A DNA stretch of 64,000 bases, taken from Macrostomum hystrix. Taxonomy: Eukaryota > Animalia > Platyhelminthes. The notes below the pieces were generated by a model, which saw nothing but the letters and a program-made list of their open reading frames with translations, was not told the origin of the DNA and ran no database searches. This document shows, in pieces, positions 1 to 64,000 of this stretch (the first letter of the stretch is position 1; each line of letters begins with the position of its first letter). The translations under genes were made by a program, and so were the position numbers. The DNA is taken from NCBI GenBank assembly GCA_950097015.1, contig CATNEN010000003.1, forward strand, positions 7,874,001 through 7,938,000, given 5' to 3'.

Positions 1-1159
1 GAGCATGTTAGTAGAATGCAGATGTGTGAATACTTTCTCTCCCACCAACCAGCTCATCCCTTATGGTCATAGATAAACACTTCCAAGCATGTAGACCATT
101 TTGCTTTATATTTCTCCCACACTGAACATTTGCCAGACAAGTTCCCTAGAACCCCAGAAGCAGCCCCAGTTTGTTAAGTGAAAAAAGCAACCTTAATGAT
201 TGAAATTCTAAGTTGTTGCATGAATTGAAAATGAAACTTTTCAAAAAATGATTAATGAAAGATTTAAAAAAGATTGCTAAGAGGTCCTATATCATATAGG
301 CCTACTATTATCTCTAGTTAGGCCTAGGCCCCAATAGGCCTAATAACAAGTAAATTTAGACTTTTTAGTTTTTAAAGGATAAATTGTACAATAACACTAC
401 GGCCAAACCTAAAGAAAAGATAGAAAAAAGGCAGAACATCAATAGAAGGGGAAATGATTTTATTTTTCCCTTAGGGGCCTATTGGTTGCTTTCTAAAACC
501 CAACAATACAAAAAAACTACAAAAAATTAGTAAAGCTATAAGATCCAGGGCATCAATCTATCATAAAATTAAAGAAGAGAGTCTAAAGACAAAGTTTATT
601 TAATATACATTTATACTACATCGGTAATAAATACAAGTTTCCAAATAAAATTCCTTATCTTTAGTTATTGGCCTAGTCATAGATATTACTAACAATGTCA
701 ATTTTTTCTTTTTTTACTCTGGGTTTTCTTTTGACAGAAACAACAGGTGTTAATGATAGGACTGTATTACAATGCGTTATAGGCCTAAGCACACTCAGTG
801 CTCTATAGGCACATTTGCTACTAGAACAATGCTAAACGTCAGACAAATTATTTAAACTTTTTTTCTAAGAAAAGAAACAGTTAAGCAAAGTTTTAATACT
901 TTCTAATAGTAATTTAGGCTGACCACGTGAGAAAAAGAATTTTTTGCTACCTAAACCTTGAGTTTTGTACGAAAAGTTTTTATTTGTGTATACTTTTGAG
1001 TACACATACTTTTCTTAAAGGCATTACGTATGGCATTTAGTGCATAAAGACACACGACTTAACGACGAGCGTAGGCCTACTGTTCTAGTTAGCCAGTTCC
1101 GTAGGGCCTAATTCTCACTAAAATATTTACGTCATTTTCTATCCTGATTGACAGCAGCA

Positions 1160-2820
1160 ATGCTTGGCGCACAAGCGCGCTTGCTTTTGCGATTAATTCC
1201 TAGGGCTAATCACTATGCTAATAATTTTTCGGCTAGCCTAACAACACTGTGCACCCCCACTTTTCCCAGCAACAGTCAACTCCAAAGCTTACGTTTTTGT
1301 TCCTGGCCCATCAAACGGGTCACGCAGACAAAAAACATTGCGCTTGTAGGGCAATATCTTCTGCCTCGAAGGTATCTTGCTGGTGGCAATGACAAGGAGG
1401 ACTATATTGTACATCAAAATTCATTGACTGAAGCAGAAAAGAAATCAATTGATTCCTCTGTTGCAAAGGATTATGAGGTTTGTAATAAAAGAGTATAACT
1501 TTTTTCAACCTCTGTAAATCAAATTTGTTGCAAATTTAATGTATGTATAATATATACATTACTTATATTGTTACTTATACCTAAGTAATAAATAGATACC
1601 TAAGCTAAACAAAAGTATATTTGAGCTACATTTTATTTACAATGTACATATAGGCCCTATAATTATTTGTCAATGTTATAAAATTATTTGTTAATATTTT
1701 TCTTCAACTAAAATGACAATTATTTTATTTATAGGCCATTCTGCCAGTGTAGTGTAATTCTGGCAGATTTATTAATATTTATTTTTGTTTTATTGCTATT
1801 CAGTACAACTGTGCGACTTAGTTTTTGCTCTATATATGACTTAGTTTGCTCTCATTTGCTCTCTTTTTCTCTCCCCTTTTTTCCTTTTCTTCACGCCTTC
1901 CTTTTTTGTCCCTTGGTCCCGCCTTTGATTTTTTTGCGCTTGGTTGATTTTGTGACTTACCTTGCTGGCACTCATTTCACCCGGCCAACTCGGCCGGGTG
2001 TTGCGCATGTATGACTGCCATGCAAAATGACTATATCTATTGTCTACTTTAATTTTTAAATAGGACCTGTAGCTATAGTCAGCAATCATTATAAGGGTCC
2101 TAACTAAACCAGTGACAATGAAAGCAATTCTGCAATCAGGAAGGTGCTTTGAATTCTAAAAAACAAATATTGCAACATTCTGTTGCTGATATCTGTTTGT
2201 ATGGTACAACACTGCCATTCTGTCAAGCACTGTTGTTAAATGTCTTCTGATTACTAAAGGCATCCTCCATGCTTAGTATTCCCCATTCTCTGATTCAAAT
2301 GTGGTAATGCTAGTGCTGCTGAGGCAACCAGCACTTCGTACTGTCAGATTTTATCAGAAATATTCAATAGGCAACTAAAATTATGACATTGTATCATCAT
2401 TGACAAACTTGAGAATTGCAGATATAAATTAATTTCTAACAGATGTATATTTTTAGCATATAGTACTGGTCAGTTCTTATGTAGTATTCTAAGAATATAT
2501 TTACATGCTTATTGTTTCTAACCCACTGGCAGGACTGGGTGCCCTATGGTTACTGCATGACCGACAAGGAGGAGGACATCTTCCGCTACAAGATGTTCAT
2601 GATATCCGCATTCACAGTCGGCTTCGTCATCTTTCTCTACATCTGGTTGCACCTGCCGCCTAGGAATAGGCGCGAATGGGTCACTCGAGAGGCCTACCTG
2701 GAGTTAGAGCGGCGTCAACAACTTGGCCTGTCGCTGGTTGATCGAAACCTAATACCGGCCGACCAGATCATGCTACCTAGCCTAGAAGAGCTTGGCGACG
2801 ACTATGAGATCATTATCTAA
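1160..2820 (+). CDS. NDUFB11: NADH dehydrogenase 1 beta subcomplex subunit 11 (ESSS family), 2 exons: 1160-1477, 2533-2820
   Basis: ATG 1160 opens an Arg/Ser/Leu-rich targeting-like N-terminus. A phase-0 intron runs from GAG|GTTTGT to GGCAG|GAC. Exon 2 reads WVPYGY, a TM helix, then REWVTREAYLELERRQQLGLSLVDRNLIPADQIMLP, resembling the ESSS C-terminus (EWARREA...GLP...I.LP). AATAAA at about 2858. Confidence 0.85.
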
Positions 2821-3334
2821 TTGTCCAACAGTCCTGTTCGTTGGGCCATTTAACTAAATAAACACTCAAAACTTGTTTAGTGTTTAAATTATAATTAAAG
2901 GCGCAAACTAGAACGGTTAATAATAATCATAAAGCTAGCTACTTTAAGTAGTAGCCCGCTATTTTGTAATCTAAAAAATACAACAAGCCCGTTGCTGTTG
3001 GTATCCTATTGTGTGAGCTACCAGAAAAATTACTGCTCGTTTCATCTAGAATTTTGAAAATTTTCAGTTCCCTGTTCATAGACTGCTCGCTAACAACTCG
3101 CTTTATTCCCAGCTGTCCCTTTAGAATTTACAATATACGCATAACTATCTATCTGTTTAGAAACTACAATTAGTATGCAAGAGGGTAGAGTTAAAGGAAG
3201 TAACGATAAATAGCATTTCGACTTGATTTAATTTCTTCTGTTTTGGTCGCCTTATTCTCGAAATTGCATTTGATAAAGTATTCCATAACATGGTATAATA
3301 TACAAGTGCTTTTTCTATGCAATATCGATTTAGG

Positions 3335-4138
3335 AATTTACCCACAGGAGAATCGATTGCAGACCAACTGCACTCTCAAGAGATTTACCTGCAGGAGAAT
3401 TGACTGCAGACCAATTGCACTCTCAAGAGATTTACCTGCAGGATAATTGACTGCAGACCAATTGCACTCTCAAGAGATTTACCTGCAGGATAATTGACTG
3501 CAGACCAATTGCACTCTCAAGAGATTTACCTGCAGGATAATTGACTGCAGACCAATTGCACTCTCAAGAGATTTACCTGCAGGATAATTGACTGCAGACC
3601 AATTGCACTCTCAAGAGATTTACCTGCAGGATAATTGACTGCAGACCAATTGCACTCTCAAGAGATTTACCTGCAGGATAATTGACTGCAGATCAACTGC
3701 ACTCTCAAGAGATTTACCTGCAGGATAATTGACTGCAGACCAATTGCACTCTCAAGAGATTTACCTGCAGGAGAATTGACTGCAGACCGATTGCACTCTC
3801 AAGAGATTTACCTGCAGGAGAATCGACTGCAGACCAATCGCACTCTCAAGAGATTTACCTGCAGGAGAATCGACTGCAGACCAATCGCACTCTCAAGAGA
3901 TTTACCTGCAGGAGAATCGACTGCAGACCAATCGCACTCTCAAGAGATTTACCTGCAGGAGAATTGACTGCAGACCAATCGCACTCTCAAGAGATTTACC
4001 TGCAGGAGAATTGACTGCAGACCAATCGCACTCTCAAGAGATTTACCTGCAGGAGAATTGACTGCAGACCAATCGCACTCTCAAGAGATTTACCTGCAGG
4101 AGAATCGACTGCAGACCAACTGCACTCTCAAGAGATTT
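3335..4138. repeat. 47-bp minisatellite, about 17 copies (GAGATTTACCTGCAGGAKAATYGACTGCAGACCAATYGCACTCTCAA)
   Basis: Head-to-tail near-identical units with no spacers. Confidence 0.95.
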
Positions 4139-4424
4139 ATAAGAGCGAAAAATGTAGTAATTGACTTGTGCTCAGTGTTTTCCAATTTTACAAAGTTCGT
4201 CGTTGGCTGAATTAAAGGATCAACTCATAAAGAAACAAAAGCATGTTTAAGCTCACCAATGTAGCCATTATCAAAAAGTGTCTTTGTGAGACAGTCGCGG
4301 AGAGAAAGCTTCGAGGAACTATTCTCAAGTGAGAGGAGAGAGTGGGCACACCTGTGTCAGTGTACGTGTACTTAGTGTACTTAGGGACCGTGGTGCGAGA
4401 GGCAAACGCATTAACCGATTCCAT

Positions 4425-4680
4425 GGCGGTCTCACATTTATTTGGGGCGCAGCCGCAGATTGAACGCTTGGGGGCTAGCTTGTCCTGCAGTTTACGCCCT
4501 TTAGGGCCAACCTCCAAGGTACTGTGAGAGTGTACACTGCGTGACGATGAGAAAGTCAGTGCAGATGTACACACCTGTGTGAGCATATGCCTGCGAACGT
4601 AATCTATGTGTGCTCAGAAGTCAGCGGAATAGGGGTGGAACTGCCTCATCGCTGGCTGCGGGTTGACTGTCGCCAAGTGG
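4425..4680 (+). mobile_element. Unclassified fold-back dispersed element, copy A (diverged, about 50-bp internal insertion)
   Basis: Shares GTGAGAGTGTACACTGC.TGACGATGAGAAAGTCAG.GCAGATGTACACACCTGTGTGAGC...TCGCTGGCTGCGGG with copies at 25043, 25631, 27675, 48284 and 61555. Confidence 0.75.
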
Positions 4681-4759
4681 AGTAATGAAGTGCGACTGCA
4701 TTCACTACGACCCTTGTTTATACCATTGCTTTCACTCTCCCTTAGCCTTCAATCAAAGT

Positions 4760-5590
4760 TCAATTTAGCGGCGAGACACACTCGCACAATACATCAGTTG
4801 GCGTGCTGAGCTCGGAGAAGTCTGACAGCATTGTGTGATTGTTCCAACGGCCGACAACGTTCTCATTCAACAAGCCGCGGTTGTCGGGCTCGCCGCTCCC
4901 CCACAGGCTGCCGTCCAGGCTGATGTTGCAGGCGAACCAGTACCAGCCACCGGCTGGCTCCTCGCTGCCTGGAGCTTGGACGCCTCCGAGCCAGAAGGAG
5001 CGCCCGCTGCTGTAGGCGCTGAAGAGCATGTCAATGTGGCTCATCTCGGTAGCGTCAGTCACGTCAGTCATCATCACCAGACCGCTCTCCGACTCGCACT
5101 TCTGTCTACCACTTGACCAATTGCCAGCGTTTTCGTACAGCCTGTACTTCACTCCGCACAGGTCGTCTCCGTAGCCAGTCGGACACAGCTGGCCAGCCTC
5201 GAGTCCCGGCTGCTGCTTCACAAACACCTGGCCTCTCCTGGAGCAGCTGCAGTCCCTCACCGACTTGCTGCACTTGTCGAACACGAAGAGCTGACACGGA
5301 CCGTCAGCCATGGTGAAGGCCTGGCAGCGCCGGTTGACGCTGCAACGACCGGCGCAAGCGATCTTAGATTTCACCTGGCTATAGCTCTCGATAAACTCGC
5401 TGTTGATGCATAGTAAGCCATCGATTTGAAGGAAAGATTGGGCTAATTGATCTCCCACAATTAGTTTGCTTCTAATCAGAAAGATTATTAACAGCGGCCG
5501 GAAGAAATTGGCGATGTCTGACGTCATTTTAAGATTAAAAAATGTTTCCTTTTTTATTGCGGAATAAATTCTTGAAACTGCATGTATCAT
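4760..5590 (-). CDS. Secreted PAN/Apple plus C-type lectin domain protein, apparently intronless (likely start ATG 5527)
   Basis: Hydrophobic signal-like segment, then a PAN-like SKIACAGRCSVNRRCQAF...CQL, then CTLD motifs CPTGY, W...RQKCE, FWLGG, WYW, WGSGEPDN and terminal VLCE. Confidence 0.8.
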   Translation of the reverse strand: MIHAVSRIYSAIKKETFFNLKMTSDIANFFRPLLIIFLIRSKLIVGDQLAQSFLQIDGLLCINSEFIESYSQVKSKIACAGRCSVNRRCQAFTMADGPCQLFVFDKCSKSVRDCSCSRRGQVFVKQQPGLEAGQLCPTGYGDDLCGVKYRLYENAGNWSSGRQKCESESGLVMMTDVTDATEMSHIDMLFSAYSSGRSFWLGGVQAPGSEEPAGGWYWFACNISLDGSLWGSGEPDNRGLLNENVVGRWNNHTMLSDFSELSTPTDVLCECVSPLN

Positions 5591-5772
5591 CTATATATCA
5601 GAGTTTGCAATCCAGTGTTTTTTAATACGAGCTAAGCATAAGGGAGAAACGCTTTTTGATTGGATGTCTCAGCAGCTAATAGAGCTGTATCGCAAATCAC
5701 TGGATCTCTGAATCCATTATTTTTTTTCAATAAATTCTTGGAATTGATTTTTGGTTGAAACCCAGCATAAAA

Positions 5773-7550
5773 TGGACACCTCAGTGTCAAATTGCTGGAC
5801 ACCCAGTCTGTGTCTTTGATGTGGACACCCAGTCTGTGTTATTGAGGTGGACACTCAGTTTGTGTCTCTGAGATGGACACTCAGTTTGTGTCTCTGAGAT
5901 GGACACTCTGCAGTTTGTGTCTCTGACATTGACACCCAGTTTGTGTTTTTGAGATGGACACCCAGTCTGTGTTATTGAGATGGACACTCAGTTTGTGTCT
6001 CTGATATGGACACTCAGTTTGTGTCTCTGATATGGACACTCAGTTTGTGTCTCTGACATGGACACTCAGTTTGTGTCTCTGACATGGACACTCAGATTGT
6101 GTCTCTGAGATGGACACTCAGATTGTGTCTCTGAGATGGACACTCAGGTTGTGTCTCTGAGATGGACACTCAGTTTGTGTCTCTGATATGGACACTCAGT
6201 TTGTGTCTCTGAGATGGACACTCAGTTTGTGTCTCTGACATGGACACTCAGTTTGTGTCTCTGACATGGACACTCAGATTGTGTCTCTGAGATGGACACT
6301 CAGATTGTGTCTCTGAGATGGACACTCAGGTTGTGTCTCTGAGATGGACACTCAGTTTGTGTCTCTGAGATGGACACTCAGTTTGTGTCTCTGAGATGGA
6401 CACTCTGCAGTTTGTGTCTCTGACATTGACACCCAGTTTGTGTTTTTGAGATGGACACCCAGTCTGTGTTATTGAGATGGACACTCAGTTTGTGTCTCTG
6501 ATATGGACACTCAGTTTGTGTCTCTGAGATGGACACTCAGTTTGTGTCTCTGACATGGACACTCAGTTTGTGTCTCTGACATGGACACTCAGATTGTGTC
6601 TCTGAGATGGACACTCAGTTTGTGTCTCTGACATGGACACTCAGTTTGTGTCTCTGACATGGACACTCAGATTGTGTCTCTGAGATGGACACTCAGATTG
6701 TGTCTCTGAGATGGACACTCAGGTTGTGTCTCTGAGATGGACACTCAGTTTGTGTCTCTGATATGGACACTCAGTTTGTGTCTCTGACATGGACACTCAG
6801 TTTGTGTCTCTGACATGGACACTCAGTTTGTGTCTCTGACATGGACACTCAGATTGTGTCTCTGAGATGGACACTCAGATTGTGTCTCTGAGATGGACAC
6901 TCAGGTTGTGTCTCTGAGATGGACACTCAGTTTGTGTCTCTGAGATGGACACTCAGTTTGTGTCTCTGAGATGGACACTCTGCAGTTTGTGTCTCTGACA
7001 TTGACACCCAGTTTGTGTTTTTGAGATGGACACCCAGTCTGTGTTATTGAGATGGACACTCAGTTTTTGTCTCTGATATGGACACTCAGATTGTGTCTCT
7101 GAGATGGACACTCAGATTGTGTCTCTGAGATGGACACTCAGGTTGTGTCTCTGAGATGGACACTCAGTTTGTGTCTCTGAGATGGACACTCAGTTTGTGT
7201 CTCTGAGATGGACTCTCAGTTTGTGTCTCTGAGATGGACACTCCTTTTGTGTTATTGAGATGGACACCCAGTCTGTTTTTGAGATGGACACCCAGTCTGT
7301 CATTGAGATGGGCACCCAGTCTGTGTCATTGAGATGGGCACCCAGTCTGTGTCATTGAGATGGACACCCAGTCTGTCTTTGAGATGGACACCCAGTCTGT
7401 CATTGAGATGGACACCCAGTCTGTGTCATTGAGATGGACACCCAGTCTGTGTGTTAAAGATGGACACCCAGTCTGTGTTAAAAGATGGACACCCAGTGTA
7501 GCTCTGTGACTTTTAGAAATGGACACCCCTGCAGTTTGTGTCAGTGAGAT
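5773..7550. repeat. 26-bp minisatellite (GAGATGGACACTCAGTTTGTGTCTCT), about 65 copies with higher-order blocks
   Basis: Direct tandem units. The reverse-complement family is at 22395-22855. Confidence 0.95.
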
Positions 7551-7595
7551 GGAACACAGTCGATTTTTGTCAGTCGTACGACAAACAAAGGTTTG

Positions 7596-7722
7596 TTTGA
7601 GTTAAAGGTTTCTCAAGGGTTTCTCAAAGGTTTCTCAAAGGTCTCAAAGGTTTCTCAAAGGTCTCAAAGGTTTCTCAAAGGTCTCAAAGGTCTCAAAGAC
7701 TCAAAGGTTTCTTTGAGTTAAA
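7596..7722. repeat. Short 9-11 bp repeat (GGTTTCTCAAA) bracketed by direct TTTGAGTTAAA
   Basis: Visible tandem units. Confidence 0.7.
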
Positions 7723-9180
7723 AGCGAATCCATCAATTTGTTGCTCTTTACGATCGTCCTACAATCAATTATTGTAGTGCTCTAAATGCGTTTGCAATCA
7801 TGCGGATAGTTTAGCAGGTGTTTGTGCCTGGATCTCTCAACAATGTCAATGTGTGCGCTTTTTATTCAATTTTTGCTGCGTTTTATCTTTGTGAAATGGC
7901 GCTTTCAAATCATGCGTAATTCTATTCACTACGATGCAAAAATCGGCGAGTCATTGTTTATCATTTCGGCAACGATCGAGCGGCGACACGCTTCTGTGCA
8001 CCTGCTTAACAATTTGAAATCCCTAACAATTAACAGCATATTGTATAATTATCACGGTATTTTTTTTTATTTAGCCTGCTGCTGCTGCTGTGTTCAACTG
8101 AATAGCTCATGCAGCACATGTGGTTTAAAAGGCTTAGAATGTGAAGCTATACGTCTCAAGAAAGTCAGGACACGGCCCCTTCAATTATTCAAAGATCAGT
8201 ATAGCTCCCATGAGATTGTCAAGCGGATAGCATGTGAGATTGTGGGAAACTTCTAGAGGATAAAACGAGATGACATTAAATAGCTTGCGATCTCAGTGTA
8301 AAATAGATATGGAATAAAACAGCCGGTTGGGTCATGAAGGACCACTTTAGTACGTATATAGTAATCCATCTACACCACTAGGTCCTTGACTTAATCAAGG
8401 GCATAGTATGATATATCGTAGGTCTTTGTAATATAAGTGCATGCAATTTTATTTGTAATTTTCTCAGGTCTTAAGAACGCATTTTGCCTCAGCAAAATTA
8501 AGGGGTAGTATAATTGCTTGTAATTCTCTAAATCAAGGAAAATTAACACATAAACCAACATCCTTATTTGCTGAGACTTTTATTTGAAACTGTAAAATAA
8601 ATTAAAATCGCTTATCAAAAATTAGGACACTTTGTACGTTTCACACCTGAAAAGTGTGCAAACTGTATAATATGGAATTAACTAACGCAGCAGTTTGTTA
8701 CTTTTAACTCCGGTAATAAACAGAATAACACAAATGGGCAATTTTATATAGAAACGAGAGCTAAAAAACAGCCCTATTATATGTTTTTGATTTTTTTAAT
8801 AATTTTTATATTATATTACTATCTTGATGAGCTCTGATGTAAAAGTATGGAAATATTTCTTGTAAAATGTGTTGATTCAATTTATTCCATAACTGATTAA
8901 ATACATCGCTGGACTTGTTTGTTGGCGTTGGCTGACAATTTACAATATGGCATTAAACGTATGCTAATTACTGTGAATTTAGACATTTACATTTGTTTTT
9001 ACGCAGTGCTTTCACATGTCACACCCAAACAGACCTAGCCAGCACTCTTATTTTATTTAGCGGCTGTGTAAACTGGCATATTATTTAGCTCGCAATAATC
9101 GTTGCTTGTATTTATTTTAAAACCCAGTTATCTTATTTATCTGTCTGCATGAAATCTGAAGATCTGAAGAAATAGAAATC

Positions 9181-12100
9181 ATGCAGAAGAACATTATTCG
9201 ATCAATAAACTTCAATGAAGATTTCTGTAAGTGTTCAGATGCGGCTATCAGTTTATTTTTAATTATTCATAAATAATAATAATGACTAATAATGTATTCT
9301 TTTTTAACCTAGTGAATAATAATAGCAAATTCATAGACCCAGCTAACAAAATTGCTAAGAAATAAAAAAATGTCTTGTTTAGTTTCATTGTATAAAATTT
9401 CTTAATCCATCAAACCATTTTTGTGTGTTTGCAATGTGCTTTTGATCCATAGTCCGGATCATGTCGTTTACACCGGAGATCTCCGGCGTAAATCTGGTTT
9501 GGGATCGGAGGCTGGCGTAAGTGCTTGGCGTAAGTATAGGCCAAAATGTGCCTTGGCGTAAGTGCTTGGCGTAAGTACATGGCATAAATCAAGTGGCGTA
9601 AATGTTAGCACAAATGAGATCATTCACGATCAAATGTATCACTATAGAACATAACACATTTGTGTTAATTATAATGTTTGCGTTAATTAGGAGCAGCATT
9701 AAAACAAAGTTCATTAAAATATTGCAGTTCGTATAAATGAGATAGCAGAATATCTATTGTAGGATAGCAAAAGTTTTTTTAGCTTTAAGATGCTTACTTT
9801 GATACTTGATTCAGAATTTGCAACTTGTGAGATTTTTAAACAGTTGCAACTTCTGAATTTAATTAATCACCGATTAACATGATTTGTGAAGGACCTTTTT
9901 TGGGTGGCGTAAGTCAGAGGGACCTTTTTTGGTTGGCTCAAGTCTGGCGTAAGTGCCAAAAAATGTTGGATTTTTCCTCCGGCGTAAGTCCAGCATGATC
10001 CGGACTATGGCTTTTGATAAGGTTCCAGTCCACCTTGGTGACAAACTACTTTGGCAACAACCATTTTGGTAACAAGTGACTTAAGTGGCAACCATTTTGG
10101 CAAAAATTTATGAATACTTTTTTAATGGCAAGTAAATAAGAAATAATCCACAGCATTTTTTTCACTGATGGCACAAGCTGTTTTGTAACTTTCTATTTAA
10201 ATGCATCACTTTAAGTTTATATGCACATACTAAAATTGTAGTATAAGTTTAAAGTTATAAGTATAACTAATAAGTAAAGATGTAAGTAAATTGATGCTAA
10301 GAAGGTTTTATTATTTTAGATATAGTCAGTGTACTCATCTTAACATGTTGCCTAATTTATAGAAGAAAAGTCATAAGTACTTTTTTACTTCTGTTCTGTA
10401 AGAGAAGTACAAATTCTCTATTAAATATAGTAAAAGCTCTAGCTATCAAAATTTACTAGACACTGCCACTTTATATTTTGTTTGACACAATTCTTTATAG
10501 CAAAATATATTTGTTACTAAAATGGTTATTGTTAAAGTGACTTGTTACTCAAGTGGATTATTTTAGTATATTAGCACTCACAAATCTAATTTAACATGTT
10601 TCATATTAGAATCTTATAAAATCTTAAGCAAGCTAAGGTAATATAAATTTTTGTGTTGAGGTCTATTGAATAACATTTGTAAAAATTTGAGCATGGGAAA
10701 CTCTAAAGAAATAGAAACTAGATTTAATACTTGCAATAGTTCAATTAACCACTTTTGTGTCTATACAATATACATTGTGTCTAAAAGGCACATACATAGG
10801 TATACATAACTTCACATAGCTATATTCATAGCTCTTTATAGTGTCTGTAATTTGCTATGGATTTTACCAATCAGGAATAGGTTGTTAGAGAAGAAAAGCC
10901 ATAAAAAGGGTAATTTTAGACCAAAACTATTATATGATATTGATATGTAGGGTGAAATTTTTGATTAACAGCTCCTAGCTTTTATGTTCACCAAATTTTT
11001 ATCTAAGAAATAAAAAGGAAAAGAAAAAAGTGTCTGTTAAAAGAAGCATTTTTACAATTACTTCAAAACAAGTCTCAAAACTAAAGCTGTTGGTTTTTTA
11101 ATGTTTTAAGTTTGGATGTTATATTTTGCTTTAAATACTGGGCTTCAAAATATTTTCATAAAATTAACTATAATTAACTATAAATAAGCTAGAAACCAGT
11201 CTTTTGTAAGTTAATTAATTTTGAAATATTATTATTTTGATAAATATTTTCACAATTTCCTTATATCTTATTGTTTTTAGCTTGCTTCACCTGCTGCCCA
11301 GATAATGGTGTCCTAGTTTTCAATGTCAATCCATTGGCCTATTTAGGCCAGCTTGGTAAGTGTCTATTTGTAATCTTCAAAACTGTTAAGAAATGTACCA
11401 ATCGAACATTCTTCTTTATTATTCAGATGGAGAAAAACTGGGCAGTTTGTCATCTGCCAGTATGCTGGGTCGCAGTAATTTATTTGCTCTAGTTGGCGGT
11501 GGCAAAACTCCAAAATTTGCTGAAAATGCTAGTAAGTTTAATTTGTTTTATTGTTTTCTTATCTTCTGACTCTTTAATTCATACAATATCTTTTCATCTT
11601 TTCAGTTATCATCTGGGATGAAGCAAAAAAAGATTTCATCATGGAATATGCTTTTAATTCGCCAGTGTTGGGTGTCATTCTACGAAAGAACTGGTTAGTT
11701 ATTTTAGGCATGGTCATGGCCTAACAAAATTGTCAATATTCAATTTGCCGATATGTTGCAAAAATTCTAATTCCTTTGTAAGATTTATTGACTGTGTGGG
11801 AACTTGTTGAAATGTTTTATGTTAGAGCAATTTCTAGATTCAATTTCAGCTTTCAAAAATTTCTTTGTTTCTTTCGATTCATGTAACTAGGTTTACAAAG
11901 AAAGTACAATTTGATGTTATTGCCTATATGTATTGAAATAGCTTACTTATATAGCTGACAAAATGCTGCAGCCATCCATTTAACCTAATGACAAAGTTCG
12001 GCACCCGAATTTCTAGCTGAGCCAATCTTGGTAAAACATCTCAACCTTTACAGCTGGGTGAACTGAAGCAATCGGGAATTAATTAGCGGAGAGATCGAAC

Positions 12101-13270
12101 TCCTGACCTCTTTGTCAAAAGCCCAAATTTTTACCAGTGGGTTACAAACTTACTATCTTATATTTAGTCATAAAGCAATATAAAAATATGGATAAAGTAT
12201 ATAATTACCTTAATGTATCTCTATTTTTCTGTTGCAGCTTGGTGGCTCTGTTGCACAGTTCTGTACAAATCTTCGATTTCCCTAATCAGCCGGAGCGTCG
12301 AGTGGCTCGCCTAGACTGCTGGCCGGCTTCGGCCAGCGGTGCCGCCAGAGGCCTGGCCAGCATGTCTGGCCGACTATTGGCTTTCGCAGCGAAAGGACAG
12401 CCTGGCTATGCTCAACTGGTCCGATTGGATCGTTTGAACTCAGCCCCGGTCCTCATTCACGTGAGTGTACTTTTGGTGCTGTAAATTCCTTCATTTCTAC
12501 CCGTCTTCCTTTTCCTCTACGCCTCTTTACTGTCTTGCTCATATGCTTCATTTCTTTCCTGTCTTTATGGATTTGTTAATTCCTATTACATTTCTTTTAT
12601 GTAATAGGACTGTTTAAATAGGTTATCTCTCCTTAAAAGTGCAAAATCATCTACCCCAATGGTATCCCCCATTTTCAAACTCCAATCCGAAACAAAACAG
12701 GCCCACAAAGCACCACTAGCCGCTATACAGCTAAGTCGAGACGGCGATATACTAGCCACAGCTGGTCAGCGCGGCACTCTGGTTAGACTATTCAGCACGT
12801 CGCATCGTCGCCTACTTCGCGAGCTTCGCCGCGGAGCCGATCCTGCTCTGTTGTACTGCCTGGCATTTAGTCCAGCCGGCGATTTCATTTGCACCGCTTC
12901 GGATAAAGGCACCGTCCACGTCTGGAGTGTCGGCGTCGGCGCCTACGTCAGCGACTCTGGCAGCCTCGACGCGGCCGACGCTTCGTCGCCAACTTCGTCG
13001 CAATCCTCGGCGGCCGCTTCGCCTGTTTCGTCGGCTGCGATGCACTCTTCGTCGGCGAAATTTCTGCCCGATTTGGTTGACGGCGCTCGGGCCGATGTGA
13101 ACTTTAATCTGCCGCCGGACACTCGCTCCAATGTCGCTTTCGTTGGACCGCAGTGCATTGTTGCCCTGACTCTGGACGGTGCCTATAGGCGGTACAGTTT
13201 CACGCAGAGCTGCGTTACTAGAGACGCATTTGACGTCTTTACCGATATGGCGTTGGATTCTGAGTTCTGA
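9181..13270 (+). CDS. WDR45: WD repeat domain phosphoinositide-interacting protein 4 (WIPI4/WDR45, Atg18 family); exons 9181-9226, 11281-11355, 11427-11531, 11606-11693, 12238-12460, 12701-13270
   Basis: All junctions are GT-AG and phase-consistent. The product reads MQKNIIRSINFNEDFSCFTC...VFNVNPL...RSNLFALVGGGKTPKF...IIWDEA...AHKAPLA...GTLVRLF...ELRRGADPALLYCLAFS...SDKGTVHVW. LRRG.DPA.LYC fits WDR45 better than WDR45B. AATAAA at 13419. Confidence 0.92.
9447..10010. mobile_element. Non-autonomous DNA transposon (MITE), 564 bp, in WDR45 intron 1
   Basis: Perfect 17-bp TIR CCATAGTCCGGATCATG (9447-9463 / 9994-10010). 8-bp TSD CTTTTGAT at 9439-9446 and 10011-10018. About 9 subterminal GGCGTAA motifs. 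Confidence 0.9.
10029..10557. mobile_element. Old decayed MITE
   Basis: Imperfect inverted repeats of about 45 bp: TCCACCTTGGTGACAAACTACTTTGGCAACAACCATTTTGGTAACAA versus the reverse complement of 10511-10557. No TSD is visible. Confidence 0.55.
12046..12140 (-). mobile_element. Degenerate tRNA-derived CORE-type SINE remnant in WDR45 intron 4
   Basis: The minus strand has a B-box-like GGAGTTCGATCTC and ATTGCTTCAGTTCACCCAGCTGTAAA, shared with the SINEs at 23152 and 35596. Confidence 0.55.
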
Positions 13271-14551
13271 TTTTGAAATCAATCGTCCTTGTTTGTATGT
13301 AGATTATTGTTATGTTTTATTAGTCCAACTGTTTGAATTAAGCCTTTTTAATGCTGTAATTTTTGGGTCCTAGTTAAGTAGTTCATTTGTAGTTTTTAAT
13401 CATTGTTTATAAGTCATTAATAAAATTGTTACATAGATTAATGAACTATTTTGCAAAGCTTTAATTTTCAGTTTGACAAACATAAAAAGAGATTATAGCA
13501 ATAATGTCTAGTCTGCCCATGTTGATTGTCTTTTGTTGTTCGTTGTTTTACTAGCGTGTTCTATCTTTCAAGAATTTAATGGTTTATTTTTCTGTGTCTA
13601 GTTATATAGGATTTGATTCGTTTGCTTTAAATCAATAAACTTGCTTTTGAATACTGAAAGTACATTTTTCTTTCGTTATTTTTTATAGTTAAAAAAAGAA
13701 ATGATTATCACGCCCTACAAAGTTAATATTTAGAAATAGCGTGCTATTTTCTAACCATTTTTGTACTTGTTAATTAACAATGTACAAATGCGTGTATATA
13801 CAGGAAAAAATTGTCATGATTTTGGTATAACTAAAAAAATTGCACCCACCTATTTATTCAGTTGCGGTATTATGCTACGTCGAAATGAAAATCTATACAT
13901 CGTTGTACATAATGCATCAGTATCCGGCTCGCTTGCCTGATGTCTTTTTTTAACCTAAAGAAAAAATAGCTTATGAGTCAAACCTTGATAATATTTTCGC
14001 AGTTTTTTTGTCGCTATAAATCTGTAAAAATCGCCAAGTAATGAAAAATATTTTAACCCCTTAGACGCAGCATCTCATGTGAAAATTATTTTTGGTTTTT
14101 TGTCAGTATTTTGTAACCCGGCACGTATCTGTGTACATACGGTGGTAATTATTTTTGGTGTGTGGCGATCTACATAAAGACCAACTAGTACGTGTAAATA
14201 AAAAGAGATTTTAAATATTAATCCATCGACAAAAACAAAAGCTTTTAAACTTCTCTTGCTTTAAAACAATTTTTTGTATATAAGACTAGCAAATCTGACC
14301 CCCTATTTGAAAGCCGCAAAAGCATCTATGAAAGTGTCTTCAGATGGACTAAAGCAATATAGAGTTATATAAATAGCTCGAAAATGAATTGTTTCAATGG
14401 AGTCGGGCCTAGGAGAATTAGCCTCCGCTAGTCTAATATTAGGCCATTCAAAATTCGCATGCTGTGCGTTACTTGTTTTTTTTCAGCCCGAAATTATCAA
14501 CGCTTCCATTTTTATCTGAAGAATTAAATACTTTAATAAAGGTTATCCGCG

Positions 14552-17500
14552 ATGCAGTCCGGCCGACCGGGCGATCAGCCTCCAAAGAAAAAATACACGC
14601 CTTACGCTAATCCGCTAGCGGACGAGCCGGAGACAGCCTACGGCGAGAGCTACTATAGTCGCTATGGCAACAGTAGCCGCAGCGCCGTTGTAGACTATCG
14701 GAGGACGCCCGCCGCAGCTCCAATACAGTCGCCTTCCGCGCCGGCGTCTACTGGCTCGCTGTCGAATCTACCAGCCGCTTCGGCGGCCTACGCCTCAGTT
14801 GGTAGGAAGCGAGTCCAAGATGAAGACGATTATTTCTATGGCGACGAAGAGGAAGATCAGTCAGCAGCAGCCGCAGCCAGTCGGGAAGGCGGCGCTGACA
14901 ATGATGACGAAGAAGATCCTTTGGAAGCTTTCATGGCCGGCGTCACCGCTGAAGCTCGTCGAGATCTGGACAGGGTGACTGGACACGCTTCGCCTACTAA
15001 ACAGGCTGAGCAATCGGCTGCCTCACAAAAGCAGCAGCAGCAGCAGCAGAAGCAGGAACTAAAGAAAGGTCTTCGAGAAGATCTCGAACGGGAAGACGAA
15101 ATGGAAGCCTATTTGAAATTCATGCAAGATAATCCCAATGTGGGAGTGCAAGGTGACGACGAAGAGATCTACGAATATGACAACGATGGCAACATTGTCG
15201 AGCGATCCGGTCACAAAGAGATCGATCCATTGCCGCCAATTGATCATTCGCAGATTTCTTATCCTAAATTTGAGAAGAATTTCTACACAATGCATCCAGA
15301 AGTTGCAGCGATGTCGCCTGGACAAGCCGCTGAGTTGCGTAGCAAGCTTGGCATTAAAGTGCAAGGCGTTGAAGCGCCCTACCCGATATGCTCCTTTGCT
15401 CATCTGGGTCTGGACGATCAGCTCATGGATGCCATCTCGCGAGCCGGCTTCACTCAGCCGACGCCCATTCAGGCGCAGGTGCAGAAACCTATTAGATTGT
15501 AACTGATCGTTGCTTAACATCATCTAAATCGCAATTGGTCAAAATCTACTCAACCACCATTACTCAAAATCCACGGAACCATAAATCATCATCATTGCTC
15601 AAAATCTTCTCAACCTTGATTACTCAAAATCTACTGAACCTTGATTACTCAAAATATACTGAACCTTCATTGCTCAAAATCTACTGAACCTTGATTACTC
15701 AAAATCTGCTGAACCTTCATTGCTCAAAATCTTCTCAACCTTGATTACTTAAAATCTGCTGAACCTTCATTGCTCAAAATCTTCTCAACCTTGATTACTC
15801 AAAATCTACTGAACCTTCATTGCTCAAAATCTACTGAACCTTGATTACTCAAAATCTGCTGAACCTTCATTGCTCAAAATCTTCTCAACATTGATTACTC
15901 AAAATCTACTGAACCTTCATTACTCAAAATCTGCTGAACCTTCATTGCTCAAAATCTTCTTAACATTGATTACTCAAAATCTACTGAACCTTCATTACTC
16001 AAAATCTGCTGAACCTTCAGTAATCAAAATCTACTGAACCTTCATTGCTCAAATTCTGCTGAACCTTCATTGCTCAAAATCTACTGAACCTTCATTGCTC
16101 AAAATCTACTGAAACTTCATTGCTCAAAATCTGCTGAACCTTCATTGCTCCAAATCTACTCAACCATCATTGCTCAAAATCTTTTAAACCTTGATTACTC
16201 AAAATCTACTCAACCACAACCATCATCGCTAAAAATTTATTCATGCAAAAACCATGATTGCTCAAAATATTATCAACCTTTATTAAATCGACTCAAACGC
16301 AAACTCGTAATTTCTCTAAAATCTACTCAAGCTTAATTGCTCCCCTCCGTTACCAGGCCTGTCCAGCTGCTCTCGCCGGTCGCGATGTCATCGGCATAGC
16401 CAAAACAGGCAGCGGCAAAACGGTGACCTTCGTTTGGCCCCTAATTATGCACGTATTAGACCAACCCCAGTTGGCACCCGGCGACGGTCCCATTGGTTTA
16501 ATCTGCGCCCCTACACGCGAATTGGCCCTACAAATCTACGCCGAGGCAAAAAAATTTGGCAAACCCTACGGCGTAACAGTTGTATGCGCCTACGGCGGCG
16601 GCAGCATGTGGGAACAGCAGAAGGCTTGCGAGGCCGGCTGCGAGATTCTAGTCTGCACACCCGGCCGTCTAATCGATCTCGTAAAGAAGAAAGCCACGAA
16701 TTTGAGGCGGGTCACTTATCTGGTGTTCGACGAGGCTGACAAAATGTTCCAGTTGGGATTTGAAGCTCAGGTGAGTGACTACTGCTCATATCCTATTTCA
16801 TATTAGGAGTTTAATTAAGGAGGCTACAAAATTGGTTAGGTATTTAATATCCAGCGTTTGTAACTGTAAAATTGCTGCTGGAATTACATCTGGCCTATCC
16901 ATCAGTCCATCCCTTATTCCGTCAGTGAAATCCTTAATCCATCAGTCCATCCCTTATTCCGTCAGTGAAATCCTTAATCCATCAGTCCATCCCTTATTCC
17001 GTCAGTGAAATCCTTAATCCATCAGTCCATCCCTTATTCCGTCAGTGAAATCCTTAATCCATCAGTCCATCCCTTAATCCAACAGTTTATCTTCCAATCC
17101 AACAGTTTATCCCCCAAATTAATCAGTCCAGCCTCCAATCCCTCAGTCCGTTCTCCAATCCCAAAATCCGTTCCCCAATCCCTGAGTCCATCCTCCAATC
17201 CCTAATATCCATTCCCCAACCCCTAATATCCATTCCCCAGCCCCTAATATCCATTCCCCAACCCCTAATATCCATTCCCCAACCCCTAATATCCATTACC
17301 CAACCCCTAATATCCATTCCCCAACCCCTAATATCCATTCCCTAACCCCAAATATCCATTACCCAACCCCTAATATCCATTCCCCAACCCCTAATATCCA
17401 TTCCTCAGCCCCTAATATCCATTCCCCAACCCCTAATATCCATTCCCCAACCCCTAATATCCATTCCCCAACCCCTAATATCCATCCTCCAATCCCTAAT

Positions 17501-20500
17501 ATCCATTCCCCAACCCCTAATATCCATTCCCCAACCCCTAATATTCATTTCCCATTCCCTCAGTTTATCCTCCAATCCCTCAGTCCATCCTCCAATCCCT
17601 CAGTCCATCATGCAATCCCTCAGTTCATTCTCCAATCCGTCAGTCCGTTTTCCAATCCGTCAGTCCATCATCAAATCCATTAGTTCATTCTCCAATCCCT
17701 CTGTCCATTCTCTAATCCCTCAATCCATCTCCAATCCCTCAGTCCATCTCCAATCTCTCTATCTTTCCCATATGCATTCGTATTAAAATCTCCAAATCCT
17801 TTTCTCAGGTGCGCAGCATAGCCAATCACGTCCGACCGGATCGCCAGACACTGCTTTTCTCAGCCACCTTCAAGCGTCGGGTTGAGCGCCTGGTTCGCGA
17901 CATCCTCACCGATCCCGTTCGCATCTGTCAGGGCGAGCTGGGCGAGGGCAACCAGGATGTGCGCCAATTTGTGGAGATTTTTCGCCAAACCGAGGACAAA
18001 TGGATCTGGCTGCAGCGGCATATGGTGTGTTTGCTTGTTTAATTATGTCATAGTTATCAACTCTCCTATTTATATTCTCACTAGAACCCCACTTCCCCCA
18101 ACTAGAATCCAAATTCCAGCTACTACAATCCCACTTCCCCCAAATAGAATCCAACTTCCTGCTACTAGAATCCCACTTCCCCCAACTACAATCCCACTTC
18201 CCCCAACTAGAATCCCACTTCCCCCAACTAGAATCCCACTTCCCCCAACTATAATCCGACTTCCCCCAACTAGAATCCCACTTCCCCCAACTAGAATCCA
18301 ACTTCCAGCTACTAGAATCCCACTTCCCTCTACTAGAATCCCACTTCCCCCAACTAGAATCCCACTTCCCTCTATTAGAATCCCACTTCCAGCTACTAGA
18401 ATCCCACTTCCCTCTACTAGAATCCCACTTCCCCCAACTAGAATCCCACTTCCCCCAACCAGAATCCAACTTCCAGCTACTAGAATCCCACTTCCCCCAA
18501 CTAGAATCCCACTTCCCTCTATTAGAATCCCACTTCCAGCTACTAGAATCCCACTTCCCTCTATTAGAATCCCACTTCCAGCTACTAGAATCCCACTTCC
18601 CTCTACTAGAATCCCACTTCCCCCAACTAGAATCCCACTTCCCCCAACCAGAATCCAACTTCCAGCTACTAGAATCCCACTTCCCCCAACTAGAATCCCA
18701 CTTCCCTCTATTAGAATCCCACTTCCAGCTACTAGAATCCCACTTCCCTCTATTAGAATCCCACTTCCAGCTACTAGAATCCCACTTCCCTCTACTAGAA
18801 TCCCACTTCCCCCAACGAGTATCCCACTTCCCTCTATTAGAATCCCACTTCCAGCTACTAGAATCCCACTTCCCTCTACTAGAATCTCACTTCCCCCTAC
18901 TAGAATCCCACGTTCCCGCACTAGAATCCCACTTCCAGCTACTAGAATCCCACTTCCCTCTACTAGAATCCCACTTCCCCCTACTAGAATCCCGATTTCC
19001 CGCACTAGAATCCCACTTCCCCCTACTAGAATCCCGATTTCCCGCACTAGAATCCCGATTTCCCGCACTAGAATTCCGATTCCCCCCCCATAGAATCCCG
19101 ATTCCGCCTACTAGAATCCCACTTTATCCAACTAGAATCCTACTTGTCCTACTGGAATCCTGCTTGCCCTAATGATATCCTGCATCGCTTCCAAATCCTC
19201 AATTCCATCTCTCTGTAGGCTGGCTTCTGCACCCAGGGCCAGTTGTTGATCTTCGTCACTCGCAAGGCCAACAGTGACGACATTGCCAAACGAGTGTCTG
19301 GCGCCGGTTTCGCCTGTCGACTACTCCACGGCGATATGCACCAGAGTGAGCGAAATGAGGCCATTGCGGCTTTCAAACGCGGCGAATTTCCCATCCTGGT
19401 AGCCACTGACGTAGCCAGTCGCGGCCTGGACATTCCGGCTATTCGCACCGTTGTTAATTACGAAACAGCTCGCGATATCGACACCCACACGCATCGCGTG
19501 GGCCGTACTGGCCGCGCCGGTCAGAAGGGCATTGCCTACACCCTGCTGTTAGATAAGGAGAAGGACTTTGCCGGCCATCTTGTCCGCAATCTGGAGGGGG
19601 TCGGACAGGAGGTTAGTGCTCTCTGTGTCTAACATTTACCAACCTGTCTAACGTGTTCCAATCTGTCTAACAGGAGACACTCCTGTCAAACATGTTCCAA
19701 CCTGTCTAACATGTTCCGATCTGTCTAACATGTTCCGATCTGTCTAACATGTACCAACCTGTCTAACAGGAGACACTCCTGTCTAACATGTTCCAACCTG
19801 TCTAACATGTTTCAACCTGTCTAACATGTTCCAATCTGTCTAACATGTTCCGATCTGTCTAACATGTACCAACCTGTCTAACATGTTCCGATCTGTCTAA
19901 CATGTTCCGATCTGTCTAACATGTACCAACCTGTCTAACATGTTCCGATCTGTCTAACATGTACCAACCTGTTGAAATATTTTATATTCGCCTCTGTTCT
20001 ATCTATGTCTAGCTTAATGAATATTTATATTATCTTCAATTATTATTTCTAGCAGAAAGGCCAATTACAAACGGCTATTTCTAAGAAATGAGGAGGCGTG
20101 GGAAATCGACTATCTTTTCCTGATGTTGCACTCACTTTAGATGTTATGCTCTCAATCGGATTATATTTAGATGGTGTCAAAGCAAACAATCACAAAGATT
20201 CACTATAAAATTACCGGGAGGTGTTTCCGAAACACGAGTGTTTAATGGTTACTCACGGATCCTTTTGTTAGCTCACAACTGGTGGAAAATGGTTTCAAAT
20301 TAGAGATCGGATAGGAGTTCCAGGAATTCTAATCTCAATGAAGTGATTCTTACTCTTTGACTAAGGTATAGTCTGAGGTCTAGAGCCGGCCAGGGATAAC
20401 AATGGCTAGCAAAAGAGAGTGAGCGGATTAGGTCAACTGCGGCTGGCTCGCGCAAAAGGAGGTCGGAGAAGGGAGGGGAACACTTTCTCTCAGTGCAAGA

Positions 20501-21622
20501 GCTTTTTATATTACTTGACCAAAAGGCTGTCATTCGAGAGGAGTTTCTAAGCGAAACCTAGAGCTCTTGCAAAAGCATTTTCGCATAGGAGGAAAAACTG
20601 AATATTTTTTGGTTTTCATAAGCGCTTATAGATGTGAATCGCATGAGTTAAACTGTAACACTTCACTGTCTAACATGTTCCGATCTGTCTAACATGTTCC
20701 GATCTGTCTAACATGTACCAACCTCTCTAACAGGAGACACTCCTGTCTAACAGGAGACACTCCTGTCTAACAGGAGACACTCCTGTCTAACAGGAGACAC
20801 TCCTGTCTAACAGGAGACACTCCTGTCTAACAGGAGACACTCCTGTCTAACAGGAGACACTCCTGTCTAACAGGAGACACTCCTGTCTAACAGGAGACAC
20901 TCCTGTCTAACAGGAGACACTCCTGTCTAACAGGAGACACTCCTGTCTAACAGGAGACACTCCTGTCTAACAGGAGACACTCCTGTCTAACAGGAGACAC
21001 TCCTGTCTAACAGGAGACACTCCTGTCTAACAGGAGACACTCCTTTCTAACAGGAGATACTACTGTCTAACACCTGTACCTAACAGGTAGCCACCAGTCT
21101 TAGTAGCTATGTACTTGAATGTGCATTATTACATAATCATACATCCGGTTTTCTAACTAGACCAGAAAATATAACTCCGGTTTTCCTCCTCTCGCATCGC
21201 AGGTGCCGCCGCGGCTGTTAGCGTTGGCCAACGAATGCGCCTGGTTCAAGAATTCCAGATTCAAATCCGCCGGTCAGGGCAAACGAATCTCTGCAGCGGC
21301 TTGCAGAACCAGAGAGCGGCCCGGTCTGGGACTCGGACAGGCCGTCGGCGATAGCGATAGTTTCTCTAGTCAGCAACGGCAACCGCAGCAGCAACAGCAA
21401 TCCGAATTAAGCTACTCTAAGCCGTCCCAGAGCGGGCCTCAGACTGACAGGTTATCCGCCGCTAAACAGGCTTTCATGTCGCAGTATAAGAAAATGTTCG
21501 TATCTGCCGGCCCAGACTCCGGCAGTGGCACATCCACCTTGCAGCCACCCCAGCCGCCTCCGCCTCAGTCATCGTCATCGTCTGGCAATGGCGAACGTAG
21601 AAAGCGTTCGAGATGGGATTAA
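14552..21622 (+). CDS. DDX42: ATP-dependent DEAD-box RNA helicase DDX42; exons 14552-15478, 16357-16770, 17809-18024, 19219-19611, 21203-21622
   Basis: All four introns are phase-0 GT-AG. Motifs present: DPLEAFMA, IDPLPPIDHS.I.Y..FEKNFY, Q motif PTPIQAQ, AKTGSGKT, PTRELA, TPGRL, DEAD, SAT, ATDVASRGLDI, HRVGRTGRAG and C-terminal RKRSRWD. AATAAA at about 21710. Confidence 0.95.
15538..16330. repeat. 25-bp minisatellite (CTCAAAATCTACTGAACCTTSATTR) filling DDX42 intron 1
   Basis: Tandem units. Confidence 0.9.
16899..17755. repeat. Composite 40-, 21- and 20-bp C-rich minisatellites in DDX42 intron 2
   Basis: About 4 copies of CCATCAGTCCATCCCTTATTCCGTCAGTGAAATCCTTAAT, about 16 of CCCTAATATCCATTCCCCAAC, then CCCTCAGTCCATCCTCCAAT-like units. 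Confidence 0.9.
18081..19165. repeat. 21-bp minisatellite (ACTAGAATCCCACTTCCCCCA) in DDX42 intron 3
   Basis: About 50 tandem units. It produces the spurious TRIPLPP and GSGILV ORFs. Confidence 0.95.
19626..21090. repeat. CTGTCTAACA-core 19-20 bp minisatellite in DDX42 intron 4, split by an insertion at 19973-20665
   Basis: CTGTCTAACATGTTCCGAT units lie on both sides of the insertion. A homogeneous CTGTCTAACAGGAGACACTC array of about 17 copies follows at about 20725-21070. Confidence 0.93.
19973..20665. mobile_element. Probable solo LTR (693 bp)
   Basis: Unique sequence starting TGAA and ending TTCA (TG...CA with a short inverted terminus). It is flanked by a 4-bp duplication CTGT (19969-19972, 20666-20669) that interrupts one repeat unit. 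Confidence 0.65.
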
Positions 21623-21861
21623 CAAAAACTAAAACAGCATCTGTTTAGCTTGGACTCAATTTTATGTGTCTCATTGTCTATTTCATTCTGTTTATTTTAC
21701 TTGTTAGACAATAAAATTGTTAACTTGTACTGTTGGTTTGTGTATATTAACGTTATGCTGCTCTAAATGGGCTGTTTGAATTAGTTTATCTATTAATTAC
21801 TGTTGAAACAAGCTTTCTTTTATTAATTTGTTCACTTTTTTATAATCTGATCATATCGGGC

Positions 21862-22265
21862 GTTAGACAGGAGTGTCTCCTGTTAGACGGGAGTGTCTCC
21901 TGTTAGACAGGAGTGTCTCCTGCTAGACGGGAGTGTCTCCTGTTAGACAGGAGTGTCTCCTGTTAGACAGGAGTGTCTCCTGTTAGACAGGAGTGTCTCC
22001 TGCTAGATGGGAGTGTCTCCTGTTAGACAGGAGTGTCTCCTGTTAGACAGGAGTGTCTCCTGTTAGACAGGAGTGTCTCCTGTTAGACAGGAGTGTCTCC
22101 TGTTAGACAGGAGTGTCTCCTGTTAGACAGGAGTGTCTCCTGTTAGACAGGAGTGTCTCCTGTTAGACAGGAGTGTCTCCTGTTAGACAGGAGTGTCTCC
22201 TGTTAGACAGGAGTGTCTCCTGCTAGACGGGAGTGTCTCCTGTTAGACAGGAGTGTCTCCTGTTG
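21862..22265. repeat. 20-bp minisatellite (GTTAGACAGGAGTGTCTCCT) x20, the reverse complement of the intron-4 array
   Basis: Direct sequence comparison. Confidence 0.95.
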
Positions 22266-22394
22266 GACCGTAAACAATCGCTTCAGGTATGTGTGATTGT
22301 TCAGTATGTTTTCTTATGAATCTCGATCCTAATCTTCTAAATATCTAAAAAGTTATGAAATTCTCAAATGTACACTGTTATGTGGTGCACCCAC

Positions 22395-22855
22395 ATCTCA
22401 GAGACAAAGACTGGATGTCCAAATCTCAAATACACAGACTGCATGGGTGTCCACAACAAAGACACAGACAGAGTGTCCACCCCAAAGACACAAACTAGGT
22501 GTCCATCCCAGAGACACAGACTGGGTGTCCACCCCAAAGTCACAAACTAGGTGTCCATCCCAGAGACACAGACTGGATGTCCACCCCAGAGACCCAGACT
22601 GGGTGTCCACAACAAAGACACAGACAGGGTGTCCACCCCAAAGACACAGACTGGGAATCCATCCCAAAGACACAGACTAGGTGTCCATCCCAGAGACACA
22701 GACTGGGTGTCCATCTCGGAGACACAGACTGGGTGTTTATCTCGGAGACACACTAGGTGTCCATCCCAGAGACACAGACTACGTGTCCATCCCAGAGATA
22801 CAGACTGGGTGTCCATCTCGGAGACACAGACTAGGTGTTCATATCTGAAAGACAC
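22395..22855. repeat. 25-26 bp minisatellite (CAGAGACACAGACTGGGTGTCCATCC), reverse-complement family of 5773-7550
   Basis: Tandem units. Confidence 0.9.
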
Positions 22856-23151
22856 AGGCAAGTTCGAGTGACAGACACCCCCAGTGCGAAGTTCTCAGCA
22901 AAGACCAGTTGCTTGACGCTGGAGTCAGGTCTGATAAAGACTTCGGCATCGATGCTTTCATATAGTTGTTCTCAAACTGGCCGATGTCTACTCAATGGAG
23001 GATGAGCAAACAGTGAAGCAGCTCATACGTCATAAGACGTATGAACTTGTAAGAATTTGTAAGCATTTTTAAAGTTGGTACCGCAGACTAATTGTATGGC
23101 AAACTCCAACATTATACATACTGTATCTGTTTTCCTGCACATTTACTGTAG

Positions 23152-23425
23152 GGTGGTTGTAGCTTTGCGGTTAGAGCGTCTGACTCATGACTTGAAGGTC
23201 GGGGGTTCGATGCCCGACTCCACTGAAAAAATCTGTGTCGTTTAGCCAGACACTTAACTCGGCATTGCTTCAGTTCACCCAGCTGTTAAATGGGTACCAG
23301 CATCAGCTGGGGTAACTGAGGGGGTGTGGCGTCCCCCCAGTCCATGGACTGAACAGCCGTACACGCAGCATTCAGATGCGCCGTTCAAATAGCTGCGGCT
23401 GTGCTGTCGGCTGCACATCTGGCTC
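23152..23425 (+). mobile_element. tRNA-derived CORE-type SINE (3' tail missing)
   Basis: A/B-box head (TAGCTTTGCGG, GGTTCGATGCC) and a MIR/CORE-like block TGTGTC...AGACACTTAACTC...CTTCAGTTCACCCAGCTGTTAAATGGG. It aligns along its length with 35596-35905. Confidence 0.85.
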
Positions 23426-23964
23426 ACATATTTTTAACTCTTATTTTTACAAATTGCCTGCATATTTTTTAGGAAATTTCGATGCATGAATTCGAATTAC
23501 ATTTTTCATAAAAAAGATTTGAACTTAATCGTGCATCCGACGTGTCTAACTGCACAGTTATTCAGTATAATAAAGAAAAAAAGTAAATCATATGATTTCT
23601 GTTACGTCATATTTAATTCAAGTAGCCTTTTTAAACAGTGCTTCTCAAGGGCTTTTTTATTCATCTAAAATTCGTACATTAGTGTAAGCGAATTCAATAA
23701 GCATTGGTTTCAAAATTGGTTCTTTTTCTGATTTCAAAGAAGGATTAGGAAGGCTTGGTTTATCGGGTGCATTTCGCTATTCAGTTTTGACAGCAACATG
23801 TTGCTGCTTCATCAAAAACTCGACGACTTTGCGCGTGCGGTTACATATGGTGACTGAAAAAAAAACAAATAAAATTTTGGGCAAAAGCAGCCAAATAATT
23901 ATGGAGTGGGCCTCTTGGCTTTCAGAAAGTAAATGTTTGCTGTAAGTTCATAGCTCACTCTGGC

Positions 23965-24726
23965 TCACATGAACGCAAAGCCTGGTGGCGGAGACTGTCG
24001 AAACGGATTAGCTCGGCCAGTAAATAGAGGCAGGGCATTCTCCCGCGTCGGTGGACTGTCTATACCGGCATTGTTTACATTCTCCCTAGTGTTTTTGCTA
24101 CCTTCTTCTTTATCCTCTGAGTACTCGGCGCCTAGCAGAAGCATGTCCAGCAGGCCGATGATGTCAAGACGACGTTGCAATGGGTAGTTCCTACTGGGCA
24201 ACGCGATGCCCTGTTGCTCACGTTTGGTAATCTTCCAGGGTGGTATAATCTTCTTGCGTGTAGTCTTGTCAATCAGCGGAGCCGACGGTGTGTACAAGTC
24301 GTCAAACTCGCCGTATTTGTAGTGCGTCATGCCGTTGCGATGAAAGCTAAATACCAGATTTTTGTTGTCCGGAACGAATTCGTTGCATTGTATGCGCGAT
24401 TTCGCAGAGTCTTTGTACTCTTCCATGACACTGTTGCCTGGTAGTAGGCTTTCAAGCAAACGCTTTGCCTGCAGATGCTTGGCGTTACTAGGCGCGACAA
24501 TTTGAATTATCTGATACTTGACCCAATTTCCAGTGGAGCCTTTGCGAAACACGCACCTAGTGTTGATGATGATCTGGCATCGGCATTTAGCCTCCACCAT
24601 GTTAATATTCGCCTTGTTCAAAAATGGATTCAAAAGCTCCCGGCAGGCCAGGACCAGGTATTTACGCAGGATCTTTCCAGCTCCGATTGAGTTGAAAGAT
24701 ACGGTGAATCCGCGGTAGCAGGACAT
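23965..24726 (-). CDS. Uncharacterised 253-aa protein with a possible degenerate KH-like fold
   Basis: Non-repetitive ATG-initiated ORF, GC-richer than its flanks. NINMVEAKCRCQIII...IIQIVAP...QAKRLLESLL echoes the KH helix/strand pattern but has no GxxG. Confidence 0.55.
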   Translation of the reverse strand: MSCYRGFTVSFNSIGAGKILRKYLVLACRELLNPFLNKANINMVEAKCRCQIIINTRCVFRKGSTGNWVKYQIIQIVAPSNAKHLQAKRLLESLLPGNSVMEEYKDSAKSRIQCNEFVPDNKNLVFSFHRNGMTHYKYGEFDDLYTPSAPLIDKTTRKKIIPPWKITKREQQGIALPSRNYPLQRRLDIIGLLDMLLLGAEYSEDKEEGSKNTRENVNNAGIDSPPTRENALPLFTGRANPFRQSPPPGFAFM

Positions 24727-25042
24727 TGCTATACTGCTCTAACACGCTGTACAAATTTTCGACAGAAACCGAATGGCAGCTAAGATAGTTTCAGAGTTCG
24801 TTTGAATAAGGCCTACAATCTGTGTGCTTAGTAATAAATACTATTTTAACCCAAGTTGATCAATAGCTCACATAGGGTTTTAGCCATAGAGTATACGCTC
24901 TCTACCAATCTGGGGTTCTCTTAAAGTACATTCACGCATTTCAAGGACATACCATTCGGAAGGCAAGTTTTCAATAGAAGAACAGAAATTTGCTATGTCA
25001 TACTCAACGATTTGATAAAATAAACTCAAGACTTCTTCAGCA

Positions 25043-25264
25043 CGCACATCATTCGGTGACACTAGACCCGCAGCCAGCGAGGAGGCAATTCTGCCCATTT
25101 CGCTGACTCCTGAGCACATACGCATACAGATACCGTACACAGGCACAATACTCACACAGGTGTGTAAATCTGCCCCGACTTTCTCATCGTCAGGCAGTGT
25201 ACACTCTCACTGTGCCCCAAGCCTTCTCTCCGCGGCTGCGCCCCAAATGAATGTGGCCTCGCCG
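25043..25264 (-). mobile_element. Fold-back dispersed element, copy B (most complete)
   Basis: Imperfect complementary ends GCACATCATTCGG...CGCAGCCAGCGAGGAGGC and GCCTTCTCTCCGCGGCTGCG...CCAAATGAATGTGGC. Confidence 0.8.
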
Positions 25265-25630
25265 CAATTATAAAAAAACTTGATTCTTCCACAAGCAATC
25301 GTTAGGCAAAACGTTCCATGTCATAAATTATCCGCAGCGCCATAGTGGCGCCCACGACTAATTAAAATCAGTTGATAGGTTCTGAGCTGTCATTTGTGAG
25401 CTCTAAAAAGTTTTCTTTGCCCAAAAGTCATAAATAACTCATGCTCACATAGAAGATCCATTACTATGGATATGGTATGTCCATGTATGCGTAATCTAAC
25501 CGCAACTTATACGTGCCATTCTTGTTGTCGATTGAGATCAACATCAGAAATATAATTTTAAGTCTCCAGTACCATTGGCTTACATACTTCAAGCCTTCCA
25601 TCAGTCACGGTTCGTGCTCGTGTTGTTGAC

Positions 25631-25769
25631 GGTGAGATTGTACACTGCCTGACGATGAGAATGTCAGGGCAGATGTACACGCATGTGTGAGCGTGTGCCT
25701 GCGTACAGTATCTGTGTGCGTGTGTGCACAGGAGTCAGCGGAATGGGCAGAATTGCCTCCTCGCTGGCT
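25631..25769 (+). mobile_element. Fold-back dispersed element, copy C (truncated, runs into an 11-bp array)
   Basis: High identity to copies B and D. Confidence 0.8.
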
Positions 25770-26040
25770 GTGCTACTACTGTGCTACTACTGTGCTACTA
25801 CTGTGCTACTACTGTGCTACTACTGTGCTACTACTGTGCTACTACTGTGCTACTACTGTGCTACTACTGTGCTAGTACTGTGCTAGTACTGTGCTAGTAC
25901 TGTGCTACTACTGTGCTACTACTGTGCTACTACTGTGCTACTACTGTGCTACTATTGTGCTACTACTGTGCTACTACTGTGCTACTACTGTGCTACTACT
26001 GTGCTACTACTGTGCTACTACTGTGCTACTACTGTGCACT
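25770..26040. repeat. 11-bp tandem repeat (TGTGCTACTAC), about 24 copies
   Basis: Tandem units. Confidence 0.95.
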
Positions 26041-26370
26041 GCAATTTTTATTGCTATTTTTGTCTGCTGTCAAATAATTGTGACAGTCAGTTATCCCTTT
26101 AGTAAATGCATGGAATTTGCTGGAAATTCTATATTCCCGATCCCAACATTACTGCCTGCTGCATCGTGAAAACGTTCTTATTTTCTTAGTTTTTGCACCT
26201 ACCTAATCAAATGCCTATATTATCGATCCATCCTTTGAGAAAAACTGAAGGAATAAAAACAAGGAATATTTTCTGAAAGAAAAAAATCACCAGCTATCAC
26301 GATTGTCACATTAGAATTTTCAAGTTTAAAACAACTGATTGGCAAGCAATTTAGCTTTTGCATTGTTATC

Positions 26371-26585
26371 GATCTGAAGGTTGAGGTCGCTGTTCAGTCC
26401 ATGGGCGCCATACCCACCCACAATTACCCGAGATAATGCTGGTACTAATTTAACTGTTGGGTGAACTGAAGCAATGCAAAGTTAAGAGTCTTGCTAAAGC
26501 TATAAGACATAATTTGTTACAGTAGTGGTGTCAGGAATCGAACCCCCGACCTTTAGGTCGTTGTAACCACAAGGCGACGACCTTC
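26371..26585 (-). mobile_element. tRNA-derived CORE-type SINE, diverged copy
   Basis: The minus strand reads GGTCGGGGGTTCGATTCCTGAC...TTTAGCAAGACTCTTAAC...TTGCTTCAGTTCACCCA...CCATGGACTGAACAGC. Confidence 0.8.
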
Positions 26586-27556
26586 TTCATGATGTATGAT
26601 GTAAAATTGTTCCTAAAGATACTTAAAGTCTTAATTGTAATGCGAGTTGATTAAGCTTGTTTAACCAAAGAACTAACGTTGTACTTTTGAGTTAAGAAAT
26701 TTTAAATAAATTCATAAAGCGCCTGTTGCTATACTTATAGTGGAGTTATAAGGGATACCGCATAAAGTTGACGATAAAATTAAGGAAACGGCGTTTGAAA
26801 CGAAAATCTGGGCCTACAAAAATGGAATGCTTTTATTTTTGTTGCAGAGATTTTGTGAGAAAAAAATATGCCTGTAATTAGTGGCTTTTGCAGCAAGGCA
26901 CCCCGACTAGAATCATTAAATCTCTTCACGATGCCGATATTTTGGGATTCTGTAAGCTGTCTCATCGAAAAGAGCGGAAAATTACATTAAAATATAAATA
27001 ATTAGTGTTATTTTGTGACAAGCAGAAAAAATAAGAATGTGCAGTGGATATTTGAAATAAATATAGTCAAAATAAACCACAACTTTAATCATAGAAAATC
27101 AAATTAGAGAGACTCAATCAAAAAAATATTTCAATAGTACAGTTTAAATGTTTTGAGGCGTTGTTTCAACGGTAACAGAAGAAGCTAGTTTTTTTTATTT
27201 TTAAACAAACAATAAATATGTTCAAAATTGTTATCTGAATATATATTACGCAATTCTAGATGAAAGCAATTATAATATATATATAAGTATATATACTTAT
27301 TATATAATATTATATAAGATTATATAATTGTATATATTCAGCAAGTTAAAATAAATATTTAATTTTTAGGTTTAAATTTGGTTTAGCTTCCTTTTACAGA
27401 AAAACTTTCTAGAAAGTGTATTTAAAGCTGGACATTACTGGATTACTAGTATAAAGCATTGAGTTGGCTAAGCAATTTGAGCTCATGAATTGTGCAATTC
27501 TGAGCATTACGCGGTAAGCAATTGAAGTAATTGCCTCTTTGTATCGAAATTTAACC

Positions 27557-27645
27557 CGATTGGCGCAGTGGCTTAGCCAGGATTTTTCTAGTTTGACTAA
27601 CTCTCGCACCAGCGGTCCCTAAGTTCGATTCCACGGTGAGGCCAT
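27557..27645 (+). mobile_element. tRNA-like SINE head remnant (different family)
   Basis: A box TGGCGCAGTGG and B box GTTCGATTCC. No valid cloverleaf. Confidence 0.4.
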
Positions 27646-27674
27646 ATCTATATTGTCGTGTAATAATTTGTACA

Positions 27675-27856
27675 CAGTGAAATGTACACTGTCTGACGAA
27701 GACAAAGTCAGGGCAGATGTACACACCTGTGTGAGCGTATGCCTGCGTACAGTATCTGTGTGCGTGTGTGCTCAGGAGTCAGAGAAATGGGCAGAAATGC
27801 CTCTCCTCACTGGCTGCGGGTCTAGTACGTGTCACCAAATGATGTGCCATCGCCTA
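27675..27856 (+). mobile_element. Fold-back dispersed element, copy D
   Basis: Matches the other copies from CAGTGA to GATGTGCCATCGCCTA. Confidence 0.8.
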
Positions 27857-27859
27857 TAT

Positions 27860-28352
27860 GGCACTATACCAGGGTGGGCGGCATTATACCAGGGTGGACG
27901 GCACTATACCAGGGGGTGGGCGGCACTATACCAGGGGGAGGGGGGCACTATACCAGGGTGGGCGGCACTATACCAGGGGGTGGGCGGCACTATACCAGGG
28001 GGAGGGGGGCACTATACCAGGGTGGGCGGCACTATACCAGGGGGTGGGCGGCACTATACCAGGGGGAGGGGGGCACTATACCAGGGTGGGCGGCACTATA
28101 CCAGGGGGTGGGCGGCACTATACCAGGGGGAGGGGCGCACTATACCAGGGGGTGGCCGGCACTATACCAGGGGGTGGGCGGCACTATACCAGGGTGGGCG
28201 GCACTATACCAGGGTGGGCGGCACTATACTAGGGGGTGGGCGGCACTATACCAGGGTGGGCGGCACTATACCAGGGTGGGCGGCACTATACTAGGGGGTG
28301 GGCGGCACTATACCATGGCGGGCGGCACTATACCAGGGTGGGCGGCATTATA
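27860..28352. repeat. G-rich 20-22 bp minisatellite (GGCACTATACCAGGGTGGGC)
   Basis: Tandem units. Confidence 0.95.
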
Positions 28353-30836
28353 CAATGCAATTAGAATAGCAATCGGTCTACAAAATCGAATTGCGATGGC
28401 GATGATAGGAATGAGGACAACAATACAGCAGATAATAATGACAATATCCGTTGCTTTCTTCATTTTTTTGTCCTGCTCCTTTGGAGGACAGTTGAGCTCT
28501 GCGTGAGATCTATAAGCTATGCTGCGATCTAAATTGAAATTGATGAAAGCCAGTAGCAGATGCTGGCTGGCCTCGTTGCAGCTGATAGGAGTCAGGCTGG
28601 GCATCTTATTATTGTCAGTGTCAGCGCCAAATCGAATTGCTACGCAGTTTTTGTTTGCACCATCTGCACCAACTGGAAGCCTGTTGGATGTGTGTGAAGT
28701 GCAGATTTGGCATTTATTTTAATTTTAATTATTTATAAATAGTGTACTCCATAGATACGGCTAATTTGCTGCATACTCGTGTGCAACATTTCACTAAGAG
28801 ATGAGACGGGGGAGATGAGACTGTAGAGAGAGAGACTAAACGGTGAAAGGGATGAGACGGGAGAGGGATGAGACAAGGAAGGGATGAGACGGGAGAGGGA
28901 TGAGACGGGAGAGGGATGAGACGGGGGAGATGAGACTGTAGAGAGAGAGACTAAACGGTGAAAGGGATGAGACGGGAGAGGGATGAGACGGGAGAGGGAT
29001 GAGACAAGGAAGGGATGAGACGGGAGAGGGATGAGACGGAGAGGGATGAGACGGGGGAGATGAGACTGTAGAGAGAGAGACTAAACGGTGAAAGGGATGA
29101 GACGGGAGAGGGATGAGACGGGAGAGGGATGAGACGGGAGAGGGATGAGACGGGGGAGATGAGACTGTAGAGAGAGAGACTAAACGGTGAAAGGGATGAG
29201 ACGGGAGAGGGATGAGACGGGAGAGGGGTGAGACAAGGAAGGGATGAGACGGGGGAGAGGGATGAGATGGGAGAGGGATGAGACGGGAGAGGGATGAGAC
29301 GGTAGAGGGATGAGACGGGAGAGGGATGAGACGGGAGAGGGATGAGACGGGAGAGGGATGAGACGGGAGAGGGATGAGACGGGAGAGGGATGAGACGGGA
29401 GAGGGATGAGACGGGGGAGATGAGACTGTAGAGAGACTAGACGGTGAAAGGGATGAGACGAGAGAGTGATGAGACAGGAGAGGGATGAGACAGGAGACGG
29501 ATGAGACAAGGAAGGGATGAGACGGGGGAGAGGGATGGGAAGGGAGAGAGATGAGACGGGGCAGAGATGAGACTGTGAATTATTAGACTAAAAAGGATAT
29601 GAGTTGTGTTGTAATGTATCTAGCTGCTAGTTAAAAGCAATTCATCGATCAACCTACTGAAAATGATCGCTTAGGACTGACTGATTGCTGAATGGAACCA
29701 GGCTGCAATTGAGCATAGTATCATTATTGGCACTGCTCATAGAACAATTTTCGTACATCAGGATTGAGCCGCAGAAGTGAAGGCGCGGTAGATAAGCGAT
29801 CAGTCCATTGGCTGCGTAGCGTTTGAACAGCTTCGTCGAGTTCACTGAAGGATTGAATGTGTCTTAGTAATTCTTAGAAATGTGTGCTTCCTTCAGTGGC
29901 GTAGCTCCAGGATTTTTGTTTAGCGGGTCCGCGCCTTTTGGGAGCGCCACACCTGGGAGGGCGCCACATGGCGGAGGGGCACCACTACGAGAAGACTCCA
30001 CTTACCATGGGGCGTTATACTACCATGGGGCGCTACTACCATGGAGCGTCGCTACCATGGGGCGTTACTATACCATGGGGCGTCACTACCATGGACGTCA
30101 CTACCATTAGCGTCGCTACCATGGGGCGTTACTATACCATGGGGCGTCACTACCATGGACGTCACTACCATTAGCGTCACTACCATGGGGCGTTACTACC
30201 ATGGAGCGTCGCTACCATGGACGTCACTACCATTAGCGTCACTACCATGGGGCGTTACTACCATGGAGCGTCGCTACCATGGAGCGTCACTACCATGGAG
30301 CGTCACTACCATGGAGCGTCACTACCATGGAGCGTCACTACCATGGAGCGACACTACCATGGAGCGTCACTACCATGGAGCGTCACTACCATAGCCTACT
30401 CGTACTATGGGGCGTCACATAGTTTCGTCAGCCGGTTAGGGCATGGACCGCAGCCAACCTTGCCCCGCTGCTTACGCGCGCCCCTGGTTTCCTTTGATAG
30501 GCACATAAAAATGTATTTTTAATATGAAATCTTACGCTTTGAGACAGCCTCAATCAGATCTCGCTCATTATAATCAATTGCGTCGAACATGGCGTCAGCT
30601 GTATTTAGCATTCGACTATCCACAGGTTGTTGTGCTACGGTTAAGAATGTCGCCCCGGGTGGAAACAAAAAGACGCAGGTTGCCTGTCCATTAATGCGAA
30701 GACTATTGCTCTCTGAATCGGTACCGCAAGACTCTTTGCTGACTGCTGACACCGTCAAAGTGAATCCCAACACACTAGTCTGCTTTAGACTCAAATCTGC
30801 AGTCGCCAAATGGGCTAGTATGATCGCTGAATCCAT
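28308..30836 (-). CDS. Uncharacterised predicted single-pass membrane protein; exons 30836-30536, 29844-29658, 28680-28308 (both ends uncertain)
   Basis: Three short ORFs join through phase-compatible GT-AG junctions: AAG C|GTAAGA..CCTTCAG|TG and TTT CA|GTAGGT..CCAACAG|G. The product has several N-glycosylation sequons, Cys residues and a TM segment DIVIIICCIVVLIPIIAIAI. Confidence 0.6.
28797..29575. repeat. Purine-rich 16-bp minisatellite (GGGATGAGACGGGAGA) with higher-order blocks, intronic in the orphan gene
   Basis: Tandem units. Confidence 0.95.
29894..30486. mobile_element. hAT-type non-autonomous element carrying an internal 16-bp minisatellite (TACCATGGAGCGTCAC, about 30000-30395)
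   Basis: Ends CAGTGGCG... and ...CGCCCCTG (CAGKGGCG inverted termini). 8-bp TSD GCTTCCTT / GTTTCCTT (7 of 8 match). Confidence 0.8.
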
Positions 30837-32064
30837 CCTAAAAGAAATGTGTGATTGGAGTCATTGGACGATATAATAATCAGTAAACAAATTTTTTTTG
30901 CACTTTATAATTCATACGAGCTATAATAAATACTAAATACTTATTAAATGCTATTGATACAGTGTAAATATGTTCTATATATATTGTGAATATACGTGTA
31001 AAAATAATCATCAAAATTTAAAAAGTCAAAGAACGCTTAAAAACATTTTGTTTTTCTCTTTACTTTACTAATAGTAGTATGTTGTAAATACATTTTGTTT
31101 TAAACACTTACAGTATGAGCAAAATTTTGTAAAATTAGCCGATTTAAACAAACGTTGAAATCTATCTGTATAATAGCCGCCACCAGAAAGACAGATAAAT
31201 AAAGGCAATTGTGTTGTTAGTGAGTGTTTGTGTTTGCTTGTTGCCTTTTTAACGCGTTTAAGAGTCAGAGTCAAGGATCGTGTGTTCAGATATAAAATGA
31301 GTGCCATGTGAAAGGAATGTACTGTGTTATTCATTTTATAAGAGGGGAGAATACTAAGAACCATACTAAGAACCAGAGTAAGAACTATACTAATACTACT
31401 CAGATTTATACCAAGAATATTACTAAGAGAGAAATGCTAAACTCTAATCTCGGGGACGCCTAATTGACTGGAAAATGCATACAGTTGCCTAATTTACCGC
31501 TCGTGCAATACCGACGCTACCAGATTACGTGAAGTAAACGCTAACATTAGAGTATTGAAGCTTACGAAAGGAATAACGTTGAAGAATATTAAGTGTTAAA
31601 CGGCCCATTTAAGGACCGCCAGTTTAAAACACAAGAAATCCCTATTTGATTGTGATACAGCAGTGAGATAAAAGATAGCGGCTATCAAATATAAACCTAT
31701 AAAAACTTTGATAACAGCGGTGGGATTCTAATTAAATATTAAATAAGATCGGCCCTACGACAACTTTGGTGACAGCAGACGTGGAATATAGACATAAATC
31801 TAATAATATTTCCCTGTTACACTATTTTTTACAACTTTAGTATACAAATTAACTCATACAATATTGCATTACTGCAAATTTGTCCGCATAATTTATAGTT
31901 TAGCAGTACACTGTACCTGCGCACAACAAAGTTGATTTGAGAAGAATTCGTTGGCAAAGGCCAGTCTTTCAGCAGGTTTCGCTGTTGCCGTTCTGCAGTG
32001 TCAATATTGTAAAAATGTGTTTGTAACTTTTCAGAAATGGTCCATTATACGCTTAAAGAAGTGA

Positions 32065-32388
32065 TTAGAATGGCACAGTATGCATCGTGGAAATCCTACC
32101 GAGTGTTAAAAACAAGTGTGCATTTGTCCACATTTTTTTGACGTCGTTTGCTGCCGATTTGGCCGAATTGCCTTGAGCTACAGAGCTAGGACTACCGCGC
32201 TGCCGAGGCTTCTCCATATAACGAATCTTAACTGTTATAACAGCGTTCTCCATGAACTCAAACAATTGTTTACAAAGCTCTTTTTTCTTTGGCGTCACAA
32301 TATAATTTTCAAAAAGCCATATAGCTACATCTTCGCTGCTTATATTGGCGATCGATCCAAATTCGGCGCCTTCTTCGTCCTTTGCCAT
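32065..32388 (-). CDS. Possible exon of an uncharacterised gene (MAKDEEGAEF...)
   Basis: Non-repetitive ORF, GC-richer than its flanks, with a candidate donor CTCG|GTAGGA near 32099. No recognisable domain. Confidence 0.3.
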   Translation of the reverse strand: MAKDEEGAEFGSIANISSEDVAIWLFENYIVTPKKKELCKQLFEFMENAVITVKIRYMEKPRQRGSPSSVAQGNSAKSAANDVKKMWTNAHLFLTLGRISTMHTVPF

Positions 32389-34135
32389 TTGACATCGAAT
32401 AATACCCGGCCTATATGGCGATGTAAAAGTAAAAGCCGGGAATCGAAACATTGAAAAATAGTGCACAAATGAATATCACAATTACATATTATTAAAAAAT
32501 TAAGTAATGTGATGCAGGGTGTACAATTTGCATTTCATTATATTTTAGTAGTTAAAAATGAAATTGGCAATTGAAAATATATATTAATGTGCTGTGCGTA
32601 CAGGTACATCTGGCCCGGTAGTAAAGCTTATTCTAATGGTATGTGCAAAGTAGGACAACGCTCTTTATAGTCGTATATAGGCATATAAAGAGGAACTTTT
32701 GTCACAAAGAAAATAGAATTGATTTTATTTTAATTAGGCATGTTAAATATTTTTTGGCAGTAATTTTATAACTTTATTTGTACAGTCTTTTTCTTAGCAT
32801 TTCTCGCTTTAGTAAATTAGTTTTACTTTTTATTTCTACAAACATGCACTAACTTTAAAACCATCTTATACATAATTAAAGTCCAGTAAGTAAAGTATTA
32901 AAGCTGAATGGGTCTTCATTCTCTGCCAGGATTTGTATTTTGTCTTGATAAGCATGCAATATAGGCTAGGCCCATTCTATATTGCGAAATTTTTTTTTAC
33001 GAAAAATATGAAAGAGTATTTTACTCTTGTAATGTAGACTATAATCTCACTCCCTTCTTTGACGTCGAATGCAGCACTGCACAGGTTTACAAACAAAGAA
33101 GCCACTGTGCTATTAAAGCAGTTATCTTTTATCTACTAAGCTAACTTAAGAAGAGAAATATAACTTCTTAATTATATTTTGGCACTATCGTAGCTTAGTA
33201 TTTATTATCTATTTCACTTCAAATTGCTCCTGTTTATGGCCAATATTGGAGTAATAATTTCTACTCTGAAATTTACGTGACAAATATTTGGATCTTGGAA
33301 CGAATCTCAATCTTTTATGTAAAAAATAATGTTATGTGTGTATTCCTACACTAGACATAGTCTGGATAAGAGTTGCTAAGACTAGAGAAGATAGTCCACT
33401 GTCTTCTCAACTCTGAATGCAGAATGCCATGCTTTCTTAATTTTTTGAAAGACTAGGCTCTATAGATAGTTACTAACTATATTAGTCAGTGTGTTGGCTG
33501 ACTCAGCACTCACTACTCATCTGTTATTGAGAGGTCTGTCTGATTTGTTCCTGGGCCTAGGCCTAGATACTAAAAAAACAGCACAATTATGGGCAATCTT
33601 GCAGATCTGCACATTTAATTATTTTTAATTTTAAATAGGCCCTAGTTTCACACAGCAACATAATGACAACAGAATGCAATGCAATGCAACAGGAAACAAC
33701 AAGAGACAGTCAGACACATGCTAGAAACCTCAGAGTCAGAGTCAGGGACTAGCAAAGCTGCCCTAATGGAGTGAATTTAAAAAACCTGCGGACACTCCTG
33801 CTAGGTGCGCAGGTGCTCAGTTGTTTTCAGGAAAAAGAGCACAAATCCGCAATTGCTATATATCTTCAGTTGAATCAGTCTGATTCAATGTAGTAATTGA
33901 TTTCACGAAAAAATCTTCGTAGTGCATTTCTAAAAATAGAACAGGTGGTGATTTTCCAAAATTCGGATGCATATACCAAGTGACCTTTTTTGATCTCCTT
34001 AGTGTATTTCTATAATTAGAACAGCTAAGGTTGTCTTTTGCACTCGGGCACTGCAGAGCATGCATTTGTGTAGGGGCACAAGGGTGCACTGTTTGTTATA
34101 CAACTACATATTTACGACAACTTTACAAACACATG

Positions 34136-34505
34136 GCACAGCCGCGCGGATAGGAATTTCTTTCTGCACAGCCGCGCAGGCAGTTTTTCACAAGCGCGCC
34201 GGACGCTGTCCGCAAAAACCCTATTGCCTCCAATAGGGTGCAATGGGACCTTTCCCAGAATGACCCTTTCCGCACCGACACTTGGGCATTGCAGTTGTGG
34301 CAGCTCCAGGCACACCCATCCATAAAGCGGTCACCATCTTGATGCTGTACCCACATCTCAATGTTGCAGTGCATTGTGTTGGCGAGCAGCCCATACTTAA
34401 CAAGCCAGCGCAGGGTTACCTAGCCATGATCTGTGGTAGCCACACATGTCCCGGATGTTAAAACTTTCCATAGTCAGGTTCAGCAGCTCCGCAGCATTCA
34501 GCATT
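34136..34505 (-). pseudogene. Merlin/IS1595(ISXO2)-like transposase N-terminal relic
   Basis: Reads WLVKYGLLANTMHC..M...DGCAWSCHNC...SVRKGSFWERSHCTL, resembling the Zn-finger-like N-terminus of Merlin transposases. It is frameshifted and has no DDE domain. Confidence 0.65.
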
Positions 34506-35519
34506 CCATTTGCAGCATAAATGCAGATAGGGCTGCAGGTCATCCAGGTATTAGTTAGGGCAAATAATTATTTATTTGAATGCAAGGCCTTGCAAAATCT
34601 TCAGCTACAGAATTTCTGTGCTATAGCTTCCTGTTCCCCCATATTTGCCAGATTTTACCATGCCATGTGAGCACAACTTTTTCAATCTCAGAATGCATGT
34701 GTGGCAAGAATTCAAACAAAAAATAATAGAACAAATGGATGTAGAACATTGCCAACTTTAGTACTTACTTTTATGTGCAACTTATGTTAAAAGTTGAGCA
34801 GTTTTTTAGAGAACTAAAAATAACAATTATGCCCATACCTTTTAACAATGTAATATAAAAATTATCAGAACATTATTGGAAATCATTTTTAGAGCTCCTA
34901 TTGGATTCGCAATCCTCCAATTTATTTTACACTAATCTTTGCCTTAATTTCTTTAGTTTTTTTCAGCTTGTACTTGTATAATCTATTATGTAGGTTCTTC
35001 ACTGCCTGTGAAATAGTCCTTCCTAATCTTTTTTATAAGAAGTGCTTTGCCCACTTGTTATTGTATACCAACTGCCTAGAAACACAAATTCAACAGCACA
35101 GATAAGTTATCAAGCGCTTAGCTAATTGTCAATAACTAGGACAGTTCCTTTTGAGTTTGTTAGAGTTTTTAGGGTTCCATAAAAGTTTTCTATCTATATC
35201 ATATCCAAAATTTTCCTTTGCCTATCCATAACCATTTCTATAATCTGAATAAACATCAAGTAACTTCCCATTAGTTTGTATTAATATATTAAATATTTAT
35301 ATATTCATATTTTCTTATCACTTGCTTCTTTGTATGCATCAGGGGGCCTGTCTACAAAATTTTTCTGTGTGACATAGTTTGCCAAGTAGGACTTGTTTCT
35401 GCCCTGCTTAAATTTGTATTATAATGTCAGCACATTATATGTGCAACAATGTGCACCCATTTTATAGAGAAAAAAATGACTAAGTATTAGAGACATGTGT
35501 CTGTTCATTTTTTGTCTTT

Positions 35520-35560
35520 CAATAAATTGAGTCTTCGCAGTAAGAGACCGTCTTTACGGT
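35520..35560 (-). pseudogene. Retroposed spliced-leader (SL) exon fragment ACCGTAAAGACGGTCTCTTACTGCGAAGACTCAATTTATTG
   Basis: Matches the Macrostomum SL exon as recalled (CCGTAAAGACGGTCTCTTACTGCGAAGACTCAATTTATTGCATG). It lacks the terminal CATG, the donor and the SL intron. Confidence 0.85.
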
Positions 35561-35595
35561 CTCTAAAAAGAGGTCTCTAAAAAGAGTAAAAAAAG

Positions 35596-35905
35596 AGGTT
35601 GTAGCCTAGTGGTTAGAGCGTCAGACTCACGACTTGAAGGTCGGGGGTTCGATTCCCGACTCCACTGGAACAATTTGTGTCCTTTAGCAAGACACTTAAC
35701 TCTGCATTGCTTCAGTTCACCCAGCTGTTAAATGGGTACCAGCATCAGCTGGGATAATTGAAGGTGGGTGTGGCGTCCCCCAGTCCATGGACTGAACAGC
35801 TGTATGCAGCCTTCAGATGCGCTGCGCATTAGCTGCGGCTGTGCTGTCGGCTGCACATCTGACCCGATTAGGGCAGATGTAATCAATTATTTATTATTAT
35901 TATTA
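35596..35905 (+). mobile_element. Full-length tRNA-derived CORE-type SINE with 3' hairpin and (TTA)n tail
   Basis: A box TAGCCTAGTGG, B box GGTTCGATTCC, CORE-like block, and 3' stem-loop ACATCTGACCC-GATTA-GGGCAGATGT followed by the tail. 15-bp TSD TGTCTTTCAATAAAT at 35513-35527 and 35906-35920. Confidence 0.9.
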
Positions 35906-38354
35906 TGTCTTTCAATAAATATTCTTTGTGTGATTATACAGGTTAATCATAGACACACCACCCCACCAAAAGCACACAGCAATATGTCTAGAGCTTGAGT
36001 CCCCAACATCACACTAGGAAATTGAGTTTCCATTGTATAGTATAAATAAGTGCTTTCATTATTAATGAATATAAATGTGAAATGAATGAATGAACTGAAT
36101 ATAAATATAATTATAAATGTGACTATGTAAAATGTTGCAATTAATGTATTTCATAAAAATTATTATTTTTGAATCCATAAAAAAAGATAAATGTTCAATT
36201 TTATGTTGTTTTCTTTAAATGCTTGCTGGCAAAATTCAAGCAGTTTTAATGCCTTAAATGTTAGGATGTATAAATTAAAAAAACAATAAGTAGACCATTG
36301 TACCGAACAATTCTAAAAGCAATGGCCTATTTTTATGTCTTTTTGGCTATCTGTAGTGGAAAATTATTACTTACTATGAGTAATAACAAATTATAATTAT
36401 TGTTTACTAACCAAAAATTCTATGATTAGCTATCTGGCACTCTTTGTTACTAAACTGTCCTAACCTTGTTACTGAATCAACAATTTTATAACTTATAACT
36501 AAATTGACCACTTACCCTTTTACTTCTACTGAAATAAACTACATATGTATCTATATATTTAATCCTATGTACATAAACCATGGTAGCTACATTAATAGCA
36601 TTTCAACATTAGGGTGTGAATAAAATAAATGTACTATACATTTTTTCCACCACAATACCATGCCAGCCCTATAATAGAGGACCTAGCTATAATCCATATT
36701 TAATATTTTATCCCAAAAAATTCTACTTAATGTAGTTTTGGGAAAGCATTCACACAAATCAAAATCATGAGATCTAATGTTCGAGTGGCACATTTTTTAT
36801 TGAATTGCTACTTTTGATGCATAAGTTTTACTTTTTATGTCAAATGCAGTTGAGTGTATGTGGCCTAGAGTTGGACAACAAGTTAGAAAAGGCTTTTAAA
36901 ATGCTTGACTTTTAACCTAAAATAAAAAAGTTCTTTATCATTACCTTGCACTTTGATGGCTGCAATTGATCAGAAGTGTAGTGAAAAATATCACTAATAC
37001 CATTGTTAATGGGTTTGTCATTTTTTCAAGGGTTAAAGTAAAGTCTTGTGTCTTCTGTTTTCTTTTAGTTTTCCAAAAAAAGACAAAAAATATTTCGAAT
37101 ATGTTATTTCCTTAATAAATCTGAGTATGCTTTTTGTTGCATGTTTTTTAATCTGTTTTTTCTTTCAAAAAATAGTTTCAGCAAAAGCAATTTGTATTTC
37201 AATCTGCAAGAAAATGTTCGTTTAAATTTTGTTTGTTTAATCGCGTATAATGACACATTTTCCAAAAAAAACTAGTTCCCATCTATAAATAGTGCTATTT
37301 AGAAATTCGTAGAGGAAACACTTTCGTCTAAGCAGAGGTTACTACTGCTAGTAGAGTAGCGCGGGTATTAAGGTTTATTAAAATATTCATATATTATATA
37401 CTTTATACTATGTGCTACTGCCAAAGCAAAAAATTATCTAATATCAAGTTCCTTACCTTTGTTTTCCTTAAAAAACTGTCCTTCTCCATGCTTGTCATAG
37501 TGAACGTTTTTCTTTTCTTTAATTCACAACAATCGTGTCTAAAAAATAACAGCATAATATTTTAACCTACTAATAATTCGTTTCCATGCCGTTGTGAACT
37601 ACTTTGCTGCTGGTGAAGTGGGCGGATTGATGGCATTGAATCACTTTTCTATAGATCCGACCAGTGTAGAGACAAACACACTAGGAGGAAACCTGTTTGT
37701 CTGAATTAGGCTAAAGTTATTTTTAGTTAAGAGAAGATTAACTTCGTGTAGGATTTACTAGGAAGATAGAGAAAATGAAGAAAACATTAAATTTTTCGTT
37801 TTCCGCCATAGAGTGGTACTGCCGCGGTTATTCCGCGGACAACCCAATGTCCGCGATTTGCGATAGAGTGTTAGCGTCAGTTTGCGACTGACAGTTTGCG
37901 ATAGTGTACATTCCATTTTTGTTTCATTGTTGATTTTTTTAAATGGCGAACAATGAGCTAGAGAAGAGTTAAGAGAAGACCTATGTAGCTATATGTATTT
38001 TTGTACATAGCTTTTTGTGGCAGTGTTTTAGAGCAACGTTCTTATAATCCCATATTTTGTTGCTGCGTGAATGAGGAAAAGAGAAAAAAATCCTTTTGCG
38101 TACATTTTGTAGCTCTACTAGTTCCATTGTACGCTGTACATGTTATAAAATATTTGGTAAAAATGTGATAATCATGATCATTATAAATCATGAACTGTTC
38201 TTTTGATTGTGCACCATTTTTTTCTAGACATCACCTTTAACTTAGTTAAATCGTCAATTAAAAATCAAGTTTTGATTTAATTAATACCCTTTGTCGAATT
38301 AATTTCAGCATTGAAAAACTCCGCCGGTGAATCTTGCGTAGTTAATGATAAACT

Positions 38355-41300
38355 ATGGCTGAGCTGCAACTCAAAGCTGAATTACAAGCCATACTAGATA
38401 ATAAGCCTTACAAAATTACTAAAGAATTTCTTCAAACGGAAGCATTACAATTTGATAATGCCTTGTTTAGTAAGTGACTGCAGAATGGAATTTTTATATA
38501 GATACTAGATACACTAGGATAGATAGAAATTTGAGTTTTTACCCCAGCTGTAGCTGCTACCCATTGTACAGCTGTTTACAGCTTGACAGAAACTGTCCCG
38601 TCAATTTATTTCAGGCCTCAGTCACGACAAACCAGTACTTGGCCGCAGCAAGGCTGTTATTGTCTCCGGCATTGCATTCTCAGCCAATCGCCATGTTGTT
38701 ATGATTCAAGAGGCTAAACAGTCTGCTAGAGGACAATGGTACCTGCCTGCTGGACGATTAGAAATTAACGAGTCTCTGGAGGTAAGTCGTTAGCAACAGC
38801 CTTTCCCTGAATGCCAAACCGACCCAAACCGATTTCTCATTTCGCAGGCAGCCGTTAGGCGGGAATTTCTCGAAGAGTCCGGTCTCACATTTGAGCCCAA
38901 ACGAGTCGTCAGCATCGAGTGTCGCGACTGCTCCTGGTTGAGGGTGAATTTTCTCGGTGAAATTGTCGGCGGAAAGCTGAAAGTTAGTAGAATGTTATTA
39001 TAGTAATATAATACCCGTTTTGACTAAAATTATTACATTTTTAGTTCTCACACTGATTACATTAATCACATTCGTAATTTGCAGGATTACGAAGATAAGG
39101 AATCTATGTGCGCCAAATGGATCCCTGTTAGCGATGTTGTCGGGTTAGTCATTATACTCTTGCTTTTTTTCAATCCCTCGTGCTGATTTCTGCTTCTAAA
39201 ATAACCGTTCTTTTTATAAAATATTCATTTCAGAAAGAAAATTAATCTTCGGTACGTACGTTTTCTGCTAGGAATTTTTTGTTGTGCTTTTTTTACTGAA
39301 TACTTTCTTCCTGCAAGATTCCGCAGACCCCCAGTCTTCTTCCCCAGACCCTGAGTCTTGTTCTCCAGACCCTGAGTCTTGTTCTCCAGACCCTGAGTCT
39401 TGTTCTCCAGACCCTGAGTCTTGTTCTCCAGACCCTGAGTCTTCTTCCCCAGACCCTGAGTCTTGTTCTCCAGACCCTGAGTCTTGTTGTCCAGACCCTG
39501 AGTCTTGTTCTCCAGACCCTGAGTCTTGTTCTCCAGACCCTGAGTCTTGTTCTCCAGACCCTGAGTCTTGTTCTCCAGACCCTGAGTCTTCTTCCCCAGA
39601 CCCTGAGTCTTGTTCTCCAGACCCTGAGTCTTGTTGTCCAGACCCTGAGTCTTGTTCTCCAGACCCTGAGTCTTGTTCTCCAGACCCTGAGTCTTCTTCC
39701 CCAGACCCTGAGTCTTGTTCTCCAGACCCTGAGTCTTGTTGTCCAGACCCTGAGTCTTCTTCCCCAGACCCTGAGTCTTGTTCTCCAGACCCTGAGTCTT
39801 GTTGTCCAGACCCTGAGTCTTGTTCTCCAGACCCTGAGTCTTGTTGTCCAGACCCTGAGTCTTGTTCTCCAGACCCTGAGTCTTGTTGTCCAGACCCTGA
39901 GTCTTGTTCTCTAGACCCTGAGTCTTGTTCTCCAGACCCTGAGTCTTGTTCCCCAGACCCTGAGTCTTGTTCTCCAGACCCTGAGTCTTGTTCTCCAGAC
40001 CCTGAGTCTTGTTCTCCAGACCCTGAGTCTTCTTCCCCAGACCCTGAGTCTTCTTCCCCAGACCCTGAGTCTTGTTCTCCAGACCCTGAGTCTTGTTGTC
40101 CAGACCCTGAGTCTTGTTCTCCAGACCCTGAGTCTTGTTCTCCAGACACTGAGTCTTGTTCTCCAGACCCTGAGTCTTCTTCCCCAGACCCTGAGTCTTG
40201 TTCTCCAGACCCTGAGTCTTCTTCCCCAGACCCTGAGTCTTGTTCTCCAGACACCGAGTCTTGTTCTCCAGACCCTGAGTCTTGTTGTCCAGACCCTGAG
40301 TCTTCTTCCCCAGACCCCGAGTCTTGTTCTCCAGACACTGAGTCTTGTTCTCCAGACCCTGAGTCTTGTTCTCCAGACCCTGAGTCCTCTTCCCCAGACC
40401 CTGAGTCTTGTTCTCCAGACCCTGAGTCTTCTTCCCCAGACCCTGAGTCTTGTTCTCCAGACCCTGAGTCATCTTACCCAGACCCTGAGTCTTGTTCTCC
40501 AGACCCTGAGTCTTGTTCTCCAGACCCTGAGTCTTCTTCCCCAGACCCTGAGTCTTGTTCTCCAGACCCTGAGTCTTGTTGTCCAGACCCTGAGTCTTGT
40601 TCTCCAGACCCTGAGTCTTGTTCTCCAGACCCTGAGTCTTGTTCTCCAGACCCTGAGTCTTGTTCTCCAGACCCTGAGTCTTCTTCCCCAGACCCTGAGC
40701 CTTCTTCCCCAGACCCTGAGTCTTGTTCTCCAGACCCTGAGTCTTGTTCTCCAGACCCTGAGTATTCTTCCCCAGACCCTGAGTCTTGTTCTCCAGACCC
40801 TGAGTCATCTTACCCAGACCCTGAGTCTTGTTCTCCAGACCCTGAGTCTTCTTCCCCAGACCCCGAGTCTTGTTCTCCAGACCCTGAGTCTTGTTCTCCA
40901 GACCCTGAGTCTTCTTCCCCAGACCCTGAGTCTTGTTCTCCAGACCCTGAGTCTTCTTCCCCAGACCCCGAGTCTTGTTCTCCAGACACTGAGTCTTCTT
41001 CCCCAGACCCTGAGTCTTGTTCTCCAGACCCTGAGTCTTCTTCTCCAGACCCTGAGTCTTGTTCTCCAGACCATGAGTCCTGTTCTCCAGACCCTGAGTC
41101 CTGTTCCCCAGACCCTGAGTCTTGTTCCCCAGACCCTGAGTCTTCTTCCCCAGACCCTGAGTCTTGTTCTCCAGACCCTGAGTCCTGTTCTCCAGACCCT
41201 GAGTCCTGTTCCCCAGACCCTGAGTCTTGTTCCCCAGACCCTGAGTCTTCTTCCCCAGACCCTAAATTTACTAATTTGCTCTCTTAATCTTTCCAGCTCA

Positions 41301-42797
41301 TCTGACATCATTCCATTGCTGTTGCTAGCCAATTTTCTGGATAATCGCAGGCCGAAGTTTCATCGCCGGGCAAGACTTCCTCTACCGGTTAGCTGGCCTT
41401 GCTGTCATTTGAGACTGCTCATTCAAAGATTGGATCCGATCAGCCAAGCGAATGAGATATTGTGCCGCGTTTTACCAAACAGCACAGGTGCCAGATTGCC
41501 TATTGTACGAATGCAGCATCCGTCATCCAGCTTGCACACTTTAGCCGCACTAATTGGCAATATGGTACGTTTGTTTTGATGCCCCTTTATTGTTTATTGT
41601 GCATTCTCTTCCATCAATTTGAGATTATCTCACTTTTAGATTTATGGATAAATGTTTTCTCGTCTGCGGATTTAGGATAACAGTTTTTTCTCATCTAAGG
41701 ATATAGAATAACCATTTTCTCATCTGAGGATTTGGGATAATTGTTATCTGAGGATTTGGGATAATTGTTATCTGAGGATTTGGGATAATTGTTATCTGAG
41801 GATTTGGGATAACTGTTATCTGAGGATTTAGGATAACTGTTTTTTATCTCATCTAGGGATATAGGATAACAATGTTCTTATCTGAGGATTTGGGATAACT
41901 GTTATCTGAGGATTTGGGATAACAGTTATCTGAGGATCTAGGATAACTGTTTTTTATCTCATCTAGGGATATAGGATAACTGTTATCTGTGGATTTGGGA
42001 TAATTGTTATCTGAGGATTTGGGATAACTGTTATCTGAGGATTTGGGATAACTGTTTTTTATCTCATCTAGGGATATAGGATAACAATGTTCTTATCTGA
42101 GGATTTGGGATAACAGTTTTCTTAAATGAGGATTTAGGATAACTGTTATCTGTGGATTTGGGATAATTGTTATCTGAGGATTTGGGATAACTGTTATCTG
42201 AGGATTTGAGGTAACTTTTAACTCACCTGTGGATTTGGGATAACTGCTTTGTCATCTGTGGATTTAGGATAATTGTCGTTATCTTATCTGTAGATTTGGG
42301 ATAATTGCGTTTTCTCATTTAGGAATTTAGGTTAACTACTGTTATCTCATCTGGGAATATGGGATAACCTTTTTCTCAAGTGAGGATTTGGGATAACTGT
42401 TTTCTCCCCTGGGGATATGAGATAATCCCTAAGCTAAGTATGCTTGTAGATGACAATAACAATATTTTCTTACCAATATTTTCAGGTTGTGGGCCAGCCG
42501 CTGCAGTTTAATTCAGTTCTGCATTGCGAATTCCAGTCTACAAACGGCGCCAATTGTGGTCTATTTTTGACCATCCTGTGCCAACTATTGCCAACCAACG
42601 CCCCGTCTGCACCTCAGTCGCCTCAGCTGCTTGACAAATTTAACTGGCTACCCAGTCCGCAATCTGTTGCTTCTCTGACGGTTGCTGATCAGTTTTCCAG
42701 TGATTCAACAGACGGACTGACTGCCAAAGTTAATGATCATTCTATTCACCTGTGCATGCTAGGCAACTGCAAGCATTCCGTTTTCACTTTGACCTAA
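38355..42797 (+). CDS. NUDT18: 8-oxo-dGDP phosphatase NUDT18-like Nudix hydrolase; exons 38355-38469, 38615-38781, 38848-38982, 39085-39143, 39234-39251, 41297-41564, 42486-42797
   Basis: Phase-consistent GT-AG junctions give [40 protein letters not shown], a complete Nudix box with the NUDT18-like QEAK...RG.WYLPAGR. Further matches are SWLRVNF, GGKLK, DKES and LRSSDII. Confidence 0.88.
39324..41263. repeat. 21-bp minisatellite (CCAGACCCTGAGTCTTGTTCT), about 92 copies, in NUDT18 intron 5
   Basis: Tandem units. It produces the spurious SPDPE and TQGLENK ORFs. Confidence 0.97.
41667..42425. repeat. About 24-bp minisatellite (TCTGAGGATTTGGGATAAYTGTTA) in NUDT18 intron 6
   Basis: Tandem units, partly degenerate. 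Confidence 0.9.
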
Positions 42798-42880
42798 ACT
42801 CATCATTATTTTATTTTTTTCTGATTTATCGATTTCAATTTGATCCGCCTGAAAGATTGGCTACTCATGATTGTTCAGTG

Positions 42881-43200
42881 CTCTGATTGGTCAATTAGGG
42901 AATAGGTTGTGATTCTCTGATTGGTCAGTTATGGAATAGCTTGTGATTGTCTGATTGGTCAATTAAGGAATAGCTTGTGAATCTCTGATTGGTCCGTTAA
43001 GGAATAGCTTGTGAATCTCTGATTGGTCAGTTAAGGAATAGCTTGTGAATCTCTGATTGGACAGTTAAGGAATAGCTTGTGATTCTCTGATTGGTCCGTT
43101 AAGGAATAGCTTGTGAATCTCTGATTGGACAGTTGGGGAATAGCTTCAGTCTCTGATTGGTCAGTTATGGAATAGGTTGTGATTCTCTGATTGGTCAATT
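42881..43200. repeat. 34-bp tandem repeat, about 10 copies, each with CTCTGATTGGTCAG
   Basis: Period measured at 42881, 42915 and 42949. Confidence 0.9.
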
Positions 43201-43754
43201 AGTAACAATTTTTAATTGTTTCATTGCTTAATTTGCGACACTACTGTAGAGTTTATTTTTTTAATCTTCCTGATACTTGATCGATAGTCATAGATAAATA
43301 GATATTAAAGAATAATAAATATAAATATTGTAACTTCTAGTTTTTCTTCCTTTGAAGCTTTAACCGCTAACTAATTTGTTTCCATTGTTGCTCTTTTGAG
43401 CATAAGTCTGTAAAAACGTTATTTAGAAATCGAAGTAAACTAAAATTACTCGTTTAAACTAATTAAGTCAGATTTTTTTGTACAGACTATCAGTAATTAG
43501 ACAAATTAAAAAATCCTACATTAATATACTTATTATTAACAGTTAATTGGGTACAACTGGATGCTTAACCAATATTCTATTATTAAGTTTGCAGTTAGCA
43601 TAGAAAATATTTCATCAATTGCTAACTGATGCAATTGATTATATTTTTTTGCATCACTGTAACACACGCAGGACAGTTTTAAATGAATAATTTACATACT
43701 TTGCAATTCTGATAATTGCATACTGATTAATCAGTGCGTTTATAGCTTAAGATT

Positions 43755-44225
43755 TTCTGATTGGTCAGTGCGATAGTAGCATAATACTCTCTGATTGGTC
43801 AGTGCGATAGTAGCATAAATACTCTTTGATTTGTCAGTGCGGTGGTAGCATAATACTCTCTGATTGGTCAGTGCGATAGTAGCATAATACTCTCTGATTG
43901 GTCAGTGCGATAGTAGCATAATACTCTCTGATTGGTCAGTGCGATAGTAGCATAATACTCTCTGATTGGTCAGTGCGGTGGTAGCATAATACTCTCTGAT
44001 TGGTCAGTGCGGTGGTAGCATAATACTCTCTGATTGGTCAGTGCGATAGTAGCATAATACTATCTGATTGCGTGATTGGTCAGTGCGTTGGTAGCATAAT
44101 ACTCTCTGATTGGTCAGTGCGTTTATATCTTAAGATTTTCTGATTGGTCAGTGCGGTGGTAGTATAATACTCTCTGATTGGTCAGTGCGGTGGTAGCATA
44201 GTACTCTCTGATTGGTCAGAGCGAT
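43755..44225. repeat. Second 34-bp tandem repeat, about 14 copies, with the same CTCTGATTGGTCAG core
   Basis: Period measured at 43757 and 43791. The non-core part differs from the first array. Confidence 0.9.
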
Positions 44226-44438
44226 AATAGCTTAACATTAACTGATTTGCCAGTAGTCTGAATATTGTCCGAGCTTCTCTGACTGGACGTCGCTAAGCGG
44301 TTACTACAGTACACGTTAGCCAACCAACGAGCCCTCTGCTTTCACCTAAAGCCAGGTTATGAGTGGCAGCAGCCGCCGAATCTAAATTGGCATGCCTTCA
44401 TTCTCTCGACAGTCAACCAGGTTCAAGCTGTTCGTAAC

Positions 44439-44930
44439 GATACCTGTTAGTCTGGCGATACCTGTTACTCTTTGGCGATACCTCTTAGTCTGTGGCGATA
44501 CCTGTTAGACTGTGGCGATACCTGTTAGTCTGTGGCGATACCTGTTAGACTGTGCCGATACCTGTTAGACTGTGGCGATACCTGTTAGTCTGTGGCGATA
44601 CCTGTTAGTTTGTGGCGATACCTGTTAGACTGTGCCGATACCTGTTAGACTGTGGCGATACCTGTTAGTCTGGCGATACCTGTTACTCTTTGGCGATACC
44701 TCTTAGTCTGTGGCGATACCTGTTAGACTGTGGCGATACCTGTTAGTCTGTGGCGATACCTGTTAGACTGTGCCGATACCTGTTAGACTGTGGCGATACC
44801 TGTTAGTCTGTGGCGATACCTGTTAGTTTGTGGCGATACCTGTTAGACTGTGCCGATACCTGTTAGACTGTGGCGATACCTGTTAGTCTGTGGCGATACC
44901 TGTTAGTCTGTGCCGATACCTGTTAGACTA
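44439..44930. repeat. 20-bp minisatellite (GGCGATACCTGTTAGWCTGT) with a duplicated block of about 218 bp
   Basis: Tandem units. The core is the reverse complement of GTCTAACAGG. Confidence 0.95.
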
Positions 44931-45393
44931 TGGTGCTTGTTTCAAGTTGATTTTTTTATTTTTTTCCAAGAAACTCACCGCTGACAGAAAGTTATTATTA
45001 TTACCTGTTGTAGCCATTGCTAAACTATTTAAATGTTTAATTTTACAGGTACAATGCTAATAATTTGCTGTTCTCGGACATAAAATTACGTTTAAAATTG
45101 TATCCATTTTTCTATTTCTTTTTTATTTTTTAAACGACCCGAAATGTAGCTGCCAATTACTCTATACAATAGGTCGGGCCTTTCATTTTCTTACCTTGAA
45201 GGTACTCGCTAGCATGAGTCGCAAAAGAGTACGCACCTATAGTATTAAATAAAAATGCTATCAAAATGGTTTCCGCCTTTACAAGATAAATAATAATAAG
45301 AATGAGGTTTCGTCTACTTCAAGTAGTATAACGATTGAAATATAAATTAGTTTTTTCTTTACCTTGTAAAAACGATCTTTGTCTACCAGTGCA

Positions 45394-47225
45394 GACTCTC
45401 AGTCTAACAGGATACACTCTCAGTCTAACAGGATACACTCTCAGTCTAACAGGATACACTCTCAGTCTAACAGGATACACTCTCAGTCTAACAGGATACA
45501 CTCTCAGTCTAACAGGATACACTCTCAGTCTAACAGGATACACTCTCAGTCTAACAGGATACACTCTCAGTCTAACGGGATACACTGTCTAACAGGATGC
45601 ACTCTGTCTAACAGGATACACTCTTTGTCTAACAGGATGCACTCTCTGTCTAACAGGATGCACTCTCTGTCTAACAGGATGCACTCTTAGTCTAACGGGA
45701 TACACTGTCTAACAGGATGCACTCTCAGTCTAACAGGATGCATTCTCTGTCGAACAGGATACACTCTCTGTCTAACAAGATACATTCTCAGTCTAACGGG
45801 ATACACTCTCTGTCTAACAGGATACACTCTCAGTCTAACAGGATACACTCTCAGTCTAACAGGATACACTCTCAGTCGAACAGGATACACTCTCAGTCTA
45901 ACGGGATGCATTCTCTGTCTAACAGGATACATTCTCAGTCTAACGGGATACACTCTCTGTCTAACAGGATACACTCTCAGTCTAACAGGATACACTCTCA
46001 GTCGAACAGGATACACTCTCAGTCTAACGGGATACACTTTCTAACAGGATGCACTCTGTCGAACAGGATACACTCTCAGTCTAACAGGATGCATTCTCTG
46101 CTAACAGGATGCATTCTCTGTCTAACAGGATACACTCTCTGTCTAACAACACACACTCTCTGTCTAACAGGATGCATTCTCTGTCGAACAGGATACACTC
46201 TCTGTCTAACAGGATACATTCTCAGTCTAACGGGATACACTCTCTGTCTAACAGGATACACTCTCTGTCTAACAGGATGCATTCTCTGTCTAACAGGATG
46301 CATTCTCTGTCTAACAGGATGCATTCTCTGTCTAACAGGATGCATTCTCTGTCTAACAGGATGCACTCTTAGTCTAACGGGATACACTGTCTAACAGGAT
46401 GCACTCTCAGTCTAACAGGATGCATTCTCTGTCGAACAGGATACACTTTCTGTCTAACAGGATACATTCTCAGTCTAACGGGATACACTCTCTGTCTAAC
46501 AGGATACACTCTCAGTCTAACAGGATACACTCTCAGTCTAACAGGATACACTCTCAGTCTAACGGGATGCATTCTCTGTCTAACAGGATACACTCTCAGT
46601 CTAACAGGATACACTCTCAGTCTAACAGGATACACTCTCAGTCGAACAGGATACACTCTCAGTCTAACGGGATACACTTTCTAACAGGATGCACTCTGTC
46701 GAACAGGATACACTCTCAGTCTAACGGGATACACTTTCTAACAGGATGCACTCTGTCTAACAGGATACACTCTCTGTCTAACAACACACACTCTCTGTCT
46801 AACAGGATGCACTCTCAGTCTAACAGGATGCATTCTCTGTCGAACAGGATACACTCTCTGTCTAACAGGATACATTCTCAGTCTAACGGGATACACTCTC
46901 TGTCTAACAGGATACACTCTCAGTCTAACAGGATACACTCTCTGTCTAACAACACACACTCTCTGTCTAACAGGATACACTCTCTGTCTAACAGGATGCA
47001 TTCTCTGTCTAACAGGATGCATTCTCTGTCTAACAGGATGCATTCTCTGTCTAACAGGATATACTCTCTGTCTAACAACACACACTCTCTGTCTAACAGG
47101 ATACACTCTCAGTCTAACAGGATGCATTCTCTGTCTAACAGGATGCATTCTCTGTCTAACAGGATGCATTCTCTGTCTAACAGGATATACTCTCTGTCTA
47201 ACAGGATGCATTCTCTTCCTAACAA
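45394..47225. repeat. 21-bp minisatellite (GTCTAACAGGATACACTCTCW), about 87 copies
   Basis: Tandem units. Confidence 0.97.
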
Positions 47226-48283
47226 TATCTATCAGTATTGTTAAGATTTCAATCTATCCAACATGGTAGCTTTCATAACAAAATGTATTTTAGGATTGCT
47301 CATTTTGAATGGTTATACACGCAATAAATTTGAAGATAAAGGTTTTACCGTTTAGAATCAGGTCACATATATCCAGGTTGCATTGCTCACAAACACGGAC
47401 TTCAGTCTTTGAATTGGATTATCGTAGCAATAAAATATTGATCAGTTTATAGTGAAGCCAGTTGGAGTTTTCGACCATTTTATTACCTTAAATTAATCCC
47501 AAAACTGTGTCGGTAGATTAACACGCCTAACTTGTATATAAAAGACACAGATAATTTCGAGTTTGTTAAAACTCTATGCGACTAAAAATCGGTAGGAAAA
47601 GTGTCCAATTTATTTTCTAAGAAACCGCGATTTATCCGGCGCGAAAATAATATACGATTGTGTTAAAATGCTTAGCTCCAAACAAATGTGGATGTCGGAT
47701 GTGTGCATGTTCTATTTTTGTTATATTTTCACGTCTATTTAGCTGTCTCCCTGATAGATCTATGCGTCCCATTTCTGGATCATGATCGGTTTGCTGTGGT
47801 GTGTGTTATATTTTTTCGGGGTTTAAGGATTAAGCCGGATTAGCGAGCTATATAGATAGCCATAAAGACAAACTAGATAGAGAGCGACAAAAATTATTCG
47901 GACAAAAAATTCCGAGTTCCTAGTTCTCAGTAGATGATATTTTGACTGCCAATTTCCTGAATTTGTCAACAAAATTGAGTTTTCAAATTAATACGACTAA
48001 TGAGTTTAACTGGTGGAGATATGAAATTCAATCTATTAATTAGCTCGGATCGAATCTATATCTATGTATCTCGTAACTATCTAATAGGTAAAAAACTACA
48101 CGATACACTCTCAGGACTGTTAGATGCCGCCATACTCACACCGAATTTCAACTAGAACTAATTTGACACTATAATTGTTTATTATCAGGGCTGCGATTCG
48201 AACTCCCGACCCATTGAGACCTACTGAATCCTCAAATTGTAATAATAATAATAATAATAACAATAATAATTGCAGGTGGGCTG

Positions 48284-48431
48284 TAGACAATGGCAAATCA
48301 GTTGGTGACACTAGACCCGCAGCCAGCGAGGATGCAATTCTGAACATTTCGCTGACTCCTGAGCATACGCGCACACAGCTGTGTACATCTGCCCTGACTT
48401 TCTCATTGTCAGGCAGTGTACACTCTCACTG
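48284..48431 (-). mobile_element. Fold-back dispersed element, copy E (internal deletion), next to (TAA)n
   Basis: Matches copies B and D. Confidence 0.8.
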
Positions 48432-49448
48432 GGCCTCTCACACTCTCACACTCGCTCTGCCACTCACCCTCCTCGTAAAGTCTAGGACTGTAACTACTAG
48501 TTTATCATCTTCGCAATCTAATATTATCTACAGCGGATCAAGGAGGATGGGGTTGAACTCGATAAAAAGGAGGAATAGACTAGATGGAATGTCACGATAG
48601 GTTACATTTTTTCCGATTTTTTCCTTTATGCCACTGTGCAGTCTTCTATGAAATCTATTCCATTTTTTTTTCAAAGCAGCAATTAGGAACAGAAATACGA
48701 GGATAAGCAACTTCTTCGTGAGTAAAAACTTTGAGAAAATGATTTCAATAAGGCTAGGCAACAGATGCTAACACACACACACACACATATGCAAGCCTAG
48801 GCGGATGAGGTAGCTGAAATAACTCCAGAGCAGAGCTGAGTAATATTAACCGCGAGAAGAATTGCAAAACGTGACAATTCCTTTATCGTCGAAACATTTT
48901 CTTGCGCCTATGCAGCCTCTGTACCACCGACAGCATCCGGCAGATCTCCCAAATCCCAACCACCTCATCTATAGCCTGTTTGTTGAGTGTGGAATACAGC
49001 CTACTGGAGATATATGGAGACATATATATCTATGAAAGCTCACAGATAGATAAAAATGCATATCTACTGTAATTCTTGCCTTTGAGTTGGTCCTTGGATC
49101 GTGTTAAATTCCAGCGGCGCTTAAGCATATGATTGAACATTTCGTCTATAACATTTTGAAAGATTGTTTTTAGCTTGACAGGTGGTTAGAAATTTGGCCA
49201 GTTTTTGGCAAAGTATCGGAGTAGAAGGTGAGGCTTTGAGCAAGGTTCTCCGTGTGATTGAGCACGACTCAAAGATTGGAATTGTATAGACTGCCTGGCA
49301 GGTGCGTGCGCGGATGAAATCTCGATAAAAATATAACTCCCAAGGCTTGAGGAACTGAGAAGACAAAGGAAAATATACCTCACTAGAATATAGTGATTTG
49401 TGACTTTTATTCGACACTAAATTCCCATCTACAACTCAATTTCCCCTC

Positions 49449-49976
49449 CCAGTTTATCCCATCTATGACTGTCAGTTTATCCCATCTATGACTGTCAGTT
49501 TATCCCATCTATGACTGTCAGTTTATCCCATCTATGACTGTCAGTTTATCCCATCTATGACTGTCAGTTTATCCCATCTATGACTGTCAGTTTATCCCAT
49601 CTATGACTGTCAGTTTATCCCATCTATGACTGTCAGTTTATCCCATCTATGACTGTCAGTTTATCCCATCTATGACTGTCAGTTTATCTCATCTATGACT
49701 GTCAGTTTATCTCATCTATGACTGTCAGTTTATCCCATCTATGACTGTCAGTTTATCCCATCTATGACTGTCAGTTTATCCCAACTATGACTGTCAGTTT
49801 ATCCCAACTATGACTGTCAGTTTATCCGAACCATGGCTGTTAGTTTATCCCATCTATGACTGTCAGTTTATCCCATCTATGACTGTCAGTTTATCCCATC
49901 TGTGACTGTCAGTTTATCCCATCTGTGACTGTCAGTTTATCCCATCTATGACTGACAGTTTATCACATCTATGACT
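49449..49976. repeat. 23-bp minisatellite (CAGTTTATCCCATCTATGACTGT), about 23 copies
   Basis: Tandem units. Confidence 0.97.
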
Positions 49977-50324
49977 CAAATCTGACCCTGACTTAATTTA
50001 TCCTATTTTTGCCACTTTTTCTGAACTTTCCAAAATCCCAGTTTTCATTTTTTCGCCCATATTTTTCATGCCAGAGAAAATCTGGAATAACCAGGTCAGG
50101 CACGAGCCAACCAAGCACGCGTGTCAGCACTGCCGAATGAAACTTGAGCTGCCAAGACTTCAAAGCCGATTGGCTTCCGAAAATTCTACAATTGACGCCA
50201 CTTGGCACGACTAACTTAACCATTGAGTAGTAGGTACACAACTGCTATTGACTCATTCGCTTGAATTTGGGATTCGATTAGCTGCATAGCTCTTCTTTAA
50301 TGCCAGCTTTCACTAACGCTTTCT

Positions 50325-50690
50325 CTCCATCACATTCTTTCCCATCCCATTCTTTCCTATCCCATTCTTTCCCATCCCATTCTTTCCCATCCCCTTGTTT
50401 TAAAATCCCCTTGTTTCCCATCCCCTTGTTTCCCATCCCCTTGTTTCCCATCCCCTTGTTTCCCATCCCCTTGTTTCCCATCCCCTTGTTTCCAATCCCC
50501 TTGTTTCCCATCTCCTTCTTTCCCATCCCCTTGTTTCCCATCCCCTTGTTTCCCATCCCCTTGTTTCCCATCCCCTTGTTTCCCATCCCCTTGTTTCCAA
50601 TCCCCTTGTTTCCCATCTCCTTCTTTCCCATCCCCTTGTTTCCCATCCCCTTGTTTCCCATCCGATTCTTTCCATCCCATTCTTTCCCAT
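50325..50690. repeat. 15-bp minisatellite (TTTCCCATCCCCTTG)
   Basis: Tandem units. Confidence 0.95.
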
Positions 50691-51342
50691 ACCATATTTC
50701 AATTTCCCTCAATGATCAGTGCGACATATTTGCCGTCTCCATCCAGTCAAATCGTGCCCCTGGATTACCGCACAGGTGTATATAGTTTTCATTATCCCAA
50801 GCTTCTGAAACGCGTGCCGATTGCTCTGAAGACACACAAGAGTGAAAAAATAGAACTGACAAAAAGAAGGCCATGACACACGTGGCCAAGTCCTGTCGTT
50901 TGCAAGCTATTCTACTCAAATTTTGAGCAAACACGTATGCAACAAACTATATTGCCCTAGTTAATCATACGGCGATCAACCGATATGACATTAAAAAGTA
51001 ACAAGAAACTTAGTTAATCTTGATTAATACACGTAGAATTATAATTACACTATTTAAAAACACTCATATTGAATGAGTTCATCTCCCATCGATCCTTAGA
51101 AGGTTCTAAATATAGTGTAATCTAATATCTATCCACAGAATGTTCAAAATTTAGTCAACTGTTATTCGTTCTATTGTTTTAGCCTTTGCTGACAATTTAA
51201 CCTTGTAACCTTCCGCAAATAATGGAAAGATTTGGAGATGAAATGTGGATCGGTGGCAAGTGGCAAAGTGGAAGATGTTGATCGCACATGATATCTGTCA
51301 GACTGTGGCTTAATTAATTTTTATAAGCATGTTAGCAGTGTT

Positions 51343-52197
51343 CTACCTCTGTCACTCTCTCCCTATCTACCTCTGTCACTCTCTCCCTATCTACCTCTCA
51401 CTCTCTCCCTATCTACCTCTGTCACTCTGTCCCTATCTACCTCTGTCACTCTCTCCCTATCTACCTCTGTCACTCTCTCCCTATCTACCTCTCACTCTCT
51501 CCCTATCTACCTCTGTCACTCTCTCCCTATCTACCTCTGTCACTCTCTCCCTATCTACCTCTCACTCTCTCCCTATCTACCTCTGTCACTCTCTCCCTAT
51601 CTACCTCTGTCACTCTCTCCCTATCTACCTCTGTCACTCTCTCCCTATCTACCTCTGTCACTCTCTCCCTATCTACCTCTGTCACTCTGTCCCTATCTAC
51701 CTCTGTCACTCTCTCCCTATCTACCTCTGTCACTCTCTCCCTATCTACCTCTGTCACTCTCTCCCTATCTACCGCTGTCACTCTCTCCCTATCTACCTCT
51801 GTCACTCTCTCCCTATCTACCTCTGTCACTCTCTCCCTATCTACCTCTGTCACTCTCTCCCTATCTACCTCTGTCACTCTCTCCCTATCTACCTCTGTCA
51901 CTCTCTCCCTATCTACCTCTGTCACTCTCTCCCTATCTACCTCTGTCACTCTCTCCCTATCTACCGCTGTCACTCTCTCCCTATCTACCTCTGTCACTCT
52001 CTCCCTATCTACCTCTGTCACTCTCTCCCTATCTACCTCTGTCACTCTGTCCCTATCTACCTCTGTCACTCTCTCCCTATCTACCTCTGTCACTCTCTCC
52101 CTATCTACCTCTGTCACTCTCTCCCTATCTACCTCTGTCACTCTCTCCCTATCTACCTCTGTCACTCTTTCCCTATCTACCTCTGTCACTCTCTCCA
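51343..52197. repeat. 24-bp pyrimidine-rich minisatellite (CTATCTACCTCTGTCACTCTCTCC), about 35 copies
   Basis: Tandem units just beyond the candidate INSM polyA signal (TTTATT at about 52255). Confidence 0.97.
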
Positions 52198-52454
52198 TCT
52201 CTCCTTCTCCATTAGTAATGTGAACACAGGAGAAAAACTAGCGACGCACGACAATTTATTTAGGATTTATAAACGATTTCTTTGCGACACGAGCTAAAAA
52301 CTGATCAAATTCAATATTTCACTTCTTTTTTATCATTCAGATCTGTCTCAATAATATTTAAATACTCGTAAAAGACAAAATAGGAACAAAAACTGGAACA
52401 ACAATTAAATCAAGAGTATTTTATCGACGATTGTTTGTTAAACAGTGTCATTGA

Positions 52455-52805
52455 TCAAACAGTTTCTTTAACAGCCTTCGACATCAGATGATCCAGCATG
52501 TGATTCTCGAACTCAGTGTGAACGCTGAAGCCACTGTCGCACAAGCCGCACTTGAAGTCAATTCTCTTCGAGACATTCGGCTGATTGTCGGCACCCACGC
52601 AGCCGCCACAGCCTAGCTGGTGTTTGCGCAAATAAGCAGCCCTTTTAAAACTTCGACCACAGTCGGTGCAGACAAACAAGCCTGAGTTGCCAGCACTACT
52701 CATGGCCGACTGCTGGGGGTTCGATTCCGAATTTGAGAAGTGTCTCAAATTTGTCGACGTCAAAATAGAATCGATGCTGAATAGACTGGGAAGCTTCTTT
52801 GTCTC

Positions 52806-52857
<52 letters not shown>

Positions 52858-53756
52858 TTGGACTGCTGCTTCGGCTTGTGCCAGCGTCGATGGCTGGCCA
52901 AATTAGCGGAGCAGTTGAAGGTCTTGTCGCAGTCCGGGCAGGGATAGTTGATGCATTCAATACATGGACACCTGTGTTTAGCCAATTGGAATGCGTCGAC
53001 AAATTTTTCTAGGCACAATTGGCAGACGAAATCGCCAATTATGTTAACAATTTTAGCCAGTTCCGCTCGCGCCTCCGGCGTGATCTCAACAAAGTCCGAC
53101 GCAGTGACGACGTCTGATTCTGAGTCTTTGTCGCCTCTGGCTAGCTCTTTGTTTTGCCGCATCTGCCGCCGTCTTCGACTCGATTTGGATAAGGCGCGAA
53201 TGACCGTGCCCTTCACCGGGCTCCTGCTGGATTGGCTCATCAACGGCTGCGGAGGAGGAGCAGGAGGAGGTGGCGGTGGTGGTGCTGACGAAATGGGTCT
53301 TTTAGAGGGCCGCTTCTTTAACAATTTCGGCGTAGACGACATTGTTGGATTAGTTGGAGACGGCGAAAGATTCTCCGGTTTCGTCGGCGAAACTATCGAC
53401 GTCATGAAGTTCGCGACGGACGGAGGCATTGCGGCTGTTAGCTGAAGAAACTGTTGCTGCTGCTGCTGCTGCTGCTGTTGCTGGATTGCAGCAATTTTCA
53501 ACGACTCAATCAAGTTAGCCGCTGAGTAGAATGGCGAAAATCCTCCAGTAGATCCGGAGCTAAAAGTCGAAGGAGGGAAAAGAAGCGGCTGCAGCTGCGA
53601 CGGCGGCGGCGAGATCAAAGGAAACTGAGCCATCGAAGACGGCTGCATCGAAGGAGTCGGGAAAACTCCGCGCAGCATGGCCAATCCGTGCAGGGTCAAG
53701 AACTCGTCGGCGCCGGCGCACTGTTGCGTCATCTGTTTGCGATTGTTGAAAGCCAT
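52455..53756 (-). CDS. INSM1: Insulinoma-associated (INSM/nerfin/egl-46) C2H2 zinc-finger transcription factor, intronless
   Basis: IGDFVCQLCLEKFVDAFQLAKHRCPCI...YPCPDCDKTFNCSANLASHRRWHKP is the diagnostic INSM finger pair. Also present are SPVKGTVIR, VEITPEARAELAKI, FKRAAYLRKH and a fourth finger. First ATG is at 53756. The symbol denotes the family. Confidence 0.92.
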
Positions 53757-54142
53757 GCTTTGAATTCTGTGCGTCAGCGAATCGCTTCTAGTAGAAGAAT
53801 CTAGATTTTTGAGCACGACTCAAACTGATCCGAGGGGAAATGGCGCTCAGTTATTTTTTTTCTCCCCCCCCAGCCTCCGAAATGCTCAGCATCCTCTGGC
53901 ATCCTCACTGGCGACAACCCCTGCCACCCCGCATGGCTAGCCAACCCATGGACGAGAATTCCTTGGCACTCACTGGCTTCCCCCACCCACTGCTCCCCAA
54001 CCCCTCACTAGAGAGATCTCCCAGAATCCTTCACTCCCTCACAATTCTCTTCCTCGCGTGTAGATCTGGAGGCATGCGTGCCATGCTAGCGTGTCTCCCC
54101 GCAGTCTCTATGGTCCTAATTAGCTGCGCTGTGTGCTCAACG

Positions 54143-54230
54143 CTCATTGGCTAAGAGGCTCCAGCCAATCATATTGCGCAGTTCGATTCAATTCGCTCTG
54201 ATTTTACTTGATCCTGTCATAGCCAATTAG
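54143..54230. promoter_or_regulatory. Cluster of three CCAAT boxes about 400 bp upstream of the INSM start
   Basis: CTCATTGGCT, CAGCCAATCA and TAGCCAATTA in unique sequence. Function is inferred. Confidence 0.35.
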
Positions 54231-54427
54231 AGCCTCGGTCTCTATAATGGGATTTTAGACCTACAGGTCGGGAGTTCGAATCTCAGCCCCGAGGAAAGGA
54301 TTTGGCCCAAGTTGACTAGATTTTAGCTCTTTCTATCCTATCAATCTGCAATTAGAAGATTAAATTTATTTCAGATTAAAAAGGGATTAAAACTGTTTGC
54401 GATTTTAATCCTCATCGGAACAAAGAC

Positions 54428-54770
54428 TATGAATGGATATGGGATTATAAATCGATGCGGGATTATGAATCGATCTGGGTTATAAATCGATACGTGATTA
54501 TGAATGGATATGGGATTATAAATCTATGCGGGATTATGAATCGATCTGGGATTATGAATCGATCTGGGATTATGAATCGATCTGGGATTATGAATCGATC
54601 TGGGATTTTGAATCGATCTGGGATTTTGAATCGATCTTGGATTATCAATATATGGATCTGGGAATATGAATCGATACGGAATTATGAATGGGCCCAGGAT
54701 TATGAATGGATAAGGGATTATGAAAAGATATGGGATTGTGAATGGGTCTGGGATTATGAATGGATTATGG
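54428..54770. repeat. 18-bp minisatellite (GGGATTATGAATCGATCT)
   Basis: Tandem units. Confidence 0.9.
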
Positions 54771-56839
54771 AGTTTAAAATAATTTGAGTCGCAAAGAGAA
54801 TATGAATTTTGAATAAATCAATAATTTTGAAGCGGATAAAAGTTTATAAAAGTATTTCTAATTAAGCAACGATTAGGGATTGCGAAAATTAAGAGACTTG
54901 AAGGAATCATAAAATAAATTACTGATTACACAACAATTACAGCTGATAAGCCAGATTCAGATAATTGACGATTCTTAGAAAATGAAAATAACTTCATCCG
55001 GTTTGTCAGATTTTTATGGTGAGTTAAGATATTTCACTGGCATTTCTGACGCTATCGACAGATTAAAACTGATACCAGATTATAGATCAGCAATGTTTGT
55101 CTAATATATATGAAGCAATTCATCAATATCGCAATGCACACAAGAATTCTAGTCCGCTCACACACTGAGGCCACCTCAACACTAAGAATGATTTCTTAAC
55201 CAACAAGCAACTATGATTGTGAGTCTGTGTGTGTTCGTGTGTCCAAAAGTCGGTGACGTTTCTGAGAGCTGTGCAAACCAATGCTCCAGTAGCAGCAAGT
55301 GGCTAACCCACACACACATACGCATACATATATATAATACAGCAGTTTTATAGGACCGATATAGTCTATATAGCTACTATACGGATCAGTATACAAACAT
55401 TAATAAGATTGTGTATTCTGGGGTGCGCCCAAATCTCTACATTGGGAATATATAGGAACTTTGATCTGATAAAAAAAAATAGATTTCTCAGAGACTGGTC
55501 AAGGGGCATGACCAGGGAGCCTATTCTATCAAAAAAACAGATTATTCAATTTCCTGTACGAAAAATCCGAATGCTAGATTTCTCGAAGTGAAAATTTGAC
55601 TGTTAATTATGGAAACTTATTAGCGGGTGGTTGATGAGGCATACAAAAAAAATTCACAAAATTCGCAAGTCGAAGGTGTGAAAAATTTGGGACCAATTAA
55701 GACGGGAAATGAGATTTGAAATAGCTCGTAGTTTAGCTTCGATGATTAATTTAGCAAAGCAAAACTCAACAAAGCGTGCTCTCAGAACTCTTCAACAACG
55801 GAATACTGAAATCTGTGTAAAGCAAAAATGATTATTGAAACGGAAATTACTGGACAAGGTGTTTTGAACACAGCAAGGAAGCACACAAGTTATTAAATTC
55901 ATGGGCTATTAGGAAAGAAAATTGTAAAAATTTAGGATTATCAAGTCACTACGGAAGAGCTTCAGATTTCTGAAATTGAGATCCCGAGTTTGTTCGAGAT
56001 GAATTGTAACTAATCACGGTTTAAACTCAAAAAAACGCCCTAAAATTTATTGAGGGATAAAAAAACATTTTTGCATCAACCAAAGCTTTTCAGGCGACAA
56101 AGAAACAAATAGATTGAATAGGAATTAACAAAAAATAGCTTGATTCTTCGGTAAAACAAAGATTTTAATTAACTCTCTCAATCCTATAAGCCTGTAGGAT
56201 TAGAATAATATTTCTGTAGCCGATGGAAATCAATTTTCTACTTCACACAATCCATCTAAATGTTCAATGGGATTAGTTTTCTTCCAGTTTCCAATTGTCT
56301 TCTTTTTTATTTGGTTTCTAAGAAATTTCTATTGCCAGACTAGAAGCAGGTGAACGACTCTACTCAGCTGAGAAATCAGAGCCCAATCCTATGGAATGTT
56401 AGGTCAACCAAAGATAGTATTATTTATTATTACAAAATGGTCACACACTGCCAGGTTGCATACATCCTTGAGCACGCACCAACGAATTCTGGGGGTTTCT
56501 GAGCACATGGTCGAGGTTTGGATAGAAATTTGAGCACACGGCCATACAATAGGGGATTAAATATACATATATATGCGCACACAAACGCACTCGTACACAC
56601 TCAATCGCGCAAGGATCCCATCTCAAGAGAAGAAGGGAGCGCTGCTCATGGCGCGCGTGGAATTACCGTCGATGTGCAAATAGGATTTGGAGACAGGGCC
56701 TGAACCTGGGACTGCATTGATTCAGGCCTGGAGGGGGGAAATAGAGAAGGAAAGAGAGAGACAGACAAAAGAGAAAGGAGAAAAGGAGATGAGAGTAGGG
56801 GAGAATGAGAGAAGGAGAGTGGGAGATAGGGAGTGAATG

Positions 56840-57547
56840 GAGATGAGAGGAGAGGAGAGGAGAGAATAGAAGAGGAGAGGAGAGGAGAGAAGAGAAGAGA
56901 AGAGGAGAGAAGAGGGGAGGAGAGGAGAGGAGAGAAGAGAAGAGAAGAGGAGAGAAGAGGGGAGGAGAGGAGAGGAGAGAAAAGAAGAGAAGAGGAGAGA
57001 AGAGAAGAGAAGAGAAGAGAAGAGAAGAGAAGAGGAGAGGAGAGAAGAGGAGAGGAGAGAAGAGAAGAGAAGAGGAGAGAAGAGAAGAGGAGAGGAGAGG
57101 AGAGGAGAGAAGAGAAGAGGAGAGAAGAGAAGAGAAGAGAAGAGGAGAGAAGAGAAGAGAAGAGAAGAGGAGAGAAGAGGAGAGAAGAGAAGAGGAGAGG
57201 AGAGGAGAGGAGAGAAGAGGAGAGAAGAGGAGAGGAGAGGAGAGAAGAGAAGAGGAGAGGAGAGGAGAGAAGAGGAGAGAAGAGGAGAGGAGAGGAGAGG
57301 AGAGAAGAGAAGAGGAGAGGAGAGGAGAGGAGAGAAGAGAAGAGGAGAGGAGAGGAGAGAAGAGAAGAGGAGAGGAGAGGAGAGAAGAGAAGAGGAGAGG
57401 AGAGGAGAGGAGAGAAGAGAAGAGGAGAGGAGAGGAGAGGAGAGAAGAGAAGAGAAGAGAAGAGGAGAGGAGAGGAGAGAAGAGAAGAGGAGAGGAGAGG
57501 AGAGAAGAGAAGAGGAGAGGAGAGGAGAGAAGAGGAGAGGAGAGGAG
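56840..57547. repeat. Almost pure-purine (GAGAG/GAAGA) microsatellite
   Basis: About 700 bp of essentially only A and G. Confidence 0.97.
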
Positions 57548-57946
57548 TCTGCAAGCCAGGCAACCAGTTGAACTGGCTACTCCCGTGAATAAATAAGTAA
57601 CTGTTAGGAGCATATTTACGACGCAATGAAAATTTAGAAATCTATAGTTATTTCAAGATGAAACAGGCTCATAGATTAATCATGCCTCCTGATTTTCGTA
57701 GAAAGTGTATTTAGAAAAAAGTACATTCATATAAGTACATGCATTGTATTGTCAGATTATTAACAAAACTCGCGTATAACTAATGCGATTCAAATTAACT
57801 GTTGACAAAAATAACGAATCGGAAAGTAGTTAATTTAATTTATGATAATTATTTTTATTGAACAGAACCAATCTACAAAACAGCCATAAATTAAAAAAAA
57901 CGGTGAATGGAAACTTACACAGACTGAAAAAAAGAAAGACAGAAGC

Positions 57947-58760
57947 GATTACAGACAGAAAAATGGATTACAGACTGACAGAATGAATTACAGACTGACA
58001 GAATGAATTACAGACTGACAGAACGGATTACAGACTGACAGAAAGGATTAAGGACTGACAGAACGGATTACAGACTGACAGAACGGATTAAAGACTGACA
58101 GAACGGATTACAGACTGACAGAACGGATTACAGACTGACAGAACGGATTACAGACTGACAGAATGGATTACAGACTGACAGAACGGATTACAGACCGACA
58201 GAACGGATTACAGACTGACAGAACGGATTACAGACTGACAGAATGAATTACAGACAGACAGAGGGGATTACGGACTGACAGAACGGATTACAGACTGAGA
58301 CTGACAGAATGGATTACAGACTGACAGAACGGATTACAGACTGACAGAACGGATTACAGACTGACAGAACGGATTACAGACCGACAGAACGGATTACAGA
58401 CTGACAGAACGGATTACAGACCGACAGAACGGATTACAGACTGACAGAACGGATTACAGACCGACAGAACGGATTACAGACTGACAGAATGGATTACAGA
58501 CTGACAGAACGGATTACAGACCGACAGAACGGATTACAGACTGACAGAACGGATTACAGACCGACAGAACGGATTACAGACTGACAGAATGAATTACAGA
58601 CTGACAGAGGGGATTACGGACTGAAAGAATGGATTACAGACTGACAGAACGGATTACAGACTGACAGAATGAATTACAGACAGACAGAGGGGATTACAGA
58701 CTGACAGAACAAATTACAGACTCGCAGAACAAATTACAGACAGACAGAGGGGATTACAGA
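57947..58760. repeat. 20-bp minisatellite (GACAGAACGGATTACAGACT), about 40 copies, downstream of the Beclin-1 stop
   Basis: Tandem units. Confidence 0.97.
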
Positions 58761-58803
58761 CAGGCGATAAGCAAGATTCAGATAATTCAGATTTAGACAG
58801 CGG

Positions 58804-61800
58804 TCACCCCAACGCCTGCAGTTTCTTAGACTGCACAGCGACCAGTTCCGGCTCCGTAGACATCCAGGCCTGCAGCATCTTGATGTCAAGCAGCAGAAGC
58901 CGAAGGGCCATTGTCCAACGCTCGTCCTTGTTGCCAGCCCTGACGATGGCATATTTCTGGCCGGCGTCTTCTATCTCCCTGGGCGGATGCAGAGGGTAAG
59001 GAGCCAATCGGTCTTTGCCGTAGCGATCCCTGATGTAGATTAACAGCTCGGCCACGTAGCTTAGATAGGCAGACATGCCGGAGTCGAATGCCGAGTCTGA
59101 GAATAGCCGGCCGTGACTTGAGTACAGTGGTAGGCATCTGCGGCAGATTTGGCGATTTTCAGATCGGAGAAATTCAGATGAGTTGATTTGGGCTGGTCAT
59201 TTTTCCTCTCTTCTTCTCCCCAAGCCCCTTTTTGTCCATGTTCCCTCTCTTCTTCTCCCCCTTCCCTCCCCTCTTCTCACTATTCTCCCCTCTTCTTTCG
59301 ATTCTCCCGTCTTCACTCTATTCTCCCATCTTCTTTCGATTCTTCCCTCTTCTTTCGATTCTCCCGTCTTCTCTCTATTCTCCCATCTTCTTTCGATTCT
59401 CCCCTCTTCTTTCGATTCTCCCGTCTTCTCTCTATTCTCTTATCTTCTTTCGATTCTCCCATCTTCTTTCGATTCTCCCGTCTTCTCTCTATTCTCCCAT
59501 CTTCTTTCTATTCTCCCATCTTCTTTCGATTCTCCCATCTTCTTTCGATTCTCCCGTCTTCTCTCTATTCTCTTATCTTCTTTCGATTCTCCCATCTTCT
59601 TTCGATTCTCCCGTCTTCTCTCTATTCTCCCATCTTCTTTCGATTCTCCCCTCTTCTTTCGATTCTCCCGTCTTCTCTCTATTCTCCCATCTTCTTTCGA
59701 TTCTCCCATCTTCTTTCGATTCTCCCCTCTTCTTTTTCGATTCTCCCCTCTTCTTTCGATTCTCCCCTCTTCTTTCGATTCTCCCCTCTTCTTTCGATTC
59801 TCCCGTCTACTCTCTATTCTCCCCTCTTCTTTCGATTCTCCCCTCTTCTTTTTCGATTCTCCCCTCTTCTTTCGATTCTCCCCTCTTCTTTTTCGATTCT
59901 CCCCTCTTCTTTCGATTCTCCTGTCTTCTCTTCTATTTATTCCTAAAAATCATGAACCCCATCTTCTCTCCTAGGCAGCATCAATATCCGGCAGTTGAAT
60001 CAGACTCACCTGCCATTGGCCAGCACTCTAATCTCTGATTGGCTAGCGCAGGGCACAACAGCGTACACAGTGGAAGCGAATGCTAGCCTGTTTGACACGG
60101 CTTGGAGCAGCAGGGCGCACTGGCCCCAGCCCGCGTTCAATTCGGCCCAGTCGATCTGACCGCCGGCGGGGCGTCCCATGCGAAATCCTCCAATGCTGGC
60201 CAACTGGGAATCGTACCAGATGTAGAAGGCGGCGCTGAGAACGCTGGTGTTCTGCAGGCGATTCAGTTCGGACTCAGCGTATGCCTGGGGACGGGAAGAT
60301 AGGCGATTTTTTGTAGATCGAGATTCTTGAATAGGGATTTCTAGCTAGGGATTTCTAGCTTCAGATAAGGGGAAAAATAGGGATTTCTAGATAAGGGAAA
60401 AAATAGGGATTTCTAGATAATGATAAAAAATAGGGATTTCTAGATAAGGATAAAAAATAGGGATTTCTAGATAAGGGAAAAAATAGGGCTTTCTAGATAA
60501 GGATAAAAAATAGGGATTTCTAGATAAGGGAAAAAATAGGGCTTTCTAGATAAGGATAAAAAATAGGGATTTCTAGATAAGGATAAAAATTGGGATTTTT
60601 AGATTATGATTCTTTAAATTGGGATTTGTAGATTATGCTTCTTAAATTAGGATTTTTTGTTTAGGATTCTTGAATTGGGATTTGTAGATTAGGATTATTG
60701 TATTGGGATTTGTAGATCATGATTCTTGAATTGGGATTTTTAGATTAGGATTCTTGTATTGGGATTTGTAGATTAGGATTCTTGTATTGGGATTTGTAGA
60801 TTAGGATTCTTGTATTGGGATTTGTAGATTAGGATTCTTGTATTGGGATTTGTAGATTAGGATTCTTGTATTGGGATTTGTAGATTTGGATTCTTGTATT
60901 GGGATTTGTAGATTATGATTCTTGAATTGGGATTTGTAGATTAGGATTATTGTATTGGGATTTGTAGATTAGGATTCTTGTATTTGGATTTGTAGATAAA
61001 GGATTCTTGTATTTGGATTTGAAGGTAATGGTTCTTGAATTGGGATTCTAGATTGTGATTTTAAAATTGGGATTTCTAGATTGGGATTCACGATTTAGGA
61101 TTTGGAGAGTTGGATCAAACCTGTTGATTTTTAGTTGCCGACAATTCTTCGTCCAACAGAAACAGCTGCCTTTTGAGCTCAGAATAGGCCTGCTGCAGCT
61201 GGGCATGCTCAGCCGTTAGGGTGGCCTTTTTGGCCTCTTCGCTGTCCGCGTCGGCCCTGACTTGAGCCAGTTCGACTCCCGCAGACTCCAGTTCAGAGCG
61301 CAGCTGAACTTCTTCGGCCTCCAATTCGGCCAGGGTGGCTTCATCATCGTCCAGATTGTCAGCGTCTTCCTCATCGTCGACATCGTCAAAAGTTTGTCGA
61401 TCTTGGACATTGTCGGACGTTGATTTTCGACGCTCCGATCGACGAATTTGTTGCAGGTGAGTCAGGTAGCGGCGCATACAGCTCAGCTCCTCCTCTAGCT
61501 GCCGAACTCTGTCTGACTGCTCAAATTTGAGTTGGTTGGTCGTTTAATTATCTACAGTAAGAGTGCACACTGCCAGACGATGAGAAAGTCAGGTCTGATG
61601 AACACACCTGTGTGAGCGTGTGCCCATGACCTTCGGGTTATCTCATCCTTAAATCCCAAATGATCCCATCTGACTCCCTTGTTATCCCATCTGACTCCCT
61701 AGTTATCCCATCTGACTCCCTAGTTATCCCATCTGACTCCCTAGTTATCCCATCTGACTCCCTAGTTATCCCATCTGACCCCTAGTTATCCCATCTGACT

Positions 61801-62603
61801 CCCTAGTTATCCCATCTGACTCCCTAGTTATCCCATCTGACTCCCACTAGTTATCCCATCTGACTCCCTAGTTATCCCATCTGACTCCCTAGTTATCCCA
61901 TCTGACTCCCTAGTTATCCCATCTGACTCCCTAGCTATCCCATCTGACTCCCTTGTTATCCCATCTGACTCCCTTGTTATCCCATCTGACTCCCTAGTTA
62001 ACCCATCTGACTCCCTTGTTATCCCATCTGACTCCCTTGTTATCCCATCTGACTCCCTTGTTTATCCCATCTCTGGCTCCCTAAATATCCGATCTGACTC
62101 CCCATTTATCCCATCTCTGACTCTCTATTTATCCCATAACTGACTCCCCATTAATCCCATCTCTGACTCCCCATTAATCCCATCTCTGACTCCCCATTTA
62201 TCCCATCTCTGACTCCCCATTTATCCCATCTCTGACTCCCCATTTATCCCATCTCTGACTCTCTATTTATCCCATAACTGACTCCCCATTAATCCCATCT
62301 CTGACTCCCCATTAATCCCATCTCTGACTCCCCATTTATCCCATCTCTGACTCTCTATTTATCCCATAACTGACTCCCCATTAATCCCATCTCTGACACA
62401 CACCTGAAGCTCAGTGAGCAGGTCGGCACAGTCGGAGCACAGCGGGTGGTCGGCAGCGCAGTTTGAGTTGAGAAACTCGAAAAGTCGCTCAAATACAGCC
62501 AGCCTACTGCTCAGGTTCTGGCTGATGCTAGGGGCGCTATCCAACAGCAAGAAGTCGTTGCTGCCTTCGGACTCGCAGCTGGCAGACATTGTTGTACACT
62601 GTG

Positions 62604-62640
<37 letters not shown>

Positions 62641-63448
62641 TTGCTGTTGCTGTTGATTATCGTCAATTGATGACTCGACCTACGAAAAATGACAATGTTG
62701 AGTACTTTCAAATGGTACTTTAAATGAGATTAAAAGGAATTGCATCTCACCCATGATACTAAATACACAATCTCATCCATGAGATACTAGATAAAGAATC
62801 TCACACATGAGAAACTAGATAAAGAATCTCACCCATGAGATACTAGATACAGAATCTCACCCATGAGATACTAGATACAGAATCTCACCCATAAAATACT
62901 AGATACAGAATCTCACCCATGAGATACTAGATAAAGAATCTCACCCATAAAATACTAGATAAAGAATCTCAACCATGAGATACTAGATACAGAATCTCAC
63001 CCATGAGATACTAGATACAGAATCTCAGCCATGAGATACTAGATAAAGAATCTCACCCATAAAATACTAGATAAAGAATCTCAACTCATGAGATACTAGA
63101 TACAGAATCTCACCCATGAGATACTATAATATAGATACAGATGATCACTGATATATGAGATTCCGCTTTATAATTTTAGAATTAACCGTTTTTTAGTCGG
63201 CTGTTTCTTATAGTGTTACTTTTAGTAGGGATAAAAGCAAACTACAAATAAAACTATAGATAATGCTATAGATATCTCACCATGGAAGCCTGTACACGAC
63301 GAAATGTGTCGATAGTGGCCTGAACAGTGTCCCGATCAAGTCCGCGCAAGCTGCCGTCCAAATTTAATCTGACGCAGCATCTCTGACAGCGAAATGATGA
63401 CTGTAACAGAGCCTTAGCAGCTGCGGTGGAGTCTTTGCTAGATTCCAT
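58804..63448 (-). CDS. BECN1: Beclin-1 / Atg6; exons 63448-63281, 62679-62404, 61516-61121, 60284-60010, 59137-58804
   Basis: Phase-consistent GT-AG junctions. Motifs: SFRCQRC...L.LD.S, NLSSRL...LF, DHPLCSDC, a coiled coil, L..TSVLSAAFYIW...IGGFRMGR...W.ELNAGWGQ.ALLL, LPLY, FDSGM.AYL and ERWTMALRLLLLDIK...AW. Confidence 0.93.
59280..59925. repeat. 19-bp pyrimidine-rich minisatellite (CTTCTTTCGATTCTCCCNT) in Beclin-1 intron 4
   Basis: Tandem units. Confidence 0.95.
60330..61105. repeat. 26-28 bp minisatellites (AGGGATTTCTAGATAAGGGAAAAAAT grading into GGGATTTGTAGATTAGGATTCTTGTATT) in Beclin-1 intron 3
   Basis: Tandem units. Confidence 0.93.
61555..61624 (+). mobile_element. Fold-back dispersed element, copy F (70-bp fragment)
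   Basis: CAGTAAGAGTGCACACTGCCAGACGATGAGAAAGTCAGG...ACACCTGTGTGAGCGTGTGCC. Confidence 0.7.
61662..62397. repeat. 21-23 bp minisatellite (GTTATCCCATCTGACTCCCTA) in Beclin-1 intron 2
   Basis: Tandem units sharing TTATCCCATCT..GACT with 49449-49976. Confidence 0.95.
62745..63128. repeat. 28-bp minisatellite (GAATCTCACCCATGAGATACTAGATAMA) in Beclin-1 intron 1
   Basis: Tandem units. Confidence 0.93.
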
Positions 63449-63540
63449 TGACAGTATCTTGTGTCTGAAAATTTGATATTGTGTCGTAAAATTTTACTTC
63501 TGAAAATGCTTTACTTACGTTTGCCGAGGGTGTGTATCTA

Positions 63541-64000
63541 TGTACCAAGCTGTGACTGTTCCCGTGTACCAATCTGTGACTGTTCCTGTGTACCAATCTG
63601 TGACTGTTCCTGTGTACAATCTGTGACTGTTCCTGTGTACCAATCTGTGACTGTTCCTGTGTACCAATCTGTGACTGTTCCTGTGTACCAATCTGTGACT
63701 GCTCCTGTGTACCAATCTGTGACTGTTCCTGTGTACCAATCTGTGAATGTTCCTGTTTACCAATCTGTGACTGTTCCTGTGTACCAACCTGTGAATGTTC
63801 CTGTGTACCAATCTGTGACTGTTCCTGTGTACCAATCTGTGACTGTTCCTGTGTACCAATCTGTGACTGTTCCTGTGTACCAATCTGTGACTGTTCCTGT
63901 GTACCAATCTGTGACTGTTCCTGTGTACCAATCTGTGACTGTTCCTGTGTACCAATCTGTGACTGTTCCTGTGTACCAATCTGTGACTGTTCCTGTGTAC
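63541..64000. repeat. 24-bp minisatellite (CCAATCTGTGACTGTTCCTGTGTA), runs off the window
   Basis: Tandem units. Confidence 0.97.

Follow-up and report, generated by a model that had tools for sequence, protein, structure and literature searches.

The genome of the flatworm Macrostomum hystrix harbors a young SINE insertion that carries an inverted DNA copy of the spliced leader (SL) within the SINE's own target-site duplication, and this arrangement most probably arose when a single retroposition event copied two different templates, that is, by heterologous twin priming. The window (the whole stretch of 64,000 nucleotides that was analyzed) and the SL sequences compared with it were both taken from the M. 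hystrix assembly. Three parts, namely an antisense SL copy, a 34-nt stuttered filler and a full-length SINE, are enclosed by one 15-bp duplication, the two copies of which agree at 15/15 positions (Table 1), so that the perfect duplication reported in the initial annotation is confirmed. The layout is that of twin priming, with the sense SINE and its tail placed at the 3' duplication and the inverted SL at the 5' duplication. Furthermore, the microhomology generally associated with twin priming amounts to 8 nt in the window: CAATAAAT (35520-35527) is common to the duplication and the antisense SL and, as had been claimed before, pairs with the SL (nt 34-41). As the right duplication is directly followed by ATTC... 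and not by SL sequence, the target carried only CAATAAAT, by chance.

Table 1. Coordinates of the SL-SINE insertion and its parts (numbering of the window).
Feature	Position	Strand	Remarks
Left target-site duplication TGTCTTTCAATAAAT	35513-35527	+	final 8 nt also serve as priming microhomology
Antisense SL copy, nt 2-41	35520-35559	-	exact match to the species' SL gene
TCTCT	35560-35564	+	no counterpart in the SL gene; extends the hairpin AGAGACCG/CGGTCTCT of the cDNA
34-nt filler	35560-35593	+	TCTCT in alternation with A-rich repeats of the SINE's 5' sequence (AAAAAGAGG / AAAAAGAG / AAAAAAAGAGG)
Full-length tRNA-derived SINE, 312 bp	35594-35905	+	head 35595-35664; (ATT)n-type tail ~35887-35905
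Right target-site duplication	35906-35920	+	ATTC... directly after, no SL sequence

Short-read contigs from three public runs reproduce positions 34900-35549 without any difference, and the left junction is hence not a long-read assembly error. In the contigs of four runs, inspected for an empty site and for the right junction, no skip of 393 bp was seen among the joints listed, and coverage was found nowhere to the right of 35925. An assembly or sequencing artefact such as a chimeric long read, for which nothing specific speaks, can be regarded as practically negligible in view of this agreement and of the same anatomy at 11 further loci on other contigs.

The inverted piece was identified by an exact match of the minus strand of 35520-35550 to the 31-mer CGGTCTCTTACTGCGAAGACTCAATTTATTG, for which 100 shuffles gave 0 matches. 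This 31-mer represents nt 1-31 of the 35-nt SL of M. lignano (PMC8629364). The SL RNA genes of M. hystrix encode a 45-nt leader, GCCGTAAAGA...CATG, and comparison with the species' own SL RNA, as suggested in the initial annotation, thus shows that the piece matches both the M. hystrix gene and the published Macrostomum SL. The copy runs up to the 5' end of the SL RNA (CCGT...) and contains neither intron nor mRNA sequence; the terminal CATG, already described as missing, is indeed lacking against the SL RNA genes, the copy comprising nt 2-41 of 45. The earlier assignment of an SL exon to 35520-35560 holds as far as an antisense SL reaching its 5' end is concerned, but the true end lies at 35559, one base short of it. 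In run X4, adapter-like loose ends start directly after 35559 and support the same SL 5' end. A search of the canonical SL RNA gene against Rfam matched no SL family.

The SINE itself has the start typical of its family at 35594 (AGAGGTTG), which is shared by more than 4000 candidate copies (4060 candidates in total; the 40 copies that were scored have 94-97 % identity), and its (ATT)n tail extends to 35905, in agreement with the complete sense element claimed previously. Its head scores 31.2 bits against the Rfam tRNA model (gathering score 29), while ARAGORN called no tRNA on it, and its 5' end coincides with position 1 of the tRNA model (-1/+1). A tRNA-like head, high copy number, (ATT)n tails and duplications of 7-14 bp together characterize a tRNA-derived SINE; comparison of the central domain with the MetaSINE paper yielded no superfamily name. 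In ordinary copies the duplication begins with T in 18/25 cases, with no clear T-stretch profile, and these T-starting duplications are only suggestive of an RTE-type insertion signature (PMC6007223). When a partner LINE was sought by BLAST of the SINE against the window and every locus retrieved, the hits were SINE copies only, and a scan for RVT_1 listed 150 reverse-transcriptase sites. One LINE (at L124), the single one whose 3' end was read, was rejected as partner of the SINE, as it ends in (TAA)7 and not in (ATT)n.

Between the SL copy and the SINE lies the filler, in which the 14-mer GGTCTCTAAAAAGA is doubled in tandem (35558-35571 and 35572-35585), corresponding to the twofold stuttered linker of the initial annotation. 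The lengthened SL 5' hairpin noted there is likewise real: the hairpin CCGT-AAAGA-CGG is native to the SL, whereas TCTCT is extra, the SL gene reading ...CTTTG before CCGT at this position. The same TCTCT occupies the same position in a second event (C11, L062), and we infer that it is a snap-back extension of the 3' end of the SL cDNA. A step-by-step derivation of the 34-nt filler was not obtained. Fillers or stutters of 5-40 nt are, however, frequent at the 5' junction of ordinary copies of the same SINE family, from which it follows that the enzyme jumps templates readily.

The genome scan for SL copies beside SINEs that had been proposed with the first description of the insertion showed that antisense SL-SINE junctions recur. 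The search required SL nt 2-28 and would therefore miss insertions whose priming site lies closer to the SL 5' end. The SINE was compared with 91 SL loci after these had been oriented; at 11 of them, the SL 5' end faces a member of the window SINE family, in each case in opposite orientation and at a distance of at most 160 nt, and the SINE part begins at nt 1-4 in ten of these 11. A second, different (ATT)n-tailed SINE shows the same head-to-head arrangement at L074, giving 12 loci with the window included; by our own estimate, about 0.1 head-to-head loci would be expected by chance. No other SL-SINE arrangement within 200 nt was present among the 91 loci, a SINE in sense downstream of the SL being found in 0/91. 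When a 14-nt anchor from the SL 5' end was used to search for shorter pieces, the only results were three exact events already in the set.

At eight loci (the window, L062, L063, L065, L081, L082, L084, and L087), one readable duplication surrounds both parts, with a length of 9-13 bp in the seven other than the window. In all of them, the SL copy extends as far as the 5' terminus of the SL RNA and leaves out CATG, and its start shares 1-8 nt of homology with the left duplication at the latter's 3' end (1-5 nt in the seven); the priming sites (SL nt 30-41) fall into the apical part of stem-loop I in the predicted SL RNA structure. Three of the 12 loci (L086, L109, and L074) have no readable duplication, and L107 shows additional bases between duplication and SL. 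Since targets, SL 3' boundaries (nt 30-41) and fillers (0-34 nt) all differ among the eight clean events, they arose separately and do not descend from one composite element. A pair of independent insertions, or amplification of a joint SL-SINE unit, could appeal to the wide scatter of SL-like sequences, with ~86 dispersed copies in the genome. Nevertheless, with both parts inside a single duplication at eight loci, and with boundaries, fillers and targets that vary by locus, each boundary lying at local target homology, such an origin is extremely unlikely.

That the SL piece is of RNA origin is supported by its ends: it terminates at CCGT or GCCGT in 12/12 loci, never includes the upstream gene flank, and coincides at its 5' end with the loose ends of run X4. 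This also bears on the possibility that a ready-made SL cDNA or DNA fragment was joined in by microhomology-mediated end joining, without target priming. The microhomology of 1-8 nt at the left boundary would be expected from end joining as well, and the 5' junctions of this SINE family often contain unidentified fillers. Random capture, however, should produce both orientations, whereas the SL 5' end points toward the SINE in 12/12 cases, and the SL piece is always exact to the RNA 5' end. Moreover, the microhomology in L065 needs one G:U pair, a pairing permitted on an RNA template, and thus indicates that RNA was copied. Altogether, fragment capture appears improbable.

Twin priming, as put forward in the initial annotation, is well supported and recurrent in the M. 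hystrix genome, and the following course of heterologous twin priming can be envisaged. A putative LINE-encoded endonuclease/reverse transcriptase would nick the bottom strand, and a normal Pol III SINE RNA would be copied from its (AUU)n tail up to the 5' end. A second nick, in the top strand and 15 bp away, would leave a 3' end ...CAATAAAT that could pair with nt 34-41 (AUUUAUUG) of another, SL-bearing RNA, and extension of this target 3' end to the SL 5' end would generate the inverted SL copy. The SL cDNA end would then probably fold back on its own hairpin and add TCTCT, and the two cDNA ends might be joined after several template jumps, leaving the stuttered filler. The order of these steps, the snap-back and the identity of the SL-bearing template are what we infer; the sequences themselves show the anatomy, its recurrence and the microhomologies, and also that the SL copy ends exactly at the SL 5' terminus and that the SINE 5' terminus is intact. 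As template, free SL RNA is somewhat more likely than a trans-spliced mRNA copied at its 5' end, the two being indistinguishable because priming took place upstream of the splice junction.

Of the two sources of the SL that had been considered initially, capture of an SL-bearing RNA in trans fits the normal SINE 5' ends, the missing CATG and the tight junctions. The other source, a SINE transcript that was itself trans-spliced, would amount to classical twin priming in cis, with both cDNAs copied from one molecule. Two orientations within one duplication are indeed the classical picture, and AG dinucleotides (AGAG) in the SINE 5' end offer a possible acceptor. Yet CATG, the SL 3' end, stands beside the SINE in none of the events, nor is there any acceptor-side join, and the SINE 5' end is normal (in 10/11), located at tRNA position -1/+1 where Pol III is expected to start. 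In L063, L065, L086, and L087, the SL 5' end meets SINE nt 1-4 directly, at junctions of 0-1 nt, which implies that synthesis of the first cDNA was terminated by a genuine end of the RNA. Because the normal Pol III 5' end of the SINE is kept, the SL came from a separate RNA; the two segments do not share one RNA molecule as in classical twin priming, and trans-splicing of the SINE transcript is very unlikely.

Heterologous twin priming in M. hystrix suggests that the use of foreign RNA, inferred so far for mammalian LINE-1, extends to a non-L1 machinery and a flatworm SINE, and spliced-leader RNA thereby joins the RNAs for which such capture is on record. In each event, the 5' end of the SL RNA has been recorded naturally, which supports a leader length of 44-45 nt, as compared to the published M. 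lignano length of 35 nt. The insertions also place SL-bearing RNA within reach of nicked chromatin and provide about a dozen datable junctions for the study of second-strand priming, snap-back synthesis and template jumping. No long-standing question is opened by the finding. A rather doubtful idea is that SL RNA is preferred as the second template because its AAUUUAUUG loop, being exposed, mimics the (AUU)n tail such that the SL snRNP or a free SL exon intermediate is repeatedly taken as a pseudo-tail. A weak hint at such a preference is that antisense 5' ends of U1 and U6 had no exact match beside the SINE head, although the anchors used may differ from the M. hystrix sequences. If the idea is true, retroposition would be tied to the trans-splicing machinery by a specific molecular link, and SL-like sequences could also be seeded genome-wide in this way.

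Among known systems, the retrogenes of dinoflagellates carry relict spliced leaders at their 5' ends (PMC6050394, PMC5585692) and likewise have an SL fixed in genomic DNA via reverse transcription. The dinoflagellate SL is complete, runs in sense and continues at the trans-splice site into the body of the mRNA. The M. hystrix copy, by contrast, is antisense and 4 nt short at the SL 3' end, with no splice-type join to the SINE, and is thus no complete sense leader tagging an RNA body. U6/LINE-1 and other sense chimeric retrocopies have been attributed to template switching or RNA ligation (PMC6789731), and the tripartite chimeras of Magnaporthe are of the same kind (PMC2104539). Common to the U6/LINE-1 type and the M. 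hystrix loci is a small nuclear RNA co-inserted 5' of a LINE-mediated insertion within one duplication; the parts of the former share one orientation, while those of the latter are opposite in 12/12 cases and in sense in none. The 5' inversions of L1 were reportedly ascribed to twin priming by Ostertag and Kazazian in 2001, both segments deriving from one L1 RNA. They correspond to the M. hystrix insertions in the succession of duplication, inverted 5' segment, sense 3' segment with tail and duplication, as well as in priming by the second-strand 3' end at microhomology, but differ in that the inverted segment in M. hystrix comes from a different RNA.

Closest are the mammalian chimeras of LINE-1 and antisense small RNAs (5S rRNA, tRNA halves, U5), which have already been ascribed to twin priming (10.1101/2025.02.02.635956), and the initial claim of a previously undescribed link between trans-splicing and retroposition was therefore too strong. 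What appears to be new is that the donor is an SL and that its partner is a SINE of a flatworm, and our literature search found no paper combining 'twin priming' with 'spliced leader'. In both systems, copying of a short, abundant non-coding RNA started internally and ran to the 5' end of that RNA. The resulting copy is found in antisense at the retroelement's 5' junction, within one target-site duplication, with the small RNA's 5' end directed toward the retroelement, and breakpoints recur at loops of the small RNA; in M. hystrix, the SL is antisense, truncated at nt 30-41 and reaches its 5' end in 12/12 loci. Unlike in the mammalian chimeras, the donor is spliced-leader RNA, which to our knowledge is absent from mammals, the partner is a tRNA-derived (ATT)n SINE with putative mobilization by a non-L1 LINE, and snap-back and stutter fillers are prominent.

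On the minus strand, the 31 nt from 35520 to 35550 match nt 1-31 of the spliced leader (SL) of Macrostomum lignano, published as a 35-nt sequence (PMC8629364), without a difference, and no chance matches to this 31-mer were found in shuffled sequence. In Macrostomum hystrix (assembly of 42 contigs, 220,453,370 bp in total; PMC10468722), SL genes form tandem 11.6-kb units on contigs C15, C17, and C42, where this sequence is followed by CATG|GTAAG, the intron containing two hairpins plus a U-rich site. Judged by its match to these array genes as well as by the 31/31 nt shared with M. lignano, the inverted copy is, as proposed in the initial annotation, that of the host's own SL. Because the array genes read ...CTTTGCCGTAAAGACGG... 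and dispersed SL copies start with GCCGT, the M. hystrix leader is 44-45 nt long, ten longer at its 5' end than the published 35-mer. Gene sequence, dispersed copies, chimeras, and adapter-like read ends all agree on (G)CCGTAAAGA as the SL 5' end; in run X4, loose ends begin directly after 35559, coinciding with this position. We take these loose ends to resemble a template-switch adapter.

The window copy comprises SL nt 2-41, reaching the 5' end and lacking CATG as originally described, with its right limit at 35559 instead of 35560. The perfect direct repeat enclosing all three parts of the insertion was confirmed by sequence inspection of 35300-36150 and a repeat finder, and the surroundings are non-coding. 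At the left junction, contigs from three further runs (X1, X2, X3) cover 34900-35549 with zero differences, traversing the left duplication and entering the SL copy by 22 nt; as these runs stem from the same study as the best-matching runs and their sample may be the assembled strain, this support is not independent of the sample. The right flank had no contig. In Rfam, the tRNA model matches the SINE head at 31.2 bits (gathering score 29). Two older copies from the SINE's own family occur at 23155-23421 (+; 90 % identity) and 26372-26561 (-; 78 %), and a long minisatellite unrelated to the SL-SINE finding (39225-41287; units of ~21-24 bp, open in several frames) lies further downstream.

Coordinates and target-site duplications of the window insertion, the other readable SL-SINE events, and the paired SL-like variants
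Feature	Position	Strand	Detail
Left duplication copy	35513-35527	+	TGTCTTTCAATAAAT, perfect 15-bp direct repeat
Right duplication copy	35906-35920	+	TGTCTTTCAATAAAT, identical to left copy
Antisense SL copy	35520-35559	-	between both duplication copies
Filler	35560-35593		34 nt, between SL copy and SINE
14-mer	35558-35585		doubled in tandem, at filler
SINE	35594-35905	+	312 bp; tRNA-scoring head, (ATT)n tail
Window event			TGTCTTTCAATAAAT, 15 bp
L062 event			TATCTATAAA, 10 bp
L063 event			TTGTTTTAAT, 10 bp
L065 event			TTTGACTGG, 9 bp
L081 event			TAACAATCGA, 10 bp
L082 event			TTAGTRAAAAT, 11 bp, one mismatch
L084 event			TAAAGCWGAA, 10 bp, one mismatch
L087 event			TTAGGTAACRATT, 13 bp, one mismatch
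SL-variant pair	C1:10196351/10203565		
SL-variant pair	C1:15537788/15545189		
SL-variant pairs	C8:3485161/3492321, 3500825/3507985		
SL-variant pair	C39:15248143/15256515		

A genome scan for SL copies next to SINEs, as suggested initially, revealed that this arrangement is recurrent. In pattern searches the SL 31-mer matched at 82 places and its first 27 nt at 104, with SL pieces below 27 nt under-ascertained; ~18 matches fall inside gene arrays, and of an LTR-borne SL variant with ~16 copies a sample was inspected. After 91 SL loci had been fetched, oriented, and compared with the window SINE, 11 of them were found to carry, next to the SL 5' end and no more than 160 nt from it, a SINE of this family on the other strand (starting at SINE nt 1-4 in ten and at nt 37 in one), where chance would yield ~0.1 such adjacencies (estimated from ~4000 SINE copies in 220 Mb). 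A twelfth locus, L074, shows the same head-to-head arrangement with another (ATT)n-tailed SINE, and no other SL/SINE arrangement within 200 nt was present among the 91 loci. A junction-pattern search had by then returned two loci besides the window with antisense SL joined to a SINE head; an exact 14-nt SL anchor search found no events with a shorter SL piece. Control searches with assumed anchors for antisense U1 and U6 5' ends beside the SINE head gave no exact hit. As the event SINEs span 88 % to 95 % identity to the window copy, the events are spread over some time, and since targets, SL boundaries, and fillers all differ, they are independent rather than copies of one composite SL-SINE element.

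One duplication around both SL part and SINE is readable in 8/12 events and probable in L107, and is not readable in L086, L109, and L074. In all eight readable events the 3'-terminal bases of the left duplication can pair with the SL at the point where the SL part begins, over 8, 5, 3, 3 (one G:U), 1, 3, 2, and 3 nt. All SL boundaries fall at SL nt 30-41, and the copies end at CCGT or GCCGT, never including the upstream flank of the gene; the filler between SL 5' end and SINE measures 0-34 nt in the readable events and ~150 nt in L107. Twin priming predicts this anatomy. The bottom-strand nick would prime on the SINE RNA tail, while the 3' end at a top-strand nick 9-15 bp away would anneal to the A/U-rich SL stretch and be extended as far as the SL RNA 5' end, whereupon the SL and SINE cDNA ends would be joined. 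As to the suggested lengthening of the SL hairpin, the CCGT-AAAGA-CGG hairpin itself proved native, and the sole extra bases are TCTCT (35560-35564), which after ACGG are common to the window and L062 and may have been added when the 3' CGG of the SL cDNA folded back on its own CCG. The rest of the window filler is made up of alternating TCTCT and A-rich SINE 5'-end copies. At L050 (G000:C31:1408981-1412011), where the SL copy breaks off after ATTTATTGCA, CCGT is preceded by an AGAGA extension similar to TCTCT, and fold-back-like repeats (GACCGTAAATCTCTGACCG) lie further out, past the SL 5' end. L050 may thus hold a second snap-back product, beside sequence of unassigned type.

Of the two SL sources originally considered, capture in trans is favored over twin priming in cis on a SINE RNA itself trans-spliced to the SL. 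The event SINEs keep the 5' end of thousands of ordinary copies, tRNA model position 1, which is the expected Pol III start, CATG never adjoins the SINE, and four events show SINE nt 1-4 in direct contact with the SL 5' end, all of which argue for an SL derived from a separate molecule. Since no event (0/12) was primed in the SL intron or an mRNA body, we lean weakly towards free SL RNA as this template. The fold predicted for SL RNA (z = -3.05) places the apical loop of stem-loop I at nt 30-35 and its weak distal helix at nt 36-41.

The window SINE belongs to a large, young family, with 4060 candidates in the genome, 40 scored copies at 94-97 % identity, and a shared start base, AGAGGTTG, in nearly all copies. 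About 40 % of 25 ordinary insertions show fillers of 5-40 nt or SINE 5' ends that are re-copied or, once, inverted, which points to frequent template jumping by the SINE-mobilizing machinery. Among ordinary SINEs, L015, L008, L025, L026, and L024 have such 5' junctions, with unassigned fillers of up to 37 nt between duplication and SINE; the inverted 5' end in L015 is CAACCTCT.

Other elements are also linked to the SL. In two 11.6-kb array units, L042 (G000:C17:36204-39234) and L056 (G000:C42:41670-44700), the 3' end of a ~7.3 kb insertion lies only 11-12 bp before the SL start; RVT_1 open frames of 950 aa are found 1.7 kb upstream on the same strand, and the insertion looks like a LINE landing at the SL gene. 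Copies of an SL-like variant that differs by two substitutions (ACGGCGAAGG) lie in pairs spaced 7.2-8.4 kb, each bracketing an RVT_1 open frame of ~1500-1630 aa; these pairs represent an LTR retrotransposon, both LTRs of which contain the SL-like sequence. Many dispersed sense SL copies belong to repeat families with conserved upstream sequence (L033, L053, L059, L102, L104; L034, L052, L060, L064, L073, L076; L066, L071, L077; and others), in one of which a TATA-like TAAATATATTT precedes the SL start by ~35 nt. ATTGG (reverse CCAAT box) lies ~60-160 nt upstream in L053, L093, L096, L113, L085, L103, and L121. These families look like promoter-bearing units starting with the leader rather than plain retrocopies.

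The literature searched contained no report joining twin priming with a spliced leader, nor an SL/SINE chimera. The SL lies antisense in the chimeras described here, whereas U6/L1 chimeras carry their parts in sense, via switching or ligation (PMC6789731), and dinoflagellate retrogenes likewise retain the SL in sense (PMC6050394). In mammalian LINE-1 chimeras, 5S rRNA, tRNA halves, and U5 are copied from their 5' ends, and small-RNA parts lie antisense to LINE-1 inside duplications, which was attributed to twin priming (10.1101/2025.02.02.635956). Because this 2025 preprint already describes antisense small RNAs via twin priming, the mechanism behind the SL-SINE chimeras is not new, and the initial claim of an undescribed link between trans-splicing and retroposition goes too far; the apparent novelty lies in the SL as donor and a flatworm SINE as its partner.
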